From positions 1-44,323 of the forward strand of contig CAMORE010000001.1 of the NCBI GenBank assembly GCA_946623365.1: a stretch of DNA of 44,323 bases. Direction: 5' to 3'. The notes under the pieces are model-generated. The model worked only from the letters and a program-made list of their open reading frames with translations, had not been told where the DNA came from and did not search any database. This stretch comes from an uncultured Acinetobacter sp. Its GTDB lineage: Bacteria; Cyanobacteriota; Vampirovibrionia; Gastranaerophilales; Gastranaerophilaceae. The translations under genes and the position numbers were made by a program. Shown piece after piece: positions 1-44,323 of the stretch (position 1 is the stretch's first letter; every line of letters begins with the position of its first letter).

Positions 1-5
1 AATCT

Positions 6-21
6 ATGCCCGTAAGGGCAT
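6..21 (+). repeat. Small hairpin with GNRA loop (ATGCCC-GTAA-GGGCAT)
   Basis: Perfect 6-bp stem with a GTAA loop, read directly from the sequence. Confidence 0.6.
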
Positions 22-45
22 TCTAAACATCTTATTCTACCGGTG

Positions 46-113
46 TTTCTCTCCTTTTCTTGGTACTTCTTTTCCTCTCTTTACATCCGAAATAAAGAGA
101 GGAAAAGAAGTAC
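46..113. repeat. Mirror repeat plus inverted repeat (potential intrastrand triplex element)
   Basis: 46-61 TTTCTCTCCTTTTCTT is the exact mirror of 67-82. 63-83 pairs perfectly (21 bp) with 93-113. Confidence 0.9.
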
Positions 114-158
114 ATAAAGAATGCAACAAAATATGTTATTTGTTGCATTCTTTATGTA
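111..158. repeat. 20-bp perfect inverted repeat downstream of fabZ; possible terminator or REP-like element
   Basis: TACATAAAGAATGCAACAAA (111-130) pairs with TTTGTTGCATTCTTTATGTA (139-158). A related copy lies at about 6692-6737. Confidence 0.85.
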
Positions 159-187
159 ACTATTTGTTCAACTTTAAAAAATATTTT

Positions 188-664
188 CTATTTTAAAGCA
201 ACAGTCATGTCTGCTTCAACACATATTTTCCCGTCAACGGAACCAACCGCATGACACTTGCTTATCGGTCCTTTGCATTTAACCATCTCAATATGCATTT
301 CAAATTTATCGCCCGGACGAACAATGTTTTTAAATCTTACATTATCAACGCCTGCAAATAATGTTAATTTCCCTTTGTTTTCAGGGGAGCACATTAAAAT
401 CGGTGCTGAACATTGTGCCATTGCTTCTAATTGCAAAACTCCAGGCATAATAGGATTTCCCGGAAAATGTCCTTGGAAAAATTCTTCATTCATTGTCAAG
501 TTCTTATATCCCTTAGAATATTTGTTAGGAACACATTCCGTAATTCTGTCAACTAATAAAAACGGATATCTGTGCGGAATCATTTCCATAATTTGAGTGG
601 TGTCAAATGATAATATCTCCTCTTTTACCCCTTCATTTACCCCTTCATTTAACTCTTCTGTCAT
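188..664 (-). CDS. fabZ: 3-hydroxyacyl-ACP dehydratase FabZ
   Basis: PHRYPFLLVD and FFQGHFPGNPIMPGVL motifs; directly downstream of lpxC. Confidence 0.97.
   Translation of the reverse strand: MTEELNEGVNEGVKEEILSFDTTQIMEMIPHRYPFLLVDRITECVPNKYSKGYKNLTMNEEFFQGHFPGNPIMPGVLQLEAMAQCSAPILMCSPENKGKLTLFAGVDNVRFKNIVRPGDKFEMHIEMVKCKGPISKCHAVGSVDGKICVEADMTVALK
624..658. repeat. 12-bp in-frame tandem repeat (TTTACCCCTTCA x2 plus a degenerate copy) in the 5' end of fabZ
   Basis: Encodes EELN-EGVN-EGVK at the FabZ N-terminus. Confidence 0.8.
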
Positions 665-678
665 CTTTTTCTCCTTAT

Positions 679-1515
679 TTATATTTTAACCAATTTATTT
701 TTAAGCATTTGAGCGACTTTGCAATGAACTGCATGACCGGCTTCTTTTACAAGAATTTGTGCTCTCATATTTAATGGCGAAACCCCTGTCAGATTAAAAT
801 CACCCAACAAATCTAAAATCTTATGTTTTACAGGTTCTAAATCCGAACGAAGTTCCGTTGTGTATCCTTCATCCTTTAAACCTACTGTATTATCGATAGT
901 TACACCCTTTGCAAATCCTAATGCCTGAAATTTAGCTAAATCTTTATAAAATCCAAAAGTCCTTGCTTCTATTATTTCATCAAGATTTTTATTATCCATT
1001 GTAACCCATTGATGCCTTAAATCCGGATGATCGTAATTAACTGAATATGTTATTCGAAGTTCTTTATCCGGAATGACAACGAGGCTTGTTTTGCCGTTCA
1101 AATAATAAACTGGTTCATTTACGGTATAAACATCATTGTTTTTGCCGCTTATGCCTGCCTGTTTAAACAAATCAACCCAAACTTTCGCACTTCCGTCAAA
1201 AATTGGCATTTCCGTTTCTGACAAAAAGACATCAATAGAATTTACGCCTGTTATTGCACAAGCTGCATTAAAGTGCTCGCAGAGCATGACCTTATATTTA
1301 TAATCTCCAAGCAGTGTTCTTTTATCTTTGCTGCACAATGTAACACAATGGTCTGTAGAATAAAGGTTTTCTATACTTGCATCGAAAGAATGATCCGCAC
1401 CTTTTGAAAATATGCGAACACGTCCTGAATCCGAGGGTTTTATTACAACCTCGCATTCACGATTCTTCATTAATGATTTACCTTTTGTATGGATTTCGTT
1501 TTTTATTGTAATCAT
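679..1515 (-). CDS. lpxC: UDP-3-O-acyl-N-acetylglucosamine deacetylase LpxC
   Basis: CEH, EMPIFDGSA, ARTFGF, HKILDLLGD (Zn motif) and AGH; lies between lpxD and fabZ. Confidence 0.93.
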   Translation of the reverse strand: MITIKNEIHTKGKSLMKNRECEVVIKPSDSGRVRIFSKGADHSFDASIENLYSTDHCVTLCSKDKRTLLGDYKYKVMLCEHFNAACAITGVNSIDVFLSETEMPIFDGSAKVWVDLFKQAGISGKNNDVYTVNEPVYYLNGKTSLVVIPDKELRITYSVNYDHPDLRHQWVTMDNKNLDEIIEARTFGFYKDLAKFQALGFAKGVTIDNTVGLKDEGYTTELRSDLEPVKHKILDLLGDFNLTGVSPLNMRAQILVKEAGHAVHCKVAQMLKNKLVKI

Positions 1516-1524
1516 TTTTGTATT

Positions 1525-1596
1525 GTGATTAAGTTATTGTGTGATTGTGTAGTTATAATTTAATCACCGCATTATCACTTCGTCACTTATTCACTT
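1525..1596. repeat. Degenerate 8-bp tandem repeats in two opposed blocks (GTGATT.. / ..TCACTT)
   Basis: GTGATTAA-GTTATTGT-GTGATTGT at 1525-1548. TCACTT at 1575, 1583 and 1591 (period 8). Confidence 0.75.
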
Positions 1597-1602
1597 TTCT
1601 CC

Positions 1603-2712
1603 CTATACTTTTAATGCTTCATTTTCTTGCACACTATCTTCAAAGGATTTAAGAAGCGGCTCGTATTTTTTAAATTTAGCAATTAAATCACCGGCATCCT
1701 TCATAATTTTTAATTGCTTAATAAATTCTTTTCTCGGAACAGCCGGAGCACCTACCACAATTGATTTAGCAGGGAAACTCTTTGTAACACCGGCTTGAGC
1801 GGCAATAATTGTATCATCTCCTATTGATATATGGTCTGCCAATCCTGCCTGACCTGCAATTACAACTCTGTCACCTATTACACAGCTTCCTGCAATACCT
1901 ACTTGAGAAACAATCATACAACCTTTACCGATACGACAGTTGTGTCCAATCATTACAAGATCATCAATTTTAGTATTGTCACCGATTACGGTATTTTCAA
2001 TCGTACCTCTGTCTATGCAGGCATTAGCACCGATTTCAACATTGTTACCTATTTCAACGGAACCGATTGACGGAATCTTGAATATTACTTGTTCAGTATT
2101 TCCTTCCTTAATTTCTCCGTCTTTTCTTGCTTGCTCAATGTTATTCGGATTTTCTGTAACAAAGCTGAATCCGTCTGCACCAAGAGAAACACCGTGGTTT
2201 AGAATAACTTTGTTACCGACTTTGACTCTGTCACCAATATTTACACCCGGATGGAAAAAGCAGTCAGTACCGATTTGAGCTCCGTTTCCAATGTAGCAAT
2301 TTGCTAAAATTTTTGTATTATCACCAATAACAGCATTTTCGGCAATTACAACATTTTGACCGATAGAAACATTTTGACCGATTTTTGCGCTGGCAGCAAC
2401 GACAGCACTCGGATGAATACCTTTATTCACATTAGGTTCTTCATAGAACATGGAAATTAGCTTCATCATAGCCAGTCTTGGTCTTTCAACTTCAATGGTT
2501 GTAAACCCGTCTATATTAACTCCCAAAGGAACAAGCGCAGCCTTTGCTTTTGTAGAAGAAAGATTTGAAATCTCATCTTCACCCAGAGCAAGTGCTAAAG
2601 TGTTTTCATCTGCAAGTTTTGGTGGCGCTATATTTGTAATAGCAACGTCAGCAGCCTTTGTCAGCATTCCGCCCGTAATTTGAGCAATTTGTTCCAATGT
2701 GAAAGTTTTCAT
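1603..2712 (-). CDS. lpxD: UDP-3-O-(3-hydroxyacyl)glucosamine N-acyltransferase LpxD
   Basis: Hexapeptide repeats, GADGF, IDRGT, KIDDLVMIGHN and SQVGIAGS motifs. Confidence 0.96.
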   Translation of the reverse strand: MKTFTLEQIAQITGGMLTKAADVAITNIAPPKLADENTLALALGEDEISNLSSTKAKAALVPLGVNIDGFTTIEVERPRLAMMKLISMFYEEPNVNKGIHPSAVVAASAKIGQNVSIGQNVVIAENAVIGDNTKILANCYIGNGAQIGTDCFFHPGVNIGDRVKVGNKVILNHGVSLGADGFSFVTENPNNIEQARKDGEIKEGNTEQVIFKIPSIGSVEIGNNVEIGANACIDRGTIENTVIGDNTKIDDLVMIGHNCRIGKGCMIVSQVGIAGSCVIGDRVVIAGQAGLADHISIGDDTIIAAQAGVTKSFPAKSIVVGAPAVPRKEFIKQLKIMKDAGDLIAKFKKYEPLLKSFEDSVQENEALKV

Positions 2713-2723
2713 AATACACTCCT

Positions 2724-3191
2724 TTATTTATTAATTTTATTTATTATATTTGTTGTAGATTTGCCTTGAACAAATTCGATAAATTCTACTTTAATATTAT
2801 TTCTCTCTACTATACTTCTTTCCGGTAATGTTTCAAGAGTATAATCAGCCCCTTTTGTGTATATATCCGGTTTTATTCTTTCCAGTAAAGCCGCAGGAGA
2901 TTTCTCTTCAAATAATACCACATAATCAACACAACTTAAAGCGGATAATATTTCTGCTCTGTCAGATTCGTTGTTTATGGGTCTTGAATCTCCTTTAATC
3001 AATTTGACTGAAGCATCAGAATTCAGCATAACTATAGAATAATCCGCAAGACTCTTAGTCTTCTGAAGGTACCTTATATGTCCGACATGCAAAATGTCAA
3101 AACAGCCGTTGGTAGCAGCGAAGGTTTTTCCGAATTTATGTTCTTCATTAACAATATTTACTATTTCATCCTGCGTAACAACTTTTCCCAA
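2724..3191 (-). CDS. rfaE2: D-glycero-beta-D-manno-heptose 1-phosphate adenylyltransferase (RfaE domain II / HldC)
   Basis: TNGCFDILHVGH, NSDASV, KGDSRPIN, KGADY and STT motifs. TTG start at 3191 chosen because AGGAG lies 6 nt upstream; the ORF track starts at 3221. Confidence 0.92.
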   Translation of the reverse strand: MGKVVTQDEIVNIVNEEHKFGKTFAATNGCFDILHVGHIRYLQKTKSLADYSIVMLNSDASVKLIKGDSRPINNESDRAEILSALSCVDYVVLFEEKSPAALLERIKPDIYTKGADYTLETLPERSIVERNNIKVEFIEFVQGKSTTNIINKINK

Positions 3192-3266
3192 AGCTAACTC
3201 CTGTATAAAACTAATATACATATATTCTACGACAAAATCATTTCATATTTTAAAATTTTGATTATT

Positions 3267-3284
3267 GTTACATTAATTTACATA
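3267..3284. promoter_or_regulatory. HLR1-like direct repeat GTTACATT-aa-TTTACATA (candidate OmpR/RpaB-type operator)
   Basis: Exact match to (G/T)TTACA(A/T)(A/T)-NN-(G/T)TTACA(A/T)(A/T) in a divergent intergenic region. Confidence 0.5.
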
Positions 3285-3353
3285 TAAAACTAACTTTTTT
3301 ATTATATACTCTTGTGGTAGAATATTAGTTGCAGAGTAACACTCGGAGAGAAT

Positions 3354-4793
3354 ATGCGTAAGTTATTAATATTATTAAGCATACTTGTTATAAGCTGTAC
3401 AAGTTCATTTGGAGCGAAGATTCCTGATGACGTAAGAGCTTATCTTGAACAGCAAGTTCCAAATGTAGATATAAGATTTGACGGGGTTATTATACTTCCT
3501 GATAATACTGTTTATCTGCCTTTGTATCCGTCATTGTTTTCTGATATAAAGTCTCTAAGTATTAAACAAACCTATCCTGCGGGACTAAGTATATATCAGC
3601 GTCCGGATGTTATCATTTTTAACAATGATTTTGTTTTAATGAAACTTCTTTCAGACGGTCAGGGACACAGAACCGTTTTGCATATGACAAATCCTCCGCT
3701 GCAAGTCAGAACAGGTTTATTACCTCAGGACATGCTTGTACCGAGCGGTCTGATTATTCCTGAAAATATAAAAGGTATTATTGGTAATTTAAAAATTGAC
3801 ACAAAAAATGAAGATTTAATTAGAGTTAATAATGAAGATTCGTTTGAAGAATTTTTAAAGGAAAAAGATCATATAAAGAGACAAGCTTTAATTGAAGAGT
3901 TAAAAAATAAAACAGTTTTTGTGTCAACAAATTATTCTAAAAATATACAGGTTGTACAACCTGCAAATTCAACTCCAAGTTATTCTCTGGCGCAAAAATC
4001 CATACCTGTTAACGTCAAAGCTGTTAACAATGGTAAATTTTTGCTCGTGACATCTTATGACAGACCTTTTATTGATGTAGTTTCGGTTGCAGATTCAAGA
4101 TTTATAAAACAAATTTCTTTAGGTTCAAATCCGGAACAAATATTGATTGATGAAAAAGCAAACAAGGCTTACGTAGCATCACCTTCTTCGTCGACAATTT
4201 TTGTGCTTGATTTGAAGTCTATGTCGCTATGTCAAAAAATCAAAATTAACGGATATTGTGAACATATATTATTAAGTGATGGAAGATTATTCTATGTCGA
4301 TAAACTTCAAAACGAAATTTGGGCGATAGAACTTCAAAAAGATTATGAATTAAAAGATATAGGGAGATTCCCGAATGTTTCGGCATTAGCTTATGCCAAT
4401 AATAAATTGTACATTGCAAGCAGAACGAAAAGTCGAATTGCTGTTGTAGATTATGATACGTTAGGATTAATCAACGAATTTACAACAGTAAATAAACCAA
4501 CTTCAATGCTTTTAAACAAAAACATTTTATACGTATTAGGTTCGCAGAATAATGAAATTCAAATGATTGATACAACATCTGATTCCATAACCGGAACTAT
4601 TGAGCTTGGAACCGGAGGGTATTCTTCAGGGCTGGACAGAATTATCGGAACCGATTTAGCAGTAGTTACGGATTTAAAAAATAATTACTATTCTATTCTG
4701 GATTTAAACAGCGGAACCTTGTTAAAAACGTATGAATTGAGCATACCTATAAAAGAAGTTATTATAGCAGACAAAGTCAGATTATTTGAATAG
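3354..4793 (+). CDS. Secreted protein with a C-terminal YVTN/YncE-like beta-propeller
   Basis: Signal peptide; repeated blades such as ISLGSNPEQILID..KAYVAS and TVNKPTSMLL..LYVLG. Confidence 0.75.
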   Translation: MRKLLILLSILVISCTSSFGAKIPDDVRAYLEQQVPNVDIRFDGVIILPDNTVYLPLYPSLFSDIKSLSIKQTYPAGLSIYQRPDVIIFNNDFVLMKLLSDGQGHRTVLHMTNPPLQVRTGLLPQDMLVPSGLIIPENIKGIIGNLKIDTKNEDLIRVNNEDSFEEFLKEKDHIKRQALIEELKNKTVFVSTNYSKNIQVVQPANSTPSYSLAQKSIPVNVKAVNNGKFLLVTSYDRPFIDVVSVADSRFIKQISLGSNPEQILIDEKANKAYVASPSSSTIFVLDLKSMSLCQKIKINGYCEHILLSDGRLFYVDKLQNEIWAIELQKDYELKDIGRFPNVSALAYANNKLYIASRTKSRIAVVDYDTLGLINEFTTVNKPTSMLLNKNILYVLGSQNNEIQMIDTTSDSITGTIELGTGGYSSGLDRIIGTDLAVVTDLKNNYYSILDLNSGTLLKTYELSIPIKEVIIADKVRLFE

Positions 4794-4799
4794 GTAAGA

Positions 4800-5366
4800 A
4801 TGGATATTGTACTTGATGAAATAACAAACGCCAAGATGGCGGAATTAGAGCAAACCCAGAAGGACTTTTGGAATATACCGAGAAAAACGGGTGTAATTCT
4901 AAATATGTTTATAAAAATGATGGGTGCAAAAAGCGCTTTGGAGATTGGAACCTCAAACGGTTATTCCGGTTTATGGCTGTCAAAGGCTTTGAAAGAAACA
5001 GGCGGACACCTTACGACAATTGAATTTTATGAAAAGCGTCAAAGTATTGCAATTGAAAACTTTAAACTTTGTGACGTAATGGATATTATTACACCTATTC
5101 AAGGGTCAGCATGTGACGTAATAAGAAGTTTTGATGACGATAAAAAATTTGACTTTGTTTTTATTGATGCAAGCAAGAGAGAATATGTTGAATATTTTAA
5201 TTTAATAAAACCGCATTTGACTCAAAAATGCATGATTGTTGCTGATAATATAATATCTCATGCGGAAAAAGTTCAAACATTTGTGGATGCTATAGATAAT
5301 GATGACGAGTTTCAATATGAAATCATAGAAGTTCCAGGAGGAATTTTAACTGCCTATCGCAATTAA
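4800..5366 (+). CDS. SAM-dependent O-methyltransferase (family 3, YrrM-like)
   Basis: LEIGTSNGYSGLW, FDFVFIDASK and IVADN motifs. Confidence 0.9.
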   Translation: MDIVLDEITNAKMAELEQTQKDFWNIPRKTGVILNMFIKMMGAKSALEIGTSNGYSGLWLSKALKETGGHLTTIEFYEKRQSIAIENFKLCDVMDIITPIQGSACDVIRSFDDDKKFDFVFIDASKREYVEYFNLIKPHLTQKCMIVADNIISHAEKVQTFVDAIDNDDEFQYEIIEVPGGILTAYRN

Positions 5367-5375
5367 CAGAATTTA

Positions 5376-6587
5376 TTATCGTTCGTCATAATTATGGTAA
5401 ACATTTATTACGGAGCCGTTTGGAGCAAAATCAATACCAAATATCAGTTTTTCTTCAAACTTTTCTTTTGATAAATCACTTTCTTCATAAGAAGTAGGAT
5501 TTCCGTCTTCGTTAAAATATACAAATTTTGAGATGTTACCTTTGGTATATGATACATTTCCTCTCTTATTATTATCTATATCAAAATAATGGGTCTGTTT
5601 TGTTGCATTTCCCAAATCTTCTTCTATGACACAGCATTTGCGATTTCTGTCTATAGTATTTTCAAAAGTAATAGTTTTATTTCCATCTGTTAATATAATG
5701 CAGCGTCCGTCAAAAGTCCGTTCATATATTTTTCCGTCAGGAGTTTTTACGGATTCTATTTGACCATTGGAAAAATATGTTTTTTCCCCTTCTATATTAT
5801 CTATACTGCTAATAAATTCAGGACATTCAGACCTTTGCAGGTTAGGGTCTTTAAGATAATTTGAATATTCTTCTATAAACTCGCCTGTAGTTTCTTTGAC
5901 CTCTGTGCTAAAAGGTTTGCCGTTAGCATATTTTATTTCTTTTACAATTGCTCCATCAGGTTTTTGTTTATAGATGTTTTCATATGTCAAATTTCCGTTT
6001 ATATCATAGTTTTTATTGTTACATCCGGAATACACAATATAAGTTCCGTCATCAAACATTTCTATATGCTGTTCTCTTAATCCGTCCTTGTTATATTTTG
6101 TAATTCCTTTTGATTTGAGCTCATAGTTATAATAATCTGCGTGTGCTTCTTCTCTGCCTTGGCTATCATAGTTCATAAGCCAGGTTTGTAAATTACCGTT
6201 TTCATCTTTGTATTCAGCTTGCTCAAGTTCAACTAATCCGGTTTGTTTCTTTATAACATTTAACCGCAATTCATTCTTTCCTGTTTCAAAATAAACATAC
6301 TTTTTATCCTTGGTTTCTTTAACTACACATTCCAATTTCCCTTTTGAATTGTAAATTTTTTCTCCGTCAACAGAATTTATATCTCTCGGCATCGGAATCG
6401 GCTTTAAAAGAGGAATATATAATTCTGATTTGTTAATAAAAGCTGAATTGTATGATGCAAGTGCATCCACTCCGTTTAAATTAGCTGTTTCTGCCGGATT
6501 GAATACGGGTGCAGGTTCTTGACTGCTTTTAAATGCAATCTTTTTCGGCAACTGAACATTCTGAATTGAATTAATACTTATAACCAT
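5376..6587 (-). CDS. Hypothetical protein with YD/MORN-like beta-hairpin repeats and a polar N-terminal leader
   Basis: 403-aa ORF with a GGAAGG RBS; recurrent Y/F-xxx-G units; internal duplication INSVDGEKIYNSKGKLECV / IDNIEGEKTYFSNGQIESV. Confidence 0.7.
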   Translation of the reverse strand: MVISINSIQNVQLPKKIAFKSSQEPAPVFNPAETANLNGVDALASYNSAFINKSELYIPLLKPIPMPRDINSVDGEKIYNSKGKLECVVKETKDKKYVYFETGKNELRLNVIKKQTGLVELEQAEYKDENGNLQTWLMNYDSQGREEAHADYYNYELKSKGITKYNKDGLREQHIEMFDDGTYIVYSGCNNKNYDINGNLTYENIYKQKPDGAIVKEIKYANGKPFSTEVKETTGEFIEEYSNYLKDPNLQRSECPEFISSIDNIEGEKTYFSNGQIESVKTPDGKIYERTFDGRCIILTDGNKTITFENTIDRNRKCCVIEEDLGNATKQTHYFDIDNNKRGNVSYTKGNISKFVYFNEDGNPTSYEESDLSKEKFEEKLIFGIDFAPNGSVINVYHNYDER

Positions 6588-6691
6588 TATAAACCTTCCA
6601 TTTATACTTATATAAAGTCATTTTTTATAGGAAATTTGCTAAAATTCAGTTAGTTGTAAATTTTTTGTTACAAAAAAGTGTTTGCATGTCA

Positions 6692-6819
6692 AACAGTTAG
6701 TTACATGAATGCAATAAATAATATATTTTGTTGCATTTATCTGACCAGTTACTTGCAATGCGCAGCAATGGCGTTCCACTGCTGGTTTCTACGCTACAAA
6801 TTAAAAAGTCCTGCAAGTA
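6692..6819. repeat. Intergenic palindrome cluster
   Basis: Degenerate copy of the 111-169 element at 6692-6737. Hairpin CAGCAATGG-CGTT-CCACTGCTG (6763-6784) is enclosed by TACTTGCA (6750) / TGCAAGTA (6812). Confidence 0.65.
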
Positions 6820-6864
6820 TTAAGAAAATATAGACAAATAATAATTTATCATTAATAAAATAAT

Positions 6865-7440
6865 ATGAAAAATTTTGTTTGCTCTTTTATACTATTTTTA
6901 TCTGTATATTTACTCTCCTCATTTAATTTACCTCTTCTATCTAATCTTTCTCCATTTCCCTTACAAGCAAAAGTAATTACGGGAGAAGTGAAATACAATG
7001 CTGAAAATGCAAGAGAAGAGATTTTCTCAAACCCGCTAAAACCGTTCAATATAAATTCTGTAAGCAAATATTATATTGATAAAAACAACATAGAAAATTT
7101 AAATGCACTGTATCAGGGAATAACAGAGCTCAAAGACAGAAAAATAGCCAAATTCTCGGATGGCAGTTACGGAATTCAATACTATGATGACCCAATGTTC
7201 TCTTGGTACTATTCGGAAAGCGGAAGATTAATTAATTTTACACAAAAAGATTCAACTGAATATCCCTGTAAAATTGTGAAATACAAACCTGACGGACAAA
7301 TTGCGAATGTGGGTTATAGAGTATCGGAAAGGGAGAGCTTTATCTATTCTTCTGATGGAAAACTTATAGCACATTGGCTTGGTGAAAATTGTTATGATGA
7401 ATTTAACAAAATAATTATGACAAGAAGGTTTTATAACTAA
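6865..7440 (+). CDS. Hypothetical exported protein with Y-xxx-G-x-L/I repeats
   Basis: Hydrophobic N-terminus; YSESGRL, YKPDGQI and YSSDGKL units. Confidence 0.7.
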   Translation: MKNFVCSFILFLSVYLLSSFNLPLLSNLSPFPLQAKVITGEVKYNAENAREEIFSNPLKPFNINSVSKYYIDKNNIENLNALYQGITELKDRKIAKFSDGSYGIQYYDDPMFSWYYSESGRLINFTQKDSTEYPCKIVKYKPDGQIANVGYRVSERESFIYSSDGKLIAHWLGENCYDEFNKIIMTRRFYN

Positions 7441-7448
7441 TCTAAATC

Positions 7449-8294
7449 TTATTGATTCTGCCATATCTCCATTGCATGATATGAGCTTCTTACAAGGGGA
7501 CCAATCTGACAATTTTTGAAACCTATTTTTTTAGCAAGCAGTTTTAAGCATTCAAATTCATCTAACGTATAATATTTAGAAACATTCATATGCGATTTGG
7601 ATGGTTGAATATACTGACCTATGGTAATTATATCTGTTTTTGCATTTTTTAAATCAGTCAATGTTTCTTCAATTTCATCCATACTTTCACCTAATCCGAC
7701 CATTAAACCCGACTTTGTTATTATATTAGAATTTTCTTTTACGTATTTTAAAACATTTATTGATAAATTGTAATTTCCTTGAGGTCTTGCAGAGCTAAAT
7801 ATAGATTTAACTGTTTCAATGTTATGATTGAAAACATCAGGATTTGCTTTAATAATAATATCAAGACAAAAATTACCCTGACGAAAATCGGGTGTTAAAA
7901 TTTCTATTTTTGCATCTGATATTTGTCTAATCTCTTCAATACAATTTTTAAAATGTTCGGCACCACCGTCAGGCAAGTCATCTCTGGTTACTGAAGTTAT
8001 AACAGCATATTTCAGCCCGAGTTCTTTTACTGCTTCTGCAATATGTTTTGGTTCTTCTTTATCAAGCGGCAGAGGTTTAGCTGCTGAGATATTGCAGTAC
8101 CTGCAATTTCTTGTGCACACGTTACCCATGATTAAAAAAGTTGCGGTATTTTTAGCGTAACACTCACTTTTATTAGGACATCTTGCTCCTTCGCAAACAG
8201 TATTAAGACACTTATTTTTCAAAATATGTCTTACTGTTTTTGTTCTTTCCGTATCAATTATAGGCCGTTTTAAGTATTCGGGAAGTCTTGGCAT
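7449..8294 (-). CDS. lipA: Lipoyl synthase
   Basis: CEGARCPNKSEC (CX4CX5C), CTRNCRYC (radical SAM) and RSSYHA motifs. Confidence 0.97.
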   Translation of the reverse strand: MPRLPEYLKRPIIDTERTKTVRHILKNKCLNTVCEGARCPNKSECYAKNTATFLIMGNVCTRNCRYCNISAAKPLPLDKEEPKHIAEAVKELGLKYAVITSVTRDDLPDGGAEHFKNCIEEIRQISDAKIEILTPDFRQGNFCLDIIIKANPDVFNHNIETVKSIFSSARPQGNYNLSINVLKYVKENSNIITKSGLMVGLGESMDEIEETLTDLKNAKTDIITIGQYIQPSKSHMNVSKYYTLDEFECLKLLAKKIGFKNCQIGPLVRSSYHAMEIWQNQ

Positions 8295-8306
8295 ATATTA
8301 ATACCT

Positions 8307-9809
8307 TTAGAATCTCATAAAATTCATGTTATGTTTTTCTAAATACGCTTTTAAATCACGTTTAATTTCAGGTGCTAAAATGTATAAAACAATTACGTTA
8401 GGAATACAAAGAGCTATCATCATCGCATCTGTAATATCAATAACAGATTTAACGTTCATAACGGAACCTATAACTATAAATGCGCAATATATTAAATTAA
8501 ATGTTAAAACACGTTTTTTGCCTTCTCCGAGTAAGAATGTCCATGCTTTTTGTCCGTAGTATGCCCATGATATTAAAGTAGACATAGCAAAAAGAACCGC
8601 AATTAATGACAATATAACAGGGAAGAAAGGAATTACCGATTGGAAAGCATTAGATGCAAGCTCAATACCTGAGATTTCACCAACGGTATTCATGTCTAAA
8701 ACTCCTGAAAATACTATGGCAAAAGATGTAAACAAACATAGAACTCCTGTTAAGAAAGTTTCAAGCAAAGCCACAAAACCTTGCGAAACCGGTTCTTTTG
8801 TTTGAGCTGTTGCATAAACGATAGCTGCAGCACCGGTTCCTGCTTCATTAGATTGGACAGAACGTCTCAAGCCGATGATTATAGTTCCGAATACACCGCC
8901 TGCTACAGCTGTCGGATGGAAAGCTTCACGACAAATTAATGCTATAGCACTTGGAATATTATGCCAGTTTGCAAAAATGACTATTAATCCGGAGATTATA
9001 TACAAAGCACACATTGTGGGAGTCAAGACCGTAGTAACTTTTGCTATACTTTTTATACCGCCGACAACAACCATTCCGATAAGGATTGCCGCAACAAGTC
9101 CTATAACCCATGTGAAGCCATGGAATATGCTGTTTTCACCACCTGTTATGAATACAATTTGGTGCGCTGTTTGGTTAATTTGAATCATATTACCGCCGGT
9201 TAAACCTCCGCCGATACAAAGAATTGCGAATAGAACAGACAAAGGCTGTCCTAACCAGCGCATTTTTCTTCTTGTCAGACCATGAGCTATATAGTGCATC
9301 GGGCCGCCCGAAACAGAACCGTCTAAGTTAAATCTTCTGTATTTTACGGCTAAAGTTGCTTCTACAAACTTTATTGACATTCCCAGGAGTGCTCCTGCAA
9401 AAATCCAAAATGCTGCACCCGGACCGCCAATAGATATAGAAATTGCGACACCTGCAATACTGCCTATACCAATAGTTCCTGACAGTGCCGTAGCAAGAGC
9501 TTGAAATGAAGAGACTTCTCCGCATCCGTCACCTTTAGCGGAAGGTTTGGCTACAACGTCAATTGCATGCTTAAAGCCCCATATAGCCATTCCTCTAAAA
9601 TATATAGTAAAAAATATTCCGGCAATCAGAATCCAAAATATAATCAACGGAACTTTACTGCCGTTAATTGTTATAGGAAAAAATATAATACTTGCGACAA
9701 AATCCGAAACAGGTGCAATGTGCTTATCCATAAATTCGTCAACATTCATTGCACAAGCTGTCTGTAATGTCATTAACATAGTGAATACAATCATTAAAAA
9801 TTTTGTCAT
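8307..9809 (-). CDS. Alanine/glycine:cation symporter (AgcS/AlsT family)
   Basis: SSFQALATALSGTIGIGSIAGVA, GGPGAAFW, GGPMHY, SNEAGTG and WAYYG motifs. Confidence 0.95.
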   Translation of the reverse strand: MTKFLMIVFTMLMTLQTACAMNVDEFMDKHIAPVSDFVASIIFFPITINGSKVPLIIFWILIAGIFFTIYFRGMAIWGFKHAIDVVAKPSAKGDGCGEVSSFQALATALSGTIGIGSIAGVAISISIGGPGAAFWIFAGALLGMSIKFVEATLAVKYRRFNLDGSVSGGPMHYIAHGLTRRKMRWLGQPLSVLFAILCIGGGLTGGNMIQINQTAHQIVFITGGENSIFHGFTWVIGLVAAILIGMVVVGGIKSIAKVTTVLTPTMCALYIISGLIVIFANWHNIPSAIALICREAFHPTAVAGGVFGTIIIGLRRSVQSNEAGTGAAAIVYATAQTKEPVSQGFVALLETFLTGVLCLFTSFAIVFSGVLDMNTVGEISGIELASNAFQSVIPFFPVILSLIAVLFAMSTLISWAYYGQKAWTFLLGEGKKRVLTFNLIYCAFIVIGSVMNVKSVIDITDAMMIALCIPNVIVLYILAPEIKRDLKAYLEKHNMNFMRF

Positions 9810-10104
9810 AATTCTCTTTCTCTTTTCCTTGTTAATCTTGCAGTTATTCTATAACATTGTTCTAGTGTAAAACTTACAATCCTACCATATTAATTTATTT
9901 TACTTCAAACATGTCAAGTATTTAAAAAATCTTTACATGAACTGTTTAAATGTAACAATTGCATCAATAATTTTTTACATTGTTTAATATGATAAACGAG
10001 AACAAAATACTACGAAATACCCGATAGGATAGACAACTCGGTTAGTAGTTTTTATCCTGATACACCGGCTGTTGTATCAATATGTATACTAATAGTTAAG
10101 CAGT

Positions 10105-11109
10105 TTAAGAAATTTTTATATATGCTTTTAGTATCTTATTAGCAATAGTATCCTCAAAAGCCTGCTGTATACTTTCTATAGGATAAACCGTAGTCAGACC
10201 TTTTACGTTCACTCTTCCTGATGTTAGTAAATCAAATGAATCTTTTAAATCTTTTGGAGATGGAGAATAACTTCCCATTATGGTAAGCTCTTTATAATAT
10301 ATTTCATTATTCGGATAACCTGAGTTATGCGGAGTACTCGAAAATACAAGGATTTTACCGCCTTTTTTTACAACTTTTAATGCTACATCCAAAGCCTTAT
10401 CTGCTCCTGATGTCATAAATACCGCATCAATACCGCCGCTTTTTTCTTGAATAATTTTATCAAAATCATCTAAATTCTTCGAATTATATGATTCTATTCC
10501 AAAACTGTTTGCAAGCTTAATTCTATCTTCCATAAGGTCGCATCCGTAAACCTTATATCCAAATGCTTTTATTCCCTCACTCATAATAAGACCTATTGAA
10601 CCTAAACCCACAACCAAAACTTTGTCACCTTCAATAAGATTACATCTTTTTATAGCTCTTACACAGCAACCTAACGGTTCATAGAATGATATTTCCTCGT
10701 CTGTTATATTATCAGGAATCAAATATGCAACATTTTTCAGATGTTCTTCAGAAACATACACAAACTCACTAAATCCGCCGGGACGAATATTAGTTGATTT
10801 AAAATGTTCGCACATCGAAACATTTCCATGCCTGCAGTATGTGCATTCTCCGCATGGAATATGATGAGAAGTAACTATTTTATCTCCTTTTTTAAAATTG
10901 GTATCAGTATTAATATCTTCAATAACCGCAACTATTTCATGACCTAAAACGGCTCCGTCATGCACAATTTTTTCTCTGAATTTAACAATATCAGAACCGC
11001 ATAAACCGCATCCGAGGACTTTAACAATTGCCCCTTTTCGTCCGTCTAAATTTATATTTTCCGTGTCTTTTACTATTATTTTATCTTTATAAACCTGTGC
11101 TGTTTTCAT
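10105..11109 (-). CDS. Zn-dependent medium-chain alcohol/polyol dehydrogenase
   Basis: GLCGSD, LGHE, CGECTYCRHGNVSMC and GLGSIG motifs. Confidence 0.92.
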   Translation of the reverse strand: MKTAQVYKDKIIVKDTENINLDGRKGAIVKVLGCGLCGSDIVKFREKIVHDGAVLGHEIVAVIEDINTDTNFKKGDKIVTSHHIPCGECTYCRHGNVSMCEHFKSTNIRPGGFSEFVYVSEEHLKNVAYLIPDNITDEEISFYEPLGCCVRAIKRCNLIEGDKVLVVGLGSIGLIMSEGIKAFGYKVYGCDLMEDRIKLANSFGIESYNSKNLDDFDKIIQEKSGGIDAVFMTSGADKALDVALKVVKKGGKILVFSSTPHNSGYPNNEIYYKELTIMGSYSPSPKDLKDSFDLLTSGRVNVKGLTTVYPIESIQQAFEDTIANKILKAYIKIS

Positions 11110-11128
11110 ATTTCGTCCTTTTATTAAA

Positions 11129-11986
11129 CTAGTTTCTTAACTTTGCAAATTTAGTATTCGCATAAAAATATTTTAAAATTTGATATCCGTTATATCCTCT
11201 TTTTGCCAGATTATTTGCGCCATGTTGACTCATTCCGACACCATGACCGTTCTTTTTTACTCCGTCATCAAAAGACGGTACAGATTTTATAAAGGGTAAA
11301 TCGTGAGTCCAAACCTGACTTGCACTTTTTGTTGTTCCTCCTGCTGAAGCAGAATAATAAGCGGGAACTATTTTCCCTTGACAGACAAGTACAATTCCTT
11401 CAGTTTCGGTTACTGCATTATTTGTTTGAACTGTTTCAGCAGAGGCTCCGCCATATGCTTGATCTTCAGGCGTATCTTTTAAATCATAACCGTATTTACC
11501 CCGTTTCCCCATATTAGCAACCGCATAACTTCTGGCAGCAATAGCTTGTGCTTTATGAGCTTCGTGTTCCCACCCTGATGGCATTTCAGATGGAACAACC
11601 CCTCTTAAATACAATTCCAACGGAATATCATTCATAACAGTAAGAGAATTATGATCGTTGATAATTTTTAAATGCCCTCTATACCATTTTCTTTTTACAC
11701 TTACGAACCCCTTTTCTTCAGGTTTTATAATAATAGCACTTGTTTTGATTTTCCTGTATTGACCGTTAATTTTAATAGCAATATTTCCCTTATATGGTTT
11801 TAGTTCATATCCTTTCATTTTCTCCATTTCATACAAGAGTTTATTTGTTTTTCCGTCAATTAATTGTGCTTTTGTTGAAGCCCCGACAAATGTTTTTCCG
11901 ACATGAGTCTGCAATCCTATCTTTATTGCAAAACAGGGTGCTGTTAAAAATAAATATATAAAACAAAATATTGAAAACTTTCTCAT
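11129..11986 (-). CDS. SpoIID/LytB-domain protein (lytic transglycosylase-like)
   Basis: YLRGVVPSEMP, KAQAIAARSYA, QAYGG, GHGVGMSQHGA and ILKYFY motifs. The start is uncertain (11986, 11992 or 12016). Confidence 0.9.
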   Translation of the reverse strand: MRKFSIFCFIYLFLTAPCFAIKIGLQTHVGKTFVGASTKAQLIDGKTNKLLYEMEKMKGYELKPYKGNIAIKINGQYRKIKTSAIIIKPEEKGFVSVKRKWYRGHLKIINDHNSLTVMNDIPLELYLRGVVPSEMPSGWEHEAHKAQAIAARSYAVANMGKRGKYGYDLKDTPEDQAYGGASAETVQTNNAVTETEGIVLVCQGKIVPAYYSASAGGTTKSASQVWTHDLPFIKSVPSFDDGVKKNGHGVGMSQHGANNLAKRGYNGYQILKYFYANTKFAKLRN

Positions 11987-12141
11987 CCCCATAAAATTAT
12001 TATACATAAAATACATAAAAAAATGTATTAAAAGTGCGGAAAGATAAAATGTTAAGAAAGCTTAAACAGGAATTAACTTTTTTATTGTTTTGAGTTATTA
12101 TGATTCTATAAAAACAAAAGGTAAGAAAAGGAGTTTTATAA

Positions 12142-13248
12142 ATGAAAAAACTATTAGTTTGTTTAGCGGTTTCTACAATGCTGCTGACAGGGTGTACTTT
12201 TACTAATAAAGGTGCAGGTATTATAAAAGTCAACGGGCAAGTAATTACACAGGCTGATTTTGACAAGGAATTTGACAAGAATGTAGACAATTCAATGTTC
12301 AAAGCATTTGGCGGTTCTAAGAATTTTATAAAGTCTGATGAGAATCCAATGTATGCAGTTTTTAAAGAAAAAGTCGTTAATGAACTGATTATTAAATCTT
12401 TATTAGATGAAGAGATTGCAAAAAGAGGCATAAGTGCTTCAAAAGATGAAATACAAGCAGAACTTAAAACCGTTATTGATAAAGTAGGCTCAAAAGAAGA
12501 ATTAAATAAAATTTTGAAACAAAGAAATATCTCAAATAACCAATTCACAGAAGATTTAAAAACTCAAATTAAAATAAGAAAGCTGATAAATTCTATTGAA
12601 AAAGTTGAAGTTTCTGATGCTGAAGTACAAAAATACTACAATACTCATCCGAAAGAATTTACACACGGCGAGCAAGTAAGAGCTTCTCACATTCTTATTG
12701 CAACAGATGTTTTAGGAACGATTAAAGCATTAAAAGACAAAAATCCTAATATATCTACAGAAGATTTGAATAAAGAAGTAGAGAAGAAAATGGCTGAGCA
12801 GAAAGCAAAAGCTGAAGCTGTTTTAGCTGAAGTTAAAAATAACCCTCAAGATTTTGCAAAAATAGCATCAGAAAAATCTGATGATAAAGCAAGCGCAGAA
12901 CGCGGAGGAGAACTTGGATTCTTCACAAAAGAAGCTATGGTACCGGAATTTTCAAAAGCAGCATTTTCTATGAAACCGGACACAATAAGCAATCTTGTTC
13001 AAACAAATTACGGGTATCATATTATAAAAGTAACCGACAGAATGGAAGCCGGAACCACTCCTTTTGCGAAAATAAAAGATGAATTAAAATTCTTTATTGA
13101 AACACAAAAACAAATTGCTGTTCTTAAAAACTTTACGGCAAGTTTAATGAAAACAGCTAATATTGAATATCTTGATGACAATTTTAATCCCGCAAAAATT
13201 GTAACACCTGCTCAAGATAAAACAGAAGCTAAAAATAATAAAAAATAG
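12142..13248 (+). CDS. PrsA/SurA-like parvulin peptidyl-prolyl isomerase lipoprotein
   Basis: Lipobox LTGC; VRASHILI, GGELG, MVPEF and YGYHIIKV motifs; AAGGAG RBS. Confidence 0.93.
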   Translation: MKKLLVCLAVSTMLLTGCTFTNKGAGIIKVNGQVITQADFDKEFDKNVDNSMFKAFGGSKNFIKSDENPMYAVFKEKVVNELIIKSLLDEEIAKRGISASKDEIQAELKTVIDKVGSKEELNKILKQRNISNNQFTEDLKTQIKIRKLINSIEKVEVSDAEVQKYYNTHPKEFTHGEQVRASHILIATDVLGTIKALKDKNPNISTEDLNKEVEKKMAEQKAKAEAVLAEVKNNPQDFAKIASEKSDDKASAERGGELGFFTKEAMVPEFSKAAFSMKPDTISNLVQTNYGYHIIKVTDRMEAGTTPFAKIKDELKFFIETQKQIAVLKNFTASLMKTANIEYLDDNFNPAKIVTPAQDKTEAKNNKK

Positions 13249-13256
13249 GTTATTTT

Positions 13257-13295
13257 ATATAAAAACGCACTGCAGAATGCAGTGCGTTTTTATAT
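13257..13295. terminator. Intrinsic terminator (symmetrical)
   Basis: ATATAAAAACGCACTGCA-GAA-TGCAGTGCGTTTTTATAT right after the PPIase stop codon. Confidence 0.85.
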
Positions 13296-13309
13296 GCATA
13301 AGGGAAAAT

Positions 13310-13996
13310 ATGAATTTAGAAAACGAAATTTTTATCAAATACACTCCGAATTATAAACTACTAAAAAAAGATAATATAAAATTTGATAAAAATTATTTTT
13401 ATATTGAAAAACTTTTTATGAACGGTGATTTTAAAGCGACTGTTAAAATATCCGCAACCGGTACCGTTAGCGGAACAGTCTTTGATATGGAGAATAATGA
13501 AGAATTTTTGCCTCTCAGGGTTGAACATTCTGAAGGATCATATATCGGAACCGTTAGAGAAGAATATATAAAGCTTCTTACATCAATTCGAGATAAATAT
13601 TTTTGTGAAAAATATTTTGTATCCGCTCAAGGAAATCGAATTGCGGAATTAATAAATAAAAAATACGGCGATAAACCTGCTTTTATGTGGGAAGATTATC
13701 CAACCTTCGGAGTTTTTAAAAATTCCGAAACCGGCAAATGGTATGCTCTTATCATGTATATAAACAAACAAAAACTCAACGAAAACGATGATTCTATGAT
13801 TGAAGTTATGAATATAAAACTGGATCAAAACAAAATACCTGAATTAATAAAGAAGGATGGATTTTTCCCTGCTTATCATATGAATAAAAAATATTGGCTC
13901 ACATTATCATTAGATGACATTATAAATGATAAGGATATTATGAAATACATAGATGAAAGTTATCAATATACTATTAAAAAGAAAAAAGCAAAATAA
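13310..13996 (+). CDS. MmcQ/YjbR family DNA-binding protein
   Basis: KWYALIM, NIK and PAYHMNKKYW motifs. ATG 13310 has an AGGGA RBS; the ORF-track start at 13277 lies inside the terminator. Confidence 0.88.
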   Translation: MNLENEIFIKYTPNYKLLKKDNIKFDKNYFYIEKLFMNGDFKATVKISATGTVSGTVFDMENNEEFLPLRVEHSEGSYIGTVREEYIKLLTSIRDKYFCEKYFVSAQGNRIAELINKKYGDKPAFMWEDYPTFGVFKNSETGKWYALIMYINKQKLNENDDSMIEVMNIKLDQNKIPELIKKDGFFPAYHMNKKYWLTLSLDDIINDKDIMKYIDESYQYTIKKKKAK

Positions 13997-14023
13997 CCGT
14001 TAACGTTTATCCTTTGCTCACTG

Positions 14024-14052
14024 TTGAGTTTTATTTCTAAATTTGGTATAAT
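14024..14052 (+). promoter_or_regulatory. Sigma-70-type promoter
   Basis: TTGAGT-17 nt-TATAAT with a TG extended -10. Confidence 0.65.
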
Positions 14053-14086
14053 CAGGAAGAAAAGTAGTAGAAGAGGAAGTTTTATT

Positions 14087-14959
14087 ATGAGTAATATTGT
14101 TATTTATTCAACAAAGCCTGCTCCTGACATTCAAGCAGTATTAGCAGATATAGATGAAGCAGACGTTAAAGTTATATCAATTGACCAAATAAAAGATTAT
14201 GCAATAGTTAATCCGTCATTAATGATTATTGAAAATATAGACATCGTAAAAGATGCACTTATGACAAATAAGTTTCCTTGTCCGATTTTATTTTTCGGTC
14301 CTGTCAGAAAAGATGTTACAGTTAGGGCTGAAGGATATGATTTCATTGAAGATCCTTCAAAATCTGATGAACTTCTTATTAGAGTTAAAGCTTTATTAAA
14401 GATAAAAGAATACAAAGACAAAGTAGAAAGAGTTTCAACTACAGATGATTTAACCGGCTTGCATAACAGAAAATACCTCCAAGAACGTTTAGAAGAAGAA
14501 ATCTCCCGTTCAAGACGTTACGGAACCAAGTTATCATGCATCCTATTTGACTTAGACTTTTTCAAAGTTGTCAATGACATGTATGGTTACGAATGGGGTG
14601 ATATTTTACTTAGAAATATCGCAAATAAGCTTGATGCAATGATTCGTAAAGAAGATATATTAACCAGATATGGAGACGAAGAATTTTTATTGGTACTTCC
14701 AAATACTTCTGAAGAAAATGCATTCCTGTTTGGTGAAAGATTCAGAAGAGAAGTTGAAAAAATGGAATTCATTCCTGCCGGAGAGGAAGAAGCCCACAGG
14801 GTTACCATTTCCGGAGGCATTTCAACATATCCTTGCATGAAGGATGTCGATGAAGATGCAAATACTGTTATTCGTTATGCAGAGCATGCTTTATATAACG
14901 CAAAACACAGAGGTAAAAATAAGATTATTCAATTCTCTCAAATGAATTTGGAAATGTAA
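14087..14959 (+). CDS. Pseudo-receiver plus GGDEF-domain protein (degenerate GDEEF active site)
   Basis: TDDLTGLHNR, DLDFFKVVND, RKED..RYGDEEF and KHRGKN motifs. Start set at ATG 14087 (GAGGAA RBS, downstream of the promoter). Confidence 0.92.
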   Translation: MSNIVIYSTKPAPDIQAVLADIDEADVKVISIDQIKDYAIVNPSLMIIENIDIVKDALMTNKFPCPILFFGPVRKDVTVRAEGYDFIEDPSKSDELLIRVKALLKIKEYKDKVERVSTTDDLTGLHNRKYLQERLEEEISRSRRYGTKLSCILFDLDFFKVVNDMYGYEWGDILLRNIANKLDAMIRKEDILTRYGDEEFLLVLPNTSEENAFLFGERFRREVEKMEFIPAGEEEAHRVTISGGISTYPCMKDVDEDANTVIRYAEHALYNAKHRGKNKIIQFSQMNLEM

Positions 14960-14979
14960 ATTAAACAAAATAAAACAAA

Positions 14980-15014
14980 AAAAATGCCTGTCGCAATATT
15001 CGTCAGGCATTTTT
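14980..15014. terminator. Intrinsic terminator
   Basis: AAAAATGCCTG...CAGGCATTTTT after the GGDEF gene. Confidence 0.75.
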
Positions 15015-15090
15015 ATTTAATTCTATTTATAGACACCACTGCAAGATTATAGTAAAATATTAATGCGAATAAATTTTAAGGAATGAAAGA

Positions 15091-15759
15091 ATGAATAAAA
15101 GATTGATTATATTAGGGATTTTAATTTTAGGAATTGCAATAGTCGGTAAGTTATTATTTGTTGCCTGCAAAAATATTAAGGTAGATGAGTTTCACAAAGC
15201 TGCAATAATATTTGCAGTAGACTCTTCTGCGTCAAATCAAAAGAATTTACCTGAACAAATCAAATATTTAAAATCACTTTGTTCAATACTGGATCCTGAA
15301 GATGAAATTAAAATTCTAAAAGTATCGGAAACATCCTATTTGATTTATGAAGGCTCTCCATCGAATACAAAAGGTATAACAAAAGCAGTGGAAGCGTTTA
15401 CACAATATAATCCCAATGACTACGGAACGGCATACGGAGAAGCTATAAAAAAAGCTTTTGATCATTGTTTGACAATGAAAAAAGAAGGATATGTTCCGGC
15501 TGTTGTTATAATAGGTGATTTAGAAAATGAAGGTGCGGTTGAAAAACAAATTAACTGGGATACATTACCGGAAAATGTCAAAGGTGTAAAAGAATACGTA
15601 CCTGAGATTTCAATGATGTTTGTATACGCTCACCCTGAGAAATTGGATATGGTTAAAACAAAGCTGGGTCCTGTTTTGGGTGAGAAAAAGCTTCTTGTTG
15701 CAAATGAAACAGGGTTGGATAAAGTTAACAGAAGATTTTTAGAAGCAATCGGAAGATAG
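15091..15759 (+). CDS. Membrane-anchored von Willebrand A (vWA) domain protein
   Basis: N-terminal TM segment; MIDAS elements DSSAS (DxSxS), GT and VIIGD. Confidence 0.8.
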   Translation: MNKRLIILGILILGIAIVGKLLFVACKNIKVDEFHKAAIIFAVDSSASNQKNLPEQIKYLKSLCSILDPEDEIKILKVSETSYLIYEGSPSNTKGITKAVEAFTQYNPNDYGTAYGEAIKKAFDHCLTMKKEGYVPAVVIIGDLENEGAVEKQINWDTLPENVKGVKEYVPEISMMFVYAHPEKLDMVKTKLGPVLGEKKLLVANETGLDKVNRRFLEAIGR

Positions 15760-15799
15760 TTTTTAAATGGAAAGCGAAAAATTAAAAACGTATAAGTAA

Positions 15800-15949
15800 G
15801 TAGGGTGCGGAGTACCACCCCGATAATATAGGGATACAGGTCGGGTTTAACCTGACAACAATATTAAAAGGGAATAAACGTAGGTTGGGGTTTCTACCCC
15901 AACAATAAGAAACAAAGAAATTAATGTTGGGTTAGTAAACCCAACCTAC
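15800..15949. repeat. Cluster of GTAG-type REP palindromes including an inverted doublet
   Basis: GTAGGGTG..CACCC (15800), CAGGTCGGGTTTAACCTGAC (15837), GTAGGTTGGGGTTTCTACCCCAACA (15880-15904) and an inverted copy at 15925-15949. Confidence 0.85.
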
Positions 15950-15991
15950 AATGAAAAATAAACAAATGATTACTTAATTTAATATAAAAAC

Positions 15992-16047
15992 TCACTTAAT
16001 CACTCAATCACAAAGTGAGCGATGCGAACAAAATCACTTAGTCACTA
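15992..16047. repeat. Degenerate 8-bp TCACTTAA tandem repeats
   Basis: TCAC-cored units at 15992, 16000, 16008, 16034 and 16042; same unit as 1525-1596. Confidence 0.75.
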
Positions 16048-16088
16048 AAGGCAAATAGTAAACAAATTATAATATAGGAGAAAAACAA

Positions 16089-17687
16089 ATGGCGTTTACA
16101 ATAGTTACAAAACATGGAGAAAAAACATTCGCCGATAAAGAGTTAGTAAATATCTCATCCAATGTTAATGCAGATTACTGTATAGATTTAGGCTTTCAGT
16201 TTGTACTGACTGTTCAATGTGATACAAAAACCGGTAAGTGTGTTTTGTTAAATCAATTTAATAATAAGAAGTTTTTATTTAAAGGAAAAAACTTACCTCC
16301 GCAGCTTGAGATTGAAAAAATTTGTAAAATTATGGTCGATGGAAGCGACGAATTTATTACAATAAAAGTTCTTAATGAAACTACAACAAGAAATATATCT
16401 GAAGAAGACTTATCAGAAAATGATATAAAATCTATTTATGGTGACGATGTAAATGCAGCTGCAAAAATAATGATAGAAAAAAGAAAAAACGAGATTGAGA
16501 GAGCCAGAGTCGGCATTATTAAAGAAGTAGGTGCAAGGATTAACGATTTAAAACGCAAAATCTCTCATAATTCTAAAGGCGGGATTTTTTTACATATAGC
16601 TTTATTTTTCGCATCATTAGTTTGTGCCTTCGGTGTATCAAATTATTTAACCGGCTTACCTCTGAAAGATGCCGGCGCGGTTATTCAAATGCCAACAAAT
16701 ATGAAGTTGATTTTTGTATATACAGCGATAATCTACGGAGTTGGTTTAATTCTTAAACAAGGTGTTTATAATTATCTGCAAAACAGATTAGGCAACGATT
16801 CTACCACTTCAAAACTTGCAGAAGGTGTGATGGTAATCTCTTCGTTGATATTTTACGCAGCAATATATTTAATTAACGTTCTTTATTACATAGCTCCTAA
16901 AACGTTTCCAATGTTTGCTGTTTTAATATCTTTATTCTTTGTGGGAACAGCAGCAACACTTGCAATTGCTTGCGGATATTATAAAAATTCAAGTGTAGAA
17001 TTAAAAAGTGAATTGAATACCATTGAATACAGAGAAGATTTTGAACATGTTATTAAAGAATATCAGCAATGGATTGAAAGATATACAAATACTTTAAGTC
17101 CTGCAAAAATCAGAAATATTAAAGACAAACAATTTATGCTTCAAATAAAATCATTCGGAGAAATTGTTTTAGGATTTATTACAGCACCATTTTTGGCATA
17201 CGGTGTTTCAAATACTCTTGCGATGTGTTTTCCTGAAGCAGCAGGCTGGGTGAGAATTTCCGGTTTAAGACTAAGTCCTGTATTTTTAGTCCTTGCAACT
17301 TTTTTGATTATATTTGCATTTTTTGCATTCGCTAATGCATTTTTAAACAGCAAAAAAATAGCAGGTTCTAACGTATTAAAACAAGACGGTTTTAGTAATT
17401 ATCTTCAGCATGGAGTAGAAATATACGGAATTGAGGGTGTAAACAGACTAAACAGAGAAATGCGCCGTTCATTCCTTATAGGATGCATTATTATCGGTAT
17501 TGAATTTACAATGAATGCTTCATACTTTATGGGAGAAATGGGCGGTGACTTAGGCGGAATGCTATTGAGCGGGCTTGCTGCACTTGTCCCTACAGCTCTT
17601 TTAATAGCAGAAACATTTATGTTAAGTTCTACACAATTTGAATCATTTGCGTGTGATGAATTAGTGGCTAAAATTGACAGAGTATAA
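16089..17687 (+). CDS. Hypothetical polytopic membrane protein (about 8 TM) with a beta-rich, possibly FHA-like N-terminal domain
   Basis: AGGAG RBS; two blocks of about 4 hydrophobic helices; repeated A[FY]GVSN motif. Confidence 0.7.
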   Translation: MAFTIVTKHGEKTFADKELVNISSNVNADYCIDLGFQFVLTVQCDTKTGKCVLLNQFNNKKFLFKGKNLPPQLEIEKICKIMVDGSDEFITIKVLNETTTRNISEEDLSENDIKSIYGDDVNAAAKIMIEKRKNEIERARVGIIKEVGARINDLKRKISHNSKGGIFLHIALFFASLVCAFGVSNYLTGLPLKDAGAVIQMPTNMKLIFVYTAIIYGVGLILKQGVYNYLQNRLGNDSTTSKLAEGVMVISSLIFYAAIYLINVLYYIAPKTFPMFAVLISLFFVGTAATLAIACGYYKNSSVELKSELNTIEYREDFEHVIKEYQQWIERYTNTLSPAKIRNIKDKQFMLQIKSFGEIVLGFITAPFLAYGVSNTLAMCFPEAAGWVRISGLRLSPVFLVLATFLIIFAFFAFANAFLNSKKIAGSNVLKQDGFSNYLQHGVEIYGIEGVNRLNREMRRSFLIGCIIIGIEFTMNASYFMGEMGGDLGGMLLSGLAALVPTALLIAETFMLSSTQFESFACDELVAKIDRV

Positions 17688-17761
17688 AAACTTTAATAGT
17701 ATTTTTATAACTCTGCACTTAATTGAACAGAACTTTCTTTGATTTCATGGCGGATTAAAAT

Positions 17762-18571
17762 ATGAAACTATTTTTACAAATATTATTAATACTAACAATT
17801 GTTTTAACAATATCTATATGCGTAATTCAGCCTGATTTGCATAAAAATGTTATTGTATATGATTCCGCATATAAACTTGTTTCAGAAGAAGAAGTAAAAA
17901 CAGAAACAAAACAAGTTCCTGTCATGGAGATGCCAATTAAACCGATTGAAAAAACTATTATTGCAGAAAGAAAAACAGAACCGATTGTAACTACAAAAAA
18001 GATACAGGCAAATAAGACAAAAAAACAGTCAGTAAAAACTACATCTCAAAAAAACGTAAAACAAGCAGTAACACCAATTACAAAAACGGTAATAAAGCCT
18101 AATACAGTAAAAATACAAAAATCCGCAGAAACAGTAAAAACGGGTGAACCTAAACAAACTCATACACAACAAATAAAGGAAGAGAAAAGTATACCCGCCG
18201 TTAAAACTTTAACCCAACAAGAAGAAACGATTGCTTGGAACAAGTGGCGCTCGACTTTAACGAATCAAATTATGCAGGATACAAGGCTTCCTAACATTCC
18301 TAACGGAACCGTTTTTCAATTTTCTTTTACAGTAGATAAGTACGGCAAAATAACAAACGTACAAACAGGAGCAAATCCTGCAAATTATACACCATATGCA
18401 ATACAATATATCGCACCTGTTATAAGGTCATATCAAGGGAAATCAATACTGAACTTCCCTGAAGGAACTGCCAGAACTTTGACACAAGTTACGGGAAAAT
18501 GGAGAATCTCTAGTACGGAAAGGTATAGCACTCCTCAGGACTATAATGATTTGGAAAAAGTTTTAAAATAA
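17762..18571 (+). CDS. TonB/TolA-like protein (TM anchor, K/T/P-rich linker, TonB_C-like domain)
   Basis: Domain architecture plus FSFTVDKYGKITNV, which resembles the TonB C-terminal strand pattern. Confidence 0.55.
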   Translation: MKLFLQILLILTIVLTISICVIQPDLHKNVIVYDSAYKLVSEEEVKTETKQVPVMEMPIKPIEKTIIAERKTEPIVTTKKIQANKTKKQSVKTTSQKNVKQAVTPITKTVIKPNTVKIQKSAETVKTGEPKQTHTQQIKEEKSIPAVKTLTQQEETIAWNKWRSTLTNQIMQDTRLPNIPNGTVFQFSFTVDKYGKITNVQTGANPANYTPYAIQYIAPVIRSYQGKSILNFPEGTARTLTQVTGKWRISSTERYSTPQDYNDLEKVLK

Positions 18572-18606
18572 TATTATGTACACAGCAACGGATAATTAAC
18601 AAAACG

Positions 18607-19500
18607 ATGACAAAAGTTATTCTTACAGGCTTAGGCGCAGTCGGACTCACATATGCGGTAAAATTTAATAACAAATGTGATTTTTTTGTGTTGGTAAATA
18701 AAGAACGTTTACAGAAATATAAACTTAATAAGCCTATATTTAACGGAGAAGAACAAAATTTTAAATACATTCTTCCTGATGAAAAATTTGCAGCAGACTT
18801 AATTATAATAACAACAAAATCAAACGGACTAGATTCAGCAATATATAATATAAAGAATTTTGTAACAAAAAAAACTCGGATAATATCTTTGATTAACGGC
18901 ATATCATCTGAGGAAAAAATTCTTCACGCATATCCGGATGCAAAAGTTCTAAAATCATATTTTATCGGTCATAGCGCTGTTAGGAACGGCAACTCTGTTG
19001 AACAGGACGGAATCGGAGAAATTATTACAGAAAAAGATGATTTTATAGAAAAATTATTTACTGATTTGGGAATTAATTATTCAACTCCTGATGACATTGA
19101 TTATTCAATGTGGCTTAAATTTACATTTAATATTTTCTCTAACCAGGTATCCGCTATTATGAATATGAATTTCGGAGAACTTAAAAAGAACAAATCTTTT
19201 ATAAATTTTGCAAAAGAAATAGTAAGAGAAGTGCGGCAAATTGCAGAATACAGAGGAATAAAAAATTTAGAACATCTTGAAAGAGATGCAATTAAATCAT
19301 TAAACAAAATGTGTGATGAAGGAAAAACATCCATGCTTCAAGATATTTTAGCAAACAGAAAGACGGAAACGGATATTTTTTCAGGTGAAATAATTCGTCT
19401 TGGCAGACAATACGGGATTGAAACTCCATACAATAAAGTTTTATATGATTTAATTAAAATAAAGGAGGAAGCTAATGAACACAGCATTCATACCCGTTAG
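18607..19500 (+). CDS. panE: Ketopantoate reductase family protein (PanE/ApbA)
   Basis: GLGAVG, LINGI, WLKF..N, TSMLQD, TETD and TPYN motifs. Confidence 0.88.
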   Translation: MTKVILTGLGAVGLTYAVKFNNKCDFFVLVNKERLQKYKLNKPIFNGEEQNFKYILPDEKFAADLIIITTKSNGLDSAIYNIKNFVTKKTRIISLINGISSEEKILHAYPDAKVLKSYFIGHSAVRNGNSVEQDGIGEIITEKDDFIEKLFTDLGINYSTPDDIDYSMWLKFTFNIFSNQVSAIMNMNFGELKKNKSFINFAKEIVREVRQIAEYRGIKNLEHLERDAIKSLNKMCDEGKTSMLQDILANRKTETDIFSGEIIRLGRQYGIETPYNKVLYDLIKIKEEANEHSIHTR

Positions 19501-20152
19501 AGGCGGGAGTAAGTCAATTCCTTTAAAAAATATCAAAGAATTAAATGGTAAACCTCTTGTATACTGGACAGCTTTAGCTGCACAAGAAGCAAGTTGTATT
19601 AATAAAATCGTTATTGCCACAGACTCGGATATAATAAAAACAACCGTCCTAAATTTTGGATTTAATAAGTTAAAAGTATTTGACAGGAGCTTAGAGAACG
19701 CTTCCGACACTGCTTCCACTGAAAGCGTAATACTTGAATACATTGAAAAAATGAAGCCGCAGGACAACGACTTGTTATTTTTAATACAAGCAACATCACC
19801 ATTATTAAAATCAAAGCATATCGATGAAATGTATAAAGAATTTTGCAAAAATGATTCAGATTCAATGTTTAGCGCAGTAAGAGAAAAACAGTTTCACTGG
19901 ATAGAAAAAAACAACGGCATTGAACCTATAAATTATGATTATAAAAATCGTCCCAGAAGACAAGATTTTAATGGTATTTTGGCAGAAAACGGCGCATGTT
20001 ACATCAATTCCGTAAAAAACATAAAAGAAAACAAGTGTCGGCTTTCAGGGAAAATATCTGCATACGAGCTTCCTTCATTCACAGCCTATGAGATAGATGA
20101 ACCTGCCGATTGGATTATTGTTGAACAACTTATGAAGAATTTTTCAAATTAA
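19475..20152 (+). CDS. neuA: Acylneuraminate cytidylyltransferase (CMP-nonulosonate synthetase)
   Basis: PVRGGSKSIPLKN, QATSP, RPRRQD, ENGA and EID motifs; overlaps panE by 26 nt; GGAGG RBS. Confidence 0.9.
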   Translation: MNTAFIPVRGGSKSIPLKNIKELNGKPLVYWTALAAQEASCINKIVIATDSDIIKTTVLNFGFNKLKVFDRSLENASDTASTESVILEYIEKMKPQDNDLLFLIQATSPLLKSKHIDEMYKEFCKNDSDSMFSAVREKQFHWIEKNNGIEPINYDYKNRPRRQDFNGILAENGACYINSVKNIKENKCRLSGKISAYELPSFTAYEIDEPADWIIVEQLMKNFSN

Positions 20153-20207
20153 TTGTAACAGGAATAACATTTTTTTGATAAAATAGTAACCATATTAAAG
20201 GAGTATT

Positions 20208-20618
20208 GTGGCAGTATCGTATCCTAATCAATATAGAAATTATTGTTCTTTTGATGAACATGTATATAAAAGAGCTGAAAAAGGGGAACAGCAGCTTCCT
20301 GTAATCAAGGAAGAACTCAACCATCCAAAAAATGAAGAACAAGTAATTGAAGATTTGTTTGTCTTAAATTTAATGCTTGATAAAGGAGTAGAAAAATCTA
20401 AAATAGCGGATTTGTACCCTGAACTTTCCAAATATAACAACACAAAATCTCCAAACGTACAAACTTTTTTAGCGGGAATATACCGAAAAACAAAAATTCC
20501 TGATGCTTTCGGTCCTCTTGTAAAAATGCTCATACAAGACTCTGTTAATACGCATAAAGACACACATTTTGACCCGACAGAAGAAATAGGCGGCGCAATA
20601 TTGGATTATATTGCATAA
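20208..20618 (+). CDS. Hypothetical protein
   Basis: 136-aa ORF with a GTG start and AAGGAG RBS. Confidence 0.75.
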   Translation: MAVSYPNQYRNYCSFDEHVYKRAEKGEQQLPVIKEELNHPKNEEQVIEDLFVLNLMLDKGVEKSKIADLYPELSKYNNTKSPNVQTFLAGIYRKTKIPDAFGPLVKMLIQDSVNTHKDTHFDPTEEIGGAILDYIA

Positions 20619-20680
20619 CTAATCCTAAGACAAAATTCTAAAATTTTAATTATTTGTACTATAATAATATTGGAGAATTT

Positions 20681-21010
20681 ATGTCAAATATATTTGAAAT
20701 ATTTTTTATTATATCAGCTATAATACTTGCAATATCATTATTTATTGCAAATATATTATTCTCTAGGAATTGCAGAAATATTCTATCAAAATGTACTCCT
20801 ATTATTGCTATATTTCTAATAGTGTATTTTTTATCATGCTTATCAATGATAATTATTATTCCTCAAATTACACATAAATTTATAATGGTACTTTTTGCAG
20901 CATCTCCTTTTATAATAGGAAAATTTGTTACTTATAAAAAGTTAAAATACTATAGCATAATTCAAATATTATGTGTTATATTGAGTATAGTATTTGTATT
21001 AACGATTTAG
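20681..21010 (+). CDS. Hypothetical 4-TM membrane protein
   Basis: Four hydrophobic segments; ATG 20681 with a GGAG RBS. Confidence 0.7.
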   Translation: MSNIFEIFFIISAIILAISLFIANILFSRNCRNILSKCTPIIAIFLIVYFLSCLSMIIIIPQITHKFIMVLFAASPFIIGKFVTYKKLKYYSIIQILCVILSIVFVLTI

Positions 21011-21023
21011 GTTAACTCAAAAG

Positions 21024-21866
21024 ATGAGAAAAGCATTAACTAAGCTATTTGCATTCATATTAATTTTATCATTATGTCCGGAGCAAGTTTTAGCTAAACG
21101 CAATGTTAAAATGATTGCTGACGTGGATTCAAACTTTACAATTAAAAATCAAGATTTACCTGAAGAAATAAGCTTTAGAATATCTAAATCAAAAACAATC
21201 CCTAATGTTATATCAATACCGGAAGGCTCGTTGATAACATTGAAAATAATAAGAGCACAAAAAGAATTAAGATGGCATAAAAGCGGATTAATTCTATGCA
21301 AGATGGAAAGCTATACACCTGAGATTACTGATATACCGATAGATGTCTCCGATAAAGATATATATCTTTTGGTAAGAAAATATGAAGAAGTCGATAAAAA
21401 AGAAGCTGCTATATTAGCAACTGAAATAATTCTAACACAAGGAGCTGCTATATTTGCTCCGGGAGTCGATATCGGATACTTTTTTATAAAAGGAGCTATT
21501 CAAAGAAAAAAACACCCTAACTGGTTCAAAGCAGGTGTCCATAACGCATATGAGAATTCTATTTGCTGGTTTTGGCTAAAAGGGAAACAAATAGAATTAG
21601 ATGATGATGATCAAGTTCAAATAAAAGATATAAAAGCTGAAAAAGTTGACAAATTAATAACAAAAATTGATAAAAGGAATGCCAGATTTGAGCGGCAAGC
21701 AGCAAAAAGAATTGCAAAGCATGACAATAAAACTTTAAAACGCCAAATAAAAAATGAAGAAAAACTGGTTGATTGTTCTGTCGTTGAAGATGCTATAGAA
21801 AATGTTGTTGTAGACAGAAGTGTTCTTGCAGAAATTGTAAATACTAATTCTATCGACGAAAAATAA
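21024..21866 (+). CDS. Hypothetical exported protein
   Basis: 280-aa ORF with a signal-peptide-like N-terminus. Confidence 0.75.
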   Translation: MRKALTKLFAFILILSLCPEQVLAKRNVKMIADVDSNFTIKNQDLPEEISFRISKSKTIPNVISIPEGSLITLKIIRAQKELRWHKSGLILCKMESYTPEITDIPIDVSDKDIYLLVRKYEEVDKKEAAILATEIILTQGAAIFAPGVDIGYFFIKGAIQRKKHPNWFKAGVHNAYENSICWFWLKGKQIELDDDDQVQIKDIKAEKVDKLITKIDKRNARFERQAAKRIAKHDNKTLKRQIKNEEKLVDCSVVEDAIENVVVDRSVLAEIVNTNSIDEK

Positions 21867-21881
21867 AATCAATGTTATAAT
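21853..21881 (+). promoter_or_regulatory. Sigma-70-type promoter (extended -10)
   Basis: TCGACG-17 nt-TATAAT, with TGT directly before the -10. Confidence 0.5.
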
Positions 21882-21899
21882 ACAAAAAAGGATTAAAAT

Positions 21900-22334
21900 A
21901 TGAAAAAGATTATCTTACTATCACTTCTTTTGGTTCCGTTATTTGTTTTTGCGGAAGAGCAGACCTTTGTTGTCGAAGGTGTTGAGGAACCTCAATGGAA
22001 AGACTTTGCTCCTGTAGCTTATGTTGATGTTAAAGAGCCAAAAGGGCTTGTAAAATTTAATGATGTAATTGCATACTGGTACAAAAGAAAAGTCGAATTT
22101 GATAACGGAATAGAAAATTGCAGGGCTATTGAAAAAACAGAAGACCGAGTTGCTTGTTATCAGGATTTGAAAGTTAAACAATATCAAAAAAACAGTGATT
22201 ACAATGCCCGTATAGAAGCAATGGAAAGAGCAAGAATGAATCCGCAAGCTGTTCAAGATTCCACAATGAACATGTATCCTATAAACGGTTTATTAAATAA
22301 TTTTTCAAAATTTCAACCAAATGAACTGCAATAG
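21900..22334 (+). CDS. Hypothetical exported protein
   Basis: MKK signal peptide ending in VFA; one Cys pair; AAGGA RBS. Confidence 0.75.
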   Translation: MKKIILLSLLLVPLFVFAEEQTFVVEGVEEPQWKDFAPVAYVDVKEPKGLVKFNDVIAYWYKRKVEFDNGIENCRAIEKTEDRVACYQDLKVKQYQKNSDYNARIEAMERARMNPQAVQDSTMNMYPINGLLNNFSKFQPNELQ

Positions 22335-22355
22335 AAAATAATCATTATTTAATAA

Positions 22356-22940
22356 TTAAAGATAGAGTACATTGTCTTTTAAGTATTCTAAAACATGGTT
22401 TAGGGCAATTGAACGATGGGAAATAGTGTTTTTTTCTTCTTCCGAGAGTTCTGCCATTGTTCTTGTGCTGTTTTCTAATAAGAAAACCGGATCATATCCA
22501 AAACCGTTTGTTCCTCTGGTTTCTTCAATTATGCTTCCTCTGCAAACTCCTTGATATTTGTATTCTACGTTGCCATCAGGATTTATAAGCGTCATTGCAC
22601 AAGTAAAATTAGCTTTTCTATCCTTTATTCCGTTCATTTCTCTAAGAACTCTTTTTATTCTTAATTCCGGTGTTTCAGCATATCTTGCGGAAAAAATTCC
22701 GGGTTTTCCGTCCAATGCATCAATACAAAGACCTGAATCATCTGCCAAAACCCAGGATTTTGTAACATCCCACGCTGCTTTTGCTTTTATATATGAATTT
22801 TCTTCAAAAGTCTTTCCGTCTTCTACCGGATCAAAATCTTCCGGAGGGAGAATGAATTCAACCTGCAAACCTTTTGATTTTACTATATCATTTATTTCTT
22901 GTACTTTGTGTTTATTTGAAGAAGCTAATACTATTTTCAC
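22356..22940 (-). CDS. rdgB: Non-canonical purine NTP pyrophosphatase (Ham1/RdgB)
   Basis: ASSNKHKVQE, ADDSGL, PGIFSARYA, GFGYDPVF and SHR motifs. Confidence 0.96.
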   Translation of the reverse strand: MKIVLASSNKHKVQEINDIVKSKGLQVEFILPPEDFDPVEDGKTFEENSYIKAKAAWDVTKSWVLADDSGLCIDALDGKPGIFSARYAETPELRIKRVLREMNGIKDRKANFTCAMTLINPDGNVEYKYQGVCRGSIIEETRGTNGFGYDPVFLLENSTRTMAELSEEEKNTISHRSIALNHVLEYLKDNVLYL

Positions 22941-22957
22941 TTTTTACTCCTGTATTC

Positions 22958-23134
22958 TTAGTTTACAAAACATCTGACAGCATTTTTTTTATAACAATAA
23001 GGGCAAGACAAATAAAATCTGCACATAAAGTCCTGAAAATACTTTAAAGATACTATTGCCTTACCCCACCTATAATTATATGGACATGAGGCATGAAAAT
23101 CTCTAGCCCAATCGAATAGATTTGAATAATTCAT
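22958..23134 (-). CDS. Putative 58-aa Cys/aromatic-rich small protein (not in the ORF track)
   Basis: Translated by hand: MNYSNLFDWARDFHASCPYNYRWGKAIVSLKYFQDFMCRFYLSCPYCYKKNAVRCFVN. It ends 17 nt before rdgB; the RBS is weak or distant. Confidence 0.45.
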   Translation of the reverse strand: MNYSNLFDWARDFHASCPYNYRWGKAIVSLKYFQDFMCRFYLSCPYCYKKNAVRCFVN

Positions 23135-23234
23135 AGCTCATCATTATTTCCTAATCTCTATATTAGCATAAAGTTCAATGATTGTTTACTAAATAAAGAT
23201 TAACATAGTAAAGAATCCTCATCGCTCAAACCTT

Positions 23235-23274
23235 CCCCTCTCTAGTCAACTTTATTTAATTAACTAAAGAGGGG
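23235..23274 (-). repeat. Imperfect 15-bp inverted repeat
   Basis: CCCCTCTCTAGTCAA / TTAACTAAAGAGGGG. Both mismatches become G-U pairs on the minus strand. Confidence 0.65.
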
Positions 23275-23417
23275 TTTCTTTTGTCTATGATAAAATGTTT
23301 ACAAAAAAAATTATCAAATTCTCTGTTTAAAATCCTCAAACCTACTATTCTTTTACATTTTGTTTATGATAATATTAAAAAGTAATTAAGAGGGATTTTA
23401 TTATAAAAAGGAGAATT

Positions 23418-25904
23418 ATGAAAGAGGCTTATTTTCCACAAGAAATAGAAACCAAATGGCAAAAAATTTGGGAAGAGCAAAATACATTCCATACACCGGA
23501 TGATTCCGATAAACCAAAATACTATGCCTTATCGATGTTCCCGTATCCGTCAGGGAAATTGCACATGGGACACGTAAGGAACTATACAATTACGGATGTT
23601 ATAGCTAGATTCAAAAAAATGCAAGGTTATAATGTGCTTCATCCTATCGGATGGGATAGTTTTGGATTACCCGCTGAAAATGCCGCAATGAAGCATGGCG
23701 CTGATCCTGCAAAATGGACCGATGAAAACATTGCGTATATGACAAAACAGCTAAAAATGCTTGGACTTTCGTATGATTGGCAAAGAGAAGTTACAACTTG
23801 CAAGCCTGAATACTATAAATGGACTCAATGGCTGTTTTTACAATTATACAAAAAAGGACTTGCGTACAAAAAAGAAGCAGCCGTAAATTGGTGCGATAAA
23901 TGCGGAACAGTTCTTGCCAATGAACAAGTTATAGATGGTAAGTGCTGGAGATGCGATTCTGTTGTAGAAAAGAAATTCCTTTCACAATGGTTCTTCAAAA
24001 TTACGGATTATGCAGAACAATTATTGCAAGATTTAGAGAAGCTTCCCGGATGGGGAGATAATGTTAAAACAATGCAGGCAAACTGGATTGGCAAATCTCA
24101 TGGTGCAATATTCAGATTTAAAGTAAAAGAAATTGAAGGTCTGGAAGTTCCTGTTTACACGACAAGACCGGACACAGTCCATGGTATTACATATCTTGTA
24201 GTCGCTCCTGAATACAAAGATATAGAAAAATTAACAACACCTGAAAACAAGCAGGCAGTTGAAAATTATAGAGCAAATGCAAGAAAAATGACCGAGATAG
24301 AACGATTATCAACAGACAGGGTTAAAACAGGCGTCCCTCTTGGAACTCACTGTATAAATCCGTTTACAGGAGAAGAATTTCCTCTCTGGACGGCAGATTA
24401 TGCACTCGTAGAATACGGAACCGGTGCTGTAATGGCAGTTCCTACGCATGATACAAGAGATTTTGATTTTGCTAAAAAATATAATTTACCGATGAAGGTA
24501 GTAATTCAGGATCCTAAGAATCCTTCTGATTGCAAAGATGCAGCTTACATAGAAGAAGGTGTTTTAGTGAATTCAAATGAATTTAACGGTATGAAAAATA
24601 CGGAAGCTAAAAAAGCTATAACACAAAAAGCTGTAGATGAAGGTTTTGGAGAATTTAAAACTCAATACAGATTAAGAGACTGGTTAATTTCACGTCAAAG
24701 ATACTGGGGTGCACCGATTCCTATTGTATACTGTGATAAATGCGGTATCGTACCGGAAAAAGAAGAAAACCTTCCTGTAATGCTTCCTACGGATGTTGAT
24801 TTCTCTGTCGTCGGAAAATCTCCGATTACAACTTCCAAGACTTTTAAAGATACAACTTGCCCGATTTGCGGAGGGCATGCAACTCGTGAAATGGATACTA
24901 TGGATACTTTTGTATGCTCAAGCTGGTACTACTTAAGATATTCTGATGCAAGAAATAGCGATAAGTGTTTTGATAAGAATCTTGTAAACAAATGGCTTCC
25001 GGTTGATCAGTACGTAGGCGGGATAGAACATGCTATATTGCATTTGTTGTATTCAAGATTTTTCACAAAAGCTCTTAGAGATTGCGGTCTTTTAGATTTT
25101 GATGAACCGTTCAAAAATTTACTTACTCAAGGAATGGTTTTAAAAGACGGTTCAAAAATGTCAAAATCAAAAGGTAATACGGTAGACCCTGATGAAATAT
25201 TTGAAAATTACGGAGCAGATACAGCAAGATTATTTATACTATCTGATTCCCCGCCGGCTCGTGATTTCGACTGGTCTGATGCAGGAGTTGAAGGCTGTTA
25301 TAAGTTCTTAAATCGTGTATGGAGACTTGTAAGCGAAGGTAAAAACAAGGGAAATCTCTTACGTGACTATAGATTTATCTTACCGCTTACAAGAGAAAAT
25401 GATGATCTTGTAAGAACTGTTCATATAGCAATAAAAGGTATTACTAACGATATTTCTAATGATTTTCAATTCAATACAGTAATATCAAAATACAGAGAAC
25501 TTACAAATGCCATATATGATTGGCTTGGTAAAAAACGTGAACTTAACGGAGAAGATAAAAATGTATTTAGTTTTGCAGTAGAATCACTTGTAAAATTGAT
25601 GTCTCCGGTTACCGTTCATATGTCAGAGGAAATCTGGCATGAACTGGGTCATGAAGATTCAATCCATGATCAAAAATGGTGCGAATGGGATGAAAATCTT
25701 GCTAAAGCAAGTAAGATAACTTTAGTAGTACAAATTAACGGCAAAGTTAAAGATAAAGTGGAAGTTGATGAAGGACTTGGTGATGAGGAACTCAAACAGA
25801 CTGCTCTATCTACCGATAAAATTAAAGAACTTATCTCAGGGAAAGAAATTGTAAAAACAATTATTGTTCCTAAAAAGCTCGTTAATATAGTTGTTAAAGG
25901 TTAA
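23418..25904 (+). CDS. leuS: Leucine--tRNA ligase
   Basis: MFPYPSGKLHMGH, YGTGAVMAVP, RLRDWLISRQRYWG, GGIEHAILHLLY and KMSKS motifs. Confidence 0.99.
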   Translation: MKEAYFPQEIETKWQKIWEEQNTFHTPDDSDKPKYYALSMFPYPSGKLHMGHVRNYTITDVIARFKKMQGYNVLHPIGWDSFGLPAENAAMKHGADPAKWTDENIAYMTKQLKMLGLSYDWQREVTTCKPEYYKWTQWLFLQLYKKGLAYKKEAAVNWCDKCGTVLANEQVIDGKCWRCDSVVEKKFLSQWFFKITDYAEQLLQDLEKLPGWGDNVKTMQANWIGKSHGAIFRFKVKEIEGLEVPVYTTRPDTVHGITYLVVAPEYKDIEKLTTPENKQAVENYRANARKMTEIERLSTDRVKTGVPLGTHCINPFTGEEFPLWTADYALVEYGTGAVMAVPTHDTRDFDFAKKYNLPMKVVIQDPKNPSDCKDAAYIEEGVLVNSNEFNGMKNTEAKKAITQKAVDEGFGEFKTQYRLRDWLISRQRYWGAPIPIVYCDKCGIVPEKEENLPVMLPTDVDFSVVGKSPITTSKTFKDTTCPICGGHATREMDTMDTFVCSSWYYLRYSDARNSDKCFDKNLVNKWLPVDQYVGGIEHAILHLLYSRFFTKALRDCGLLDFDEPFKNLLTQGMVLKDGSKMSKSKGNTVDPDEIFENYGADTARLFILSDSPPARDFDWSDAGVEGCYKFLNRVWRLVSEGKNKGNLLRDYRFILPLTRENDDLVRTVHIAIKGITNDISNDFQFNTVISKYRELTNAIYDWLGKKRELNGEDKNVFSFAVESLVKLMSPVTVHMSEEIWHELGHEDSIHDQKWCEWDENLAKASKITLVVQINGKVKDKVEVDEGLGDEELKQTALSTDKIKELISGKEIVKTIIVPKKLVNIVVKG

Positions 25905-25912
25905 TATAATGT

Positions 25913-25943
25913 GGGCGCAGTAAATCTATGATTTACCGCGCCC
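25913..25943. terminator. GC-rich hairpin between convergent leuS and amidase genes (terminator or REP-like)
   Basis: GGGCGCAGTAAATC-TAT-GATTTACCGCGCCC; no strong U-tract follows. Confidence 0.55.
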
Positions 25944-26029
25944 TTCGTTACTATTTTTATTCGTAAGATTATATCCTGACAAGTATGTGATTGAGAGTGA
26001 ATTAAAACTGTTTTTTAGTCATCCTCTTT

Positions 26030-27355
26030 CTATTTGCAAAAACGAACAATTCCGTTTGTAATACCTTTTGCGGCTTTAGTTATCCATTTATCATTTCTAT
26101 ACAAAACTGAATCCATTGGATTTGTCATATATGCGGCTTCAACCAAAACACCAATATAGTTGGTTGGTCTTATTACCGCAAAACTTGCAGTTCTAACTTC
26201 ATCATCTCTTGTTCCTGCTGAATTTGTAACCTCTTTTTCCATTACTTCCGCAAGCTGTTTTGCATTGTTATTAAAATAATATACACTTGTTCCCTTGTTT
26301 TTATGAATATCCATTGGAATATCGCCAATTGAATTTAAATGAATGCTTACAAAAATGTCAGCATCATTTTTTGTTGCAATATCTATTCTATCTTGAAGCG
26401 GAAGATCCGCATCGCATTCCCTTGTCATAACAACATTAAATCCCTTATCCAAAAGCATATCAGCAACCTGTTGTGCAATTTTCAGATTTATAGTCTTTTC
26501 TTCATCGCCAAGACAGCCTACCGCACCCTTCTCCATCCCGCCATGACCAGCATCTACAGCAACGGTTATGTCTTTAATATCTTCCGGTAATTTGCGAACT
26601 TTAAAAGTATATTTCCCATCTTCTAAATTTACTGTATACGTATACTTTTCAGGTTTAGGAATATTTAAATTATAAACCGATTCTTCTGATAATTCAGGAT
26701 TGTAAACTCTGAATATTATTTCCTTCTCACCATCTTCAATTGTATAGGGAAGTTTTTTTGAAAATGTAATTGTTTGAATTATTGCATTTTTATATCGTTC
26801 ACTATCCATATCTATAAAATCAGCCGGACAAAAACTTTCACTTGTTATCGTTACATCTTTTTTTGCAATCCACGCTATTTTATCTTTACCTAAAACAACT
26901 CTGTAAAATGAACCCTTTGAACCGTTTACAATAATATGCGTTCCTCCAAAAAGATGTGAGATTCTGTTCAAACCGGTATCTACAGGAGTACTTCTTAGCG
27001 GTGTATTATCTTTATTTACATAAGCTTTTGCAGGTTCAAAGTCTTCTGTAGGTATAGGTTGTACTTCCGGTGTTGTTTTATAAAATTTATATATAACAAG
27101 ACCATACGCTGTTTTTAATACAACTCTATTTTCACCCTCTTTTAATTTTACGGAATGCGCAAAAGCACCATTTGACGCAGTATAAACACTTTGTCCGTTT
27201 ATACTTAAACATTCCGAACTTTTTGCTTTACCGACAAAAAATGCATAATTTGAAGTTGTAATGCTCTTCTTTTCCTTCGGCAAAATTAGTTCGAACCCAA
27301 AAGCTTTTGTTGTTAATAAAAACAACGATAAAAATAATATAAAACCTCTTCTCAT
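26030..27355 (-). CDS. N-acetylmuramoyl-L-alanine amidase (Amidase_3) with an N-terminal SH3-like region
   Basis: Signal peptide; VDAGHGG, EK..NL, FVSIHLN and LVEAAY motifs. Confidence 0.93.
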   Translation of the reverse strand: MRRGFILFLSLFLLTTKAFGFELILPKEKKSITTSNYAFFVGKAKSSECLSINGQSVYTASNGAFAHSVKLKEGENRVVLKTAYGLVIYKFYKTTPEVQPIPTEDFEPAKAYVNKDNTPLRSTPVDTGLNRISHLFGGTHIIVNGSKGSFYRVVLGKDKIAWIAKKDVTITSESFCPADFIDMDSERYKNAIIQTITFSKKLPYTIEDGEKEIIFRVYNPELSEESVYNLNIPKPEKYTYTVNLEDGKYTFKVRKLPEDIKDITVAVDAGHGGMEKGAVGCLGDEEKTINLKIAQQVADMLLDKGFNVVMTRECDADLPLQDRIDIATKNDADIFVSIHLNSIGDIPMDIHKNKGTSVYYFNNNAKQLAEVMEKEVTNSAGTRDDEVRTASFAVIRPTNYIGVLVEAAYMTNPMDSVLYRNDKWITKAAKGITNGIVRFCK

Positions 27356-27410
27356 AAAAGCATTTTAATATAAAATTTTACTCATGGCAATTTTATGGTA
27401 GACTTAAATT

Positions 27411-29294
27411 ATGAGCGGGAATTACGTACCACTATACAGAAAATATCGTCCTCAAACATTAGATAAACTTGTAGGTCAAGAGCATATCAAGAAAACTTTA
27501 ACAAGTGCAATTGAGCTTGGAAAAATTGCGCATGCATTTCTTTTTACAGGTCCCAGAGGAACCGGTAAAACTTCAACAGCAAGAATTCTGGCAAAATCAC
27601 TCAACTGCAAGAACGGTCCTACGATACATCCTTGCGGAGAATGCGAAAGTTGTAAAGATATAGCAAACTCAATTCCTATTGATGTAATAGAAATTGATGC
27701 AGCAAGCAACCGTAAAGTTGAAGACACACAAAACATCTTAGAAAAAATTCAATATGTTCCCGTTAACGGAAAATATAAAATATACATTATAGATGAAGTT
27801 CATATGCTGACAAATCATGCATTCAACGCCCTTCTAAAAACGTTGGAAGAACCGCCTGAGAATGTTATTTTTATACTTGCAACGACAGAAGTACATAAAG
27901 TTTTAGACACAATTAAGAGCAGATGTCAAAGATTCGATTTTAGACGTATTACAACAGAAGATATTGTAAAACACTTACGATACATATCTGATGAAGAAAA
28001 AATTAATATTTCGGATGACGCACTTTTTACAATTGCAAAAAATTCAGCAGGCGGAATGCGTGACAGTATATCTCTTCTGGATCAACTAAGTTTATTGGGT
28101 GTATCTAAGGAAATTACTTCTGATGATGTTAATGCAATTTTAGGAAGAATCTCTTTTGATGTTTTGCATAAATTAAGCGAAAAAATAATTTCTTCATCCC
28201 CAAATGAAGCAATCGAAATCTTAAATGAAATATATAATGCAGGAAATGAACCTCTGCAAATATTAACTAATTTATCAGAATATTTTAAAAATCTTCTTAT
28301 TGTGAAAAATTGCAAAAAGGACTTGCTGCCTGAATTAACAGGTTTAAACGAACCGCAGATTGAAGAAATTATAAAACAAAAAGATAACTTGGAAACACAG
28401 CAGATTGTATTTTTATTAGAAAAAATTACATACTACATAAAAGAAGTTAAATTGGCTTCAAATCAGCATTTATGGCTTGAAGTCGGTATGATTGATTTGG
28501 CTAATATGACCGAAAATACAACTCTTTTGGATTTGCAGAATAGAGTGAAAGCACTTGAGTCAGGCAGCACTGTATCTTATCAACAAACTCCCAAAATGCC
28601 TGTTGAGCATGCCGCCGTTACAAGACCGGCTCCTATCCAGCCTGCTCAAGACAGAATATCGGATACGAAACTTGAAAACAAGGCTGTGTCTACTGTTACA
28701 GATATAAAATCAACGGAATCGGCAGAATCTGTTGATTCACATGAAGCATTCACTCCTCCTCCCATGTCTAAAAAATCTGACGGAAAAGACATACACTCTT
28801 TATGGGAAGTACTTTTGGCAAATATTAAGAGCGCTCCTGCTAAAGCTCTGTTAAAACAAATGGGCACTCCTGTTAAAATAACACAAGAAGAAATTATTAT
28901 AACATTTAAAACAGAAAATTTTGTTTCTCAATATTCAAATACAAATAAAAAAGATTTACTAATAGAAGCAGCAAAAATTTTATTCAACGGAGCAAACACA
29001 AAAATAACAATAAGACTTCCTCAATCCGGAGATGAGAATTTGCATAAATCAACCGGTGCTTCAGTAAAAAGCGAGCAAGAAGAAAAAAAAAAGATAGCGG
29101 AACCTGAACAAATAAATACAAATTCAATATCTAAAATAAAAAATGAACCAAAAGATATTGAACCTGATTCAGAAATAAATATACCGCAAGAAAATGATAA
29201 TTCTAAAATAATTGATAAAAAAGAGATTGAACGATTGGAATCCGATCAGGAAAAAATGGTCTTGGAATTATTTGATGGAAAATACATAGAATAA
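27411..29294 (+). CDS. dnaX: DNA polymerase III subunit gamma/tau
   Basis: LYRKYRPQ, GPRGTGKT, Zn-binding CGECESC, IDEVHML, KTLEEPP, SRCQ and GGMRD motifs. Confidence 0.98.
   Translation: MSGNYVPLYRKYRPQTLDKLVGQEHIKKTLTSAIELGKIAHAFLFTGPRGTGKTSTARILAKSLNCKNGPTIHPCGECESCKDIANSIPIDVIEIDAASNRKVEDTQNILEKIQYVPVNGKYKIYIIDEVHMLTNHAFNALLKTLEEPPENVIFILATTEVHKVLDTIKSRCQRFDFRRITTEDIVKHLRYISDEEKINISDDALFTIAKNSAGGMRDSISLLDQLSLLGVSKEITSDDVNAILGRISFDVLHKLSEKIISSSPNEAIEILNEIYNAGNEPLQILTNLSEYFKNLLIVKNCKKDLLPELTGLNEPQIEEIIKQKDNLETQQIVFLLEKITYYIKEVKLASNQHLWLEVGMIDLANMTENTTLLDLQNRVKALESGSTVSYQQTPKMPVEHAAVTRPAPIQPAQDRISDTKLENKAVSTVTDIKSTESAESVDSHEAFTPPPMSKKSDGKDIHSLWEVLLANIKSAPAKALLKQMGTPVKITQEEIIITFKTENFVSQYSNTNKKDLLIEAAKILFNGANTKITIRLPQSGDENLHKSTGASVKSEQEEKKKIAEPEQINTNSISKIKNEPKDIEPDSEINIPQENDNSKIIDKKEIERLESDQEKMVLELFDGKYIE
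29083..29093 (+). other. A10 run containing the A_AAA_AAG heptamer in dnaX (candidate frameshift or slippage site)
   Basis: GAA AAA AAA AAG ATA; stops follow at 29095 (+1 frame) and 29105 (-1 frame). Confidence 0.55.
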
Positions 29295-29322
29295 GCAGCA
29301 AGAGTTTGTTTAAAAATTTATT

Positions 29323-29351
29323 TTTACAAAAAATAAAAAATATAGTATAAT
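29323..29351 (+). promoter_or_regulatory. Sigma-70-type promoter
   Basis: TTTACA-17 nt-TATAAT upstream of the gene at 29385. Confidence 0.7.
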
Positions 29352-29384
29352 AGAGCAGTAGTTATAGTTATCAGGAGGGTTTTT

Positions 29385-29783
29385 ATGAAAGAGGAATTTA
29401 CAACAAATACTAGACGCTGGTATGACAAAGATCCGGTTTTGTCTTCTGCGATGAAAACACTTGAGGAATCTGATGACGAAACACAAATTAAAGTTGCTTT
29501 AAACTTGATTAAAATTATTACAGAGCATCACCTTTCAAGTACCGAATACGAATCTGTTGAAGATATTGTATCCGCAACAGAAGATGTATTAGATGATTCT
29601 AAACATGGAAGATGGTATGACCTGGACGGCACTCTGAGGACGGCTATAAGCTTGCTTCAAAATTGCCCTGAAGCAACAAGAAAAGTTATAGCGAAGGAAA
29701 TGGCTAAAAACGTTATTGAAACAATAAAGAAAGAAGATCAGGATGATTTGGATGATGTCCAGATAGAAGTTCCTGAAGAATAA
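29385..29783 (+). CDS. Hypothetical acidic protein with two RWYD helical repeats
   Basis: AGGAGG RBS; RRWYDKDPVLSSAMKTL / GRWYDLDGTLRTAISLL. Confidence 0.85.
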   Translation: MKEEFTTNTRRWYDKDPVLSSAMKTLEESDDETQIKVALNLIKIITEHHLSSTEYESVEDIVSATEDVLDDSKHGRWYDLDGTLRTAISLLQNCPEATRKVIAKEMAKNVIETIKKEDQDDLDDVQIEVPEE

Positions 29784-29803
29784 AATAAAAAGTTAGTATT
29801 ATA

Positions 29804-29845
29804 AAAAAGAATTGTTTATCCTTTTTAGGATAAACAATTCTTTTT
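29804..29845. terminator. Bidirectional intrinsic terminator
   Basis: 19-bp perfect inverted repeat AAAAAGAATTGTTTATCCT / AGGATAAACAATTCTTTTT between convergent genes. Confidence 0.85.
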
Positions 29846-30335
29846 AATTGAAAGTATGCTGTACTCTTAAACTTTTCTTTAAATCTTCCGTTTTATCAAG
29901 AAGAGTTTTTTCTTCATAAACAAAAGGTTTTTTGATATCATAAATTCCAACATTTACATTTGGCTCAACAGCAATAAGCTCTATTGGACTTTTTAATTTA
30001 CGTTCAATTTGTACAGAACGCATTTTATTTTTTATGTAATCTATAAAATAAGTCAAAAGATAAATATAGTCAGGAAGAATACTAATTCCTATCGGAGATT
30101 TGTCTTCTTTATAATATAAACATCTTTGTCCGATAACCTTGCATTCGTAGTATAACTTTTTCAGTCCTTCACCATATATTTCTCTTATATATGCTGTAGC
30201 ACCATTTTTTTCAAGCTTTTCCTGTCTGCCTATACACATACCTTCTCCTGTATAGAAATGCCAGACATTATTTTGCCTTTTTACTAATGCCTTATTAGCA
30301 GTTAAATATTGTGCGATTGGAGATACTTTTGTCAT
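29844..30335 (-). CDS. Hypothetical protein
   Basis: 163-aa ORF filling the space between the terminator and the next gene; no motif recognised. Confidence 0.7.
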   Translation of the reverse strand: MTKVSPIAQYLTANKALVKRQNNVWHFYTGEGMCIGRQEKLEKNGATAYIREIYGEGLKKLYYECKVIGQRCLYYKEDKSPIGISILPDYIYLLTYFIDYIKNKMRSVQIERKLKSPIELIAVEPNVNVGIYDIKKPFVYEEKTLLDKTEDLKKSLRVQHTFN

Positions 30336-30394
30336 TTTACTTTTCCGAATTTATTACTGTTTAGAAAGTTATTGCTATCTTTACTAAACTTCCC

Positions 30395-30841
30395 TTATTT
30401 TGACTCTATTTTTGCTGATTCGTCCTTTTTAATATCAGATTTCGGTATATTTGCTTCCGATAAATTTCTGATTCTTAATTCGGCATCATGGGCTTTTAAC
30501 ATACTTTTCAGAAAAGTATCATTCTGCGAAAGTTTCTTAACATCTGCAAAAACAGCCTTCAATTCTTCCTCGCTCAGACCTTCAGAAGCTTTCATACATA
30601 CAACCAATTTTTCTTTTCTAAAAGTAAAGTATGAAGCAGCAATAATTCCCCACAACAGAATTCCTTGAAAAATTCCTATCATTGGCATTTGAGAAAAATA
30701 AGAAGATACCAGATTCCAAAGTTTCATACATAACCATCCGGGGAACCAGACAAAACCGGCAGCCAAACAGCAGCCAATAAATGCCAGATATAAAATACCT
30801 CTGAACCCTTTTATCTGTATCACATTGAAACCTTTTCTCAT
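30395..30841 (-). CDS. Hypothetical 2-TM membrane protein
   Basis: Two hydrophobic segments and a charged C-terminus; directly downstream of ligA. Confidence 0.75.
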   Translation of the reverse strand: MRKGFNVIQIKGFRGILYLAFIGCCLAAGFVWFPGWLCMKLWNLVSSYFSQMPMIGIFQGILLWGIIAASYFTFRKEKLVVCMKASEGLSEEELKAVFADVKKLSQNDTFLKSMLKAHDAELRIRNLSEANIPKSDIKKDESAKIESK

Positions 30842-30872
30842 TTTATCATTCCGCCTTTATTAAAACTATTTA

Positions 30873-32885
<2,013 letters not shown>

Positions 32886-32938
32886 CTATATAAATTATAA
32901 TATCACAGATAATCTTTCAGATATTACAATGGTGCAGC

Positions 32939-34795
32939 TTATTTATTATCGGATGATTGCTGCTGCATTTTTGCGTGAGCTCTTCTTGTATTTGAGTATG
33001 TAAGCATAGGAATTAAAACACCTAAAATTATAGGAGAAATAATTACGGTAGAAATAAATCCCGGCATAGAATTAAATCCTCTTGCTACTTTTGCAATAGT
33101 ACCCTGCTTTCCTTTACCTGCATCGTTCATTAATTTTGATATTAATTCTTTTGTAGAAGCATTGTCTTCCATTTTTTCAAAGAAGGAAATTATTTTTTTA
33201 TTACTGTCAGCTCTGCTTTCTTTTTTTAGTGATTCCAGCGTAAACGTTGTATCATTAAATAATTCTTTTGCATTTTTTGACTCTGCCAATATTAAACTTA
33301 AGTCCCCGCCTTTTTTATCAATAAAATTAGCAAAATTAAGCATTCTTTCTTTTGAATCTATATTACCATATATAGCTTGTAACTCGCTATTTGAAAGAAT
33401 TTTTAATTTACTGTAAGGATTAATTTTGTCAATAAATCTTCTTCTAGCTCTGTTAGTTAGAACAAAACCTTTACTGTCTTCAATAAGGCTTACAAAGAAT
33501 TTTTGCAGAATTGGCACTGTAAATACAACTGACAGAGAAGAAATAGTGTCTCTTAACAGTATTTCATTAATTTCTGACATGTCACGTTTCCCGTTTTCGT
33601 CAATGTATGCTCTATTGTATGCTCTTATAGTCCTCGGTGCAAGTAAACCAAATAAAGATAAGCCTGCAAATAAAGATGACGTAAAGTTTATTCCGGTATA
33701 TTCAAACTCTCTTTTTATTATATCAGGTACTTTATTATGTAAAAATTTACCTATTTTTGAAAATATATTTTCCGAGTTTATACCTTTTCCTTTAAATGTT
33801 ACTTCTTTATTTTCAGCAGTTTCCTCTTGTTTTACCTTATTTTCTTCTTTCTGCTGCATTAAGTGAGCAGCACCGGGAGAAACATCGCTTGAAGCATATA
33901 TTTTGGGAATATAAGATAGTCCGGCAAGCGTTGCTGCTATTGTTCCGGTATTAAATAATAAACGCTTTGTTGCAAAGTTATTTTTAATATTTTCAGCCGC
34001 AGCAGAATCAATCTCTTTAAAGTTTTTATTTCTTTCAATTGCATCAACACCAAAATTATTTATTGCCTTCAGCATTTCTGCCGTACCGTATACTTGAGGC
34101 TTCCCATCATTATTGATAATCAGCCTGTCTATATTTTCAAGCTCTGATGTAGAATCAACTAATTTTGAATTAATTTTTTCTACCATATTATTTAATGCAT
34201 TATTCCGTTCTTTACGGGTTTTAGAATTCGCAAATTTTTCAAATTCACTATTCAGATATTCTAATGTATCTTTAGGATTTTTATCATTTTTGACAGTATC
34301 TTTGTATACTTTTTCTAATGTTTTTTTACAAAATTCCTGTTTAAATTTGTTTTTATCATTTTTTACGGCATCAGAGAATACAGATTTTTCAAGCATTGAC
34401 TTAAAGTTGTCACCCAAAGCCTGAATCAACTTAGTATTTGTAGATGTTGATTTGCATCCTTTCCCTGCCAGCCATAGCATAGCAGGAGGAACGAACATCA
34501 TAAAAGGACCTGTTAATCCTTCTCTTAGTGCTACTTCTTTCCCTTCTTTATAATTAAAATGACCGGTAACTTCTTTATCTCTGTAGAAACCGGTTGCAAT
34601 TCTCGGGAGAGTCATTCCCAATCCGTCTTGAATTAAGAATGACAAGAAATAACCTTGTTTTTCTATTCCCTGCATTAAAGCACCAGAAAAACCAAGTGCT
34701 CCTAATCCGACAGAAGATTTAAAAGAAGGGTTCGATTTGTTTTTATTTTTGCACAAAGGTGCCTTGCTGCTGTTGTTAATTGATGCTATTCTCAA
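32939..34795 (-). CDS. Hypothetical membrane-associated protein built from two homologous modules
   Basis: 618-aa ORF with a TTG start and AGGGA RBS. Each half begins with [S/T]FK and has a PR...E..LR[ED] motif and a hydrophobic end. Confidence 0.8.
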   Translation of the reverse strand: MRIASINNSSKAPLCKNKNKSNPSFKSSVGLGALGFSGALMQGIEKQGYFLSFLIQDGLGMTLPRIATGFYRDKEVTGHFNYKEGKEVALREGLTGPFMMFVPPAMLWLAGKGCKSTSTNTKLIQALGDNFKSMLEKSVFSDAVKNDKNKFKQEFCKKTLEKVYKDTVKNDKNPKDTLEYLNSEFEKFANSKTRKERNNALNNMVEKINSKLVDSTSELENIDRLIINNDGKPQVYGTAEMLKAINNFGVDAIERNKNFKEIDSAAAENIKNNFATKRLLFNTGTIAATLAGLSYIPKIYASSDVSPGAAHLMQQKEENKVKQEETAENKEVTFKGKGINSENIFSKIGKFLHNKVPDIIKREFEYTGINFTSSLFAGLSLFGLLAPRTIRAYNRAYIDENGKRDMSEINEILLRDTISSLSVVFTVPILQKFFVSLIEDSKGFVLTNRARRRFIDKINPYSKLKILSNSELQAIYGNIDSKERMLNFANFIDKKGGDLSLILAESKNAKELFNDTTFTLESLKKESRADSNKKIISFFEKMEDNASTKELISKLMNDAGKGKQGTIAKVARGFNSMPGFISTVIISPIILGVLIPMLTYSNTRRAHAKMQQQSSDNK

Positions 34796-34835
34796 AAATT
34801 TATCCCTATAGTCAACTAAGTGTAATATCTACACT

Positions 34836-34864
34836 ATTATACAAATTTATTGTTTGTTTAACAA
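34836..34864 (-). promoter_or_regulatory. Sigma-70-type promoter for the 618-aa gene
   Basis: Minus strand TTGTTA-17 nt-TATAAT. Confidence 0.6.
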
Positions 34865-34893
34865 GGTTTAGTATATAAGTTTGTTATAAATGT

Positions 34894-35547
34894 TTACAAT
34901 ATATCAGTCTTTTTTATAAAATCTTCAAGCTTTTTTATAAAAACCTCTTTTGTAATTTCCGGCAAGATTTCATTTACTGTTATTATTCCGGATATCTCTT
35001 CATTAAAAAGATGTTCCAGTAATTCTCTATTATACCCGAACAAAATTGAACCATGTTGAAGTATATAACCGTCTTTTCGATATTGAGCAGACCCTATAAT
35101 TTTCTTTCCCTTATAGCAGACATCCGCTCCGGTAGATAGTAACATACAGTAATCAAAATGAGTTGATATTTTTTTATCTTCACCAAAATCCAACGCTACA
35201 TCAAAATTTTTAAAAAAGTTAATCAGTACGCTTGAAATATATTTATATGATTCTTTTATATTATTGCCGTTCGGAATTTTTGATATCGGAACTACACAGC
35301 TATATGTAACCTCATTATCATGCAGCAGTGCTCTTCCGCCTGTTACCCTTCTTACCACGTCAATATCATTAATTTTAGTCAAAAAATCGCCTTTTTGGTT
35401 TCTTCCTATGGATATACATTTGGGAGACCAGCCATATAATCTAAAAACAGCACTTTCCGAAGATTGATTTATGGCATCCTCCAATAAATCGCAATCGATT
35501 TGCATATTTTCATTACCGTTATGAACGCTATACGGAATCAACTTCAT
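34894..35547 (-). CDS. Lipoate-protein ligase / octanoyltransferase family protein (LipM/LplA-like)
   Basis: NMQID, RLYGW, RRVTGGRALLH, KIIGSAQ and LQHGSI motifs. Confidence 0.9.
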   Translation of the reverse strand: MKLIPYSVHNGNENMQIDCDLLEDAINQSSESAVFRLYGWSPKCISIGRNQKGDFLTKINDIDVVRRVTGGRALLHDNEVTYSCVVPISKIPNGNNIKESYKYISSVLINFFKNFDVALDFGEDKKISTHFDYCMLLSTGADVCYKGKKIIGSAQYRKDGYILQHGSILFGYNRELLEHLFNEEISGIITVNEILPEITKEVFIKKLEDFIKKTDIL

Positions 35548-35558
35548 TTTTTATATTC

Positions 35559-36590
35559 CTATTGTCTGCTGCGTGCTTTTTTTAGTAAAGCATCGTCGTT
35601 AGCGTGTTCTGCAAGCGGTGCAGGGACAAATAAATCCAAATACCTTCTGATTGCATATTGATCAGTCATTCCTGAAATATAATCTGTTACAATTTGCGGA
35701 ATCTCTTCCTGTGAATAATAAGAAGCCAGCATTTCCGTATAATACTCATAAAGAGATTTAATAATATTTTTTGCTTTTTTCTCCTCAGCTTTTGCAACGG
35801 GATCTAAATATACATTATCGAACATCCAAGTTCTTAACTTTGTTACATAAAACCAACCCTCTTCTGACATAGAAACTTGAGGTTTTTCATAAGAATTATT
35901 TATTACATCAGTTATCATTTTCCCGAGACGTGTTGACTGATTTGAAGAAAAATAATCTACACAATCTTTTGGTAAATCGTTTTCGGAAATTATTCCTGCT
36001 CTTACTGAATCTTCGATATCATGATTTATATACGCAATTTTATCTGCATATTGAACAATTTGAGCTTCAGGAGTTTTTGGCTTATAACCCCAGGTGTGAG
36101 TTAGTATGCCGTCAATTGTTTCTTGACACAAATTCATATCCTCCAGCACCTCTACAACTCTTACGGATTGCAAATTGTGATGAAACCCGTTTGGAAGCAA
36201 GGAATCCAATGTCCCTTCACCACAGTGGCCAAAAGCGGTATGACCTAAGTCATGTCCCAGAGAGATTGCTTCTACCAAATCTTCATTAAGTCTTAGTGCT
36301 CGCGCCATTGTTCTTCCGATTTGCGAAACCTCAAGAGTATGTGTTAGTCTTGTTCTGAAATGATCATTATAAGGAGACAGAAAAACTTGTGTTTTATGCT
36401 TTAGTCTTCTAAAAGATTTTGAATGAAGAATTTTATCCCTGTCTCTTTGAAATTCTGTTCTTATTTCAAATTGTTCATCCCGCGAGCGCTTTCTGCCTTT
36501 TGAATCTTTGCATTTGGTTGCAAAAGGGCTTAACAATTCATACTCTCTCTCTTCTAATTGTTCTTTTATACTTTTGATTTCTGTATTCAT
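35559..36590 (-). CDS. dgt: Deoxyguanosinetriphosphate triphosphohydrolase-like HD protein
   Basis: FQRDRDKILHSKSFRRLKHKTQVF, RTRLTHTLEV, GHDLGH and DYISGMTD motifs. ATG 36590 is preferred over 36611. Confidence 0.93.
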   Translation of the reverse strand: MNTEIKSIKEQLEEREYELLSPFATKCKDSKGRKRSRDEQFEIRTEFQRDRDKILHSKSFRRLKHKTQVFLSPYNDHFRTRLTHTLEVSQIGRTMARALRLNEDLVEAISLGHDLGHTAFGHCGEGTLDSLLPNGFHHNLQSVRVVEVLEDMNLCQETIDGILTHTWGYKPKTPEAQIVQYADKIAYINHDIEDSVRAGIISENDLPKDCVDYFSSNQSTRLGKMITDVINNSYEKPQVSMSEEGWFYVTKLRTWMFDNVYLDPVAKAEEKKAKNIIKSLYEYYTEMLASYYSQEEIPQIVTDYISGMTDQYAIRRYLDLFVPAPLAEHANDDALLKKARSRQ

Positions 36591-36685
36591 AACTGAATTA
36601 TACAAAAACAAACATCTTTGTAACTACCCTAAATGTTGTATTTTAAAGGCAAATAGTGTATTATAGAACTAAGAGGGAGATTTTT

Positions 36686-37402
36686 ATGGAGATTTTTAAT
36701 TTAGACTTTTTAATCAGATTAACGGTCGCACTTGCATTAGGTTTTACTCTTGGATTAGAAAGAGAACTCACAAATAAGTATGCAGGGTTGAGAACGCATA
36801 TTCTTGTTTGTTTAGGCGCTTGTGTTTTTACACTCCTATCTATATACGGATTTCCGACATTTGCTGCGGGAGACAACGTAGTTGTTGATCAAGCAACCGG
36901 TATAAGAGATACAGCAAGAATTGCCGCTCAAATAGTTACAGGTATCGGTTTTATCGGCGCGGGAACAGTTTTAAGAAATGGACCTATGGTATTTGGTCTT
37001 ACTACTGCAGCAACACTATGGATGGCAGCAAGTATAGGTATGGCTTGCGGTGCGGGAATGTTTGATGTTGCCGTAATATCAACAATAATTAGCGTTGGCG
37101 TATTAACCGTTATTAGAGTTTTTGAGCGTCAGTTTCTGCCCAACAGCGGGAAATTATGCAGAAGATTCAAGCTGTCAATATACTGCAATGATGAAGATAC
37201 AAAGAAAATTTATGAATATTTAATTGAAAAAGTAGATGAGATTAAGGATCTTACTCATAAAAAATTGATTGAAAATCCTAATAAGTCTAAGTTTACAGCT
37301 TCTTTTACTTTGACAAATAAAAAACATATAGATGAACTATATAGCGAACTTCAACAGATAACAGACGCAGATTCTATTTCAATACAGGAAATGTATGATT
37401 AA
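36686..37402 (+). CDS. MgtC/SapB family membrane protein
   Basis: GLERE, AGLRTH, RIAAQIVTGIGFIGAG and GLTTAATLW motifs; ATG 36686 with a GGGAG RBS. Confidence 0.95.
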   Translation: MEIFNLDFLIRLTVALALGFTLGLERELTNKYAGLRTHILVCLGACVFTLLSIYGFPTFAAGDNVVVDQATGIRDTARIAAQIVTGIGFIGAGTVLRNGPMVFGLTTAATLWMAASIGMACGAGMFDVAVISTIISVGVLTVIRVFERQFLPNSGKLCRRFKLSIYCNDEDTKKIYEYLIEKVDEIKDLTHKKLIENPNKSKFTASFTLTNKKHIDELYSELQQITDADSISIQEMYD

Positions 37403-38714
37403 AGAAAAAAAAATAAAGAATAGGGTAAATAAAAAGAAAGAATTTATAAAAGAAATTATTGGATATACAAGAACTGCATTTATTTCATTTTTAGTAGGTG
37501 CTGTTTTTACTATATTATTATCGTTTCACGCCAGAAGTGAAATGATAAAAAATTTATATGAAAACAAGTCTGCTGCACATAACCTTGAACGTCAGGTTGC
37601 TCTTGAAATAGTATCTCATACAGATTTAACGGCATCATTGAACGATAAAAATTATGCTATTTGTATGCAGGTGGGGAGAATATATGAGGCTGCCGGCGAA
37701 TTAGAAAAAGCTGATTACGCATACCACTTGGCACAGTTAAAATCTCCAATCGGTGTATATACAGCTTTTTACAAACAGGCTGTAGTATTAATTGAGTTAG
37801 GCAAAATCAATCAAGCTGAAGAACTAATAGAATCCGTACCTGATGTTAATTCTGTAAATCTGATTAAATTTAAAACCAGAGCGTATATGGTACTGGGAGA
37901 TAAATATTTTTCTGAAAGTAAATTCCTAAAATCAGCTGATAGCTACGAAAAATCAGAATATTATTATTCAAGATTAAAAAAACAAGATAAATATGTACAA
38001 AAATCTATAATTAAGCGTTTAGTGAATGCATACGTTGAAGCAGCTGCCGTAATAGTAAAAAACGGGTATAATTCTGACGCGGTAAGATTCTTAAAACAAG
38101 CGCTCAAATATGAACCGGACAATTATTTGATAAAATACAGATTAGCTATTATTTATGCGGACTTAGATCCAATTGAATCAATAAAGTATTTTGAGCCATT
38201 ATTACAATCACATCCTCAGGAAATTGACTACAGAGTATATAACAGAGCTCTAATGAAAGCTGCTAATATAGAAGAACTTAAGGGAGATTTAACAAAAGCC
38301 AAGTATTACAGATATAAAAATCACTCACTTGATTTATTTTTAAACAATAAAGTTGTTTATAAAGATGATGTTGAAATTTTTATCGAAAATTTTGAAGTCA
38401 AAAAAAGATTCTTTAGATATCGCATAAAAATGCAGTTTATAATAAAAAATACATCACCGTCCGATATCGTAAAATTAAACGCAGAGTATGTATTGAAACA
38501 GCAAGATAAGCAGAAAGAATCCATAATTGTAAATATTGCAGACAGAAAGAATATGCTGTTCTCTAATGGTGGAGAATCTGACTCCTTTACAATTAATTTT
38601 GGAAAAAACATATATACAAAAAAAGAATTGGTTAATTATTCTATAGATGTGTATTTATATAAAGACCCAAAATACAAAACTCTTATAGGAACATATAAAA
38701 TTCCGATAAAGTAA
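37395..38714 (+). CDS. Membrane-anchored tetratricopeptide-repeat protein
   Basis: One N-terminal TM; TPR-like helices (AYMVLGDKY, FLKQALKYEPDN); overlaps mgtC by 8 nt. Confidence 0.7.
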   Translation: MIKEKKIKNRVNKKKEFIKEIIGYTRTAFISFLVGAVFTILLSFHARSEMIKNLYENKSAAHNLERQVALEIVSHTDLTASLNDKNYAICMQVGRIYEAAGELEKADYAYHLAQLKSPIGVYTAFYKQAVVLIELGKINQAEELIESVPDVNSVNLIKFKTRAYMVLGDKYFSESKFLKSADSYEKSEYYYSRLKKQDKYVQKSIIKRLVNAYVEAAAVIVKNGYNSDAVRFLKQALKYEPDNYLIKYRLAIIYADLDPIESIKYFEPLLQSHPQEIDYRVYNRALMKAANIEELKGDLTKAKYYRYKNHSLDLFLNNKVVYKDDVEIFIENFEVKKRFFRYRIKMQFIIKNTSPSDIVKLNAEYVLKQQDKQKESIIVNIADRKNMLFSNGGESDSFTINFGKNIYTKKELVNYSIDVYLYKDPKYKTLIGTYKIPIK

Positions 38715-38717
38715 AAA

Positions 38718-40340
38718 TTATTCCTCAAGTGTTTTTGGCTCTCCCCATTTATAAATTCTTTTGCCATAAACATATAAACCGCCTTCTAAAGCATTTGCAC
38801 GTATATGTTCACGACTTCCTATTATACGGAATCGTTCTCTTCGTTTTTTCTCACGTTCTGCTTCTAATTTTCTTTGAGAATTTAAAAATTCATCAAGGGT
38901 TGTTAATTTCTTGCTTTTTTCAGTCTGCTGTTTTAAACGAGCCAGTTCTGCTTGAATAGCTTCCATTTGAAGTTTTATAGGATCATCGTCTTTAGGGTTT
39001 CCGGATTGTGGATATCCTGGCATCATGCCGTTTTGTATCATCCCTTGCTGCGGTAGCGCATTTTGAGCTGCTATATCCGCATTTGCCTGACCTTGTGATT
39101 CAGTATCATGTCCTTGATTATTTGCAACTATATTGGGGTTAACGCCATAGAAACTATTATCAAAAGGCATAGCACCATTCATACCATACGAATTTGCTGC
39201 CACAAAGTTATTATACGGCTGATTGCCGAAATCTCCACCGAAATTTTGTTGAGCGGCCGGACGCATTACACTTCCGTTTGTTTCGAATCCTGCAGCTTCT
39301 ATTTTGATTGATTTTGCTATTATTGTGCACTTATTAACTTTTGTTATATCAGAAGGATCCCAATCATCACTACCCATAACTTCTTTTATCAATGCTTGTT
39401 CTTCTTCATCAAAAGAGTCATCAACCTGCATAATAGCATTTGATTCTTTTTTATCGATGTCGTCTTGCTGTTCTATACTTTGTTCCGAATCGTATAAATC
39501 ATCCTCTGCATTATGAGACTCGTTATCCTCTTCAGTACCAAGACTTTCTGCTGCTTCTCCTTCCGATTTCTCAACATCCCAATCCTCATCATCCTCATCT
39601 GTCATTACAGATTCTTTATGTTCGGTATAGTTGTCATTATATTCCTCTTCTTCGTCTGATTCTTCTTCCTCAAAATCGTCGTCCCAATCATCATCCGAAG
39701 TCTCTTCCTCTGGATTTTCTATTTCATTTTCAATATATTCTTCATCAAGTATTTCAAAATCGTCATCAAAATCTTCTGATGCCATTTTGGCTTCAAAAAA
39801 TTCTTCAGCAGCTTTTCCTTCTAAAATTATTTCATTGCCATTTTCGTCTTTTGTTGCAATTTTTTGAGGCAATTTTTGAACACTATTTTCATCACCTTGA
39901 GCTTTAGCTTTTAATTGAGCTTTAATTTTTTCTTTAGCTTTTTCTTTGGCTTTTGCTATAGCTTTTTCTTTAGCCTCAATTGCTTTCTTTCTTTTCTTTT
40001 CCTTAACCATTTCTTTAAATTCGTCAAGGCTGTTATAAACTTCATCTCCTACCGCTAATTTACAATCCGATAACTGAGGTTCGCCGTTTTTCATAGCAAA
40101 ACTCAAACTTGCATTCCCTTTTTGTTTTTTATTTTCAAATTCGATATCTATACTATCATTCACACAATTAAAATTGTTAATTTTAACTGCTTCATCGAGA
40201 GTTTCTACGTTATTTATTATTTGTATAAATTCGCGCATCACAGAAGGAGAAATAGTGCAGATTGCTCTAAACATAGCGTTTATTACAACACTATTACCCA
40301 GATATTCTCCGTTGATAGTGATACCATTTAATTTTCGCAT
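38718..40340 (-). CDS. Hypothetical protein with a K/A coiled coil, a long D/E tract and a G/N/Q/M/P-rich low-complexity region
   Basis: 540-aa ORF with an AGGA RBS, directly downstream of the FliD-like gene. Confidence 0.8.
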   Translation of the reverse strand: MRKLNGITINGEYLGNSVVINAMFRAICTISPSVMREFIQIINNVETLDEAVKINNFNCVNDSIDIEFENKKQKGNASLSFAMKNGEPQLSDCKLAVGDEVYNSLDEFKEMVKEKKRKKAIEAKEKAIAKAKEKAKEKIKAQLKAKAQGDENSVQKLPQKIATKDENGNEIILEGKAAEEFFEAKMASEDFDDDFEILDEEYIENEIENPEEETSDDDWDDDFEEEESDEEEEYNDNYTEHKESVMTDEDDEDWDVEKSEGEAAESLGTEEDNESHNAEDDLYDSEQSIEQQDDIDKKESNAIMQVDDSFDEEEQALIKEVMGSDDWDPSDITKVNKCTIIAKSIKIEAAGFETNGSVMRPAAQQNFGGDFGNQPYNNFVAANSYGMNGAMPFDNSFYGVNPNIVANNQGHDTESQGQANADIAAQNALPQQGMIQNGMMPGYPQSGNPKDDDPIKLQMEAIQAELARLKQQTEKSKKLTTLDEFLNSQRKLEAEREKKRRERFRIIGSREHIRANALEGGLYVYGKRIYKWGEPKTLEE

Positions 40341-40365
40341 GACATGTCCTATACCTGTACATATT

Positions 40366-40392
40366 ATTACGGCATAAAATACAAAAACTTTA
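40366..40392 (-). promoter_or_regulatory. Sigma-28 (FliA/SigD)-type promoter
   Basis: Minus strand TAAAGTTT-11 nt-GCCGTAAT versus consensus TAAAGTTT-N11-GCCGATAA; 25 nt upstream of ATG 40340. Confidence 0.65.
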
Positions 40393-40432
40393 ATTCGAAA
40401 ATATATAATCCATCAAAATATGTATTTTAGCA

Positions 40433-43400
40433 CTATGATTTAAGGAATGAACTGTATTGCTGCTGCATTTGTGCGATAAGCATATCCATTGATTTAAACT
40501 TAGCTTCTAATTGTTCTCTATATGATTCAAGAGCTCTGTTAGCTTTTGATATTTTTTGATTTAAGTTTGTGATTTGTGTATTGAATGATCTGTCCGCAGA
40601 ATCAAAATATCCTGTAACACTTGTTAAAGCACTTTCTACAACATTTTCCATTCTGTTAAATATACCTGTAGACGTATCAGTACCCACAAGCAGGTACTTC
40701 ATAGCATCCCAGTCATTTGCAAATTTACTTTTAAATGTATCTGCATCAAAAGTAAGATTTACAATTGCATCATTAGAAACAGATAAGTTGCTTCCGCTTG
40801 CAGCAGAAGTAGATATACCTACAGCGGAAAGATTTTTATAGAATGTTCCTGCTGATTCTGATGATGTCATAATGCTTCTAAGTTGATTTCTTATCATTTT
40901 GAGTGTTGTTTGATTGCTCAAATCACCGTCTTTTGCAATTGCTTCATCTACGTTGTTCATAAGTTCATTATATGCATTTACAACATCTGAAACAGCACTG
41001 GCAAGTTTTTCGGAATCTTTTGTTACAGTAAGTTTAACAACTTCACCTTCTGAAGCGGCTTTTAGATTTAGTGTAACTCCGCTTATTCTGGAGACATCCT
41101 CTTTTACAATATTGGAATTAGCGGAATAAGTTGTTCCGTTAATTGTGAACTTAGCATTCTGACCAAGAGTTTGGCTTACAACATTCAGATACTTGTTACC
41201 GTTTTCGACTCCGGTGTATCCCATAACATCAGTAAAGTTACTTGTACCCTTATCAATATTAATAAAGGAAGAGCCTGCCATATTTGATTCAATTTGAAGC
41301 TGACCGCTTACGCTGTCCCAATATGCGGTAGCTCCGGAATTTTCATTTGAATTGATTGCAGCTACTATATCATTCATTGTTGTAGTATTTGTTACAGAAA
41401 TTGTCGCATCACCTACTATAAATGTTCCTGTTGTAATGTTACCATTTCTGAACAGCCCTGCTGTTGTAAGTTTGGTTTCACCATTAACTACATATAATTC
41501 ACGAGAGCTTCTTACGGAACCGTCACCCCATTGTGTAGCACCTACTATTGAAGCAAAATTTGTGTTATCTGTTGCTGCGCCGAGGTTAACTGTTGCACCC
41601 GATGATGATTTTAGAACTAAATATCCTTCTTCATCAAAGGAGAACTGAACATCATTGCTGCCAAATGCTGTTTGAAGCTTTTGGTTAAGAGATCTGAATG
41701 TACAATCATTGTCTAAAGTAATAGAAGCTTTTTTACCATTTCTATATACAGATAATGTTCTTGTTGTGCCTTTTGATTCATCCAAACCGGTTGAGATATT
41801 AAGCATTGAAAGTTTAGTATCTAAATTTGCATATTTTGCAGCAGAAACAGTATGGTCTTCAATTGCTGTTGTTGTAGATTTAACCGTAACAGAACTTGAT
41901 GCATAACCGCCCAAATCGTTATTAAATGAAAGTTTTAATTTACTATTGTTATTTTTAAAGATATCAGATGTACCTGTAGAATTAATTGTCATATCTTTAT
42001 AGCCGCTTTGGATAACAATATTTCCGTCTGATATTGTAGCTTCAAGTCCAAGGGCTCTGAATTTACCAAGCAAATCACCTACCGTATCAGTACTGCTTAC
42101 AGAGATAACACTGTTTACACCGTCTACATTTACCGAAATTTGAGCTGTTGCATCAGAAGCAAGAGTCCAGCTTGACTTAATTGCACCGCCTTGAGTATAA
42201 TTTAAATCTCCTATTTTTGTAGTTTCTGTAGCACTGACGGTTGTTGTTTCTGTTCCTTCAACTTTATTTGTACTGTTGTATTGATTCATTTGAGTTGTGG
42301 AAGCGAACAATTTAGATACAATATTTGATTTTTCATTATTGTTTGTTGTATTTGAAGTTGCAACATAAGAATCTCCGTTACCTGTTGTTGTAAGGATAGC
42401 AGAAGTTCCTGATGCATCGCTTACAAGTCTGGATTCAATACCGAATGTTCTCAGAGTATCCATAACATCTCCGAGCGTATCTCCGGTTGAAACCATAGCT
42501 GTGTATCTTACACCGTTATTATAAATATAGTATTCACCGGTTGTAACACCAAGTTCATTTAATGTAGTTGCTCTTGTTGCAGATATAGTATTTGTAGTAA
42601 TTGTTGTAACATCTTCTATTTTACCTTCGTAGGAATCCGTAGTAATCCAGTTTGTCAGACCTAAAACAGAAAGAACATTTGAACCTCCGGATACTGATGA
42701 CAGTGTCGAATTACCTTCATTTTTAACTATCAATTGACCTTTATCATTTATAACTGCGTCAAAGCCGAATTGACCGATTATATCCATAAATGTTCCTACT
42801 GTGTCTTCGGAAGTTAGCGTTACATCTGTTTGAACACCGTCTTTAGTAATTGTGAATTTTCCTGCTGTATATGTTCCTTCAGCTATATTTGAAAGTTTAG
42901 TTTCTCTTGATATTGCTTCTATAACCGGAACAGGTTTTGTTAAGTTATTGGAATCATAAACTTTATTAAAATCCCAGTTAGAGAACAATCTGTTAACGAT
43001 GTTTGAATTTGGCGAACTTGCAAGAAGAGAAGTTTCCAAGTAAGAATCATTGTGACCGCTTACGGATATTGAACCGTCTTCAGAGATATCTGCAATCATG
43101 CCATAGAGTGCTAAATCTCCCATTAAGTCATTTACTGTAGTTTTTTTCGTTATAGAAAGAGTATTTCTTACTCCGTTATCATACAGATAGAAGCTTCCTT
43201 CAGTAATACCTAAATTGTTACCGTCAGAATCCTGCAAATCAACAAGTTTTGTTGACCCGTCAATTTTTGCCGTACGATCTGTGTCTTTAAGGTCCGCAGA
43301 GGTTTGTGTAACTTCTCCCAACGACCATTTTGTTAATCCGAGTTTCGTAAGAATATTAGAGCCGCCTGTAACATTTGCAAGATAGCTATTTCCTATACCT

Positions 43401-44323
43401 GTAATTTCAAGACGACCGCTTGAATCTATACTTGTTGTAAATCCGTATTGAGCAAGCAGGTTACAGAAATCATCTGCTGTTGTTCCGGAGAAGTTAACTG
43501 TATAGTGAACACCTTCCTGAACAATTTCGATATTGCCGTTTGTTACGCCGTAACTTGTTTTAAGATCAGTAGAACCCTGCATCTTATTAACTACCGTATG
43601 AGTTGATTTTACAAAACTTACGCCATTACCTGTTGCGAGTTTGAGAGTATTTTTTAAGTTATCTGACATTCCGAGAATAAAGGTATTTGTCGCACCTGTT
43701 AGTGAAATCTTACCATCGACGACTTGTCCTGAAACTCCATAACCGGCAAGTGTTGTTAGCATATCATCTATTGACATGCCCTTATTAATCGTTATTGTTT
43801 TTTCCGTTCCGTCTTGGACTACTGTCACTGTACCGTTTGCAGCGAGATGCAAGTTTTGATCGAGTTTTGTATCTGTCGTCATATCATGAGTCCAAGTTAC
43901 TGTTTGTTTGTCTGAAAGCGTATTATCTCCCAAAATCGTTGTTGTAACAGTAGTTGTATAATGACGAGAAAGTCCTATACCGGATACATTACCTGAACCG
44001 TTGTTCCAAGTGGATGCAAGGAATCCTGTTACAGATTCAAGCCATCCGTCTGAAGTTCCGACAGCAGTCAGAGAACCGTTATGAACTTCTGTTTCTATGC
44101 CGTATGCAGCGAGAGCTGTTTGTAAATCGCCGACTGTATTTGTAGACGTCATGGTAATCGTGTATAATTGTCCATCATATCTTACGCCTACAGTAGATGT
44201 TGCGGAAGTTTTTCCGTTTGGCAGGTTACCATTTGCGGAATTGAAACATCCTAACTCCCAGAAAGTTGTATCAGCATTAAGATTATTTGTAATCAACCGT
44301 TCTTTCTTTTCAGCTGATGTATT
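40433..44323 (-). CDS. fliD: Giant flagellar cap FliD-like protein, 5'-truncated by the window edge
   Basis: The last ~240 aa show FliD_C hallmarks (GQNAKFTING, GVTLNLK, VNAYNEL, LSAVGIST, L..KF..MD..IAQMQQQ). The frame stays open to base 44323, with at least 9 upstream repeats. Confidence 0.85.
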   Translation of the reverse strand, partial: NTSAEKKERLITNNLNADTTFWELGCFNSANGNLPNGKTSATSTVGVRYDGQLYTITMTSTNTVGDLQTALAAYGIETEVHNGSLTAVGTSDGWLESVTGFLASTWNNGSGNVSGIGLSRHYTTTVTTTILGDNTLSDKQTVTWTHDMTTDTKLDQNLHLAANGTVTVVQDGTEKTITINKGMSIDDMLTTLAGYGVSGQVVDGKISLTGATNTFILGMSDNLKNTLKLATGNGVSFVKSTHTVVNKMQGSTDLKTSYGVTNGNIEIVQEGVHYTVNFSGTTADDFCNLLAQYGFTTSIDSSGRLEITGIGNSYLANVTGGSNILTKLGLTKWSLGEVTQTSADLKDTDRTAKIDGSTKLVDLQDSDGNNLGITEGSFYLYDNGVRNTLSITKKTTVNDLMGDLALYGMIADISEDGSISVSGHNDSYLETSLLASSPNSNIVNRLFSNWDFNKVYDSNNLTKPVPVIEAISRETKLSNIAEGTYTAGKFTITKDGVQTDVTLTSEDTVGTFMDIIGQFGFDAVINDKGQLIVKNEGNSTLSSVSGGSNVLSVLGLTNWITTDSYEGKIEDVTTITTNTISATRATTLNELGVTTGEYYIYNNGVRYTAMVSTGDTLGDVMDTLRTFGIESRLVSDASGTSAILTTTGNGDSYVATSNTTNNNEKSNIVSKLFASTTQMNQYNSTNKVEGTETTTVSATETTKIGDLNYTQGGAIKSSWTLASDATAQISVNVDGVNSVISVSSTDTVGDLLGKFRALGLEATISDGNIVIQSGYKDMTINSTGTSDIFKNNNSKLKLSFNNDLGGYASSSVTVKSTTTAIEDHTVSAAKYANLDTKLSMLNISTGLDESKGTTRTLSVYRNGKKASITLDNDCTFRSLNQKLQTAFGSNDVQFSFDEEGYLVLKSSSGATVNLGAATDNTNFASIVGATQWGDGSVRSSRELYVVNGETKLTTAGLFRNGNITTGTFIVGDATISVTNTTTMNDIVAAINSNENSGATAYWDSVSGQLQIESNMAGSSFINIDKGTSNFTDVMGYTGVENGNKYLNVVSQTLGQNAKFTINGTTYSANSNIVKEDVSRISGVTLNLKAASEGEVVKLTVTKDSEKLASAVSDVVNAYNELMNNVDEAIAKDGDLSNQTTLKMIRNQLRSIMTSSESAGTFYKNLSAVGISTSAASGSNLSVSNDAIVNLTFDADTFKSKFANDWDAMKYLLVGTDTSTGIFNRMENVVESALTSVTGYFDSADRSFNTQITNLNQKISKANRALESYREQLEAKFKSMDMLIAQMQQQYSSFLKS

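What the first reader, a model, noticed from the sequence alone, without database searches (positions are those of the whole stretch)
40433..44323. Giant repeat-expanded FliD-like protein: possible repurposed flagellar tip or adhesin system
Seen: at least 1296 codons with the frame still open at the window edge. A recognisable FliD C-terminal region (about 40433-41170) is preceded by at least nine diverged ~100-aa T/S/G/N-rich repeats. Their pattern is TKL..L...G...hxxNG....hxh....TV.Dh...L..YG....h..G.h, resembling the flagellin hook IN motif. No flagellin, fliS or other flagellar gene lies downstream in this window. Known: canonical FliD is roughly 450-700 aa. Inference: the cap has become a long multi-domain surface protein, such as a tip adhesin or a filament-like structure, exported by a flagellar-type apparatus. 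With the sigma-28-type promoter on the neighbouring gene and the leader-motif proteins, this is the best candidate in the window for an undescribed system. The link among the three is a hypothesis.
Basis: partly seen in the sequence, partly recalled or inferred. Interest (0 to 1): 0.8.

Follow-up and report, generated by a model that had tools for sequence, protein, structure and literature searches.

The report
Giant second flagellar cap with stalk
A gut bacterium that already has a normal flagellar tip-cap gene also carries the end of a second, far longer cap gene (1,200 to about 6,600 residues in relatives), whose repeats are predicted to fold out and back into a long stalk that likely sits on the flagellum tip and likely displays a fast-changing, probably adhesive, apex.

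Summary
Window 40433-44323 (minus strand) is the 3' part of a FliD-family gene cut by the contig end, with FliD_C and nine diverged repeats. The host is a Gastranaerophilales bacterium with motor, export, hook and filament genes and a separate normal 579-aa FliD, so this is an accessory second cap gene, not a relic of a lost flagellum. Complete relatives (1,200 to about 6,600 aa) keep FliD_N and FliD_C. A 1,200-aa relative models with an intact D0-D3 cap core (Z 21.1). Repeats come in an N-arm type and a C-arm type that switch near the middle (0.475 +/- 0.074), and a complex model pairs the arms antiparallel (0.82, best control 0.00). This predicts an out-and-back stalk. Its apex is hypervariable and carries GLUG-type beta-helix inserts in 11 of 38 representatives. 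The window holds only the returning arm, so the whole protein is probably about 2,300 aa or more. Best reading: an alternative or mixed flagellar tip cap that displays a variable adhesin. Capping, export and adhesion are untested. The link to the neighbouring sigma-28 gene is not supported. New variant of a known kind.

The parts
40433..44323 (-). 3' part (1,296 codons plus stop) of a giant FliD paralogue; 5' part missing at the contig end
   Evidence: spanned by an independent contig
40460..41164 (-). FliD_C: C-terminal half of D2, D1 and the D0 terminal helix (residues 1054-1288)
   Evidence: Pfam PF07195 E 6.3e-38; long terminal helix in the model
41183..41494 (-). Repeat 9, head domain shared with the normal FliD (likely D3); weak Flagellin_IN match
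41510..41905 (-). Repeat 8, second head domain shared with the normal FliD
41930..42298 (-). Repeat 7, C-arm type
42257..42637 (-). Repeat 6, C-arm type
42632..42979 (-). Repeat 5, C-arm type
42947..43330 (-). Repeat 4, C-arm type; its predicted fold matches an outer domain of H. pylori hook protein FlgE2 (5npy_A, Z 9.5, rmsd 2.5, 106 aligned)
43298..43609 (-). Repeat 3, C-arm type
43604..43960 (-). Repeat 2, C-arm type
44000..44296 (-). Repeat 1 (nearest the cut), C-arm type
40366..40392 (-). Sigma-28-type promoter site 3' of the giant gene, placed before the 540-aa gene; not part of the giant gene's control
38718..40340 (-). 540-aa acidic protein of no known family; a neighbour, not linked to the giant gene in the relatives tested

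Best explanation
This is the 3' part of an accessory, giant second FliD that is likely exported through the flagellum and likely sits on the filament tip as an alternative or mixed cap, where its repeats are predicted to form an out-and-back hairpin stalk that holds a fast-changing, probably adhesive apex away from the cell. Shown: FliD_C and nine repeats in the window; a separate normal FliD and motor, export, hook and filament genes in the genome; FliD_N plus FliD_C, 6-36 repeats and central inserts in complete relatives; purifying selection on the arms. Predicted: an intact D0-D3 cap core; N-arm and C-arm linker strands zipping antiparallel with the repeat domains hanging off them; roughly 4 nm per tier (my estimate from 11-residue strands), so some 25-60 nm of reach. 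[quoted passage not shown] The window has only C-arm repeats, so the missing part likely holds an apex, a matching N-arm and FliD_N, about 2,300 aa or more in all. Whether this copy carries GLUG inserts is unknown.
For: Flagellum present: FliF, FliG, FliI, FlhA, FlgI, FlgK and FlgL over their NCBIfam cut-offs, FlgH and FliH below cut-off; MotB_plug, FliS, FliA, one MCP and 9 rod/hook matches; 13 Flagellin_N matches, one of them FlgL; normal FliD at C8. The giant goes with a normal cap: 16 of 24 same-genus genomes have FliD_C in a frame of 1,000 aa or more, and 15 of these 16 also have a ~580-aa FliD. All 23 genomes with a giant frame listed in a 200-genome family search also list a short FliD. 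78 of 84 same-family genomes had no FliD_C match at all; 5 of these, tested further, had no flagellin (0 of 5) yet kept the other export gate (5 of 5). Core intact: all 12 complete giants scanned have FliD_N, and 11 of the 12 list FliD_C (for L055 the genome search shows it). The AlphaFold model of a 1,200-aa relative (pLDDT 79) aligns to 9m67_A over 390 of 421 residues, Z 21.1, rmsd 3.8. The first 30 residues are 69% and the last 47 are 46% identical between giants and normal FliDs. PMC8533109 (passages) shows that the terminal helices decide cap function and that heads can be swapped or enlarged. Stalk: repeats are of two types, switching at 0.475 +/- 0.074 of the repeat count in 31 representatives with 12 or more repeats; N and C counts correlate (Spearman 0.50, p 0.004; kin are not independent). 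Complex model of residues 113-345 with 575-835 of the 1,200-aa relative: 0.82, best of 3 controls 0.00; that mark was reached by 116 of 157 solved complexes and 2 of 215 mismatched pairs; the runs agree in at least 78% of contacts, partner pLDDT at least 80; residues 227-229 meet 600-597 in reverse order. Apex: 30 of 42 inserts of 150 aa or more, and 26 of 28 GLUG-like ones, lie in the middle third; Pfam Glug and Peptidase_M26_N hit some of them. In close pairs the arms are conserved and the centre is not: L070/L072 are 97-98% identical with dS 0.07-0.12 in the last 1,000 aa, and 36-63% identical with dS 1.3-1.8 in the centre; L049/L052 have arm dN 0.02-0.05 and dS 0.39-0.66, and centre identity 45-54%.
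Against: Nothing here shows export, capping or adhesion. FliD_N, the N-arm and any GLUG insert are absent from the window and from the rest of this assembly. Only 11 of 38 representatives carry GLUG-like inserts, and the window protein is a deep branch among the giants (best identity 58%, in no starred group), so its length and cargo cannot be borrowed from the 4,400-aa class it aligns to at 43-47%. Both the core model and the complex are of a relative, not of this protein. The complex joins two parts of one chain, used my own alignment, and may pass by likeness to nested domains of solved axial proteins. pTM was low (0.34 and 0.40). Giants have diverged from the normal cap in helix residues 31-60 (25% identity) and keep only 97 of the 196 columns conserved in the normal C-terminal part. 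The giants lack the sigma-28 site that 4 of the 15 distinct normal fliD genes examined show (score 10.5 or more). 8 of 24 relatives show no giant, 4 of them 97% or more complete. The high central dS may be inflated by saturation and misalignment.
Confidence: 0.55

Rival explanations
1. The giant uses its FliD ends only as an export signal and chaperone site. It passes through the flagellum and is released or rebinds the cell surface as a free adhesin or matrix protein, without capping.
For: A normal cap is nearly always present. Helix residues 31-60 and half of the conserved C-terminal columns have drifted. No sigma-28 site.
Against: The whole D0-D3 core is kept and models like a cap. Identity among giants stays 47-61% across D1-D3, more than an export tag would need (inference).
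Confidence: 0.15
2. The giant is a tip cap, but its variable apex serves as a decoy or shield against antibodies, phages or grazing protists rather than as an adhesin.
For: A hypervariable, apparently exchanged centre with conserved arms is what antigenic variation looks like. PMC8306008 (passages) reports H. pylori D4/D5 as the more antigenic domains. 27 of 38 representatives have no GLUG-like insert.
Against: A 250-700 kDa stalked protein is costly for a decoy (inference). GLUG/M26_N-type beta-helices are typical of surface binding proteins (recalled). FliD-mediated mucin adhesion has precedent (PMC8306008 passages).
Confidence: 0.13
3. The giant caps the hook-junction and blocks or replaces filament growth, giving a short, filament-less adhesive appendage in a sessile cell state, while the normal FliD serves swimming cells.
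For: Different upstream control: no sigma-28 site, and a TTACCC-like word 23-134 bases before 13 of 20 giant starts. FliD first assembles on the hook junction (PMC8306008 passages). A huge cap might hinder the motion needed to insert flagellin (inference).
Against: Doubling the head did not stop filament growth in Pseudomonas (PMC8533109 passages). The TTACCC word is also common in other intergenic DNA of this genome.
Confidence: 0.12
4. The giant is the tip or substrate of the second, non-flagellar type III-like export system that Gastranaerophilales carry.
For: The genome has a second set (SctV-leaning gate, FliF/SctJ-like ring, FliE, FliH-like protein) on C60.
Against: Five non-flagellated relatives keep that gate but have no flagellin and no FliD_C match. 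Giants were found only beside a normal FliD, with one exception in an 86% complete genome.
Confidence: 0.04
5. Assembly artefact or decaying duplicate without function.
For: The gene is cut by a contig end, and two relatives (G019, G357) have split copies.
Against: An independent contig spans the region, 20 of 22 listed differences are at third codon positions, 70 distinct complete giants were collected, and arm dN/dS is about 0.1.
Confidence: 0.01

Closest known systems
Canonical FliD/HAP2 filament cap (PF02465 + PF07195; PDB 5H5V, 6SIH, 9M67)
   Same: FliD_C in the window; FliD_N and a full D0-D3 core in complete relatives; the host has flagellar genes.
   Different: 2 to 11 times longer, an accessory second copy beside a normal cap, 6-36 repeats, a variable central cassette, and no sigma-28 site.
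Helicobacter pylori FliD with extra head domains D4-D5 (PDB 6IWY) and Campylobacter jejuni FliD with D4 (6SIH)
   Same: Extra small domains added to a cap. PMC8306008 and PMC7316729 (passages) link them to antigenicity and, as a postulate, to adherence. 6iwy is a Foldseek hit, E 7.1e-07.
   Different: One or two extra domains in the organism's working cap, against up to 34 here in two matched arms with separate cargo domains. The C. jejuni D4 is inserted in D1, whereas here the expansion lies in the head.
Flagellins with cargo in the hypervariable centre (flagellinolysin; giant flagellins)
   Same: Conserved export/assembly ends with a foreign domain inserted centrally and displayed outside (PMC5595980, abstract). 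Giant flagellins are recalled.
   Different: Here the carrier is the cap, not the filament subunit, so only a few copies would sit at the tip. Pfam found no catalytic peptidase domain in the 16 inserts and proteins scanned. This genome's flagellin frames are ordinary, 275-390 aa.
GLUG-motif / Peptidase_M26_N beta-helix surface proteins (PF07581, PF05342)
   Same: The central inserts of 11 of 38 representative giants.
   Different: Inserted into a loop of the FliD repeat, 1-7 copies per protein. Not present in the part of the gene held in this window.
Long repeat-stalk adhesins (RTX adhesins such as 4P99, periscope proteins)
   Same: A repeat stalk holding a binding tip away from the cell (recalled). 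4p99 was a weak Foldseek hit, probability 0.21.
   Different: Those are linear chains anchored at one end (recalled). Here both ends return to the cap core, so the stalk is predicted to be a two-armed hairpin.

Membership tests
FliD/HAP2 filament cap | FliD_C domain with C-terminal D0 helix | tested here: met
   PF07195 E 6.3e-38, 131 bits over cut-off 25.4; terminal helix in the model
FliD/HAP2 filament cap | FliD_N domain at the N-terminus | tested here: inconclusive
   The window's 5' end is missing and the only FliD_N in the assembly belongs to the normal gene. All 12 complete giants scanned have it.
FliD/HAP2 filament cap | D0-D1-D2-D3 fold | tested here: met
   Met on a 1,200-aa relative: Z 21.1, rmsd 3.8, 390 aligned to 9m67_A. 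The window's half-model finds FliD structures first, but with poor rmsd because the N-terminal half is absent.
FliD/HAP2 filament cap | Host encodes flagellar export, hook, junction and filament | tested here: met
FliD/HAP2 filament cap | Oligomerises on FlgL or flagellin and promotes filament growth | not testable with these tools
FliD/HAP2 filament cap | Late flagellar (sigma-28) control, common but not universal | tested here: inconclusive
   The window's promoter is missing. No good site before 20 giant starts; a site before 4 of 15 distinct normal fliD genes, including this genome's.
Extended-head FliD (H. pylori D4-D5 type) | Extra head domains related to the cap's own D2/D3-type domains | tested here: met
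   One HMM finds the two head repeats of the normal FliD and all nine window repeats. The repeats model as separate alpha/beta domains.
Flagellin_IN motif (PF07196) | Score over the curated cut-off | tested here: not met
   21.9 bits against cut-off 22.7, last repeat only
GLUG / M26_N beta-helix surface proteins | GLUG motifs or M26_N region in the protein | tested here: inconclusive
   None in the 1,296 residues held; the centre is missing; present in 11 of 38 relatives.
Adhesin (functional class) | Binds a host or particle ligand | not testable with these tools
   Inferred from architecture only.

The most novel reading that the evidence does not exclude
Several genera of gut Gastranaerophilales have turned the flagellar tip into a modular display platform. 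A second cap gene of 1,200-6,600 aa (up to 8,905 aa in a more derived sister family) builds a two-armed hairpin stalk and carries interchangeable beta-helix adhesin cassettes at its apex, swapped between strains by recombination. These would be among the largest substrates of a flagellar type III channel.
Probability: 0.45. Interest if true: 0.85.

Novelty: new variant of a known kind. Interest (0 to 1): 0.7.

Why it matters
If true, it gives an uncultured gut lineage, sister to Cyanobacteria, a specific and testable way to attach, and it shows a cap family with two jobs split between two genes: a short conserved cap and a giant variable one. It raises direct questions for flagellar biology: how long a chain the export channel can thread, whether mixed caps form, and how a two-armed stalk folds at the tip. 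The core-plus-stalk design is also a natural scaffold for displaying large domains on flagella. Enlarged FliDs of 1,300-2,200 aa appear in other phyla in unchecked notes of this scan, so length alone is not the novelty. The accessory copy, the matched arms, the cargo cassette and the size are.

Tried and rejected
The 5' part of this gene was not found: the repeat HMM and tblastn with the long frames of relatives hit only C1 and C8 among FliD-type genes of the assembly, a JGI metagenome scan with residues 1-351 found no relative, and the contigs laid reach only about 30 bases past the edge. No RNA holder was listed, so expression is open. The protein atlas gave no result for the window protein or for one stored homologue. 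A second homologue search from a distant giant returned only 4 proteins, so there is no survey of FliD length across bacteria here. Self-BLAST of the protein found no internal repeat; the HMM did. Gene neighbourhood says nothing about mobility, because neighbours vary for normal and giant fliD alike (6 normal loci dropped out of that script). The TTACCC word upstream of giants is also common in intergenic DNA. OTU1_UBXL, RL10P_insert and ubiquitin-like Pfam hits on the repeats cover 20-35 residues and were treated as chance likeness. The tree kept 51 rows after a text filter and removal of duplicates; it left out the normal FliDs of other families and several same-genus ones, and has no outgroup, so it shows a split (35 giant against 16 normal rows, 100/100), not the direction of origin. 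The GLUG-like HMM was built from 13 of these same inserts, so it is circular for detection though not for position. Literature searches listed no paper describing giant or second FliDs in this group; the library lacks most subscription papers, I read no supplements, and gene tables in the supplements of the Melainabacteria papers could mention them.
Full report
Observation. The minus-strand frame runs 1,296 codons from the window end to a stop at 40433-40435. The window is a whole contig. FliD_C covers residues 1054-1288 (E 6.3e-38). Nine diverged repeats precede it; 8 of 9 beat all 500 shuffles in a leave-one-out test, and an iterated HMM finds all nine. A 4,448-base contig of another public run, on record as bovine gut metagenome, spans 39907-44323 at about 96% identity. 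Of the 22 listed differences in the ORF, 20 are at third codon positions. The feature is real and under selection.

Host. Record titles of related loci name Gastranaerophilales and Melainabacteria. The genome has FlhA, FliF, FliG, FliI, FlgI, FlgK and FlgL over cut-off, FlgH and FliH below cut-off, MotB, FliS, FliA, an MCP and nine rod/hook matches, and 13 Flagellin_N matches, one of them FlgL. It also has a normal 579-aa FliD with FliD_N, two of the same repeats and FliD_C. Papers (passages read) report flagella in a subset of this order: PMC3787301, PMC4040986, and bioRxiv 10.64898/2026.04.24.720558, which gives about 25% with a complete set. The passages seen do not mention a giant FliD.

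Distribution. Of 24 same-genus genomes, 16 have FliD_C in a frame of 1,000 aa or more, and 15 of those also have a ~580-aa copy; 8 show no giant, 4 of them 97% or more complete. Across 97 genomes of the genus, 50 match the giant-only part at E 1e-20 or better and 64 have two or more FliD_N matches (not all extra copies are giants). In 250 genomes of the class, 74 matched FliD_C and only one besides this genome had frames over 1,000 aa. In 200 genomes of the family, giants of this type appear in three genera, up to a 6,603-aa frame, and a more divergent type in two more; all 23 genomes with a giant frame also list a short FliD. Five genomes with no FliD_C match had no flagellin but kept the second export gate. 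On a tree of the last 370 residues, 35 giant rows and 16 normal rows fall on two sides of one branch (100/100, unrooted), and the window protein is a deep branch among the giants.

Architecture. I collected 70 distinct complete giants of 1,200-6,133 aa, 38 after clustering at 60% identity, with 6-36 repeats. All 12 scanned have FliD_N. AlphaFold folds the window's residues 338-1296 as a string of separate alpha/beta domains (pLDDT 73, pTM 0.34); one repeat matches an outer domain of H. pylori FlgE2 (Z 9.5, rmsd 2.5, 106 aligned) and, more weakly, Geovibrio flagellin (Z 7.7). The complete 1,200-aa relative folds with a full cap core: Z 21.1, rmsd 3.8, 390 of 421 residues of 9m67_A. PMC8533109 (passages) shows that the terminal helices decide cap function and that heads can be swapped or doubled. 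The giants keep 69% identity to normal FliD in the first 30 residues and 46% in the last 47, but only 25% in residues 31-60.

The stalk. Because the chain leaves and re-enters the core, the repeats must form a loop. Two HMMs, trained only on repeats 2-4 and on the 4th-6th from the end, sort the repeats into an N-type run and a C-type run. The switch lies at 0.475 +/- 0.074 of the count in the 31 representatives with 12 or more repeats (range 0.31-0.62; two distant proteins and five short ones left out). A complex model of the two arms of the 1,200-aa relative scored 0.82 against a best control of 0.00. That mark was reached by 116 of 157 solved complexes and 2 of 215 mismatched pairs; the runs agree in at least 78% of contacts, partner pLDDT is at least 80, and linker strands pair in reverse order. 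This supports, and does not show, a zipped hairpin: the two pieces come from one chain, my own alignment was used, and nested domains of solved axial proteins may lend likeness. One relative has an 818-aa insert that itself reads as threonine-rich strand out, globular tip, threonine-rich strand back. Window repeats 1-8 score as C-type and repeat 9 is a tie. Five of the six representatives with nine C-side repeats are 2,375-2,549 aa long and one is 4,940 aa, so this gene is probably about 2,300 aa or longer.

The apex. Of 42 inserts of 150 aa or more, 30 lie in the middle third; of 28 GLUG-like ones, 26 do, in 11 of 38 representatives. Pfam Glug and Peptidase_M26_N hit several. They sit inside a loop of the repeat. 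In close pairs the arms are 91-98% identical with dN/dS near 0.1, while the centre falls to 36-63% with synonymous distance up ten-fold in the closest pair. That pattern suggests exchange of the centre by recombination, though saturation could inflate it. Contigs of three runs end within about 35 bases of the window's edge, which would fit a variable region just upstream; this is a weak hint.

The sigma-28-type site at 40392-40366 is real: 35 strict sites in the genome against 0-1 in 10 shuffles, among them the normal fliD and a flagellin. It lies 3' of the giant gene, before the 540-aa gene. That gene is on other contigs than the giant in the 3 of 5 relatives where it was found, beside the TPR gene. 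The 20 giant starts examined have no good sigma-28 site. The three features do not form one system on this evidence.

Mechanism. Most likely (0.55) the giant is exported unfolded through the flagellum by its FliD ends, joins the tip as an alternative or mixed cap, and zips its arms into a stalk that presents a variable, probably adhesive apex. FliD-mediated mucin adhesion and antigenic extra head domains have precedent (PMC8306008, PMC7316729, passages), as does cargo in a flagellin's centre (PMC5595980, abstract). Rivals: released rather than capping (0.15), decoy rather than adhesin (0.13), filament-less hook-tip appendage (0.12), second export system (0.04), artefact (0.01). Export, capping and binding are all untested.

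Novelty. It works like FliD and meets the tested family features that the fragment allows. Nine literature searches listed no description. Unchecked notes of this scan describe FliDs of 1,300-2,200 aa in other phyla, one with nested stalks, so enlarged caps recur. A second, accessory cap of up to about 6,600 aa with matched arms and a variable cargo cassette is a new variant of a known kind. Interest 0.7.

Noticed in passing
L107/L108 (G449:C1), L109/L110 (G393:C11), L113/L114 (G274:C1), L115: A more derived sister family of 3,022-8,905-aa frames in two other genera: the same repeats, up to 8 or more GLUG-like modules, a weak FliD_C-like end and an N-terminus without the canonical FliD start; often in divergent pairs, and in G274 just upstream of the normal fliD.
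   Followed up: partly
L096:6434-11782 (G000:C60): A second export set: FliE, FliF/SctJ-like ring, a 346-aa unknown, a FliH-like protein and a gate scoring higher on SctV than on FlhA. A full-length gate is kept in 5 of 5 non-flagellated relatives.
   Followed up: partly
G000:C121:211-1287 and most relatives: A third FlhA-like protein of about 495 aa that matches only the C-terminal half of the FlhA model.
   Followed up: no
G000, 35 sites including window 40366-40392: A large sigma-28-type regulon, mostly before lineage-specific proteins that I did not annotate, some of 1,137-1,784 aa. They could be further flagellar export substrates.
   Followed up: no
L055/L056 (G008), L058/L059 (G022), L062: Head-to-tail pairs of a ~5,000-aa and a ~1,300-1,400-aa giant fliD, about 20-35 bases apart.
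   Followed up: partly
upstream of giant fliD starts in L040-L058, L075: A TTACCC-like word 23-134 bases before 13 of 20 giant starts; the word also occurs in short intergenic arrays elsewhere in this genome.
   Followed up: partly
L085:4509-14804: An 818-aa central insert that reads as Thr-rich strand, globular region, Thr-rich strand, with no GLUG likeness.
   Followed up: partly
L086 (G357:C15), L044 (G019:C66): Split or internally deleted giant copies.
   Followed up: no
L099:9694-14736 (G000:C22): Five short flagellin genes (284-315 aa) in tandem.
   Followed up: no
G000:C24:3-17081, C41:2-8146, C19:14974-21780: Other very long open frames (5,693, 2,715 and 2,269 aa, all cut by contig ends) unrelated to FliD.
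   Followed up: no
G005:C27, C24, C5: A 99% complete relative with three short FliD_C-bearing frames (589-619 aa) and no giant.
   Followed up: no
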